From Syncephalis fuscata S228 (taxonomy: Eukaryota > Fungi > Zoopagomycota): a stretch of 64,000 bases of DNA. Below the pieces are notes generated by a model. The model had not been told where the DNA came from. It ran no database searches and saw only the letters and a list, made by a program, of their open reading frames with translations. Both the position numbers and the translations under genes were made by a program. The DNA is taken from assembly GCA_025786725.1 (NCBI GenBank), contig JAHLTZ010000049.1, positions 1 to 64,000 on the forward strand, written 5' to 3'. Shown here one piece after another: positions 1-64,000 of this stretch (positions within the stretch are counted from its first letter, which is position 1; every line of letters begins with the position of its first letter).

Positions 1-449
1 TGTAGATTACTACTATTGCTATTAAAATAATAACACTATATAACGACAAGTATTTAGGCGTCATATCTTTGCAATAGTTGTTTTTTGTTAGTAATTAGTG
101 TTGACATTTGATAGATAGATAGATATTATTATTGTAATTGTTCACCTGTGATTGTTTTTGATAATATGATAGTTTTTTAGGCGTGCTAGCACAGCAGTAT
201 GGCCATAATATTGGAATGTAAGAATATGGCATTGTAAAAACGTAATATCTTTACTTGTATTAGCTTAAAATGCTAATAAAACGCTATTTATAAGTTTAAA
301 AACGAAAATGCTGATTGGATGCTGTGAAATTATGCAGCGATATTAAAAAGTGATTCTAGTGTAATTAGATGGTAAAAGACAATAGCGGAGCTAATAATTA
401 ATTAATTAATAAGCGTTACTAAGATTATTTATGATTTTGCGTAAAATGA

Positions 450-730
450 GACTGATTGCTTGACATTTTGTACAAGCATGCATATAGCATACATGGAACT
501 ATCGACAAAATATATTGCAATTGTATTGCTTTATGGGACAATGAGTGTGCTAATGCGTTAATAAATGTGCAAAATAGTAGGCTTTTACTGTTTATGGCTT
601 GTATAACTAAAATATAGCAAAACGATTGCCGGATTCAAGTTCTCCATGCTTAAATAAACCGTTTATTATGGCTTGTAGAATAATGATTTTTGCAACAAAA
701 GTTGGCCAAAAATGAGTATTTGAAAGAATT
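450..730 (+). repeat. Single diverged arm of the foldback element family seen at 30997-31788
   Basis: Shares ...taataaatgtgcaaaa...ttatggcttgtataa...aaaacgattgccggattcaagttctccatgctt...aatgatttttgcaa... with 31020-31290. Confidence 0.75.
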
Positions 731-908
731 AGTAAGTATAATAAAGCCATTTGCTACCAAAAAACTACTCGGTATCATAATCCATGTCTATCGGCAATAA
801 TTTAAACAAATAGTAGCATTCTTTGCTTCTTTATATTTATAGTTAGAAATGATATTACAGATTATAAAATGTTTATCTTAGATAGCCATATCATTTATTA
901 TAAAAATG

Positions 909-1448
909 TTAGTGCTTGTAGCCTAATAATGCCATCTCTACGGCAGCCGAGCCCCAGTCGGCACCGTGGTTATGGCCATCGCTGGTCAAGCCGGCGCGTG
1001 CTTGTGCTTGTTCATCTGTCAAGCACGTAAGAATGCCAAAGATGACCGGAACACCCGTATCGAGTCCGACGCGCATCAAGCCTTGAGTGGCCGCGTCGGC
1101 AATGTATTCAAAGTGCATTGTTTGCCCTTTAATAAGGACGCCAATAGAAATAACGGCATCGTACGCGTATGACGTAGTGGTCATTGCTCGAGGAGCGCCG
1201 CTATGTTTGGATATCACCAATAGTCGGTTAGTGGCAAATGGCAGCTCATAGGAGCCCGGCACCGAGTGCAGTGTAATATTATTACGCTCCACATGATGAC
1301 GTTCAACTAGAGCCTTAATGGCACCGTTCACAAGTTCATTAACAATGTTGGCATTCCAACGGGTATGGACGATTAAAATACGTAATTTGCTTCCGTCGAT
1401 GGGATTCTCGGGTGCCGATAATCCCTTACTGAAATCTTTAGTAGCCAT
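909..1448 (-). CDS. RIB4: 6,7-dimethyl-8-ribityllumazine synthase (riboflavin pathway), intronless
   Basis: Motifs IVHTRWN, VPGSYELP, IGVLIKGQTMHFEYI, PVIFGILT, HNHGADWG. Confidence 0.96.
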   Translation of the reverse strand: MATKDFSKGLSAPENPIDGSKLRILIVHTRWNANIVNELVNGAIKALVERHHVERNNITLHSVPGSYELPFATNRLLVISKHSGAPRAMTTTSYAYDAVISIGVLIKGQTMHFEYIADAATQGLMRVGLDTGVPVIFGILTCLTDEQAQARAGLTSDGHNHGADWGSAAVEMALLGYKH

Positions 1449-1928
1449 TGTAGAGATTTAACAACAAAGTGGATGAACAAGAAAGAGCTAAATAAAACGA
1501 TAAAGTGGCGGATGATACGTCATCTTTATTGAAACTAAACAGTTTCTATTAATACACTTTTTTCTAGATGACAGCATAACAACACTATATGTAACATGAT
1601 AGAGCAGTATAAAAGTGCTACTCATTACAGAAGATGCAATATTTGTCTCAATTAAATGAATGGCTAGCTTACTCTATTTAAATTAATAATTGTTTACTAT
1701 TATGATATAAATTAAATGTACGGTTAACTGTTAGTAAATATATAACATTTAAATTAGTCATATTTCAAGCATAAGCGTATAGAAAGATGACAGCTTTAAT
1801 TATCGATCATTTTTACACGTTATTAAGATTAATCAATAGACAACCAATATATTATTCACATAATATTGAACATTATACATGTGTGTCAGAAACAGTTTAT
1901 ATTTATGTAAAAATAATTAGATCCATTG

Positions 1929-4015
1929 CTATTCAAGCTGTGTATACGCTGTCTGTGCTTGACCACTTTGTCCGTCGAATGACAATAACAAAGTCTCGTG
2001 GCGATCTTTTTCACCACAAGTGTAGCGACGCTTGCGTGGACTGCTCCAATGTGCAGGTCTTTTATCTCCGGGATTAGGCGTTGATGCCAGGTTATCTTTT
2101 TCAAACTCTACCATCAGTTTTTGAAATGCTTCTTGAATTGCTTTAACCTAGTGTTACTGTTAGCACATTGTAGTGAATAACATTGCTATATGGCTGGCTG
2201 ACTGACTGACTGGCTGACTAGCTGATTAGCATTTTTATATGACTTACATGTTTTACGTCGCGTGCATAAACTCGCACAATTGTTTCTTCAAAGTTTTCTG
2301 GTGCCAAAAAGCTTACTTGTTCTCGCGGAATGTGGAATGCTAGCGATGATGTCAAATGTCGTCTACATTTGTTTAAATAATAACTTACGATTTTCTTGAT
2401 ATTTTGAATAAAATTTGATTGAATCTACCGGATTTTTACCTTTAAAGCCATAACCTACCGTTAGCCAATCGACAATAATATCGTCTGTTTTAATGCACGC
2501 ATATTCGCTTTGATGTGAACAAATTGCTTCTTCGTTAATCTTTCCCTATCTATAGTTATAGTTACTTGTTTGTATAAATAGTGCTATACTTACTCTTAAA
2601 CGAGCTATGTTCTCGGCGGGAATCATACGCTCTTCTACAAATCGATATAGCTGCCGTTGACGGACACGACGAATAACTGCTCGTGCAGGTGCAAGCTCCT
2701 ATAAATAAATCAACAAATGATCGTTACATGTGTATCAGCAGACCTACGTCTCCAGTAGAGAATTCGATATTCTTAAGTACATGATCCGTTAGTTTTAAAT
2801 AGTCTTCGGGTCTATCAATTGCATCCGATAGTTTCAGATATGGATCAGCTAATAGCAATGCATCTGTAATCATGTGTTCTATGGCACACGCTATATTATT
2901 GTAAGTAATGGCTATAATTGTTTGTATATTCCTACCAACTCGATGCGTGTAAATTCGCTTAAAAAGACTGTAACGTGTATTGAATAGTTCGTATAAGTTA
3001 TACACTTCCTTGTGATAATAACATATTTGATTGTCAAGTACTCGACTGAACTGCATCAATCTACACCAAATTAAATAGAATCTATAAGATAACCACTGAT
3101 CTTACCTAGAACTGTCATAGCTTATAGACTCTCCCAAGTTATAGCAATCACGTGCAATATAGTCAAACTTATCCACGTCAACCGAGTTTCTCTTATTGGC
3201 AACAATATCGAATAAAAACTTTTTATCATCTCGTCCACTATTTAGATAGTCGATTGACCAATAAGTGACAGTTTAGTAACAGCAACACGCTTCACCTACC
3301 TGCCAAAGAATGGTTCACCGCGGATTAAATCCTTAATAAACCTTACCTCATCTGATTCCAAATCAATATTATTATCATCGATCAAGTAGTCTAGCATCAT
3401 TTCACTAGCCGTCTCATGCTTCCAGGCCACATTTGGCCTATTAAATCGGTTATCTACCGTAGTTATCACATCTATAACTATTACCTTGCTTTTGGAATGA
3501 AAACGCTATCAAACATATGGCTAAATGGACCATGGCCTACACTCGTTAAATATACCTTCACTTTACCTACTGGCATTTAAGTAAATACCTAGATCGTGGC
3601 AGAGGCCAGCAATTTGGACACATCGTATATCGGAATCGTTAATCTCCAACTCGGGCTGATTATGTCGAAATGATGCCACCAGATTTCCAGCCAAATACGA
3701 GACACCTGCATAGCCCAATTCGTTGTATTACTATTTCAGTCTATTCGTTTATGCAATAAATATTACCAATAGAGTGCTCAAATCGACAATGGCTTGCCCC
3801 GGGAAACACGTAATATGAAGCACCCATTTGTTTAAGGTCGCGTAATCGTTGAAATTGTACCGTGTCTATAATCTCGAGACATATTTCATTCATATGAATG
3901 TAGCCCTGGACATATCGTTTAGTTATTGTGTATATGAATACCTTTTGTTTCCTACATGCACAGGATCGGCAATCACTTTTTCAGAAAGCTGATGTGAAGC
4001 CTGAAAACGGGTCAT
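1929..4015 (-). CDS. SAMHD1-like HD-domain dNTP triphosphohydrolase, multi-exon
   Basis: Spliced exons give [68 protein letters not shown] and [11 protein letters not shown], separated by GT-AG introns. The 3' end is taken from ORF 1929-2114. Confidence 0.92.
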
Positions 4016-4939
4016 TGTGTTGCTAGCTGCTGACTTTAACGGAGAAAACAAATAGAAATGACAAATAAAAGCGTAGTTTTTTATAGTAATATATATATAT
4101 ATAAACTCAGAAACAACAATAAAAAACGTATATATTGTTTACTCAAGTAGCAAGTTGAATGGAAAGGTGACGGATAGAATGGGCTTGAACACAATTACAG
4201 CGTTTCCTTTTAAATGTCGTATTAGTAATACCACATGAGACATGGTAGTACGAACACATAATAGCCATTGTTGCAAGAAATGTAAACGGGCTTACTATAG
4301 TAGTTGTATAAATGGTATGCTACTCAATCCTTAAACTCAATGATATTTTATTACAGCAATATGACTTTTATTTAACAACGCTATGTATGTCTGGCTTATA
4401 GCTACATTTTAGTAGAAATAGGAAACAGAACTAGAAAAGTAATAAATATACAATTCATACTAGATCATGTCTTTGGCGATGATTATATTACAGTGTAGCA
4501 TCACTTAATTATCATATATGACATGAGAAAATCAGCGCACTGACCATCAAACTAAATGTTTTCAATATAGCTATTAATAAATTACAGAAATTAAAGCAAC
4601 ATGTTTTTTTTGGAATAACAGGATATGAAAGTACAATCATAATAGTGATTTATGTTCATACATATATATATTAATCATTCCAGTTGCTTCAGTCCTGAGT
4701 GCTTCATGGGCCGATGGCAGATCTGATCTCGCATATAATTCTGCTAATAAGATTTATAGAAAAAGCGGAAACGATACTTTTTTGGATATGCTAATAATAG
4801 TACTTATAAGTTGAGTTTGGTATATCGTTTTAACGGATTTAAACCCATGGTATTTTTTACTCTTTAGAACAAAAGGGATTACAGCTACATACACAAATAG
4901 CACAAGGCAAAAATGAATGTATAGCTATGCAGAAAAACA

Positions 4940-5200
4940 TTATTACCAAATAGCTCTGGACATTTGTCAATTGGGTAGGAAAGCAGACCATCAATGGTCA
5001 TTTCAACAATAGACACCATGATGTGAAGTATCTATGAAAATTTAAATGCAAGCGTTGAATGAGTATTTAGTTTTTTGCATTTACAATCTTGTTATTTACC
5101 TTGCTTTATTACATTGGTGCTTTTGTCTATTATAATTTTCACCATGCCAATATTGCCGTTACTGAAATCTGCCAAGTCTTGAAGCATCAATAGTTACTCA
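4940..5200 (-). pseudogene. Degenerate MFS (ZIFL/YCR023C-like) transporter fragment
   Basis: Two exon-like pieces translate as LADFSNGNIGMVKIII and GLLSYPIDKCPELF, resembling the conserved NGNIGV and GGLLSxP...PxLF segments. Stops occur nearby and there is no full ORF. Confidence 0.35.
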
Positions 5201-7387
5201 CAGTGTCGAAATCCAGATTTAATCATGCAAAAATTCTACTAAATATGTTGCCTAGTAAAACTAAACGCTACCTAATACAATTAAATAAGCAGTGCTAATA
5301 CTTTTACAATTGAAAACTAATCAAAGAACATATGTATTGGCGATTATAAATTTCATAAATTAGTTGAAATGCACGTTTACAATTTTTTGCAACCAATTTC
5401 ATTTAAATTATTTGAAAGTTAAATGTCGTAGCAATATTAAAAGATTTTCAGCGTTTTATATTGGTTTATTGCAAATATGTACATGTAAAAGTTATTATTA
5501 ATATTAAAAATGACTGCATTGAAAGTGGGCTAAGGCTTTAGACAATGCGGCAAGAACAACTAACTGTGTGACGTTTATTTGTGTTAAAAAACAAAGACAT
5601 CGTTTGGCATTGAAAATATTCAAAATTGTTTTGAATCTCCGGTTGCAACAAAACATGCAACATTTTTGTAATAAATAATCAACAACGAGAAAAATGTTCA
5701 CGGGTGCAGATAATAGTATGTGGCTCAAACAAGTTTTTGCTTAATGCATGGGTGATACAAGTATAACAAAGTCCTTTGTTTAACAATATCAGCTGCAATA
5801 TTATACATTCTTGTGTAAATAGGCGGAACACGATAAACGCGTTACATACACAAATCAAAATCAATTGTATTTCTAAAAAGGGGCAAATAGCAACTATTCA
5901 GCATTGTATTCTACAACACTTGCTTGGAAAGGATAGACGTTTAGCCGATTTGCATCCGCTAACCAGTATTGGTTGTAGTTTTTGATTTGTCAAACAGGTG
6001 GACTGGTTGTCCTTCGGAGACCAGTCGTATCTGGTAGCAGTCACGTCATGCGTTATCTCAAAGGGTTAACAGGTGGCCCGTTCACTGGTTATTACGGCGA
6101 TAATGGCCTTATTTCATGCTGTAATGCAAGCATACAATATAATATGCGATGTAACTTCATTGTAATGGAATTCAGATACATTGAATACTTACTCGAAACC
6201 TCCTGAAATGGAAACTAGAGCCATAAAGTCGCCATATTGTCAATTCTGGAAGGATGGCCATCGTGCCCACTAGACTCATTAATACCGGTTTGCCTGCCAA
6301 CCATGACGTATATGGCGTGCCACTGCAATGTATATGGGTAGAGTCGATGGCTCCTTGGCTGCATGTCAATCCGTCCGTTTTTTGCATTACCAAGGGCCGC
6401 ATGAGTGGGTACGGCTATTCTTTTTCCATTGCCAAGCGTTTGTTGTATCGGTTCCCTGTCTGATTGGTTGGATGATAAGCTAATTGTTTAAAAAATCTTG
6501 TTACTGCTGTAGCACAGCATCTAATGTTAGCATTTCATACAATAAATTTGCAAAAGTGCGATACATAACAATGATTTCCATGCCAATCTGCATCACACTG
6601 TCTTTGCTGGCACGAGCTAGACTTTCACTCACGTGTTCTGTAACAACATTTCACCGCCGTTTTCTGGTATTCTGAAAAATTGCAGAGCTTTGTCTGTTGT
6701 GTTACCAGCACGCTTGCCTTTTGAACATTCCACCTTAATGCTGTTTTATGGCCTATGTTGATCACATGAATCAGACGGAACAAAGAGATGACCGTCGGGG
6801 TCGTGCCAATTGCTTCTAAAATGGGACTTGCTGTTGACGCCTTCATGCGCAGATCCATAGACACATAGTGCACATTCCACCACCTTGGCAAAGAGTAAAG
6901 CAGCAAATTGGTAATTTCGCGTTGGTTGCTGTCAACACGGGTACCATTACTGTCGGCATATGCGGCCACCCCATGGCATGACGACTAATCGTATTTGAAA
7001 CTCTAGGGTAGCGTTACAATCCCAGTCATATGCCACATTCTGGACCAAGTTTAATTGGGCCGGCCAGCCGTTGTACCAATACTGAGTAGCTCATACAGCG
7101 AAATTTTATGCACAATGTCCGCCCAGAAAACCGGCAGATTCATTGTGCCACAGTGTATGGTTCAGGTCCATCGCAGCAATGTTAGAGCCCAGCGCTTCCG
7201 TTTTAGCCGATGTCTACCGACCTAGAATACCTATAAATTCAATGCGAGCCTGCACCTTAGTGTGGCTTCTGTAGTCAATTGTCCTGTGCCAGATTTATTT
7301 TTTATTGTATCTATTTTCAATTTTGTTCTACTCTGAGTAGTTTTTCTATAAAAAATATATCGTCATCGAATCTACTAGCAATACACC

Positions 7388-8236
7388 ATGTCTTTCGACG
7401 GGCAAATGACAACAGGGAGTAGTGGCGGTAAGTAAATGGCGTTTATACTTTTATCTTATTTGTTAATATGACTCATTCTCGTAGACTGTCCAACTATTGA
7501 TAGTCGCTGGATTGAGGTGTTTCAGCAATATCTGAACGTTAGCGGAATCCCCCATATTGATCCATATTTGTTGGTACAGCACGTACTAGCACAGCTTCAA
7601 ATAAATGCCACTACAAATCCCGAAAAACTAGCAGAAAGTTTGTTACTTCAAGATTATAATTCAAGTAGCGAAAATTATTATGGAGAGCTGAATCTGACTA
7701 ACCGTAACATCAGTACGATACTTGAACAGCAATGTCTGCCGAATAGTAAGTTAGTAAATAGTTATATAAAATTATTAACGTAATAAAAGATAATTACAAA
7801 AAAATCATCTTCTCTAGAACAAGCTCAACAAATGCAGCTTCAATATCAACACTATCAACAACAACAACAACAACAGTTGCAGCAACAGCAACAACAAGTT
7901 CAACTCCAACAGCAAGGACAACAAACACAACAGTTACAATTACATCAGCAGCAGCAACGGCAGCAACAGCAATTACAATTACAGCAGTCGCAATCGCGTT
8001 CTATGCGCCGTCGAGTAACACACGTACCTTCAAAACCTCCAAATGCATTCATTATATTTCGCAGGGAGCGTGCCATAGCCATGAGAAATGAAGATCCAAA
8101 GATAAAAAATGGTGAGATTTCAAAACTGACCGGAAAAGAATGGCGCGAGGCTAGTCCAGTTCTTAAGGATGCCTATAGGCGCAAAGCAGAAACATTAAAC
8201 GTGATACCGTGGCCGTGGTTAATATTGATTTACTAG
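7388..8236 (+). CDS. MATA/SexP-SexM-type HMG-box transcription factor with poly-Q tract
   Basis: Exons 7388-7427, 7485-7745 and 7818-8236 splice in frame. HMG box: HVPSKPPNAFIIFRRE...PKIKNGEISKLTGKEWREASPVLKDAYRRKAE. The exact 3' end is uncertain. Confidence 0.88.
7832..7990 (+). repeat. CAA/CAG poly-glutamine tract
   Basis: About 50 codons, mostly Gln, directly before the HMG box. Confidence 0.9.
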
Positions 8237-8581
8237 CATCTTCGCTTTAAGCATCGATGCCGGGCTAATTATTGGTTATAGCGTATATTTACCTATCTTA
8301 CAGTCGGCAATCCTTTATGTGATTGCTATTGAAGCATGTTTGCTTTCAACTGTTGCTTAATGGTGTTGCGGCACCAGATTAGCACTTTTTGGGCTTGATT
8401 TTTTGTTATTATTAGTATACTGTTGTTTTTAAATTTATATATCATGGTAAATAATGAGTATTCCTGAATAAACTAGACACTTATAAGTTTATTTTACTAA
8501 TTCAACGTGTATTGATTAATATTACAGCTATTGTACTACAATGTCGTTTGTTTAATAATAAAAATGATTTTTAACTGTTTA

Positions 8582-9791
8582 TTATAATTTAGCACGATTG
8601 CCTTGATTAATAAAACGAGAAGTTGGTCCCTGAAATTCACGACTGTTTAAAACTTTAATACCAAATGCTACTTCGGTAGCCAATGCCGATTCAAGCGAGT
8701 CGGCATGAGCAGTCATATGAACAGATTGTAAATCCCCTCGCATGCATAGCTGCGGATGAGCACATAACTCGCGCGCCAATAATAGAGCACCATCGAAAGC
8801 AGTTGTAGAAGACATCCGATTTGCTAGACGCAACTGGATGGCTTCTTTGGCCTGAACCTCGCGCCTGTTTAGCAAACCAATTAGTGTTACCTGTGCCATG
8901 GATGGCTAGTAATCCTGTTTTTCTTTACCCTGTAAGAATCATATCCAGTGCAGCACTTTCCCCAATAAGTCGAGGTAATCTAGTATTTTGATATTGCTAC
9001 AGTTATAGTGGCCAATCACTAATGTTTATGCGCTACCTCACCTTATTGTGCCGCCATCAATCAATGGAACGCCACGACGCCGACAAAACACGCCAAAAAC
9101 AGCCGACTGATCAATAACGCGTAAATCGCACCAGCAGGCCAATTCGAGTCCACCGGCAACTGCATAGCCTAGTTTAACGAACTAGAAACATTAGAGCTGT
9201 TCAATAACACTAAAATGGAGCGCACCAGAGATGGCAGCGATGACCGGCTTAGACAGCTGCATTCGTGTTGGGCTAAAACAAAATATAGCAATGTTAGCAG
9301 CACTGATTGTTGTGAATTGGCGGTATAGGCGCAGCTTACCCCATTGGTCCATCATCTTTCATGTTGGTGGAGACTAGATTACTACGATGGCCACCCTCCA
9401 ACACAGCACTTAAATCTAGATTATTGACAATAGTGTTAGCTATACAGCAACATGAATAAGTAACAATGGCCATACCTGCACCAGCACAAAAGTTGCCACC
9501 TAGTACGTGTTTAATACATCAAATATTGCTACTTTATACATCACGGAACTTGCCTGCCCCGGTAAGAATGGCAACATCAGACTAGAAAATAATTTAATTA
9601 ATAGTCTGATACAGTGCTATAGACACGACAATACTAGTTACCTCGGCATCTTGGTCAAAGTTTCGAAATGCAACAGTTAGTGCCTTGGCCGTTGGTCGGT
9701 CAACGCAATTACGTTTATTTGGGCGGTTAATGGTTATCACGGTTACCCGTTCAACTTTATGTACAAGTACTAATGGCTCGCCGCTACTCAT
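8582..9791 (-). CDS. Enoyl-CoA hydratase/isomerase (crotonase) family protein, multi-exon
   Basis: ITINRPNKRNCVD, GGNFCAGADL, GPMGPTRMQLSKPVIAAISGYAVAGGLELACWCDLRV, FGVFCRRRGVPLIDGGTIRLPRLIG. Includes one GC-AG intron (9553-9500). Confidence 0.92.
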
Positions 9792-10059
9792 ATTGTGCAA
9801 TAAAAAAACTGATACGTCAGCCAGCTAGTCCATCTAGCTCTTGGTCCTTTATTAGTAATCCGGTCACACATAACGGCATTGTTGTTCCGTTCTATATATA
9901 AATATAGAATTTAATCTGAGATACCAACAGAGACAGCGTTAATTATATTCTTTAGAGTATTATTAAATAAATAATTTTTAGTGGTTAAATAACCTTTATT
10001 TTTTAGTACATTCTATATTATACCGACTTGGTGGTGCGATCAACGTTTGTTATCTACGT

Positions 10060-10990
10060 TCCATTTATTACTAAATTAAACTCGCGTCTTTATAAATATT
10101 GACTGGCAGGGATCATAGTTCACAATCTACGTCATCACATTTTCTTTCTCTTTCTTTACACTTGACAGCATATATCCATTGCATATACTTGTACACTCCA
10201 TATATACTAATTAGATAGTGTCAGTAGTTAGTCAGCTACTAGTCAACTACAAACACTATTTACACTATGTACTTGCATTGCTTTTTTATATTTACCTTCA
10301 TCACTCTGATAATTGTTTTTGACAACTTCTTTGACACGATAAGTACATTCTGGCTTTTTTTATGTTATATTGAATATATAACTGTCAAAAGCTCGCTGTA
10401 TACTTTGTTTTTGCTATGGACTGTCATTGCGGGTTATTTGACAATAACCTTCAATCTCAACAGTGATAGTGTGTTTTGCTGCTGTCGAGACTGTACACAC
10501 TGAGGTCAAAACAATTTGCAGTAGCAATCTATGGCAGGCAAAACATACAGTGGCCTTGGTGGCATGTAGTCACCAGTTACTGCGTACATCTGCTGTACAC
10601 ATACAGTAGTAATAGTATAGAAAGCACTGCTATTATAGTCACAGAATAAGTTTTTAGTGTTGGTGCAGTAGTGTGATTTACCACTCCTACCACTGCCATA
10701 TATGCACAGCTACTGCACGATGACTATATTGCTTATATACTTTGTTAACTTTCCAACAATAGAATGATATGCAATAATAAATATAAAATAGTAATGACAT
10801 GTATGAATAGAGGATATATGCATACTGGATAATAATCTACAATGATGAGTATTTTGATAATTGGTGTCATTCACCACTCATCACCATGTTCAATAGACTG
10901 AACATTATTAAATGTAGCCATTTGACCATCAAGCTACATTAAATATTTATAGAAATAAAGTTTATTCTTGACCATTAATATAGACTGTAT
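10060..10990 (+). repeat. Longest copy of a dispersed non-coding repeat family (probable non-autonomous element)
   Basis: Core tttataaatattgact...cacaatctacgtcatcacattttc...acacttgacagcatatatc recurs at ~27020, ~32350 and (reversed) ~40100-40240. The 3' half recurs reversed at 15657-16173 and at ~25990-26200. Confidence 0.85.
10422..10931 (+). repeat. Left arm of ~510-bp inverted repeat enclosing SLA2
   Basis: Reverse complement of 15657-16173 with only scattered substitutions and small indels. Confidence 0.92.
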
Positions 10991-11389
10991 TTATTGTGAA
11001 TTGTTGTAATGGCAATTTGTTAATTACTTTGTTACGTATAGTATCCAGCCTAGGATATTGCCATTTAAAAACGAATTGGATTCAGTGCAAGCGCTATTCA
11101 AATCTGTTTAATCCAAGTCTATCTGATTCTTGCATGCTCCTTGACTCTTGGCCTATTTGCACGCTGTCACGTCGATCGTTCTACGCTCTTGTCTTCAACT
11201 GTACCTATCTTTCATCTTTACACTGCTGTCATTCACTAGCTACTTTACCGGATAAGACTCTATCTCGACCGGTAGGCATTTCCTGTGTTTGTCCACGTCC
11301 ATGGTCAGCTAACAATCAACCATTATAACACTTGACGGATTGCGTATATCATATATATAGAAATATAATACCGATAGGCCATTTCAACT

Positions 11390-14300
11390 ATGGCGACCTA
11401 TGGCTCCTACAGTTCTCGGTCAGACCGGACAAAGTCTGACCAAGAGCTAGCACTGCATGTTAAGAAAATGACCTCACCCGATGAGACCTCGCCTAAACAA
11501 AAGCATGTCCGTGGTAAGTAGCAGTAGCAGTAGCAGTAATAACAGTCGTCAGTCTATAATGGTGTAGCTTTATGTCAATACAAACTCGCGCGATAAAGTA
11601 TTAATATTTTGTATTGAATATAGCCTGTATCGTCTATACATGGGACCATAAAACATCCAATCCCATCTGGTCGCAATTAAAAATCCAACCAATTCATGGC
11701 GATGAAGTTATGTGTTTCAAAGCGCTTATATCTGCGCATAAAATCATCCGCGGTGGCCATCCCAATGTAGGCTTAACATTAATAGTAACATCTGTACAGT
11801 TGTTAATATAAATAAACCGATAGACATTAAAAGAAGCGATGCGTGAGGCACCGTTCTTTGAAACACTTAGTCGTTCCGTATCTGGTGATGGTGTCCGAGG
11901 TAATTATCAAATAGGCGTGGCATTACTGTCAGCTATAAATACTAATATATAATGTACTATTTAGGCTATGGTACAATGATTCGCGCATATATCAAATTGA
12001 TTCTAGCCAAACTTGAATTTCATTCACTGCATAGAGATTTCAATGGCACATTTGATTATGAAGACTATATCAGTTTAAAGGGCACCGATAATCCTGATGA
12101 AGGATATGAAACAGTCATGGATCTCATGGTGCTACAGGATAAAGTCGATGCTTTCCAAAAGCTGGTATTTAGACATTTCCGTCCTTCATCCAACAATGAA
12201 TGTCGTATTGCAGCACTTGTACCAATGGTTGAGGAAAGCTACGGTATTTACAAGTTTGTTATGAGTATGCTGATTGCATTACATAAATGTAAGTGACCAT
12301 GGATAGTAAAATTGACTAAGAGCGATAGTAATACAGTCTATTTGCTAATATTAACTACTTGATTACAGTGACCAACTCGGAGGATGCATTGGCTCCATTA
12401 AGACAGCGATTTAATGCACAACATTATGCTCTACTTAAGTTCTATTATGAATGTTCAAATCTAAAATATCTGACTAGTCTAATCACTGTACCGAAATTGC
12501 CTAATGTAAGTTATCTACAGAACAGTATAATAAGCGATGCCAATATTTGTAATGATATTAGGATCCACCAAATCTATTTGATACACCCAATGCTGTTGTT
12601 CCTTATCGTCGACCAGCCACGCCACCACCACCACCACGACAGCCTTCACCGCCCACACCAGAAGTAGCAATTCGGGCTATTGTATCCGAGACTGAACCGA
12701 ATCCACGACCTGTAGTCGACTTCTGGAGTGAAGATCAACAAAAGATTGATGTAGTTGAACGACAATACACAATTCAGCAACAGAATCTACAGCAACAACA
12801 AATGCTATGGCAGCAGCAAATGATGCAACAGCGCTTGCAACAACAGCGCGAATTTGATGAACAACAGCGTTTACAAGCAGAACGTGAACGTCTAGCACAA
12901 GAACAGTTTGCCCGTGAACAGATGCAGCGTCAATCGCAAGGGCAGCTACTGATCTTGAACGAGAATGCTAACTATAAAAATCAACATGAACGCGATCAAA
13001 TGCTTTTAGAGCAATACAATACGGTAAGAGACCAGTATTTTATTAATTAGCAATATTGATTAACATTATTAATATACAACAAATATTTGTTAATAGAGAT
13101 TCGTGCTTGGAACAAGAATGAGTCAAATGAATCTTAATAATCAAGCACGGGATTCCAGTAAGGATTCGTTGATTAAATCACTCCAAGGTAGTGTGTTGAC
13201 ATGGATTGTGATAATTAAGCTTATTTTATTATTAGATCAACTTGCTTTATGGAAATCAAAATATGAACAGTTGGCTAAATTGTACCAACAATTACGCCAA
13301 GAGCATTTAGAACTATTGGGCAAGTACAAACAAGCACAGCAAAGGTTAAAGATGCGTCGGAAGCATTGGAAAAACTTGAAAAGATGCAACTGAGATTCGA
13401 GTAAGTACTATTAGATAAATAGCTATTTATTCTAACTAATGAATAATAATCGTTGTTATTAGAACAAGAATCTACAGCTTGCTGATATGATTCGTGAACG
13501 TGATCGTATTAAGGCAGATCTGGCCCGACAAAAGACGGTAAGTTGATGTAATCAATTAAAAGTGGTACTCATTATATTTATATTTATTAAACAGTCGCAA
13601 CAGGATGAACTTGATCGCTTGAAACGTGAATTGGCACAAAGCCAGGCACAGGCTGAAGAATTGGGCAAAGTAAGTTGGTTAAAAAAGTATAAATTATAGA
13701 TAATTAATTTATGATTCTGTATAGTCAAAGAGTGCCGAAGTAGGTGGCATGTTGGCCAGTTCAATGCTGAGAAAGAAGCATTGAACGATTAATATCAGAA
13801 AAGCAAAATGATATTAATAAATTGCTACGTGAATTGAAGAGCGTAAAGGAGATGTAGAGCGTATGGAGCAGGTACGTATTTACTATTATTAATCTCAATA
13901 TAAGCCAATGGTATAAATATGTGGTAATAGGCGAAGAATGAAGAAATTGCTATTCTACAAGCTGGTATGGATCAAGGTCTTTTGGCTTTGGCCGATCTAC
14001 AAAATGTACGTATTATATAGCATTTAATCGTCAATTACTTACTAATAGTATATTAACAACAACGATTACTTAGGCATCTTCGTCATCAGAAACTGATTTA
14101 CGAGCGGCCATGGAAAGACTCAAACTGGAACATGCTGATCGATTAAGCAAGATTCTAGGTAAGTAATGTGTATAATGAATAATAAGCAATCATTAATCAG
14201 TCTAATGATATTAGACAGTATTTTATTGGGATGTTTACAAAGGTTGATGAGTCGATCTTTGAACTTGAATCGCCGGCCCATCAAGGCAATCAAACAGCCA

Positions 14301-15439
14301 CACCCGAGTATATACTTACTATGGTAGAGAGTGTAAACGATGCCTCTACCGACTTTGCCATTGCTTGTACGCAGCATATTCAAGGACGTGGTGATCAGAC
14401 TGAGGTTATTGCTAGTGCCACAACATTTGCACAAATTATTGGACAATTACTACACAACGGCAAGGGAGTGACTCGACTGGCCGGTGATGGTAGTGTGGCC
14501 GAGAAGCTTATTGATTCTGCAAAAGGCACGGCCGAGTCAACTCAAAACTTCTTCCATAAGATTCTTTCTAGCAATATGAAAGGCATGCCACAATCAGCAC
14601 GAGTTGACTCGGTAGCTCATGCAAATGTTGAGGTCCAAGATCATTTTGGCCACCTTTAGCAGTCCTTACCGAATCGCTTATTCCCAAAGAGGCCAGCACG
14701 GTGACCGATATGAGTGGTGATGTAGCCACTATTGTTGAGGATCAAATGGTGGCAGCTGCTCGGGCCATCCAAGAAGCGGCCGATCGTATTGCCGCACTAC
14801 GTGATAAAACGCACGATCCGCTACTATCGGCCAGTGGATCGTAGTGTCCACGCGGCCATTCTCGATGCTGTTATGGCTATGATGAACGCCATTGCTAATC
14901 TAATTAAATGTGCCACGGATACACAACAGGAAATTGTTGCTCATGGACGCGGTAGCAGTACCAGTACCGAATTTTACAAAAAGATAATCGATGGACCGAA
15001 GGACTTATTTCGGCCGCTAAAGCAGTGGCCACTGCAACGAATACACTTGTCGAAGCGGCCGACGGTGTTATAACGGCACGCATGACTTTGAATACTTGAT
15101 TGTAGCATCGAATGAAGTGGCCGCCGCTACGGTTCAACTTGTGGCCGCAGCCCGTGTCAAATCGGTTGCCATGTCAAAGACGCAAGATAATCTGGAATTG
15201 GCCAGTAAAGCGGTGACCGATGCCGTAAGGCCCTTGTCAATGCAGTGCGCAGTATAATGAACCAAAAGTCGCAAGAGAAGGATATTGATCTCGAGAAGCT
15301 ATCGGCGTACGAATTAAAGAAGCGTGAACTCGAACTACAAGCGGATATTCTACGTCTCAAGCAAGAACTCGATACGCAACATCGTCGACTAGGCGAGATG
15401 CGTCGCTACAACTATCACGCTGAGGAAGGCGCCGAATAA
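11390..15439 (+). CDS. SLA2: SLA2/End4/HIP1-like endocytic adaptor (ANTH, coiled coil, I/LWEQ talin-like domain); several single-base indels in this sequence
   Basis: ETSPKQKHVRACIVYTWDHK, FNGTFDYEDYISLK, SSNNECRIAALVP, FYYECSNLKYLTSLITVPKLP, ALWKSKYEQLAKLY, RWTEGLISAAKAVA, LIVASNEVAAATVQLVAAARVKS, RRLGEMRRYNY. Confidence 0.95.
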
Positions 15440-15656
15440 TAAACTAAATGGAATATTCATTTTAACACTAACTGTATTGCAAATAATGATTTTTCTTGTT
15501 TGTCTATCCACTGACAAATATATGTTCTATGATAATGAGTGTGTTTTTGTGCAATTAGCTCTTAGTCTTTTTAATTGATATTTTGCTATACATTTGTTGT
15601 GTTGATGAGCATGTTCTATGATAACAAATCTATGATTATTTAATTATATTGTGATC

Positions 15657-16173
15657 TGATGGTCAATGGCTACATTTAATAATGTTCAGTCTATTGAACA
15701 TGGTGATGAGTGGTGAATGACACCAATTATCAAAAATACTCATCATTGTAGATTATTATCCAGTATGCATATATCCTCTATTCATACATATCATTACTAT
15801 TTTATATTTATTATTACATATCATTCTATTGTTGGAAATTTAACAAAGTTAACAAGTATATAAGCAATATAGTCATCGTGCAGTAGCTGTGCATATATGG
15901 CAGTGGTAGGAGTGGTAGATCACACTACTGCACCGACACTAAAAACTTATTCTGTGACTATAATAGCAGTGCTTTCTATACTATTACTACTGTATGTGTA
16001 CAGCAGAGTACGCAGTAACTGGTGACTACATGCCACCAAGGCCACTGTATGTTTTGTCTGCCATAGATTGCTACTGCAAATTGTTTTGACCTCAGTGTGT
16101 ACAGTCTCGACAGCAGCAAAACACACTATCACTGTTGAGATTGAAGGTTATTGTCAAATAACCTGCAATGACA
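15657..16173 (-). repeat. Right arm of ~510-bp inverted repeat enclosing SLA2
   Basis: Reverse complement of 10422-10931. Confidence 0.92.
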
Positions 16174-16391
16174 ATTTAGATAGTAGTTATTCAAAGTATT
16201 TTTTTGCTACTAATATTATTGCAATATTAATAGTATGCTTTATGGTAAAAAATAAAGTTATTTAACCACCAAAACTACTTATTATCATAGAACCTATTAA
16301 GTAAATTTATTTATTACCATAGGGATATCATTAATATTGCAATAACATTATTAGCAAAAAATACTTTGAATAAACTACTATCTAAATTGTC
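16170..16391. mobile_element. MITE-like element, ~220 bp with ~80-bp terminal inverted repeats
   Basis: gacaatttagatagtagttattcaaagtattttttgcta...ttgcaatattaat pairs with attaatattgcaa...tagcaaaaaatactttgaataaactactatctaaattgtc. Confidence 0.8.
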
Positions 16392-17349
16392 GTGGCATGG
16401 TGCTTCTAAGTTGGCCCACACAAAATGTAACATGTTAGCGTGTTTAGAAAGGCAAAACGATGGCCTATTAGCCTGTATAAATAAATAAGACCTCTGCTCT
16501 ACTACTTAGTGTTTGCAATAAATAAGGGATATAGGCCAATATCAATCCTGCCTATCTGTATACAATAGGCGCATGGTTATTAGTTACTGCATTTGGTACT
16601 ATAGTTAGTTATAGTCAGTAATAGTACTATGTAAATACATAGTCTCTATTACAGCCGTCATTGAGAAATGGGCAAGGGGCTTGAATATACCATATGCTTC
16701 TAGTGTGGTAAAGGCCACTTAGTGATGGCCATGGCTGAAAACATAGCTTAATGATCTACATATACGCTGTCAAGGCCACGCACTATACACAGTAACGACA
16801 GCCACAGTTATTACACAGAGAGTAGCTATCGCTGTTAGTGGCTAGGCAGCCTTATCGCATGTACTACTCGCCTTGAAATAGATACCGCGTGTAGTCACAG
16901 CAGTTATTCTTGTACACACACACATACACATGCTGTGTGCCATCCAGTTTTTTATATCCTTCCAGGGATGCATGGAATAGTAGCAAGATTGATAATTATC
17001 GTTTGGCCCTGTTACTGCCACGACACTTCATAGAACCTTACTCACCTTTCACTTTTATCTTCTATTGCCCACTTCCTCTTTACTAGCCTAAACCAACCAC
17101 CTTTCTATCAATCCACTCGCTCGTTTATCTACGTTAATTTGTCTTTAATCTCTTATAAAACTTCACATCAATTGATAGAACGAATCAGGCTAGAATCGTA
17201 AACAATAACAGCTCCGCTTCCACACCTTTACCATTATTGCAATAGCAAATATCACCGTAATTAATGAATCAATAGATGCCATTGTGTATGTTTCCCTGCA
17301 TCTACTTATTACTGAACAACTCAATTAATTTACTACATTAATTTGCAAC

Positions 17350-19164
17350 ATGAATCATCGTAAATCTCGTTTGGTGCATTGCCATCAAAAATAATGCTAC
17401 TTCATTTATTGCCATCGTTAAACACCATCACCGACTTAATTAATGTCGCTTGTTGCAGTCGAGAACTCTGGAATCTAATCATCCGTGATAGCTCGAGCGA
17501 AGAATGTGAGAGAACGACTTTCTATGGGAAGGTCGCTATCGTCGAGATTTCAAACCAGACTATGAGGAAAATAAAGCACTGGCTGTAAAACGACTGCTGT
17601 GCACACCGGAACAACTCGCCGCAGCGGCTAATGTCGACTTTGCAGCTTTAGAATCACCCACACGTGATCTGGCTTTACTCGGCCTGCCCGACCCGTTTGC
17701 ATCAAAGAACCGCGATAGTATGCGATCATTTTCCTCTTTGGCCGAAAGTGCCCGCAACGCTGTGCCCGATCCCGAAAGCTGGCTTCAGCTGTATCGGCGA
17801 CGAGCAATTCAAGGCGAGGCTTGGTGCGGTGGCGATCTACGTGGTCAATGGGCACCATCGGTATTTGGTGAATCGATTCAAGATGTGTTATACCTCGATA
17901 TGCGCGATGCCATCCACGAACAGCAAGGTCATATCGTACGTCGTGCCCTTGTACAACGTGTGGATGGCAAAGGTTTTCTATTGTTGGAATCGCGAGCTCC
18001 ACGCGACAATGAACCCATTCGACCCACAAGCCGTCGTGGTCTAACGACTTTACCACGATGCTGGCGCTGGACTAAAATACGCGATCTGCCGTGGAAAGGC
18101 TGGCAAGCTGGCGAAAACGTCAAGTTTGACTATCGCGGCAGTGTTGGCATTATTAACGAACAATATGCTGTGATAACAACTAGGTGCTTAAAACCTGGCT
18201 CATCAATTGATTGGACCTGGTGCCTACTTGCTTGGCGGATACGCGATGGCCGTCTATTACAGGCCACAACGCATCTAGCCGACCCGGCTCATCTCGAGCT
18301 TGATGGCCGTCTTTTATTGCACACAGAAAAGCAGCGTAACACCGAACCAGTCGCCGTTCTTCACGATTTGGAAACAATGTCACGCGACGCTTTAAAATCG
18401 ATGCCCTTACTGTGGTGCCCAGTAATCCAGAAATAGCAAGCTCGCCACTTGTCCGCTATAAGCCGCCAGTCGAACGAGGGCCAGTACACACAACACGACG
18501 CATTTGCCATTTGCATCGTTGGCTCAGCCTTTGGCCACGTTGCACGACAAAAGCGTAGGTGTATTCGAGCACTGGTTTTCGGGCGCCTATTTCCACTGGC
18601 GTCTAGTTTCGAGTTGTGGCGAAATGGCTGTGCGCGAGATTGCATCTGGCAAATGCCGTGGCACTAAAAACGTCGTAGCACTTCGGTCCCACTGTGTGGA
18701 TGACACACTAACGTTAGTGGAGGGCCGATTTGAAGACGACGATGGCGGCAGCTACCTTGCTCTATTTCACTATCCAAGAAACGCTTTATATGGGAGCGTG
18801 TTGAAACAGGCACCAATATACCGCGTAAGTCTATCATACTACCATCTTATAACGTGGTGCTTCGTCAATTGACGGACACTATCGTCGCTATTGATCTGAA
18901 ACCGGCGAGGTAAGCCGCTGGATTCCAATTGAAGAAAACATGATGCAGCCAGCCTGTCGATTGCTGGGATCTTTATGCTTTGTTGGATTCTCTTGGCGCG
19001 AACAGCATGCCATCATTCTGGATGCTGCTACCGGCCAGATCTATTATCATCAGTTTCCTATTCCTACCGTGGCTCATGGGCCAAACTTTATTGCTATTCA
19101 AGGTCAACTTTGCTATTACTCTTATGCTGGGCTGTTAATGACCGAGCCCAATTGTCCTGTATAA
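17350..19164 (+). CDS. F-box-like protein with unknown C-terminal region, broken by frameshifts
   Basis: N-terminal LPSKIMLLHLLPSLNTITDLINVACCSRELWNLI is F-box-like. It is followed by GC-richer + strand ORFs at 17720-18436, 18504-18872 and 18940-19164. Confidence 0.55.
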
Positions 19165-19636
19165 CTTTTTTTACATTTTACTACTAGCTTCAGAAATGCT
19201 ATTTACTAAGACACTATACGATTTATTGCAATTCAAAGCACATACACATACAAATACCACACACACACAGATATATATTATATAAAGACTTCTTTTGACT
19301 AACCTTACAGTTATAAAATATAAAGATATTTACTTCACACTGGTGGCTACATGTTGCTGATGATTATGATTTTATGATAGTGTAATGAGATACTTACTTA
19401 TTTAAAGTGACTTTTTAAGCATAATACAGTGCCCAAGTTAATTTACGGCCGGGTATTTAATTGTAGGTTAATTCAATAGACGGCTTTTATTAGATTGGAA
19501 TAATATAATTCTAATTGCCATAAATAAATCATAACAAAGCCTGCTTTGTGTTTTATCAAGATAGTCCAATATTCAATAATCGTTGTGTATAATGTGTGTA
19601 TGTTGTGTAACTATATAAACCGGATAATAATATTCG

Positions 19637-20622
19637 TTAAAATTCGTTAAGATCAATATGAAAAAAAGATTGCAACTGTGATGATGCAATAGTGTTATGG
19701 TTTGTTTGACCACTATGTGTAAGAGCCAGACCATTTCGAATATCTTTGGTATGGTTTACAAGTAGTACAGATGTAATGGCCCTAAATTAATATAAAGATA
19801 ACTAATTAGTTGCTTGCACTATTATATTAATAGCATATTGCTTACCAATCGGCAATCCACCACGTCTCAGAAGTGTTGCCAATAAATTTAAATGTCACAA
19901 TAAACAAACAAACAATATTGGAAAGAATGATAAGGCACATGGTTCGGACGCCATCCTCCGTCAATTGCTTCCATGCTTCAGAGCCAAATAGTCGATAATG
20001 GCGGTAAACAACATTGATAAAGGCAGCGGAAAATACAATGTTTAACGAAACATCTAGACCAAACTTTAGCCAAGGAAAGTAGACGGGCAGTATTGCGGAG
20101 CAGCCAGCAATAGGATCCATCGTAGCACTGCCTAGACGCCATACGACGTAGATGAGAAACGGCTGTGGCAGCATTAGAACAATGCCTGCAACGAGTAAAG
20201 TACGGCTGCGTTGATTGGCCAAAATGCTTTGTGCAACAGAGCAGTACTAACGGATAGCGTTGATACAACGAGACACAGAAATGCATACCAAACGCTTGTG
20301 TGGCAGGACGGCCATTGGGCAATGCGGTCATCAGGAATAGACACCCAAAGCTAATGCCCATGGCCGACTGGACGAAGCAGCACCAGGCCGGCACCAATGT
20401 AGGGCGGGCGTACAGCATCCGTAAAGCATGCCATGTATTGCGCAAGAATAGATAAAGCACACCGGTATTAATAAGAAGCTGAATAAAAATACCCTGTACA
20501 CGACTGCGCATCTCGGCTAGATCGTCGCCGGCCGCTTCAAAATACTGAATAGCATTGAACTTGCCTAAATGGCTGATTGGCACATTCTCCATAGCATAGG
20601 AGCCATTGCCAGCCTGCCACAT
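19637..20622 (-). CDS. Lineage-expanded 7TM/GPCR-like membrane protein (paralog of 36788-37863); frameshift near 20220-20300
   Basis: ORFs 19978-20646 and 19842-20222 together align with the 36788 paralog (EMRSRxxG, WCCxxQ, LMLPQP, FPWxKFGxD, FGSxAW, SNIVC, DW). Both genes have an intron in the final DW codon. Confidence 0.8.
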
Positions 20623-21943
20623 TGCGGCAGCAAGTTCAATTAACAAGAAAAGAGCGACTTAGAAAATAGTACAACTATAAAGACCAAAAAGAAATAAAAG
20701 ACATGGAAATACTACAAAAACATGAGCGATAGAGTAGAGTTAAAGGGAAACTAATAAACAAACGTTGTTAGAAAGCAAGTATCCGGTACTAGAATCGATA
20801 AAAGATGGATCGTCAAATGATAGATAGATATATAGAAATATAAATATAAATCAGTATGTACCTGTCGCAGTTAATAAGGCATAACCGTAAAAAGTGCTTT
20901 TACAATTATTTTATTTCATTCATCCACATGATGTGTAATGTCAAGGCAAATAGTCGGGTTGTGTATGAAAATCGCTCGGCGTCATTGTATTGATGTTGCA
21001 CAATGGTGGTGATTGATAGACAATCGCGTGGCAAATGCAATACTGAATGACTACGATCGCTGATTGGTTCTTGCGACGATACTAGGCCTCTAGGTAAGCA
21101 AATACCTGTTCCTTCCTTATTGTTTCATTATAGAAAGCAGAGAAAGAAACAATGCTTGGCCAAGAGTAAAATAGTTTTGCATACCCATGAATGCCAAGCG
21201 ACTTGCAGGCTAGACTCTTACTAGTGCGTTAGAACAAGTAGCTGATAACTACTGCATGGCACAACAGAGTAACGTCACATATGTCCGTTGTTCATATTGC
21301 ATGGCTTGACGTAGATCACAACGTGACCTTTTAAATAATAAATAGATAATTTGTTATCGAAATATTTAGTATTGTGCGTTATCTAGTTATTTTTATATTT
21401 CAATATAAAAAACATCGTTGTGTTGTTTTTGATACATTATTCTGAGCATATAGAAAACTACTGTATAGCTAATTGCTTTTATTACTAGAATAAATAATGA
21501 CAACCTTTTCCGCATATTCTTTTGTGTGTTTTAGTATGTTTGTAATTGCATCTTTTATTACCAAGTACATTATAATGCGTAATACAATTAAATTTATTAA
21601 CGCCGTTTATTGTCTGTGTTATAACTCAAAATAGTAAAAATATGCTTCAAATAAAAATGAATAAAATAGTATCCAGTATAGTAAACATCATTACACTGAA
21701 TTACTATACAAAACAAATCATAAATCGTGATAAAGGTAATAAGTCGTAATAATGTAGGAAAAAAGAAATCGACAATACATTATCTTATCTTATTAACACT
21801 ACTCATTGTAAAATAGTTACTGAGTTGCTAATAACAATAATATAATCCTAATTAAAGAAAAGCAAGAAACAAAGAAACAAGTTGATTCCTAGCTGTAAAT
21901 AAGCCGGGAATGCATTGCTAAAATATTTAAGACGCTGGTGCAC

Positions 21944-24900
21944 TTATTCAGATTGCATCCAGGCTAGGAAGCCACCGATAAAGTAGCGTTCATAAAGCAA
22001 GCCCAAATAGAATGCTAGAAAGGCGACAAATGCCACAAATGCTACCTGGCCATCAGTTAGACGTTGCCAGCGAATAACACGCACTGGCATTGAAGGGATA
22101 GTTTCGCTACGTGTCTTACGGGTAAGTAAAATACCCGAAATGTTGGTTGTATCATTAAAGAACGAATCGACCGGTGTTGTAGCACTTGTTAATTGCGGAT
22201 CGGGTAACAATGATGCTGCAGTTACGGTGGTAGCTGTAGAAAAGCCTACCGATTTGCGTGTTTCAATACTGCCAACCGATGACTGACTTGTGTGCACAGC
22301 AGCACTGGCACGTGGACGAAGCATGGCATTGCTGCTGGTGCTACTATTAACACTATTAACACTAGCCATGTTATTGACTGTACCACTGCTTTTTACAATG
22401 CTTCGTGGCGTAGCTGATGATACAACATTGGCTGGTGTCGCGGTTGTTGTTGATGCCGTTGTTTGATTAGCTGTTGTAGCAGCTGGCTGGCTAGTGCCAA
22501 ATGGCTTGCCATTAAGTAAAACAGTGCCAGTGGCCTTTTTGCCAGTAGACTTTTCTATCTTGATATCTACACTGCCTGCATCCCGAAGAATAAGCCGGAA
22601 TCCATCTTCAACACGATGAAGCTCGGCATTTGCTGGATTGCTAGTAATTTCATAGCCTGTCTTTGACCAGGTACAGCGACCAAGCAATACTTCAGCACCG
22701 CGCATTTGGCCAGCACTGGTGGCATCCGATGTGAAGGTGGCCGACCAAATAGCTTTGGCGGCATCAAACGTCTCATTAGATCGGCCCAATGTCGTGCGAC
22801 TAATGCTCGGCGGTGGTGCATATTTTGTTAGGTAATCAGCAACCTTTGCTACACACATCGGTGTTTGCGTCTGCACTGCTTTCACCAATGATGACGGAAT
22901 AGAGCCGCGTGGATCAAACTGTGTGATATAGGTCATGTGGACCGTCGTTGTATCCTCGGGGCTTGTTTTGAGTATCCAGGCACTCAATCAAGCTGGGCGC
23001 GTACTCGCTTTGATTGTGCGGGAACACTTGGGTCCTCGACAGACACGGCAACAGCCTGTAGAGTGCCAGTTTCTGGATCACTACGTACTTCATTGGCCAC
23101 ACAAAAGTCACGGCCACTTACGGGGAAAGAGCCTTTAACAGCCGAATGGGCCAGTGCCGTACGAGCATCAAGCCATTCAACTATTTTACCACCATCAAAT
23201 CGCTCGTCCCAATGCTGGCGACAGTCGAGCGATCGCACTACAGCCATCACCTCCTCAATAGTCCATCCTTTGACAACAATGTCGCCACGGACAGCTGGCA
23301 TTGGTTTATCTGGCAATTGGTGGGTGTAGATGGATACGCCGCGCTGTTCGAGCTGCAGCTGCCATACATCTAGCGGCGATAGCTGATTGGTTAGATCACG
23401 TGCAGCCATGATTGCCTTTGCGTGTCGATGAGCTGGTGCTAGAATCGGCGTCGCAGATTGTCGACGTGACAATTGCGAAGATGGCCGTGAAGTATTTGAA
23501 CTGCGTGGTCTCGGCATATCTTCTTCAGCTAATGCTGTATTATTACTATTATTGTGCTGGTTGACAATACTACTGGCGTTACTATTCGTTGCAGTCACCT
23601 CGGGTAGACTGGCTTCTGCTACAAATATCGTGGGTTCTTCAGTAGGTACTATTTCTGGAAGATTGTTAGTATAGCCGGATAAATCAAATGATAATCTTGG
23701 TACGGCAACAGCTTCAAGTTCTGATTCCAATGTATTCTCGCGTGGACGAGTAATTTTGTGGGGATTGTCAGGCTCTACAAAAGATACTTGCAGATTGGGT
23801 CGGCTAGACGACTTTTCGCTAGAATTTGCTTTTAAAGAAGAATCTGCAGTTTGTACTTCTTGCGGTTCATCTGCCTTGTCAACCAACTCTTCTTTGGCAA
23901 TTTCTTTTTCATCTGTGGTCGATGTAGAAGTAATAACCTGTGGGTGGGATGTTTTGCGCTGTACGTACGCCAAGATATCTCCATGGCCTGCGCTAGGCAT
24001 CATTGATACGCGGTTACTGAGCAAATCCTGACTATTATCGTCGTCCTTTTTGCTATCAATGTCGCCATCGACAAATGAGGCATTAAACGGTCCATGTTGG
24101 TGCAAATACTGCTCAATAGCGTGAATAACAAGTGGCCGGCGTGATAGTACTCTTTTTTGCAGTACATGCGGTGCATTGCCACCAATATGAGTATGCAATA
24201 TATAGGTCACTTTGGTCGACAAATGGCCTGTATTGCCAATGCAGCTCTCCAAACACCAGCCATATAATCGTAGATGTGCACGAATCCGGCCGGGTACAGG
24301 CGGACATAGCTCGGTCGTTACCGAGGTGGAAGCAAACAATAGAATGTTTGGATGTTCCTCTAGTCGCTCAACCAAAACAAGATCACGCGGCCTATTATTA
24401 TAAACAAATCAGTGTTAATCAAATGCAATATAAACCAGTATAAATAAATATCCTACTTTGTAGACGGCACATGAACTTTCATTACCATTGATGTTAAGCT
24501 TGTTGAATTATCAAGATTCTCCACCAGATTGCCACGATCATACCATTCATCCCCTAAATAGATAAATATACGTGTTAAAGACTTAATATTGTAATTATAA
24601 CACATTGCTCACATAATTTCTTGTGTCGAGCTATTGACATTACTTCAGCTGGACTAAATCCCTCAATTACTTTATCACCTCGGTAAATGGGCATCTTATC
24701 TCCCTCAACTCGTTTTGTCCACACTTGAACACCACTACGATGTTTTGATTCACTTTTCCAGCCTGGAGAAACAAGCAGTTCCTTTAGCTGCTGAATAGCT
24801 TCCTCGCCCTTTCGAACTAGATCCTGTCGACTTAGCACGGTGGCCACGCTTATATCGGCATCAAAAATTGAGTCAATTTCTGCAGCCATATCTTCGTCAT

Positions 24901-25123
24901 CCGGAAGCATATCTTCGCCCACCGTGCTTTGATCGTTAAGCTGGCTACCATCAGCCCACATACCATCCGACACATGCTCGTCAATTGGCGAATTGGCACC
25001 GCTGTTTATTGGCGACACATCAATCGAGCCTAGCGACAGTTCTTGTCCGCGAAACTTTTTCTCCGAACGGGTCGACGAATGCAGTATCGACTGCTTCACA
25101 GACGGCTGCGACGACGGCGACAT
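21944..25123 (-). CDS. Lipid-transfer protein with two START/Bet v1-like domains and a C-terminal TM helix; 1-nt frameshift at ~22985
   Basis: GWKSESKHRSGVQVW, MPIYRGDKVIEG, WDERFDGG, FPVSGRDFC, TYITQFDPRGSIPSSLV and a C-terminal hydrophobic stretch. Introns near 24400-24600. Confidence 0.85.
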
Positions 25124-25989
25124 AGTAGCACTAATGAATTGAGCTCAACTCCACAGAAACAAAATAAAGGACAAAACAAACGTCAAAAATAGTAGGACCA
25201 AGCGTATGGTTTAACAAGCAAAATAAAAGTCGTTCCACGTTCCGGTCGTACTACTTTTATTTGTGATATGTGGTAAATAGCCGAAAGCTACAGTAAAAAC
25301 GTGAATAGAACGTTAGTCAAGGAGAAAGAACGCGGCAGTAGTTGTTGACATCAAACAATAAAAGAAAATCAAAGAGTGCGGGCCTATTTGTCGGTAAGTT
25401 GGAGGTTTTAGAATCCGCTCTGCTTCGGCTGCTATTTGTAGATATAGAACATCTTCCCCACAAGGACTACAGGTCACATTGAATCACGTGGGTCGAAAAC
25501 AGCGCCTTCCTTTAATTATCAGTGCTAAGACCAGGCCTTTTTGGCAAATTCTATTTCTTATTGCATTGTTCAACAATGTGGACTTGCTTTCTCTTATCAC
25601 GGAACGATAATCTTTTGGATAAGGAGCATTGTAGAATTTAGGTATAACGTGCAACTAGCATCAATGTGCAATCGTGCATAATGCTAACGCAATTGCATAT
25701 CAACGATAAACCATTCCGATAGTCTATTGTCCAATTATAGGTATGCGTCAGTTAGCATAGATGATTAGTTAATTTAATAATAAAAAGGAGCTATTGTACC
25801 TTGACTCACTATCCTTAAACTGAAGGATAAAAAGATCAATAGCCGAATGATAAACTGTCGATCAGTTTTTACTACTGAGAAGGGTTTGTTGGTGCAGTGT
25901 CATAGCAACCCCGATTGAATCAATTGAGTCTTAATTAATCTGCACTATTTTCAATATCCAATATTGGTGTTAATAAATAGTATAGTATT

Positions 25990-26200
25990 TCATGCTACTT
26001 ACAATAATATAATAAATAGATAAATGTTAATCCATATTATTGTTGCTGTAAAGTATTCAAAGCATTATAATTTGATGTTTAATGTCACTCACCACCCAGC
26101 TCCATGTTCAGTAGAACAACAAACGTGTAGCTCAATCAATAAAACATGTCAATTTTATCTTTTGACACTAAATCACATAAGTCTACTAATAAATTAATCC
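25990..26200 (+). repeat. Diverged fragment of the dispersed repeat (3' part)
   Basis: tgtcactcaccacccagctccatgttcagtaga resembles tgtcattcaccactcatcaccatgttcaataga at ~10865. Confidence 0.6.
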
Positions 26201-27019
26201 AATATTAGTAAGCTATTTTACTTTTACTCTGACATTTTTATTTATCCATTTCACCCCTTAACACTTTTAAATACAATTAAACACTCACGCATCACTATAA
26301 CATGTATAGTATTGCATCCAACATTAATCAACTCATGTGTAATTATCAATACAATAACGTAATTAAATATGCACAAAATGCAATACTAGAAAATTGGAAA
26401 ATGAAACAGACCATTCAAACGCAAGAATTCATGCTGTACGTAGATGCAATGACTGCGGAACGATATGAATCACAATTATATGGTTTCTATTGATATTCGT
26501 CAATCTTTCTACACATGGCCAACAATAATAATCGTCTCAAATGTTCCAAATAAATCAAATAGTATGTTACATTGTTTATTTAAATCAGTTTATTACAATA
26601 TTTTAATAGAAAGTAACATAACTATGTTGCGTATACAACGACATGAGTCTAATTGAAATGAATTGTGCTTTGGGACAGATGTAAAAGCTAAAGTAAAGTT
26701 CAATTAACTATATAGTGTAATTTAGCGCTAAACGACTACATTAAATAATATTAGTTTATTGAACTATACCTTCATTTTATTAAACATGAATCTGATGATA
26801 AGTGACATCAGTTATTAAATATTCTTTTTATAGAATTATGATATACTGGTATTTGATACCAAATATTTTTATTCTTTTAATTGATCTTTTAATATACTGA
26901 ATATGTTCTATATAATGAGTAGTTTTGGTGTCAAATGACCTTTATTCTTAATGCATATTGCTTCACTTGTTGTTCTATGATGTACGACATGTTGGGTAGA
27001 TTGGCTTTTATTATTTACA

Positions 27020-27500
27020 CTCCATTTATTAATCAATTAAACTAGCTGTTTATAAATATTAACTGACAGGGATCACATCTCACAATCTACATCATCACAT
27101 TTCCTTTCTCTTTCTTACACTTGACAGCATATATCTATTGCATATACTTGTACACTCTATATATGCTATTTACTTTATGTCCTTGCATTGCTCTTTTGTA
27201 ATCTGACCTTTTTACAAAGCATCTTTTCACTTCAATCATTGATATTGGCACTTTATTGACATGTTAAGTGCATTTCTGGCTTTGTTTATGCTATGTTAAA
27301 TAAGCGCCGTGCAAATCTCGTTGTATGCTTTGTTTTGCTATGGGTCGCCATTACAGGTCATCTGACAACGCTTTGCAATCTCAACAAAGGCAGTGTGGTT
27401 TACTACTATCGAGACGGACAGGCTGCTGTTAGCACGATTCATAGTGCAATCTATAGCAAAACTAAAGCATGCAATGACTTTGGCAACATGATTGCTGTAT
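27020..27500 (+). repeat. Copy of the dispersed repeat family
   Basis: Colinear with 10060-10570. Confidence 0.85.
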
Positions 27501-28886
27501 TAGCTGTATGTCCTGTTCCCTCTCCGCTGATTGTCTTATTCTTTGCTCTTTCCAACTCGAACAATCTCACTCATCAGTACTTTTTCTAAGCATTGTTGTT
27601 TTTGAGGCGCTATATTAGCCTTTTTGTTTTTACACTGCCTTTCCTGATCCAATATTGTGGCTGGTGCCAGTGTTTATGATGGATTGTTGCAGGTTATTCT
27701 TTTGCAACATATCCTACTAGTTTATATTGGAAACGCATCACTTTTTATTTATCAAACAAACATTGCTATGTTTTTATTCAATAAAACATGCCCAACAAGC
27801 ATAAACAAAATCATACAATTTACCGTGTATTTATGGCGTACATTCCAAAAAGACTTTACACTTATCGTTAAATGAAATGCCATGTTTTTATTCAGTTGCT
27901 TAGTAATCTACCTCATTCTATCTGTTCATCGCTAAGCTATTACTCTTACATTGTTTGGCCGTGTAGATTCAAAAGTAACATTACATTATCTGCTATAATC
28001 ATACTATTATACTTTGATTCAAACAATAGAAGCTTTTAAAATAAATTAAACTTAACACATAATAAAATATAACTAATAAACAGCATCATAGCCATTATAC
28101 TTATACTTATATCCTATCCACTATGGTAATGCCATTCTATCCTAGTCAAACATAGTGATTTTAATGACAAAGCTAAACAACTGTGATTTCAAAAGTTAAA
28201 AACAATGATCATTTTCAATAAAATATCTTATCGTAATGCTACCATTTTGATGTTATGTTTGTATTGCTATGACGATGTGACTATTGATAAACCGTGTTAT
28301 TAAACTAATTGTTAGCATCGCATGTAATGGCAATAATATATATATCAAATATGATACAATTAATAGCAATAAAAACACAATTACGATTATATGCTCAATA
28401 ATACTTGCTAGTTGTAAATGTGTGAGCAATCGTATTAAATAATACACTGTGTTAATGGTGCAGTACAGAACATCCAAGTATATATCGCTGACATATTATT
28501 TATTTGTGACATTTATTTATAAATGATAATCCATTGCTATTCTGCATTTATTTTGTTCATTAAAAGCAATAACTAAATACAATGCTGTTGAGTTTATGAC
28601 ATTTTAAACTTGTCTAAACTAATCACTTATAATATACTAGAGTCATTAGACAAACAAATAATCAATTTGCGCTAATAGTGCCAACATCAACAGAATTTTT
28701 TCAAAATAGATTATGCTATTTGATTGTATCTACATTAACAATGACAACCTTTTAAATATAAACTGTTTAGTCTGACTCAAATTCATGAGTAAATTAGTAA
28801 ACTAAAGACGATGGATTGTAATAAAAAACTTTTATTAATTAAAACTCTTGATCTGGTCTAGTTCTAATGTTATCCATTATTCTGTT

Positions 28887-29391
28887 TCAATTGTAGGTCG
28901 TTGCTTGTTTAGCATTTTGGGAGTCCTTTGGCAGTCTAACATTGCGACCAAAGTTTTGTGTCCAGTAAGTTCGACCGTTGCTGCCTAAAGCCATGCCACT
29001 GCCGAAATGCGTAGCATCGCTTAGTAAATTCCTGAGATGCCAGGTGAGTTGATCCAGCTGTTCATGACTTGCTCCATAGATGTCTGTCCGCTTGCGATGT
29101 TCTCGCTTGCACTGTTCCATCCGCCACCACTGGCAGAGCAGCGCTGCATTAAACCAGGCTCACCAGCAAACGAATGGCTCATCTGATTATTACGGGCTTG
29201 GAGTGCACTATGGTCCTGTGCAGCCTTGTTTAGGCCGACATAAACTGAAATGGTGGAAGCTTTTTTCCAGCGCGGAATTTGTTGACCAGGCAAATCATCT
29301 TTGTTGGATCGAAGCTAACCGGACCGGCGCTTACTTCGATCGCACTAGCGACGAATGCAGTAATCATAACAAGAGTAGTGAGGAATTGCAT
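28887..29391 (-). CDS. Secreted CAP/SCP-domain protein with two apparent frameshifts
   Basis: Signal peptide MQFLTTLVMITAFVASA, then MICLVNKFR, AAQDHS, MSHS, ENIASG, WINSPGH and YWTQNFG spread over three frames. Confidence 0.85.
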
Positions 29392-30996
29392 GATGATAAT
29401 GTTCGTAAGTTTGAAAGTTGTGTGTAACATTCGTGAGTTTAGTTGGTTGATCAGACTAGCTGTAATCAATGGCGTAAAGATAATGGCGTAAAGATGATGG
29501 CGTAATTCGTTGCAGAAGCTGTTGCTTTGAGGTGCTGGATCAATCATTGGCCATATACACCGCCGAGTATTTATATTCAGTATTATATTGACAAATGCTA
29601 AAATATGTTTCATGATTATAACCATGACCAAGGGTGTTCTTTTTTAGGTCTTGAATGATGGAATAAACAGCATCTCCAAGCACACCATGCTAAAACATAC
29701 CTGTCCTTAATGGCTCTTACTTTGTGTTTCATGTAGTAACCAACTATCCCATTTTTATCAAAATCGCACCTTCTATGCATTATGTCGCTACAATTTGCCA
29801 ACTATACTTGTATGCTATAAATTGTTTTTATTCTTAAAAAAAGTGATTTGTTAACAAATATACCAGCACACCGATTAATGTGCTATATTGCAGAACTGAT
29901 TTTACTGATTATAGCACACTGCATGTTTCATATTCTTGCACGATACAAGTTTGTGCTTGCTTTATTGCATCAAAGTTTTGACCCAACCTTTGCGGTACTA
30001 ATTTGAAGTTTCATGCACTGCCGTATTACCGATTATAATCTGTGATTTCATTGCACCAGCGATAAGGCCAAGACCCATAAAAACTTTTGATTGTTTGGTA
30101 CAATATCGCTATAACTCATGATATCGATTTAATGAAGTCGTACTTATTATGTATATATCAGTCCAAGGCGTTGTAGTAGACCAGCAGGCAAATGATTGGA
30201 TAATAAATCAATGCTGCTATAAATACGAACGCTTCACGTGCAATGCAAACACAATGCTGCTAGCAACTACAGCGAATCCAATTGTTAAACATGCCAAACT
30301 TGAACATCAAATTGACAAAACGTGCTAATGTTTCAATTTTTGTCTACAATTTGCCTGCTGATAAACCATATTGCATAATTTATCGTATTGTAGGCATAAA
30401 CCACGGCTATACAAGTAGTAGAGATAAATGATTTATTAATACTTGTGCTGGAGAACTAACAAAAAACCTTACTTGCATTACCGAGAATAATAAAAAAAAT
30501 AGTCTTAAACATATCATCGATAGTGCCGCCAAAAACTTCAATCGATACGCTTCTGTCATAAAGTATCTATATTTAATAGCTGCACTGTCAATATTCTATT
30601 TACACATTGTGCTCATCGTTAATATCAAACAGCTTTTGACAGTTGGCAATCAAATCGGCAATACTCAACTACAAACAGAAATGCCAGCAGCACATTCAAC
30701 TGTAGATCCTCATTTCAAATAATAGCTACACTGGTGATGTTAATGTTCTGGCACAATGTGTAATAGTCATGAGCATTGTAAAATGACAGTATCGGTTATT
30801 GTTACTACAGATGCACATTATAAAATTTGGTATTTAATATTTCTAATAACTATGCCATCCTAACTTGTAATATTTGTTATTTCTAATGGCTATAGCAAAC
30901 TCGAAATGTGCCATTTGTGTTTTAATACCTATTACCATCATAAAATGTGAATTAAAAACAATAGTAATCGTTTAATTAATAAAATGCTAAAGCTAC

Positions 30997-31788
30997 GTAT
31001 AACTTTACGTATAATAAAGCAAATTGCTTGATATTTTGCACAAGTGTGCGTATAACATGTAAGTAGCTACTGGCAACGTATACCGTTATTGTATTGTGTG
31101 ATGGTGTAATAATTATAATAATACGCTAATAAATGTGCAAAAATGGCAGTTTTTAGTCATTTATGGCTTGTATAAACAAACTACAGCAAAATGATTGCCA
31201 GATTCGAGTTCCCCGTGCTTGGCTGTATCGTTTGGTATGACTTATAGAACAATGATTTTTGCAAAAAAATTAACCAAAAATACGATTTACGTAAATATTT
31301 ATTAACAAAAAGATGATTAAACTTTATGATTTCAAAATTAATATTAAAAATTAAATGAAATTAAATAAATTTGAAACTCTCTAAAATACTATAACAACCA
31401 CAATAACAAGTTAATATGAACAAATACCGATATACAGTGGTAATCTATGCTATTGATATACATATAGCTTAAATTTTTGTTAACTATTTACACGTAAATT
31501 GTATTTTTGGCTAACATTTTTTGCAAAAATAATTGCTCTATAAGTCATACCAAACGATACAGCCAAGCACGGGGAACTCGAATCTGGCAATCATTTTGCT
31601 GTATTTTGTTTATACAAGCCATAAATGACTAAAAACTGCCATTTTTGCACATTTATTAGTGTATTATTATAATTATTACACCATCACACGATACAATAAC
31701 GATATACGTTGCCAGTAGCTACTTACATGTTATACGCACACTTGTGCAAAATATCAAGCAATTTGCTTTATTATACATGAAGTTATAC
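30997..31788. mobile_element. Foldback element with ~315-bp terminal inverted repeats and ~160-bp AT-rich spacer
   Basis: 30997-31310 is the near-perfect reverse complement of ~31475-31788. Non-coding. Confidence 0.9.
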
Positions 31789-32347
31789 TTAGTATTGTTA
31801 CAACACCAGTAATGTGATGATGTAACGTTGATTAAGCAATCAGGGGAAGAAAGGAAACCAAACAATGTAATTTATTCAAATATTATAATAATAATTCAAT
31901 AAAGTAATTGCTATAAATATTATGTAACTTTAACCTTTAATGGCAGCTCAAATCAGTAGAGTTATAACAGAAGCTGCAACTGTATAATTATGACAATAAC
32001 TATAATAAATAATAAAATTTATATTTATTGTAATTTGGCCAACAGTATTACGTATTTATAATATTGCCGGAGCTCTAATGAAAGCACATAGCATAGAATG
32101 TGTTATAAGAGTGAATGTAGTCACAATAAATGCAACGAAGCTTAATTAAAATTCCGTTGATTTATGTAATTTAGCAAATAATAACAGTATTTTAGCGCTC
32201 TACTAATTAATTATTATTGCTTTTAACTTAAATACCCTGTATTCTATCATTTAACTACATTAAATTGCATTTTACTAATATTATATATTGCTATAGTATT
32301 GACGCGTTATTTCCCGTTTAAATCTGTAAAATAGCATTATTTATATT

Positions 32348-32850
32348 TCATTTATTAATAATTAAACTTGGCTGTTTATAAATATTGACTGCAGGCTCAA
32401 TCTCACAATCTACGTCATCACATTTTCTTTTTTTTCTTTACACTTGACAGCATATATCATTGCATATACTTGTATACTCCATATATACATCTAAATAGTG
32501 TCAGTAGTTAACTACTAGTTAAATACAAACATTATTTACATACTCTCTTACATTGCTCTTTTGTGATCTTACCTTCATCACTCTAATCATTAGTATTAAT
32601 ATTCTTGGTGACATAGTAATGCATCTTTGACTTTGTTTTATGTTATATTGAATATGTAACTGTCAAAGCTCGCTGTATACTTTGTTTTTGCTATGGAATG
32701 TCATTGCAGGTTATCTGGCAATGACCTTCAATCTCAACAGTGGTAGTGTGTTCTGCTACTACAGAGATTTTGCAGTATTTTATTAGCACGATTTGCAATA
32801 AAGATCTATGACAAACTAACGAACACAGCAGTTTCGGCAACATGTAGACT
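32348..32850 (+). repeat. Copy of the dispersed repeat family
   Basis: Colinear with 10062-10570. Confidence 0.85.
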
Positions 32851-33480
32851 GTATGCTATTCTAGATTTATGACTGCTATATACTAGTATATGTGCTAAAG
32901 TATATATATGAAAAACGAACGGTAATTAACATTAAATTGATAACTTTTATGGTTTATTGTTGCTATAATATAATCAATTAATAAATAAATAAACATTAGT
33001 TTATATTATTATTGTTACAGTAGAGTATTCAAGACACTACATTTTGAGTATTAATAAATTTATTACTCAATTTATGTTCAATAGAATGAATATAAAATCC
33101 AGCTACGTGAATGTTATTAATATAGTATTTTACACCGAATCACAATATAATAAAATAAAATTACTGAAGCGGTCTGTGATATATCATAATATAATTGTTA
33201 TAGGCCTAGCCGACTTTTATGTGTAATCGCATCCTTGTAGCATAGGCAATGGGCGTCTATTCCATCTGATTCTTGGAATATCGGTTCAGATTTACGTAGC
33301 AAATGTGTTTTTTGACCAATTATAAATGTGGATCACTGACGAATTTAATACAATCTCACAATTGACTTCACATTACCGACTTATATTTTTGCATATTTAC
33401 TACTGCGATTACTATTTCGATTTTGTTTATTCTTTGCAACAAACACTTTGCTATTCGCTTTTCAAACATAATCCACCGCA

Positions 33481-35682
33481 ATGGCGGACCAGCAAGTAAG
33501 TTAATAGTAAATGGCCAATCTATACCAATACATTCTCTGTTTATTAGGAGGTGGGTATGTTCAATGAAGATTCTGCCTCGGCGTCTACCAGTGCAGCAAC
33601 TGGTACAGATAGGATAGATTCAGGCGGTGCATCGTTTGCCACCGGTCAGGATGGCACGACTACAAACGCCGATGAGCGAAAACGTAAAGGCGAATCTAGT
33701 GCGCATCCAATGATGCCAGCACCAAAAAAAGTCCATACTGGATCGACATCAGATATGCAACCGCGACAAATACCTATTCACTCACAAATGCGCCAATTTC
33801 TTGCACCTAATGGAGGATTAGCCTATAGCGCAGATATGGATAGTTTTCGTAAATTAATGAAGAAAGAACAGCTGTTTGATAACCAGGCCTTCTTCACTAA
33901 TGTTTTGCTTAAAACGAACAACCAAACGATGCTAGATGCGTAAGTAATCTATTTGATAGCCATCAAGTAATTAAATAATAGCCAATGCTCTATTAGATTT
34001 GTGCGTAGTGAAGGATTGTTGGTAACGCGCAGTTGGTTATTACGTGCACGCAAGGAAAACAATGATAAATTGATGAAAAAGCTTTTTGAGGTATTTAGAC
34101 CGTTTAGATAATAAGAAAGGTATTTTATTAACAAATAGGTATCAAGCTCTACCATCATCTGCCTATGAATATTGAAACGCTTAAAGATTCACAGATTGGA
34201 AAGATTACACGTCACATCAGTGTGAACTATAATAGCGATGGTATGTTGTTTAGAGTATTTATCGAATAAATGAAGCTAATAAGCGTTAATTTAGAGATTA
34301 AGCAACTTGCTAGCACTTTGATTTCTGCGTGGAGTAAGTCATTTCCACAGCTTTGTAAGTTACCAGTTATATAGATGTTCAAATAAATAATTAGTGTTTA
34401 ATTAGCGTCCGGTGCACCATCACGTACTACACCAGAACCAACACCAGTACCCATTGCATCAAATGCTACTGGTAATTATAATGCTAAAATACAGCTGTCC
34501 AATACTAACTATAGCTGTAGATTCCATTACTGATATTACCGCCATTACACCGGACACTATCAGACCGATGGATATGACACCGGCAATAACAACAGCAGCA
34601 GAAAAAGCAGCAGTCCGACGTCCAGTGATTACACGTCGTACGGAGGCCAATGTGGAAACAGCAGTCGCCAACAGTGCAGGAATTAACGTAACATCCCCTG
34701 CTATTAAAAAGCCCGAAGGCAATACGCCAATCATTTCTATTCTCAAACAAACAAGAGCTGAAGTGTTTTCCGAAGGTATGCCAGAACTAGCGCCAGTAAA
34801 TACGAAGCCAAAGAAAAATGTTCGATTTTTGCCGGATGAACAGCTAGTGTCTATCAGAGAAATTGAATTTCATCCCAATGAACGAGCGTATACAGGCCGT
34901 ATTCCCGATGGACAAGGTGGACATATACCTAATCCGCGTGCACTTGATGTAGCTGAAGGAAAAATTGTATTCCAAGAACGTAGTATGCATCTAAGACCCA
35001 CTGGTGTTTGGCGAACGCCGATAGGTACGTCAAATGTGCTGGATAAACATAATGGCTAATGTGAGATTAGAGTTGGAATTGACGATAGAATTGCCATTTG
35101 GCCGTGATAGCATGGAAAAGAATATACAAAGCGAAAGAGAGAGATCAACATTGGCAGCTTTATATGGCTCACCTGATATGATTCCAGACTCACCGGCTGA
35201 ACCAGCTAGCGAAACAGCGTCCACTAATATGGATGTCGATTATACAGATAATCTTATTGGCAATGGACCGACGCCTAAAACAATTTCCTGGGCGATGCTT
35301 GAAGATATGAACACAGTATGTTGTTGACTTTGTACTATTAGATTAATAATAACTATTGTATAACAGAATGAAGATGAAGACGACGATGATGAAGACGACG
35401 ACGATGATGATTTATCGGATGTAGCTAGACAGTTTATTCAATTGCTTTATAGTCAATTACCGCCGGCTACTAACCAATTGCCTGCGGAAACATCTAATGC
35501 TTCTACCGCTTACGGTTTAGACCCTCATAGTCTTGCGTCGTTATTAACACAAAATCCAGTGTAAGTACATAGATTACTCAAAGATGAATCAATGGATGTT
35601 AATATTAATCAATAGATTGGCTCAACAGCTATTACATAGCCAACCCGAATTAACTGCTATGCTACGTTCATCTTTACAATAA
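33481..35682 (+). CDS. PNUTS/PPP1R10 (Ppn1/Ref2-like) PP1 regulatory subunit with TFIIS-N-like domain, multi-exon
   Basis: LYHLPMNIETLKDSQIGKI...ASTLISAW (TFIIS-N), SILK motif (ISILK), RVxF motif (KKNVRF...LVSIREIE), WRTP, QSERERSTLAALY...IPDSPAEP. Confidence 0.75.
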
Positions 35683-35774
35683 ATTTGTTTTTTTGTTATT
35701 ATTTATTAGTATTTTCACAAATGTCGTAGCTAATATGCTATAATTAATATAACTAAAGCTTGAAGGAAGGAAGG

Positions 35775-35870
35775 CTTACCAGCATCTATGGTTTATCAGC
35801 AATAACCTGCGGCAAATATCGGATCGCCGCTGATTCAATATCCGCCACAGACTGATATGGTAAATTCAAT
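35775..35870 (-). ncRNA. Candidate Fanzor omegaRNA scaffold hairpin (copy 2)
   Basis: Same nested stem-loop as 42598-42686. Confidence 0.55.
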
Positions 35871-36130
35871 TTCAGCACCAATACTATGTTCCAATTTCAC
35901 TAATCTTTAACAATTTTTTGTGTATGCACCTGTAATAGATGATAGTGTTATATAAATTGAATTAAACTAAATCGTATTCAAATTAAATACTGTAAATTTT
36001 ATGACAATTAACAACTAGACGTTTCATGGCATTGATAGGGACAAGGATTGGCAAGTTGTCACACCATATGTTGATTTATGATCAATACAGTGTAGACATG
36101 TATCAAAGTACTGGCATTTTGTATGTAGTT
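35775..36130 (-). mobile_element. Second, strongly decayed Fanzor 3' remnant with a conserved terminal block
   Basis: Minus-strand remnants TCLHC...LANPCPYQ...KRLVVNCHKI, then an intron-like gt...tattacag, then 163 nt nearly identical to 42524-42686. Confidence 0.75.
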
Positions 36131-36787
36131 GTCAGCTAATATGTGGCCAAAATTGCTGACTCATATGGCCTTTACTTGCATAACATAATCAACGAGCGGT
36201 ATGTGCATAAATTGGATAAAGATTATCCGGCATTCCCTTTAAAAAAATAACATCCGACTAACCATCATGCGGTGCAATAGATCGCTCATGGAGTGTTGCT
36301 AGATCCACAAGTCTATTAGACATAGTATAACTAAGGCTTGAGCGAAGGAAGGCTGCACTGGCCACTTGCCGCATGATCATAGTAATGTGGTTTGCTATAA
36401 ATAAATCTTTTGAGTTAAAAGAAATATCAAGTGGATTGGTTTGTTAAGTATTTTGGTATGCACAACCAGCTCTCTTCTATTTGTTATTGAACCTATAACA
36501 TTCCTCCTTTAAATCGAGATATTTAAAGCAGCAGTATCAAGCAAATGTACTACTTTCTATTAGCTATTTGTTATTATTCCTTTCTCAACACTTTGTGCTC
36601 GCTTTTTGTATAACTTTAATCATCTTCAGCAAATATTCTATTGTTTCTGTTTATTATTAAGACGATTTAATAATACTGAATTATTGTAAAGTGTTTCTTG
36701 ACACCATCCTATTACTGCATTGATATCTATTAATTGTATTTGGCCAGCTGCCGGCTTTATTGCCAAGAATAAACAAAGCTAGCTATT

Positions 36788-37863
36788 ATGGCAACTCACC
36801 CTCTTGATCGTCTTGCTATGTTAGGCGAGGAGTGGAAAGTTAATGCCACTCGCCAGTGGAATATACTGCTTCATCCGCTTGGCGAGTTAAATGCGGGCGA
36901 TTATATCTTTCAAGCAAGCGACAACGTCGAAGAAATGCGCCAGCGATCACGCGGTGTCTACATGCAGCTATTTATTAATGTCATTGTTTTCTACATCTTT
37001 ACGCGCAATTTCGTTCATTCAGCCAAAATGCTTTGCACGCGTTGCAATTCGGTCCCAAATTGGTGCTGTATCATTCAAACACTTGCAGGATTGGTTTTTT
37101 CTGCATTTTCTTTATCGCTCGTTCTTCCTGGTGGTGCATCGTGTCGAACGACTATGTGGTGCGTCGCAGTCTGCTTTGTCTGTAGTACGCTTTGCACAAG
37201 CACTGCATTACTGCATAAAGCATTTCTAGCTCATGGCCGTCACGCAGGATTACTGGTTCTTGGTATCTTGCTAATGTTACCGCAGCCGTATATTATCTAT
37301 GTGATGTGGAGCAGTCCTACCACTGTAGACGGATCGATCGGCTGTCTCCTTCATTATCCAGCTTCCTTTCCATGGATCAAGTTTGGGATGGATGCGCCAC
37401 TGAATATTATTTTTTCAATCGCCTTTCTCATCGTAATCCACCAGCATTACAAACAGTTTGGCTCCTCTGCATGGGGAGAACTAATACGTAATGGAACGCA
37501 AACCATGTGCTATATTATTATTTCCAATATTGTATGTATGACACTTGCCGCTTTTGAAATTGCTGGCCTATTTTCGGAAATGTTTTTTGTTTTTGACTGG
37601 TAAGTATGGTGTGCCATATATGATCGTCTTGCTGATTGCCATTTAAAAGGATTATTACATCATTTCTACTTGTCCAGCATTGTGAAACTTTTCATAATCA
37701 GTCTAATTTATCGATGAAACCAAAAACTATTGCTATTTTACAAGGCTTTTCTCAAATTATTACCGCAATAACTCAGGTAGGATCTGAGAAAAAACCGTCG
37801 AATCAATACACAGATACAGAAGGGCTGACACAATGCGAGGATAAATCAGTAAATTTGGTATAG
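36788..37863 (+). CDS. Lineage-expanded 7TM/GPCR-like membrane protein
   Basis: 271-aa ORF with six to seven hydrophobic segments, intron 37600-37649, last exon to 37863. Paralog of 19637-20622. Confidence 0.85.
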
Positions 37864-38052
37864 ATATTTAATAAATTTATCCTTTTATCCTTTTATTCGG
37901 TTATTTGTTTGTCTTTATATTTGTCTTGCTGCTACTTTTTAATAAACATTATGCAAACTTGCTTAATACAGTTATTTAAAACAAACGTTACAGTAATGAA
38001 ATTTATTTAAATTAATTATTGGCATACTACTTAAGCAAACGACAATGTATGT

Positions 38053-38911
38053 TTACATGGTCTTTTGCATTTTTTGTATACGTTCGACCCATTCATTCAC
38101 AGACTTGGACATGTCGAGGTTATTAGAGGGATGTTCGGCCGCATCACGAATTTGGTCGGCAATCCGATACAGGTTATGGTTTTTAACAATGCTAGCTACA
38201 GCTCGTGTATGGATATCGAACCTATGCAGACTGGCTGATGTAAAATCTTTAGATTTGGCAATTCGGCTACCAACGTCGGCTAGTGTTGTAAGCTGCTCAT
38301 TACGCTCACTAAAATTACGTTAAATTAGCAAAAAGACTGGGCTATATACAGGTTTCCACTTACATCGGTGGTATTCTGAGAAATCGGGTAAACTGTTCAA
38401 TGGTCCATATGTTCACTGGGTTGCCGCGAAATAATGGTTCCAAATTTAGATATAGTGACACCAGTGCATCTACAGATTTATACGTTTTGTCTATGCCCAT
38501 AACTTGTTGCAGCTTTGATGATATGACTTGCACCAAGTTTTTAGCGCTTCTAACACCACTTCCTTGGCCGCGTGTATCCAGCCACTCATTGAGCAATCCG
38601 ATTTGACGCAAACTATCGTCAGTTGAGCCAGAATGCTGGATTGCATAGCTTATTTGTGCATGGGCGATTCTATCCTCGTCGACAACGCCTGGAGTACCGC
38701 CATTAACATAGCGGTCGTTTTGTAAAAAGCTTTCGATTGCCGGAGCCACACTAGCACCCGTTGATTCTTTATAATTATTTAAAAAGTTGGTGTAGGATGT
38801 GACAACACTTCCACCGCCTGCTGCGCCATTAGAGCCGGTAGTGGCAGTAGCAGCAGCTATGCTTGCTGATAAAAAGCAAACAACATTAGCAACCGAAAGA
38901 AAGTAACGCAT
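38053..38911 (-). CDS. Secreted protein of unknown function (effector-like), 2 exons
   Basis: Signal peptide MRYFLSVANVVCFLSASIAAA. Intron ~38362-38309; the second exon is open to the stop at 38053. Confidence 0.8.
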
Positions 38912-39959
38912 ATTAGTACGTTTGATATTTTTAGCTAAATATGGGTATAAAAGACACAGCAAAGACAAAATGTTAATTGTAAAGTGCAGCGGGTATTCGT
39001 CAGCATTTTATGCAAGGCAATAGACCGACGAGTTCTCTTCAGTAAAATGAATGCGATGTGTGTAGATGGCCTGAATAGCCGTAAAGGCATTTGATTCGGC
39101 AATAGTTCTGCTAAAAAGGGGAACTCACCCATCCGCCTACTAACATGTGGATGTGCTTGTGGTTACACGGCAGTTCTATGCCGTTTTAACATTCAATGGG
39201 CTGTTTTCCAACTCTGTTTGGCATTGCTGTGACGCCGAATATTGGCCACCCGGCAATAGAACCACCTAATTACTGTAAATTACGTCATGTTGTGCACATA
39301 ACAACAGCATGGTTTCTATATATTGCTATTATTCACATGGAAGTAGCATTTTTAATAAGCAATTTCTATTTATTACTAAAACTTGTGCGGGGTTCACGTG
39401 TGTGGAGTATACACGTTTTAAGGGAGCACTGGCAAGTGATCAATGCCGAACAAGACTGCTTCGGTGCCTATATTTTTACCTATTCTTAAAAATACTATAA
39501 ACAGAGTTTCAAATCTATATTTGTATCGATTTATTTATTGGCATAAGTTTATCCTAATAACACGTGTATACATGAAAGAAAAGCTAAAAAACTGAATAAA
39601 GATTAAAATAATACTTTGAATACTTTACAACAATAAACACTATGTAATAATATTTATTTATTTACCTACTAATTATACTATAACAATAAATAATAATAAT
39701 GAATCTAATATTACTTATTGTTTATTATGATTTTTTCATATACATCCTAGTACACATGCTAGTATGTAACCTGTATGCAGTCATAACTTTTAGTACTACA
39801 TATAGCTACTACACTCATCGTGCTAGCAATTGCGCATATACAATAGTGGAAATATTAAAGCACTGCTGGTATAGCCGCTAATCAAGTCTTCAACGCCAAC
39901 ACAGCAGTGCGATATGTAATTGCGATCAATAGCAAATAAACAAAGTATAAAGCGATATT

Positions 39960-40240
39960 TTACAGTGTATGCTCGACATGACATAAAAACAAACCAGAAA
40001 TGCACTTACAGTCGCAACAAAGCTGCCAGTAGTAATGATCAGAGTAATGAAGATGATGTGTAAAAAAGGTCAGATTATAAAAAGTGACACAAATACATAG
40101 TATAGAAGGTGTTTGCACTTGACTAGTAGTCAGCCAACTACTGACACTATCTATGTAGTATATATAGTGTGTACAAGTATATGCAATGTATATATGCTAT
40201 CAAGTGTGAAGAGAGGAAAGTCTGGTGACGTAGATTGTAT
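39960..40240 (-). repeat. Reverse copy of the dispersed repeat family
   Basis: actactgacactatcta...gtgtacaagtatatgcaatg...tcaagtgt...tgacgtagattgt is the reverse complement of ~10125-10260. Confidence 0.75.
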
Positions 40241-40529
40241 GTTATATTGTTAATATGAGTGAATTAATAATGGTGTGAAAATAACATCATCAGAAATGTG
40301 AACAAATGAGATGTCATTTAATTTCCAAAAAACACTCATTATTGTAGAACAATTAAAAGCGATTACGTGATACAATGCCATCTTATGCATGATGTACTAA
40401 AAGAGGTAGTACTTTATGCTTTTTATAGCTTTTTTATATGTGGTACATATATATGATATACATTCATCTAAAATAAACGTACTCAATTATACCCATATTT
40501 TATTGCTTTATAACAAACAATATGTCTTA

Positions 40530-42686
40530 GAATACATGTTTGTTGCGCGTCAATTTTCTTAAATCAAGTATACGTAGTATTGGCTGGAAACAAGAGTATT
40601 TAACCCGTTTAGAATGTCTTGTTATCAATGCCAATACCATTGTCACGCATACCTATGCTTTTGCAAGGTACATATTTATAAAAGAACTTGGCTTAAATAA
40701 GGACTTTGATATTAAAACATATATAAGCCAGAGGTTTTTTAAACAAATATTTTTATTGTTAGTGGATTATTCTATTTGCAAAGGGGGGTTGAGTGATGAA
40801 ACCATCCGAATCAGAGAATTAATAGAACGTCGTTTGAATGAATACCTTGAATATACGAGTTACACACGCATAGAACTTAAATATGCCAGCAAAATAGCCG
40901 AATATAAAGCACAAAGATTGCAACTGCATATTTAAACAATGTGCAAGAACATTTTAATCAACAGTTTTGAAGAGTACTTAATCTTGTTTTGGATGTAAAA
41001 AAAGACAAGAATGAACTAGCAAAGTTTATGCGTGAAAAGAAATTTTCTAAGCAAGATATTAAATTTAACACTAAATTAAATATTATTGATCCGCCACAGT
41101 ATTGAGACAGCATTTTGCAAGTGGCAAACTTTGCAATATTGCTGAAAAGAATCCGCATGCCCATCAAATAATAAAGCCCGTACTTGATGCGTATCCAGAA
41201 AAGCACAAATCTGGTGGATAAAATTACAAGTTTAGCAAAGATTCGATTTACTATGATGTCAAGGCTCATCCAATTAATCATGTAAATGCCTACTTCAAGC
41301 TGGCCACCACCTGTGAGGCCAATTTTTCAAAAACATTTCAATGTTTTCCGATACGTACTTATGGGTACCATCCTATATGCAAATTGACACAGAAATACTG
41401 TGTCGCCATATATTGGATAAAATCCATGAGATTTTTCTAACAAGATGGACGCATGGGAGCAAATTGTTGATTTGAATAACAGAATATTTAAACGCAGCGG
41501 ACCTTTGGAAGATTCAATGCAATTCTATGACTCCATTCAAACAGATGGCGTAAGTGTTACAATAATTAAACAAAATAAAGACACCAAAAACAAATACAGC
41601 GCTGGTCATAAACGAAAAGATGCCGCACTATCTACCGAATTTCAATATATACATGGAATAAATAAAGAAGCTTTGACACAAACTGTCGGCAAGTGTGTGT
41701 TAATTGACCCGCACAGAAGAGATTTGATGAACTGCATGCATGAAAACAGTAAAAGTAATGATCGCAAAATTTTTAGATACACTTCCAACCAAAGGCACAA
41801 AGACATAAAAGACAAAAGATACAGAAGAATCATGGAAACCTAATGAGAGAAAAGCTTACTGTTCAAAATGATGAAAAAGATTTATCTAATAACTTGACTG
41901 CTCAAAAGAACGATAAAAAAGTATTTGATTTGTTACCTGTTCAAAAGGCTAGAACAATTTATCCATTTATTCGTGTAAATCGGTTTATTTGGAAAAGTAT
42001 ATCGTGTATATTTCTGCTCGTGCAGAAGCCGCTGTTACTCTGGTTCCATATTATAGCACCAAAAGAACCAATCATTCGCAATCAAATAATTCTTTATTTA
42101 AAAAGCTTAAATTATTGGCTTATATCAGAAAACTGCAAGCTGATCAAAAACTGGTAAAAAGATTGAAAGACAAGTTTGGACAGGATACTGTGTTGATTTT
42201 TAATAATTGTTCTGCTTGCAATGTACAATTTCAAGGGCCTATTCGAGGCATTGGCATAAAAGAAATGCTTTAGAAAAATGGATTTGAAATTTTTTTATTG
42301 ATGAGTACAATACATCCAAGACTTGTCCATCTTGTGGAAATTGTACTTTGGAAACATTTCATAAGGTTGTCAATACTTGCCTTATTCAAGACAAAAAGGG
42401 CCAGCTTTTATTTGTTCCAAACTCTTAAAACGATATAAAAAAGGTCAATGGTTACATGTCATGAGCTATTAAAGTGCATAATTTGGATATAGTATATTTG
42501 ATTCATCTAACATTATTGTAATTTATTACAGGTGCATACACAAAAAATTGTTAAAAATTAGTGAAATTGGAACATAGTATTGGTGCTGAAATTGAATTTA
42601 CCATATCAGTCTGTGGCGGATATTGAATCAGCGGCGATCCGATATTTGCCGCAGGTTATTGCTGATAAACCATAGATGTTGGTAAG
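40530..42686 (+). mobile_element. Fanzor1-like (eukaryotic TnpB) element, pseudogenised
   Basis: KSSIRSIGW...THTYAFARYIF, IQTDGVSVT, RuvC-I CVLIDPHRRDL, RYTSNQR, KLKLLAYIRK.QADQKLVKRLKDKFG, GPIRGIG, RuvC-II/Zn finger DEYNTSKTCPSC, VTCHELLK, intron ~42474-42531 and a degenerate RuvC-III. Many frameshifts plus in-frame stops at 41841 and 42271. Confidence 0.9.
42598..42686 (+). ncRNA. Candidate Fanzor omegaRNA scaffold hairpin (copy 1)
   Basis: Nested stem UUACCA/UGGUAA, UAUCAGU/GCUGAUA, CUGUGGCGGAUAUUG/CGAUAUUUGCCGCAG with five G.U pairs, at the 3' end of a Fanzor ORF. Confidence 0.6.
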
Positions 42687-42922
42687 TTTATAAAAAGTCG
42701 CTATATATAATTTATTAAAATAAAATTATTCATTATTATAAATGCACGTGATTGATCGTGTGGAAAAATGGCACTACCGATCGGCATAGCCATTGGCCGA
42801 TGACGCGGCAGTGCGTAATTTCTCGTTGCCGCTCCGTAGACGGACAGTAGCTTCTTTCTTTTAACATTATTGTTTGCACGTTTATTTGTTTAATAGTATA
42901 CAAAGATTACACATTGCCTGCC

Positions 42923-44085
42923 ATGGCCGACACTACAATTGACACAAAAAATGTTGCTGTCGCTTCACAGGAGGTAGCTGCTGCTGCCAATTCCACACTG
43001 GCCAACTCGGTCAAGTCATTTGTATCGGGTGGCTTTGGCGGTATGTGTCTTGTGGCTGCAGGCCATCCGCTCGATCTTATTAAGGTCCGCTTGCAAGCAT
43101 CGACGCAATATAGCGGTATGATGGACTGTGTTCGCAAGACGGTGGCCAAAGATGGCATACGTGGCCTCTATCGCGGCATGGCAGCTCCTCTGGTTGGTAT
43201 TACGCCCATCTACGCTGTCTGCTTCTGGGGCTACGACCTGGGTAAACGTCTATCACAAAAGTTCTATCATCAGGTATGTGCTATTGTTGGTTAAACACTG
43301 AATACAAACGATTAATAATGTGTGTGTATGTATGTGTGTATTAGGACGCTAGCGAGCCATTAACCATTGGCCAAATCTGCTTTGCGGGTGGATTTAGTGC
43401 ACTACCAGCTACTGTACTAATGACACCAATTGAACGTGTCAAATGCATTATCCAGATCCAATCTACACTGCCTGATAGTCAAGCCAAATACGCTGGGCCA
43501 ATGGATGCGGCGAAAGGCATCTGGCGCGAATCAGGTATTCGTGGCCTATACAAGGGCACGACCGCCACACTGCTACGTGATGGTCCAGGCAGTGTAGCTT
43601 ATTTTGGCGCATATGAATTCTTCAAAAAAACTTTTACACCAGCTGGAAAAGGTCCTGCAGATTTAAGTCCCGTGGCCGTATTTTGCGCTGGTGGTCTAGC
43701 TGGCATGGCCAACTGGTCGGTCGCTATTGTAAGTCATTATTTAAATAACGCCAATCACTAATCTAACACACTCATTTATTAATCGTTAATCTAATACGCA
43801 ATCTATTTATTATATATAGCCGGCTGATGTATTAAAGTCTCGTCAACAAACGGCACCGCCTGGCACCTACACCGGCCTTACCGATGTATTTGTAAAATTG
43901 ATACGCAATGAAGGACCCAAGGCATTGTTCCGTGGTTTAGGCCCAGCAATGTTGCGTGCTTTCCCGGCAAATGCAGCCTGCTTCCTTGGTACGTATATTT
44001 GAAATAGGATGTGTGTTAATCAATACTGATTTGCGTAATTTTAGGTGTTGAAGTCTCACTCAAAGTGATTAATTCCGTTTTCTAA
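42923..44085 (+). CDS. CRC1: Mitochondrial carnitine/acylcarnitine carrier (SLC25A20-like), 4 exons
   Basis: [64 protein letters not shown]. Confidence 0.93.
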
Positions 44086-44513
44086 TCGGCATTTCTACTT
44101 CTTGTTAGCTCATAATGTCTTTCAGAATCAATAACTCTGGATAGTACACAAAACAATGTGTCATAATAAACCAATCAACTTTCCTCCTTTAAACTTTATT
44201 TATAAATCGCAATAATTGTGTAGTTAAAACAGGTCCAAGAGACTGACTCGCTGTCTCAGTGAAGCTATTAAGCTACCTTCTTGACAACTCGATCAATAAG
44301 TGCCTGTAAAACAACAAGGTAGACATATGAGTCAAACCTGTCAACGCACTTTAACAACCATGTTTTAGATGCTTGTATTAAAAGTACTTAGTGGCAGCTT
44401 TCGCGTCTGTCGATGTTCTTTTGCCATCAATTCATTTTCAACTGCTACCATTATAGTATATTCGTTATAGCATTTACTGCTTACCATTCATTAATATCTT
44501 ATAATCGTTCATT

Positions 44514-46002
44514 ATGTCTGGAACTGCTGCTGCTGCTGATACTGCTGCTAATACTGCTGCTGCTGCCAATATCGCTGCACAGCCTACCGCTGCTGCTGCC
44601 AATAATGCTGCTGCTGCCAATATAGCTGCACAGCCTGCCACCGCCGCTACTACCGCCGCAACAGACCCAACGCCAATCAACCCAGCCACCGACAGCGCGG
44701 CTGGGGGAGCACAAGGAAAGCCATATGTGATCTATATCATCTTTTACTCGATGTACCATCATGTGTACAAGATTGCACAAAAGATAGAAGAAGGTGTCAA
44801 AAGAGTGCCGAACGTTGAAGTGAAAATGTTTCGTGTAGAAGAAACATTGCCAGCTGAAGGTAAGTTTCATTATGGCTTATACAATGTTTATTTATTTGTA
44901 TAATAGTTTTGACACTAATGCACGCCGCACCAACACTTGATATTCCGGTTATCAAGGCGGCCGATCTGCCCAATGCCGATGGCTATTTGTTCGGTACACC
45001 GTAAGTACAGCTATGATGATCCAATGATTGCAATGCTTATTGTTGATGTAGAACACGATATGGTATTATGTCTGGTGCAATGAAGGCATTCTGGGATACT
45101 ACCGGCGGATTGTGGATGAAGTAGGTATAGCAGCGTTTAGCTAATTAATGATATATTACTTACACCATCAACAGAGGTGCATTAAAAAATAAAATGGCTG
45201 GTTTATTCTTTTCAACCGGCTCCCAGCATGGAGGGCAAGAAACGACCGCACTTACTTTCCTTACAACGTTTGCGCATCAAGGCATCATTTATGTACCATT
45301 AGGTAGGTAGCTGTTCTATTTATAATAGCTGTGCTAATGCTAGCCTATATTCAGGTAATTTGGAACCTATGACCAGACTAGACCAAATTGTAGGTGGTAG
45401 CTATTATGGCTCTGGCACTATTGCTGGCGCTGATGGATCACGTAATCCATCCGAAATTGAATACGAACTAGCTTTGACCCATGTAAGATACTTCAAATAT
45501 GATTAACAATTCATTAATCGCCTATATTCTTGGTTACTAGGGCGAGCAATTTGCTACTACACTGTCCGACTACATGACAGGCGTACGAAACCGTCATGGA
45601 GTGGCTGCACCATCGCAGGCTCCTGCTTCCACTGGCGCCACCAATGTAAGTTGGCATGCACGCAGTTTATTAATATTTGTTTTACTAACTTAACTGGTTA
45701 GGCTGCCACAACTCAGTCTGCTACAAGTGCACAACCGGCGGCTGCTGGTGCCCAGCCTGCTGCTGCTGCTGCACCCACTGCTGCCGCACCTACTGCTGCC
45801 GTGCCCACTGCTGCTGCGCCCACTGCTGCTGCTACCGCTCCAAACCCTGTAGCACAAGGTAATTAAATAAATGCTAGTTACCAATTACCGTGTATTTACT
45901 AATTTATTATTAACGATCATTAATTGAATTATTTAAGCTGCCAGTGCGCCCATAGGCAAACGGAAAAGTTTGCTAAGTCGTGTGATGAAGAAGCTTGGTT
46001 AG
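44514..46002 (+). CDS. WrbA/Pst2/Ycp4-type flavodoxin-like NAD(P)H:quinone oxidoreductase with Ala-rich extensions
   Basis: YIIFYSMYHHV, VEETLP, ADGYLFGTPTRYG, FWDTTGGLW, STGSQHGGQETT, GGSYYGSGTIAGADGSR. Confidence 0.92.
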
Positions 46003-46189
46003 ATTGCTTCTACGCTAGCTATTAGCATTTTCTTTCAATAAATCGCACATGTTTATGCAAAGTATCGTAATATTTATATTATTGTTGTATTTGGTAAAGA
46101 TATTTATTTAGCAATTACATTTTGTTGTTATTAATATTATCGAAATAAAGCAAGTTTTGTATAAACATTTAAATTCTAAAAAAATTCTC

Positions 46190-48390
46190 TTTTTTTCTTG
46201 TTTTATAAAATAAATACACCGCTTTTCAATTTTATTTAGAAACACACTTTGTTTTCTTGTAATGGCGTTCACCACAAATTAAACATTCTTTAATAACACG
46301 CTTTCTTTTTTTGATAGCCGTTTCACTAGTAGTTTGTATTTTTTCTTCAATAAAAATGCTTGTTTCAATGTTATTAATGCTAGTGTTTACAGAGCATGTT
46401 CTTGTATTGTGTCCTTTTGAGCTACAATTGTGACAAGCATATCGCTGAGAGGCTTCCAAAGCTTCACCACAAATCTAATTCTTTTAACTTTTGGTCTACT
46501 AGCTTTCTTCGTTATTGTCGGTGGCAAAACAAAATGTCTGCGTAATTGATGCATTTCAACCGGACAAATTTCTAGAGCATATACTTTTTTTAGATAATTA
46601 ACGGTGTAAGATTTATCAATAAAATCATCTAATAAGAGCTTAAGATTCTTCAAAATTATTGCCACATGACTACAAACAAACTTCATCTCTTCCCAGTATC
46701 CACATGTGCAGGTTTTTGCAGTTAAATCTACTGTTCTGACAATACCAGACTTGATATCTTTAACTTGAAATTTGGTATCAGAATAATCGTCAATTATATA
46801 ATTATTAGCGTCAGTTAATGTTGATTTATACAACAAATAGCTATTATTAGTTAACAATCCTTGAGCTTGTGAATACTTAATTCTACGCTTATTCAACAAA
46901 GTTCCAACTTTGGCGACAAATCCAGTAAAAAAGTGATAATGGGATTTGTTCCAAAGATTGTTCATCCATGAGTTCAATGACTCTGATGAATTTGAAGTAA
47001 CGCAACCAAATCTTAGCCATTTAAAAGATGATCTAGCCCAGTTTTCTGCTGAGTCTATTAGCTTGTTATAAGCTGGCTCATTTAATGACCGTATCACTTT
47101 CATTGAATCTAAAAATAAATTAGTACTTTGAATGTAATTTAAATAAATATAAATACCATTAAATTCTTTACTAGTTAAAGCTTTTGCAGCTTTCCATATT
47201 AATCCATTAAGCTTTGTTTTAAATTCAGCATTGATGTTTCTTTCAATATGAGCAACACATGCAGAGTGGTGTGCCAAGGGAAATACAGTCCTTATCGAAG
47301 ACTCTATTCCTTTATCTCTGTCGCTAATGATGACTTGATTTTTTTCTCTTAATTCAGGTATTGAATCTGATAGATGTTTAAGAAAATAGACCCAGTTGTT
47401 TTTATTTCATAAGATACTATAGCAACAGCCAAAGGGAAAATATTGTTATTTCCATCTTTAACAACTGCAGTAAGAGCAACACCGCCATAAGAAGATCTTA
47501 GATGGCAGACATCAATTAGCAGTACTTTACGAGTATAGTGGTAAGCTTTAATAGCTGATGAAGGACATAAAAATGCCCTTTCAAAGTTACCAGACTGGTT
47601 CTGCGAGAAGTGCTGAACAGAACCCGGATTAAAATGTTTGAATTTGATAAGGTAATCTTTAATAAATGAAAAAGAATTGATATTGCTGTTAATATCATTC
47701 TTTTTCATCGAATTAAGGGCGGACCAAGCTTTGTAATAAGAAATATCACTCCTGTTGAACTATTACAGCTGTTAGTGTATATTAAATAATCAAATATGTA
47801 CTACTTTGATAATTTTCTTTGTACATCTTTTGGTTTTACAATTGAAAATGTAGCAACATCATTCGTAATATATTTAGCAATAGACTTAATAGTACCATTA
47901 CCCGTGTTATATGGACAGTCATTAAATGCTCAAGATTGCATTGAACAATCTTTACTAAGCCAGTTTTCTGCTTTCTGGCAGTCAAAACAAACTGATATTT
48001 GTTGCTAAAATGGTCTTCATGAGGGCAAATAAGCTGTAATCTTGTTGAATCACTATTTTTCCTCTTAAAATTGCAACCGTTAACAAGCTTAAACTCGTCA
48101 ACAGCAATCCTCGGTTCTTCAATGCTGTTAAATATAGCTTTTTTAAATAGTTTGGTAGACATTGCGATAGGTTTTTCAAAACGGCGTATCTCGATAAATA
48201 AAAGCAAAGAACAATTTATTTTTATTTATTAAATTTATTATAATAAACTTAAAAAATAATTTATTACAATAAAGTTTAAAACAATGTATTTTTCTAAATA
48301 AAAGTGAAAAGCAGTGTATTTATTTTATAAAACAAGAAAAAAAGTATTTCTGTAATTAAAGTTGAGAAACGGTGTATTTTTCAAAATTTT
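46190..48390 (-). mobile_element. Mutator-like (MULE) DNA transposon with frameshifted transposase
   Basis: LIDVCHL..YGG...DGNNNIFPLAVA, IISDRDKGI, CVAHIERN, TSNSSESLN, SWIM finger CTCGYWEEMKFVCSH, zinc knuckle CHNCSSKGHNTRTC. Inverted repeats at 46191-46228 and 48305-48342. Confidence 0.9.
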
Positions 48391-48746
48391 CTTAATAAAA
48401 ATGATAGAATAAATAACATAGTGGCTAAATAAATTAAATATATTATTTATCCAAAGTTACATATACACAGATACGTGCGACTAACTCAAATGTAAATCAC
48501 TCAATAAAACAATCAAATAGCACAATCTAGTATAAACATTGCAAATATTGATTTTATAACTGTTATATTTATTTATTGTCCAGCTGTAAAATAAATTATT
48601 TATAACATTTCTGTTATTAAAAATAAAGCAAGTTTTGTATGAACATTTAAATGAATTTCAATTTGTGTGTGTGGCAAACTGATGGTAAAAATTGCATATT
48701 TTAAAATCCAATTGGAAAGAAAATGGCTCATTTATCGAATTTATTA

Positions 48747-49377
48747 TTATGATATAGGTGAAAGCCAACAGTACTTCAAGTATTGATTGCCTGTAAACGT
48801 TGCCTGGACGCCAACACTCTTCATTGCATTTACTAGAACGGTGTAGTCGGCCAGTATTTTCATTGCAGCCAATTCTCCTTGGCCACCCAATTCCACCGCA
48901 TCCACGAGAAAAGTTGTAAGCATCTGTTGTGCTGCTGTATCTTTGCGTTGAAATTCGGTATTATGTTTACTGACCCACGTATGAAGTATACGGAATTCCA
49001 TTAGCGAGTCTGCCTTGCTTTTGCCTGTATCCGTTACTTGATGAGCAATCCACATAGCGACCGCCCTATCTGGATCGTAGCCTACACAATCACCAAAATG
49101 CCCGTTTAGAGCAAACTCTTTTAGACTTGCTACCGCCTTTTCAGCGCCTTTGATCGGTAACTGATCATTCGGTTGAGATACATATGCTGTCAATGACTGT
49201 ATATTATCCAGTGTTCTTGGCTTATTAGAATAACTTGACAAGTTATTGTTAAAAAACAATACGTTGCTTATTGTGTCTGTAACTGACTCGGCCGCTATCG
49301 AAGCTACATATGTTTTTGTCGACAGTATGAGTAAAATTTCAGCAAAGAAACCTACAAAAGCTACAAACTTGAACATG
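48747..49377 (-). CDS. Secreted protein of unknown function, distant relative of 38053-38911
   Basis: Hydrophobic N-terminus MFKFVAFVGFFAEILLIL. GYDPDRAVA...SLMEFRILHTWV parallels GVVDEDRIAH...SLRQIGLLNEWL. Confidence 0.7.
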
Positions 49378-51269
49378 ATATATATATAAAAGAATGAACT
49401 AGGAGAAGAAGAAAATGTAGTAGCAATGGCTGTAGTCAAGACTGGGAACATTACAGAACTGCTTTGATGCATGTGAAACCAAATTGGTCCATATTAAGCT
49501 GTATGCCCAACTTGAAGTTTCTTAGTTATATTTCTATTGGCACTGAGAACGTGCTTTTAATACTATATCCATACATATTTATTCCTATTTTGTACAACAT
49601 TGTCTTTATTGATATGCAATAAATATTTAAATCATATATTGGTATTTCTATTACTCTGTTACTCCTTTTAACCATTGATTGGTATCTAATGTACCAGCGT
49701 TACTGTTTTATAATTCCGCACAGGGTCTTGTGAAAGTGTGACCAAGAAATATATTGTGTAATCAATCACAAGAATAATATATCTATTGGATATTAGTACC
49801 GATTACTAGTAACAAATGCCTATTACGACAATATGACGAGTAGCTACTTGTTAGTTGTGAGCATATGAGCAGTCACCTGAACTAATATGCTGCATTAATG
49901 ATGAAATACTACAAGGCACTCAAGTTTTATTATTAGTTGTGTTTACTATATAATGATAGCTTTATTCAATATCAATAAAGGAATAATCAAGTTTCTAGTC
50001 CACTATTATTTCTACTTAGTGTCATACAAGTTATTCAGTTTATTATAGTTAAACTGTGGTAATTAATGACCAATAAGAAATAATTTATTATAAAAGCAAT
50101 ACAACCAAACAACACATTGTATTCTGAGCGTTAAGGTAAGCGTTAATAAGCATCAGAAATTAACGTTATAGGATAGCGACAGGATAAGTGTTGCTTGGTC
50201 ATCTAAGTTGCGATTTCTAAAACTAGAAGCGTAACACCAGCTTTAGCGTTTAAAAGAATACACTGAAATGTTATAATTATAATTCATTTGATTAGCACAA
50301 ATAGTCACTATTTAGCTTTATTTAGTTAAGAAAACTAAGCTGCTTTAAACTAATATGTGTTCAATTATTTATTATAATGGTTTATTTATAATAGCTAGAA
50401 TGTTGAGTCCAATTGGTACCACAAGCGCAAATATTCAATAATCAACAATTCCTTAAATTACCAGCTACTATTATTGATTTGAATCAAAGCATTGTATTGT
50501 AAATCATATATCAATAATCCTCAAATTACTTAACTAATCTAATAGTATTTAAAATTTACTAAGAAAATATAAAGTGTCAGTCATAAATGGCTAAATAACG
50601 ACATAGTGTTCGTTGATGCCAGACATCAGTTCAAGTACTCAAAACTGGTTATAAATAATAATGATTAAAACAAACAATGGCTTAATTATTTATTTCGAAA
50701 AACTGGAAAAAACAAAGAATGTACACGATTCACTAAACAACCTTATTGGATGGATTAGTATGCGATGTAACATTTACAAAACAAAACAAAGAACTGTCTG
50801 GGTAATAACCTGTTATCCACAACACCACACAGCCTGTACCCATAACTATACGGGTCGAATACCTTTTTTATATTGTTTTAATATCTAATTCTAGCAATAC
50901 TGCGTTTCAATATTTGTAATTTTATATAGATACGCGCTAATAAAAATACCATTTATTTGAAACACGAATTTGATCTGGGTAACAAATCGCCTGTATACTG
51001 ACCCATTTACTCGCAGTTCATTATTTTTGTCTATACATGCTCTCTTTGTCAGTATTCTTTGGACCAACGCTAAAACATCAGCAGCATATAAATATCGACT
51101 AATTTTATAGCTTAGTTTTTGTTCATCATCACAACAACTCTTCTACACTCAAACACTAAACGATTCAGCTATACTTGTTACAGCTAGACTGGCAAGAATA
51201 CTCTACGCTCTTAAACACGCTACAAACTATCAAATTGGCCAATCTTTTATAAATACTATCAAAATTATC

Positions 51270-51857
51270 ATGAAATTCTTCATTGTTCTTGCTGCCACCG
51301 CTCTCTTGGCCATTGGTATCGCCAACACTGATGCCGCTTCATCTAGTGTTAGAACACCTGTCGGCAATGCTAATGTCAACACAGGCAGTCGGCCTGCTTC
51401 TAAGCCCGCTTCGCGGCCTAGCTCTGCTCCCCAACCTGCACTCGACACCAAGTCCATGGAAGTGCAAATGCTATGTGCAGTTAACAAGTTCCGCTCCAAG
51501 TATGGCCTTCAGCCATTGGGTTTAGATCAAGGCTTAAATAGGGCTTCTCTGCAGCATAGCCAGGCACAGGCCAGCCGAAGACAAATGGAACACCGGTTTC
51601 CTGGTGGAACCACTCCAACTCAGCGTATGGATGCAGTTGGCAATTGGATGCGAACTGCCGAAAATATTGCTTATGGCTCGTCTACTGTGGAAGGGGTTAT
51701 GGATCAATGGATCAAATCACCCGGTCACAATGTAAACATGCGCTCTGATACTACTCACTTTGGTGCGGGTATGGCTAAGAGCTCAAATGGTACGCCATAC
51801 TGGACACAGAACTTTGGACAAGATCGTAACAAACCAAAGAACATTCCAAAATGCTAG
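51270..51857 (+). CDS. Secreted CAP/SCP-domain protein, copy A
   Basis: Signal peptide, MLCAVNKFR, ENIAYG, WIKSPGH, YWTQNFG. Confidence 0.93.
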   Translation: MKFFIVLAATALLAIGIANTDAASSSVRTPVGNANVNTGSRPASKPASRPSSAPQPALDTKSMEVQMLCAVNKFRSKYGLQPLGLDQGLNRASLQHSQAQASRRQMEHRFPGGTTPTQRMDAVGNWMRTAENIAYGSSTVEGVMDQWIKSPGHNVNMRSDTTHFGAGMAKSSNGTPYWTQNFGQDRNKPKNIPKC

Positions 51858-52759
51858 AAATACTCAACTTAGATTATGAATTGATTTCTGCTTTTACTGT
51901 AATTATATAGTAATTAGCTAATGCTGAAACATGAACATTATGACGAATATTTTTGAATAAACTTTTATGTTTGCCTATAAAAAGCTATCTGAGTTTGTAT
52001 TGTCACAATAGAGTTATTAAAGATAAAAGTAATGCTGAAAATTAATATATAATTGAAATTACTTATTTAAGCTTATACTTAATGCTTTAATAAATAGCAA
52101 CTGGTTATTCTTTAATTAATCATGTGTATATTTGAATGTTATATATAAACTACTTTTAAATACTTAACGGAAAAATACATTTAATAGTATAGCTAGAATG
52201 CACAATAAAACCATCAATAATGTCAAACACAATCACGTAGTTACAACAAACATTCATTTATGGTGCAACAGCCACGTAACAAAGCAATAGATTGTTCAAT
52301 CAATAACCTGTTATTTACAATGCCACACAGGCTACGGCCATTGCTTGTATGCTTCAAATACTTTGTTTCAGTTTTAATTCTAGCAACATTGTCACTCAGA
52401 TCAAATTCGTGTTTCAAGAAAATAACATTTCTATTAAAGCACATCTATACAAAGTGCAAACAATGAAACACCATATTGTTTGTCCAACAATCTATTTGTT
52501 TTTAAAGCATTGTTCCTTTGCATAGCATGATCTTTTCTTTGTCATCGCTGAGCCAACAGCTAAAACATCAGCAGCATATAAATATCGACTAATTTTATAG
52601 CTTAGTTTTTGTTCATCATCACAACAACTCTTCTACACTCAAACACTAAACGATTCAGCTATACTTGTTACAGCTAGACTGGCAAGAATACTCTACGCTC
52701 TTAAACACGCTACAAACTATCAAATTGGCCAATCTTTTATAAATACTATCAAAATTATC

Positions 52760-53347
52760 ATGAAATTCTTCATTGTTCTTGCTGCCACCGCTCTCTTGGC
52801 CATTGGTATCGCCAACACTGATGCCGCTTCATCTAGTGTTAGAACACCTGTCGGCAATGCTAATGTCAACACAGGCAGTCGGCCTGCTTCTAAGCCCGCT
52901 TCGCGGCCTAGCTCTGCTCCCCAACCTGCACTCGACACCAAGTCCATGGAAGTGCAAATGCTATGTGCAGTTAACAAGTTCCGCTCCAAGTATGGCCTTC
53001 AGCCATTGGGTTTAGATCAAGGCTTAAATAGGGCTTCTCTGCAGCATAGCCAGGCACAGGCCAGCCGAAGACAAATGGAACACCGGTTTCCTGGTGGAAC
53101 CACTCCAACTCAGCGTATGGATGCAGTTGGCAATTGGATGCGAACTGCCGAAAATGTTGCTTATGGCTGGCCCTCTGTAGAAGTAGTTATGGATCAATGG
53201 ATCAAATCACCCGGTCACAATGTAAACATGCGCTCTGATACTACTCACTTTGGTGCGGGTATGGCTAAGAGCTCAAATGGTACGCCATACTGGACACAGA
53301 ACTTTGGACAAGATCGTAACAAACCAAAGAACATTCCAAAATGCTAG
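52760..53347 (+). CDS. Secreted CAP/SCP-domain protein, copy B
   Basis: As copy A but ENVAYGWPSVEV. Confidence 0.93.
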   Translation: MKFFIVLAATALLAIGIANTDAASSSVRTPVGNANVNTGSRPASKPASRPSSAPQPALDTKSMEVQMLCAVNKFRSKYGLQPLGLDQGLNRASLQHSQAQASRRQMEHRFPGGTTPTQRMDAVGNWMRTAENVAYGWPSVEVVMDQWIKSPGHNVNMRSDTTHFGAGMAKSSNGTPYWTQNFGQDRNKPKNIPKC

Positions 53348-54115
53348 AAATACTCAACTTAGATTATGAATTGATTTCTGCTTTTACTGTAATTATATAG
53401 TAATTAGCTAATGCTGAAACATGAACATTATGACGAATATTTTTGAATAAACTTTTATGTTTGCCTATAAAAAGCTATCTGAGTTTGTATTGTCACAGTA
53501 GAGCTAATATAATGTAATAGAGCTTGATCAGATGATAATAAAATATTACTAGCATAAATAACAATGTTTTATTAAAAGATATGCACTTATGTATGTATTT
53601 ATATAAGCACACGTTATCCGTATATTTTGAATCTAGAAATATGTACATAGTTTAAAAACAGTAGTCAACAGACCTTTTAATCCAATTTATAAATATACGT
53701 TCATTCTCCATTTAAACAATAACATCAGCGATTTATTTAGTTAACAATGTACGTCTATATTATTATATACTACTCTATGGTATACTAGATACATTCCATT
53801 TATTATATAACTCAAGTATATAGTTTGATAAATGAAAGAGATAAAAGACTCAAAATGTATTTGTAATAAATATAGAGAAGAACAGAAACAGCTTTGGCTA
53901 AAGAAAGACTAAACGAGTATATAGTTGTATATAAGATAATAAATATAGTTAAATGTAGTTATTTTAATATATTAATATTTTCAAAAAAATTATGTCTAAT
54001 TAATAGGTGTGAGAAATGGCAATTATTCATTTATTTTCCATTAATAACACTACAACACTACAACACCATATTTTATCTATTATTGCTACTGTACTATTGT
54101 CATCGCCTTACAATC

Positions 54116-55376
54116 ATGGAGAATTCAGCCAGTACAACACGGAAAAAGAACTACCGAAGAAAGCCGCGTACCAATGAAGATACAGACGCAGCGGTAGACG
54201 GCGAATCACCAGCCACGTCCATGTTGACGTCCACGGCTGAAGAACCGACCAGGTACGTTGTAGCAGTAGGCGGCACGCTATTCCATAACACTAACATAGC
54301 AATTATAGTGAAACAATTGAAGATTTATTAGAAATACGGCGTATGCGTAAACGTACACCAGGTATGGATACACAAAAACTACAAGCACCTTTAGAAAAGA
54401 AGAAAAAGAAGACAGAAAATAAGAAAGATGGTTCTAAAACGGCCGTCACTAGTCATGATGCAGCGTAAGTAGCGTTCACTGCTCACTCCGTCATAGTAAT
54501 TAATAGTAACTAACCACAATAAATGAATACAGTGCCAGTGCCGAAACAGAAAAGAAATCGACCCTAGCATTTACAGGCCAGACAAATATTGTTGATGTGG
54601 ATAAACACATGTAAGTAGTTATTAAAAGTTATATAGCCAATATATTAATGTTATTATTGTGTAGGATGGCGTATATTGAAAAAGAGATGCGCAAGAGAAA
54701 GACTGACAAAAGCACCCCTACCAATGATACAGAGAATAGAGACGATAACCACGACGATAATAGTGACAACGACAACGACGATGAAGAAGAAAAGGATACA
54801 ACGGCTCCTAATATACTTGATCCATTCTATGCGTTGTATGTAGCATCAGAACAAGCAAAGGTAGCTAATTCATACAAATATTACGTAAACACGATTAACA
54901 CCGTAACCATCATACTAGATGAATATCAATAAGAACAAAGATAAAGAAGGCAGTTTAACAAGCTCATCTACTATGCTTACTCAAGTACAAGAAGTTGATC
55001 TAGGCATGGAGTAAGTAGTAGCTAGCTATTCTATTGTATTGGTTATGATTAACATTTGCATTTAATAGTGCTCGATTGCGTAATATTGAAGAAACAGAAA
55101 GGGCAAAACGTAAACTACAAGAAGACGCTAAATCATCAGTAAGTAATAAGTATTTGTTATTAATATAACATAAACTAATAGCATACCAATAGAATATTAT
55201 GAATAATGTTCCTTCTCACCGATGTAAGTAATTTATTATTTAATTAGATATGATATTAATATATATGTATATGTGGTATTATAGTCTTCCAACATAGACT
55301 GAATATACAATCTAGTAGTCACTCATCAGATCAACAAATGGTCGATCGATTCCGTAAAATACAACGTCGCCGTTAA
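54116..55376 (+). CDS. C9orf78/Tls1/HCA59 family splicing factor, multi-exon
   Basis: KKNYRRK, IEDLLEIRRMRKR, FTGQTNIVDVDKHMMAYIEKEM, MLTQVQEVDLG, RLRNIEETERAKRKL, SSDQQMVDRFRK. Confidence 0.85.
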
Positions 55377-55593
55377 TACCCACACCAATCATATCAATCA
55401 TAAACTATTTGATCGAATGAGCCAGTGACAAATTTATTAATCATGGCCACACACACACACACACACACATTAAACTCTTTCATTCACAAATACGAATCAT
55501 AAAAACGACATGGTTTATCTTTTCCATAGGACGCAGTAGTTATTATAATAGTGATGGTGACAATGTGACCACCAAATGGATAACACAGATATA

Positions 55594-57188
<1,595 letters not shown>

Positions 57189-57895
57189 GATGATTGTACT
57201 ATAGCTATTGATTGACTACCACCCTACACACTAAATAGTTCTATATTGACATATAGTTATAGAGGTGTTAGTTAAAGATCCAAGCGTCTATTTTTAGATT
57301 CATAGCCATCCAATCAAGATCTGATCTACTCTATCTTTATTGATTGACTGCCTGGTAATCTAGACATAGCTTACCAATTCACGTATGTTGGTTCACTTTG
57401 TGTGTGTATGGTGTGGTGTGGTGGGTGAGCGAGTGTTGGTGGGTGGGTGGGTGAAGGAAGAAGAATGTTTTTAGTCTTATCAATCAATAAAAAGGAAAGA
57501 ATACTTGAGCCCCAAAGCCCATTCAATAATATAGGAAAGGAAAGGAAGGACACACCCGTTAACAACGACAGAGATACAGCATTGAAGTAGGCTGACGTAA
57601 GTAATAAGTAGTAATGCCCAAGTACAAACAATAGAATCAAAGATAGAAAGCAGAAAGAAGGATGGATATGAAGATGTGAATAGAAAATCAATAAAATTAA
57701 TACATATATATATTATGTTATAGACCTTTTTTACTAGTTATTTTCTCTTGTAATTGGATATGAATACAGCAATACAATTGTTTTATTGTTCTTATCTAGT
57801 ATGGTTATGATAAGTGGGACTAATAATAGTAGTGGACAAGCCATTATTACGTATGGATAAAGCAAATATTCGTTGATATAATGGCTTGGATGATA

Positions 57896-57932
<37 letters not shown>

Positions 57933-58687
57933 GTTAGCAGTATTATCCTAAGCCACCTTTAATTTAATTAACTAATTAATTAACTAATATAATTCGATGA
58001 TTATAACTAGAATAATTTATAAAGTTTAATTTGTCTACTCCGATAGTTAATTATAAACACCGATTGCTTGCTTTTTATTTTATTTTATAAAAATATTCAC
58101 AGCATCGATATTTGTGTATACACACACCTTCACTACTCGCTTATTTCTTTTGCTACATTGTATTTGATTGTTGGTCGAGTGTAGATATAAGCATCTATCT
58201 TATACTACTATTACTACTACTACTACTCCTACTACTACTATTCATTGTGGTCTGTAGTTACAATGTAAGTAGTAGAAACTATAGATAGAAATGATACCTT
58301 TGATGTATCTCTTTCTACTGACACGCACGTGTTAATAAATGATTGCTCTATTGGTGGTGTGGTTAGCTGTGTTCCGGTTGGGGCAAATAGTGGCATGGAC
58401 ACTGAAACATGACGAATAAAAAGTGCGTAAAAATAAAAGTACGCCATAGTGGATGTTTATGGTTCGCTATCGCTATCGTTATTGTTATTGTTTTGTTATT
58501 GTTTAGCGGTATCTTTTAATTAATAGCGACTATATCACTTTATGATTTGCTATTAACTAGCTACTATTAACTACTAACGGTAGCATCTATATTATCATTA
58601 TTACAGATAGTGCAGCCGTTATATACCACTGTTGATTCTACGTCTTTAGCTCATTCAGCTTATTGTTAGCGTATTGCAGTTACCACT

Positions 58688-60026
58688 ATGGCTAAAGCCG
58701 GTCAATCTTACGTCTCTAAAGAGGCGCTAGAAAACTTGAAATACTATAAATATGCAGCCATCGATCGGTCCTATGTAACTAAATACGTGCTCCGTCACTA
58801 TTGGGAGTGGGCCACGACACTGTTTCCACTCTGGATGGCGCCAAATCTTATTACACTTTGTGGATTTGGTTTTGTATTGATCAATGTAGCGTTTATTATT
58901 GCGTTTATTCCTGATCTGGCTGGACCCGGTCCTTCTTGGTTGTACTTTTCGTTTGCCGCGGGCATTTGGCTCTACTCCACCTTCGATAACGTCGATGGCA
59001 AGCAAGCACGCCGCACCGGCACTTCATCACCCTTGGGTAAGCACGGCTAATACTATATACTACAGTGTATTAATAGGTGGTGGATAGGTGAATTGTTTGA
59101 TCATGGTTGTGATGCACTGAATTGCTCTTTCGGCGCACTTGTTCAAGCTGCAGGCATGGGATTCGGTCACACGTGGTATACGGTATTTATCGTGGCATTG
59201 ACCACCACACCGTTCTACTTCTCTACTTGGGAAGAATACCATACGGGTGTGCTATATCTGGGCTATGTTAACGGTCCTACTGAAGGCCTTATTATTTCTT
59301 GTGCGGTGCTTATTGCTTCGGGTATTTATGGGCCTGGCATTTGGTTTGAATCATTCCATAAAGTATTGGGTGGCACACTACCTCAAATAGTACTCGACTA
59401 TGTACCGACTGATTTTATTATGGCCGATATGATGGTGGCCAGTATGCTGTTTATGCTTATCTTTACTCAGCTGCCTGCTAGGTAAGTATTGAGTTTATAA
59501 TAATTCTATTATATTGATACGCTATTCTATTAGTTTGTATGGTGTTTATAATGCGTGTCGTCGCAAGGGAACGAGCTTTACTGCGGCATTGGCCGAACTT
59601 GTACCAATGGCAGTCTATTTGGTGGCTGTTATAAGCTGGGTACTATCGCCGTATTCGTCTATTCTACCCGATGGCCATCTTAGCATATTCATTATTGCTG
59701 TGGGTCTAGTGTTTGGTCGAGTGGCCACAAAGATTATTCTAGCTCATCTTACGCGTATGCCCTTCCCGTGGTTCACCGTTATGATGATTCCAATGGCGGG
59801 TGGCAGTTTATTGGTCAATGCGCCTCTTCTACTTAACGGACAGGTGCTATTGTCACCACAGCAAGAATACTACTATTTGATTGGTTTTACAGCATTTGCC
59901 GCTATTGCTTATGGTCATTGGGCTCTACTCGTGATTGATCGATTCTGTGAACATTTAGGCATCCGCTGCTTAAAGATTCCCTATCCTAATGCTGCTTCCG
60001 CTCCAAAGGAAAAGAAGGCCCAATAG
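58688..60026 (+). CDS. EPT1: Choline/ethanolamine phosphotransferase (CDP-alcohol phosphatidyltransferase), 3 exons
   Basis: [49 protein letters not shown]. Confidence 0.93.
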
Positions 60027-60191
60027 CGATACTATGATGGGTAAGGATATAAAAGACATGAGTTTTACAGGTCATCTTTCTTAGTTCTTCGCTCTTTTGT
60101 TCTTAATTTAAAAGAATAGAGAAAAAGAATTTAAAATAAATCATTAATTGATCAATAATTAGCCATCAATTATTTGTTTATTTATTTACTA

Positions 60192-60910
60192 CTAAGTAGA
60201 TTTAGGCTTGAAATAATTACGAAGTGACATCGTTCCTTTAGGAGGCACAGCTTTCTTGGCATTATTATCGGTACTTTTAGTCTTATTAGCACCATTAGCA
60301 GTAGCAGTCGATGTTGTCTATACCATTTGGTTATTTAATATAGATTAATTAATATACATCAATCTACCTTTCGACGGCCCTTTCCCTCTGATACTACAGT
60401 TTTGGTCTCTGTTGCAGCTTGGTGCGCTTTTTGTCGTCTAAATTTCACCAACAATGCTTCTACACTGCTTAAACTGTAAATAATATTAATAACTCGTTGA
60501 TATTCATTATTATACACTTACTTGTAGGCTGCACGTAATAGTGTTCTCCATTTATCGGATAGATAGTCATCAATAAGTGTCATAGATAACCAAATACGCA
60601 ACGCTATATTACAGATAAATAGCTGTAAATGACACCAAATGTATTAATTACCTTGACGTTCCTCATCCGTATCTGATGGTGTACATGATGCAGTCTGGTT
60701 GTTATTAACATTCAAGTAACTGCGTTCCATTTGTATTAATGTAGTAAAATTGTCAAAATGTTGTACAATACGATCAATCTTAATATTTGTAATACCATTG
60801 TTATATTAGATTAACCAAATATTTAATTTACTACACTTACCTTATGTTTTAACCATGTAATAACACGCTGATCATTTAACCTATACACAGTTGTATAACC
60901 AGAAACATCT

Positions 60911-60941
<31 letters not shown>

Positions 60942-61542
60942 AATTGTATTATTATATATCCATAATAGCCATTGTGTAGTAAATTAACTACCTTGCGTAT
61001 CACAAATTTGACATAACGATTGATCTAGTTGAGGCAAACTATTTAATACAGATCCTTGTCCATTAGCTACAGCCTCTAATATATCTTGCTGTGAACAATA
61101 GACACCCAGACTATCTCCAGTCTATTATTGCATAACTAAATCTAATTATTGTTCTGTAGAATATCTATTTACCTGACGACGACATTGAATCAAGATAGGT
61201 AGTAGAATAAATAACACATCTACCGGTGTAAATAACAATAGACTACCATCTATTATTTATATTAATTAACTTAATAATAACCATAATAGTATTGTTTAGT
61301 ACCTTTCTGTACTGTATTATCTATAAACCAACTGGCAGGTATGTTGTCTGGATTTACATGCTGTATCTCCAATAATTGAGTGGCATCACATACATACTGA
61401 ACAATAATTCCTATATATATGTGTGTGTGTATATATTCTATAGTTATTACAAGCTATCTTTTTTGCTAATATCTATACCTGTACGTGGATGTGGCAGTGT
61501 AATAGCCAGTAGGTCAGACGACAACGACGACAATCTAGTCAT
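60192..61542 (-). CDS. RNH202: Ribonuclease H2 subunit B, many small exons
   Basis: Spliced exons give TLPHPRTG, LLEIQ, SWFIDNTVQKDG, TPVDVLFILLP and a C-terminal PIP-box-like KGTMSLRNYF. Confidence 0.8.
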
Positions 61543-61878
61543 AAGCAGTTAAGCAAATACTGACTTGTAACTGCTAATAACCTGCCTGTTATTCGTGTTA
61601 TCCGTGTTGTTGTTGTTGTTGGACACTTGCGCCTTTCTCTTCAAGCAAATACGCGTCTGCATTCTAGTTAATAGTACGAGCTACTACGATAGATAGTAGA
61701 GTAGACGAAATAAATAACGCGTTGCTTATGGTGGTGGTGTGTTTTTTGGGTGAGTTGTGTGGGCGAGTGTGGGCGAATGGAAAACTGGAATTGAGTGAAC
61801 GCCACTCCTACTTTTGGTTCCTCCTCTCTTTCCATCTGCCGAGACGACTACTTCGTACTCGCATCGATAGCAGCACCC

Positions 61879-63001
61879 ATGGCGCCAACTAAGCAAGCCG
61901 GTAAGCATCTCTATGCATTAAGCTGATTAATGTATATACCATCTACGCGATGGATGAATGGATTAATAAGACAGTAATTGGGCTGTCAACCAGCACACTG
62001 AATGGATGGATGGATGGATATACGTATATATACATACATATACATACATATATTTATTCAGTCTATATAACACTATGAAAGAAGCGACTATGACTATCCA
62101 TAGACTATGACTATGGATGGATGGATGGATGGATATAATGAAATACAGAAAGGCGGGATATAGAGTTATGTAATGACAGAATGGCATCTGTATGAATGCA
62201 AGGGTCTATGTTATAATAGACCATGGATAACCTATTTGTAGTTGATACTGGATAATGAGTAGTGTCTATAGGCAGTATAGCTATTCTACTGAGTAATAGA
62301 ACGAGTGACGGGTCTTGTAGATTCATAACATCTATATACTGAATATGGAATTCATACATGTACACCCTACTTACAACAAGCAATGTTATTCTACATTTTA
62401 TTGTTTTATTAGGCAAGTCCAGCGAGAAGAACAAGGCGCTCGCCGCCCGCAAGGCCGCCCTTAAGGGTACCAATAGCACGTCTACCCGCAAGATTCGCAC
62501 TTCGGCCACTTTCCGTCGCCCCAACACCTACCGTGCGGCTCGCAACCCAAAGTACCAGCGCAAGTCCATTGCCGGTACTTCCCAGCTCGACCAATACTCG
62601 ATCATCCGCCAGCCATTGACCACCGAGAGCGCGATGAAGAAGATTGAAGACCAAAACACCCTTGTCTTTTTGTGCGATGTACGTGCCAACAAGCACCAAA
62701 TCCGCGACTCGATCAAGAAGTTGTACGGTGTCCAAGCCTTGAAGATCAACACTTTGATCCGGTAAGTAGTAATGTAGTAAATATAGGCTAGAGTGGATAT
62801 TAATGGATGTGTGTTGTGGATATAATAGCCCTGACGGTATCAAGAAGGCATACGTCCGCCTTACCGGTGACATTGATGCCCTTGAGATTGCCAACAAGGT
62901 AGGTATCATTCTATGTATATGTATAGACTATATGTATATGTGTGTTGAATAAGAAGCAATATTAATGTATTGCTATTATTATTTAGATTGGCGTCATCTA
63001 A
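61879..63001 (+). CDS. RPL25: 60S ribosomal protein uL23 (L25/L23a), 4 exons
   Basis: [51 protein letters not shown]. First intron 61901-62412. Confidence 0.97.
62185..62333 (+). ncRNA. Possible intronic H/ACA-like snoRNA
   Basis: Two predicted hairpins followed by ACA at 62328-62330 inside the long RPL25 intron. No perfect ANANNA H box. Confidence 0.3.
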
Positions 63002-63802
63002 ATGCTTTTGCGTTATTTCCTACGACAGTGTGTATGGCGCATCTTTATTTAGGCGGAAGAATAAATACGCCTTTTGCCTGCATTATTATATTATTACTAT
63101 TAGCATTATTATGATTATTATAATTATTAATTAGTTGTTATTGACATTATTATTACTATCAAGTAGTTGTTGTTATTTCTATTGTAAGCAGGTAACATAT
63201 GCAGGAACTGAAAACAACAAAGTGTAATGGACAGCCTTACAAAATACAAGACATCTACATGATCACGTAGACGGTAAATAGATTAATTTAGTAAAACAAG
63301 TCAATCATACCTGTATACGCTGTAACTATTCTTAATACTTTCAGTGTGTGGAAAGGACAAGAATGTTGCAATTTGTATATTAGAAAATAATAAAACAGTT
63401 TATTAGTATTTGTAGATATGTACTTGTTATATATAGCTGCATTGTTATGTAGTTAATGGCTGATACTTGTAATAATGATAGTTGTAAAAAATAGTGGAAA
63501 ACATACAAGATAATTCTAGTATAGCTATTGTATTAGTATAATGGGAGACATATGGATATGTTCAATGTCAAGTTAACGTTTGTCGTGTATTTATGTGATT
63601 TGTGTTAATTACCCATTATTGTTAGTAAAAATGGAATCATTGTTTTAAAGCATGACCTGTTATTATTACTAAATTAGTTAGTTATTATTGATGAGTTATT
63701 ATAGTTGTATGGTTTTAAAATTTATTTAACGAAAAGCCATGACGATAAACAATAATAGAGGTTATCAACGATGCAAAGGACGATTGTTATTATTATTCGG
63801 AT

Positions 63803-64000
63803 TTATAGACGATGGAGATGGTGTATTTTGTGAATGGCTATCAATGGTAGTTGGCGGTGTTGAAGATGGTGATGGTGATTGAGGGGATTTTGACCATTAA
63901 AAGTATTTGGCGTTGTGTTAGTGTTGTTGTAATGATTCTGTTGTACTGATGATGATGGTGCTGATGGTAATGGAGCGCTATTACCTTCATTACTGTCCAA
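63803..64000 (-). CDS. Low-complexity 3' portion of a gene running off the window
   Basis: Open N/H/P-rich frame at the window edge with no recognisable domain. Confidence 0.3.
   Translation of the reverse strand: MDSNEGNSAPLPSAPSSSVQQNHYNNTNTTPNTFNGQNPLNHHHHLQHRQLPLIAIHKIHHLHRL

Follow-up and report, generated by a model that had tools for sequence, protein, structure and literature searches.

Two near-identical 163-nt blocks in the genome of the fungus Syncephalis fuscata S228, each lying beside decayed Fanzor coding sequence, probably owe their identity to recent copying, and the block itself is probably the 3′ module of a family of protein-less Fanzor1 remnants (hereafter family 1) that carries a selected RNA fold, likely an omegaRNA scaffold. 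The window analyzed here is the first 64,000 nt of contig JAHLTZ010000049.1 (assembly GCA_025786725.1, forward strand), and positions are those of the window unless a contig is named. A sequence-only reading of the window had proposed that the RNA rather than the protein is being maintained at the two loci, giving a dispersed guide repertoire for a trans-acting or domesticated Fanzor. On the evidence below, the claim that a eukaryote maintains orphan guide RNAs by selection falls, and ordinary recent copying between two transposon relics takes its place. Two things keep their value: covariation among protein-less remnants alone has defined a candidate Fanzor1 omegaRNA scaffold, and copy A shows a 3′ RNA module that was grafted to a different Fanzor lineage at a conserved splice-site microhomology.

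The block and its Fanzor context

Copies A (42524-42686, plus strand) and B (35937-35775, minus strand) align without gaps and differ at two of 163 positions, and a repeat finder also returned them as an inverted pair (arms 35775-35940 and 42521-42686, 166 nt, 98%). The mismatches fall at 42556 (A in copy A, G in copy B) and 42679 (T in copy A, C in copy B), and at both sites it is B that carries the family state. Upstream of the block, the identity of the two copies falls to 70% in the intron relic and 44% in the zinc-finger remnant, and downstream they are unrelated. Stops occur in all three frames of the block in both copies, and the NRD motif is absent. The descriptive part of the sequence-only reading, that is, two 163-nt blocks with two differences, diverged zinc-finger and intron remnants upstream, and a block with neither an intact frame nor NRD, was therefore accurate. 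The features discussed in this study are collected in Table 1.

Table 1. Positions of the features in the window and the basis on which each was placed
Feature	Position	Strand	Basis
Copy A of the block: splice-acceptor relic, relic last Fanzor exon with a ~25-nt deletion, structured RNA	42521..42686	+	alignment, repeat finder
Copy B of the block: 98-99% identical to A; element truncated at GGTA(AG)	35775..35940	-	alignment, repeat finder
Decayed Fanzor1 body, A/A′ lineage	40383..42533 (A′ colinearity to ~42544)	+	96% identical to A′ on contig C24
Intron relic of A (GT...ACAG)	42474..42531	+	intron at the same codon position in an intact metagenomic Fanzor (between ...GLLR and C.NQ.C)
Family-1 zinc-finger remnant and intron relic of B	35941..36094	-	89-90% identical to L003, 44-70% to A
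Recombination junction of chimeric copy A: ~11-12 nt microhomology TATTACAGGTG common to the A/A′ lineage and family 1	42522..42533	+	A matches A′ upstream, B downstream
Four-helix RNA fold (model R1) in A	42559..42661	+	RNAalifold, covariance model
R1 helices	H1 42559-64/42656-61; H2 42566-69/42575-78; H3 42579-85/42604-10; H4 (long hairpin) 42611-30/42635-54	+	
Same fold in B (full model match 35784-35905)	35800..35902	-	covariance model
Conserved single-stranded motif (G)CTGATAAACCATAGAT, directly 3′ of the fold; kept even where relatives lost helices	42662..42677	+	family alignment
3′ module tail in A, homologous to the tails of L003, L006/7 and L008; absent from B	42687..42763	+	family alignment
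32-nt direct repeat pair, 88% identical, bracketing the B fragment and 258 nt of genome-unique DNA	35745..35776 and 36323..36354	.	repeat finder
Introns of the neighboring genes	43729-43819, 43988-44043, 44858-44904, 45001-45051, 45121-45174		RNA contigs

In the Fanzor body that precedes copy A, RuvC-I reads ..IDPHRRDL.., where IDPH replaces DPG, and the segment with the zinc knuckle and the alternative RuvC-II Glu reads DEYNTSKTCPSC, in which the Glu stands six residues ahead of CxxC, a spacing regarded as a Fanzor hallmark (PMC10711439). The second-knuckle remnant of copy A, VTCHELLK(/C), is the counterpart of VVCNGLLR in the intact relative P0012. The 132-aa ORF piece upstream of A has 339 homologues, many of them 550-750 aa long and Fanzor1-like, among which P0012 contains LDEYNTSKHCPHC...PTVVCNGLLRCKNQNC...YNRDVAAVCNF. 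Matches to PF07282 in P0012 and the 550-750 aa homologues are weak and Pfam found nothing significant on A's own ORF pieces, for which reason the Fanzor identity of A's body is taken from its homologues. The Fanzor frame of A is broken, and NRD survives in none of A, B, and the family-1 copies; the body appears to be a pseudogene of the Fanzor1 family, without functional membership in it.

The origin of the block can be read from the intron. In the metagenomic relative L075 an intron lies exactly after ...GLLR, and the next exon begins CTNQEC...LWNRD. This intron (57 nt, after ...CHGLLR, at L075:2440-2510 on the ENA metagenome contig) was read through by the gene caller, so that the C-terminus of the predicted protein P0018 is spurious, the true last exon encoding CTNQEC...LWNRDLVGVLNF. 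Because the intron position is shared with L075, the intron-like sequence in the window is a real intron relic and the block a descendant of the last Fanzor1 exon, and the assignment of the flanking remnants to the zinc finger and an intron of Fanzor can stand. The family-1 exons start with CTHQ; with no copy containing NRD, the family-1 progenitor was dead at RuvC-III already.

Members and extent of family 1

A DNA search of the 29.4-Mb genome with the block gave eight matches, from which the covariance model R1 was built, and a search with R1 added two close copies and several distant ones; searching with the upstream part of B gave two more fragments. The close copies lie on contigs C24 (L003), C312 (L004), C223 (L005), C350 (four copies), and C224 (L008, internally deleted), and independent insertions were found on C24, C312, C223, C350, C224, C212, and C314. 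The four C350 copies (L027, L028, L030, and L031, at about 71.2, 80.8, 132.9, and 158.5 kb) are segmental duplicates that include their flanks (96-99% identity over 2.5-3.1 kb), and they were counted as one insertion, each duplicated segment (at least 2.5-3.1 kb) carrying one family-1 element; C350 thus holds a segmental-duplication cluster and not four transpositions. By this count family 1 comprises about 5-6 independent close copies and several degenerate ones.

The close copies are 3′ fragments of about 350-830 nt that have no long ORF upstream, and since the frame-breaking decay of the zinc finger is common to them, the unit multiplied when it was already non-coding. None of the TnpB-type zinc-ribbon matches in the genome, of which there are at least 71, coincides with family 1. 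No conserved left end of the element could be defined, and a search of metagenome and viral contigs with a degenerate 26-nt motif found no relatives. The 5′ part of the unit was also considered as an old duplicate of the block, an idea set aside when it gave no significant self-similarity.

At the other end, the tail of A is 83% identical to that of L003, the agreement running to ...CGTGTGG at 42763 and giving way to divergence beyond it, which places the right end of the element probably at 42763, with variable flanks, as defined mainly by A and L003. The earlier proposal had placed the block at the end of both elements and noted that the identity of A and B stops after GGTAAG. B does end there, but the homology of A to the family continues for a further 77 nt, so GGTAAG is not a scaffold/guide boundary; the motif is not conserved in L003-L005.

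Nor is the block near-invariant across the family. In the same block the other members differ from A and B by 13-29%, and among the independent copies L003-L006 identity is 72% in the RNA core versus 77-81% in the rest of the unit. The C350 duplicates carry nine changes in the 122 nt of the RNA core, though they are 96-99% identical overall. Helices have been lost in L036, L070, L008, and L040/41. In L008 (G000:C224:212460-212585, minus strand) an internal deletion has fused family sequence from further upstream to the hairpin's 3′ arm, and L070 (G000:C212, ~237.1 kb), likewise internally deleted, retains nothing but the outer helix and the GCTGATAAACCATAGAT motif.

Origin of the identity between A and B

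A paralogue of the Fanzor body of copy A, here called A′, lies on the minus strand of C24 (L043, ~576.2-578.7 kb) and shares 96.4% identity with A over 2165 nt. The colinearity of the two stops about 20 nt into the block, past the splice acceptor, and A′ is from there on unrelated to A and unique in the genome. A diverged homologue of the block was sought in A′, and the local alignment score was no better than that of shuffles. Because its 3′ end is unique, A′ might in principle have been truncated and not show the ancestral arrangement; that A and L003 are discordant stands without A′. Compared with L003, copy A is 46% identical in the zinc-finger remnant, 63% in the intron relic, and then 87% in the RNA core, while B keeps a uniform 81-90% across the same junction, which identifies A, and not B, as the recombinant. 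A deletion of ~25 nt is common to A and B and absent in L003-L007 and L030/31. The two mismatches amount to a divergence of 1.2% (95% CI 0.1-4.4%) against about 2.6-3.6% for the split between A and A′, so the copying event would be no older than that split.

The tract of 163 nt can accordingly be read as the overlap of a chimeric junction in A, which sets its 5′ edge, and the truncation of B, which sets its 3′ edge, so that both edges would be structural rather than functional RNA ends. Copy A is a chimera, and its near-identity to B would reflect recent copying and not selective maintenance. The sequence-only reading took near-invariance as a sign that the RNA is maintained, a step that does not survive the divergence of the family, the low conservation of its RNA core, the chimerism of A, and the truncation of B; it had also named one recent gene conversion as the explanation that would overturn it, and the chimeric junction, the shared deletion, and the two mismatches point to essentially that.

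In its short near-identical tract amid diverged or unrelated DNA, its abrupt edges, its shared derived indel, and the discordant relationships across the junction of A, the pair resembles the products of ectopic gene conversion or microhomology-mediated template switching, the partners lying 6.6 kb apart in inverted orientation. In the scenario that we favor, selection on sense-strand pairing would have shaped the fold during the diversification of the family. The 3′ module, composed of the relic last Fanzor exon, the four-helix fold over the old stop, the single-stranded motif, and a tail of ~77 nt, would then have been joined, in its B-lineage form, to the unrelated and already decayed Fanzor of A by non-allelic gene conversion or by template switching at ~11 nt of microhomology in the conserved splice acceptor. 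Copying would have run from B to A, and the tail of B may have been lost later or may already have been missing. The pair departs from such products in that the 5′ junction offers homology of only ~11 nt; conversion and a duplication followed by rearrangement are both possible routes. The direct repeat around B (Table 1) has the look of a repair scar or a long target duplication left behind when B was placed or truncated.

Conservation of the RNA fold

The relic stop codon of the Fanzor gene (TGA, 42624-42626) lies within the 5′ arm of H4. Folded as a single sequence, the plus strand reaches -38.9 kcal/mol and modestly beats shuffles (z -1.9), versus a z of -0.5 for the minus strand. On the family alignment RNAalifold returned four nested helices with 36 pairs, in which 96.8% of the cells (96-97%) are paired across copies that are only ~72% identical, compared with 32-50% in slid registers. 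Four pairs have changed on both sides, and 0 of 500 shuffles reached either the observed covariation score or the percentage paired, in a test on five independent lineages whose support is inflated by the inference of the structure from the same sequences. When the substitutions of each lineage were placed at random, the neutral expectation was 154-156 +/- 3-4 paired cells against the 173 of 180 observed (0 of 20,000 runs, P < 5e-5), and under the most conservative scheme, a shuffle within stems that keeps the exact from-to spectrum, it was 167.4 +/- 2.1 (P = 0.006). The nested hairpin with G.U pairs that had been described on the Fanzor sense strand is confirmed in this way, and the covariation analysis suggested along with it supports the structure.

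G.U cells number 59 and A.C cells 5, G.U making up one third of the paired cells, and these pairs assign the fold to the Fanzor sense strand. Transitions outnumber transversions 41:4 in the stems versus 31:19 outside them (Fisher P = 0.0015). Strand-biased mutation was considered as the source of the G.U excess and rejected, as the spectrum outside the stems is symmetric and the spectrum-preserving simulation was still significant. In the distant relative L037 the base of the hairpin has been kept through compensatory changes. All four stem changes among the C350 duplicates preserve pairing, which gives a weak hint of continuing constraint.

No corresponding signal was found for coding. A 39-codon frame is open in L004-L007, in which changes are spread over the three codon positions without bias (39/36/34) and nonsynonymous changes are about fourfold the synonymous ones; a search with the peptide of the block yielded only the same relics in the genome. 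The history of the family thus appears to have been one of constraint on sense-strand RNA pairing and not on coding. Selection seems to account for about two thirds of the stem substitutions, the other third or so looking neutral, a mixture that fits the divergence of once-active lineages followed by decay in place.

Cognate nuclease and transcription

A peptide search of the genome found no intact Fanzor with the C-terminal exon of family 1. The fold was found neither at the 12 best zinc-ribbon loci nor at the paralogues of the A lineage, and the genome-wide search with R1, in which 150 of ~13,000 candidates were scored, turned up no intact Fanzor with the fold, such as the sequence-only reading had suggested looking for. 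A simple ORF scan of 12 other Fanzor loci gave no long ORF, although introns may hide frames there. The 3′ ends of three metagenomic Fanzor homologues, which are 40-45% identical to the 132-aa query from A, gave no match to R1, a null made uninformative by that distance.

One poly(A)-type RNA run was available as contigs, in which RNA ends, strand, and small RNAs are not resolvable. It covers the neighboring spliced genes well and gives no coverage of the Fanzor body of A. One low-depth contig runs from upstream sequence of the B type into the block and retains the intron, and the transcript of the B-type locus is thus a faint unspliced read-through. With no intact cognate found, several copies without the fold, and only this faint read-through, a working guide repertoire is unsupported.

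Alternative explanations

The proposal that purifying selection keeps the module near-invariant, and that its protein-less loci supply guides made of scaffold plus flank to a trans-acting or domesticated Fanzor, draws on several of the same observations as the reading preferred here: the fold is conserved in the manner of an RNA and without coding constraint, the family spread when it was already non-coding, as the shared zinc-finger decay indicates, the C350 stem changes keep pairing, the B-type locus is weakly transcribed, and the principle is known from bacterial PATEs (PMC10055086). It is nonetheless a decidedly improbable account of the two loci, as chimerism and truncation explain the near-identity, no other part of the unit has diverged as much as the RNA core, which carries nine changes in 122 nt among the C350 duplicates, GGTAAG is not the element end and B has no tail, several relatives have lost helices, no intact Fanzor with the C-terminal exon or the fold was found, and the sole transcript is a low-depth unspliced read-through. 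We also consider it unlikely that the hairpin acts as DNA, or as an RNA other than an omegaRNA, for example as a transposon-end or foldback (MITE-like) repeat, an RNA interference hairpin, or an element of an mRNA 3′UTR. The core is indeed an inverted repeat of ~20 bp within a repeated element, it has no Rfam match, and it is set back from the end by ~100 nt; the preponderance of G.U over A.C, however, fits an RNA read from one strand and is at odds with cruciform or duplex DNA, mutations elsewhere in the element show no strand bias, and three further helices nest around the hairpin with compensatory changes.

A conserved protein-coding exon, bounded by ...ACAG and G/GTAAG, would account for edges that resemble splice sites, for the frame open in L004-L007, and for a start (CTHQ) that matches the CTNQEC of an intact Fanzor. 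This is very unlikely given that every frame is stopped in A and B, that third positions show no bias and nonsynonymous changes exceed synonymous ones by about 4:1, that GGTAAG is not conserved in L003-L005, and that the peptide matches only the same relics in the genome. There is next to no chance that a collapse or mis-join in the assembly made the duplicate, since the two copies, inverted relative to each other on a single contig, each have flanks that are unique and the RNA run, which is independent of the assembly, reproduces the junction between the upstream sequence of B and the block.

Comparison with known systems

The reading that we prefer, a recent copy of a 3′ module from a protein-less Fanzor1 remnant family, invites comparison with the omegaRNA (reRNA) of Fanzor and TnpB, which is encoded at the right end of the transposon (Saito et al. 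2023, PMC10432273; Yoon et al. 2023, PMC10711439). Like these RNAs, the family-1 fold lies on the sense strand of the nuclease, across the 3′ end and the relic stop codon of the Fanzor1 gene, in the relic last exon and 3′UTR downstream of the zinc-knuckle remnant; it has a multi-helix structure conserved with covariation and structure-preserving substitutions in five independent lineages, and the flank past the putative right end varies between copies. Unlike them, it has no protein partner, no cognate nuclease being present among the loci scored, and it matches no described family. Moreover, ~100 nt separate the end of the fold from the putative right end, and a complete scaffold would therefore have to include more than the fold. 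From its position, strand, and structure, the fold is most likely part of the omegaRNA scaffold of the element, and it is a credible new member of this kind of RNA, carried on relic protein-less elements. The present loci are themselves most likely inactive relics.

The sequence-only reading had also stated that protein-less "ghost" omegaRNA loci are known in fungi. We found no paper that describes them, and the documented analogue is bacterial: PATEs are protein-less IS200/IS605 elements that have kept the omegaRNA and need TnpB in trans (Meers et al., PMC10055086). Family 1 resembles PATEs in that it consists of dispersed protein-less copies that retain the RNA-bearing end and spread after the loss of coding; it differs in being eukaryotic and Fanzor1-derived, in its small size (~5-6 independent copies), in the degenerate state of many copies, and in that no trans partner was found. 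A bolder view, to which we attach a low probability, is that Fanzor 3′ RNA modules are exchangeable cassettes: a protein-less family would persist and graft onto unrelated bodies, as in copy A, and some of its loci may feed guides to a Fanzor elsewhere, making it a eukaryotic counterpart of PATEs. If the loci proved to be expressed and bound by a Fanzor, the PATE principle of trans-acting guide-bearing elements would reach into the eukaryotes.

Other features of the region

A scan of 30-48 kb of the window against Rfam at E <= 1 gave no match in the block and returned only a sub-threshold match elsewhere, to the C/D-box snoRNA SNORD58 at 47801-47854 on the plus strand (23.3 bits, below the gathering score of 42; E 0.53). 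Downstream of copy A, at 43046-45300, two spliced genes were confirmed by the RNA contigs, with GT..AG introns of 47-91 nt; the first of these genes looks like a mitochondrial carrier.
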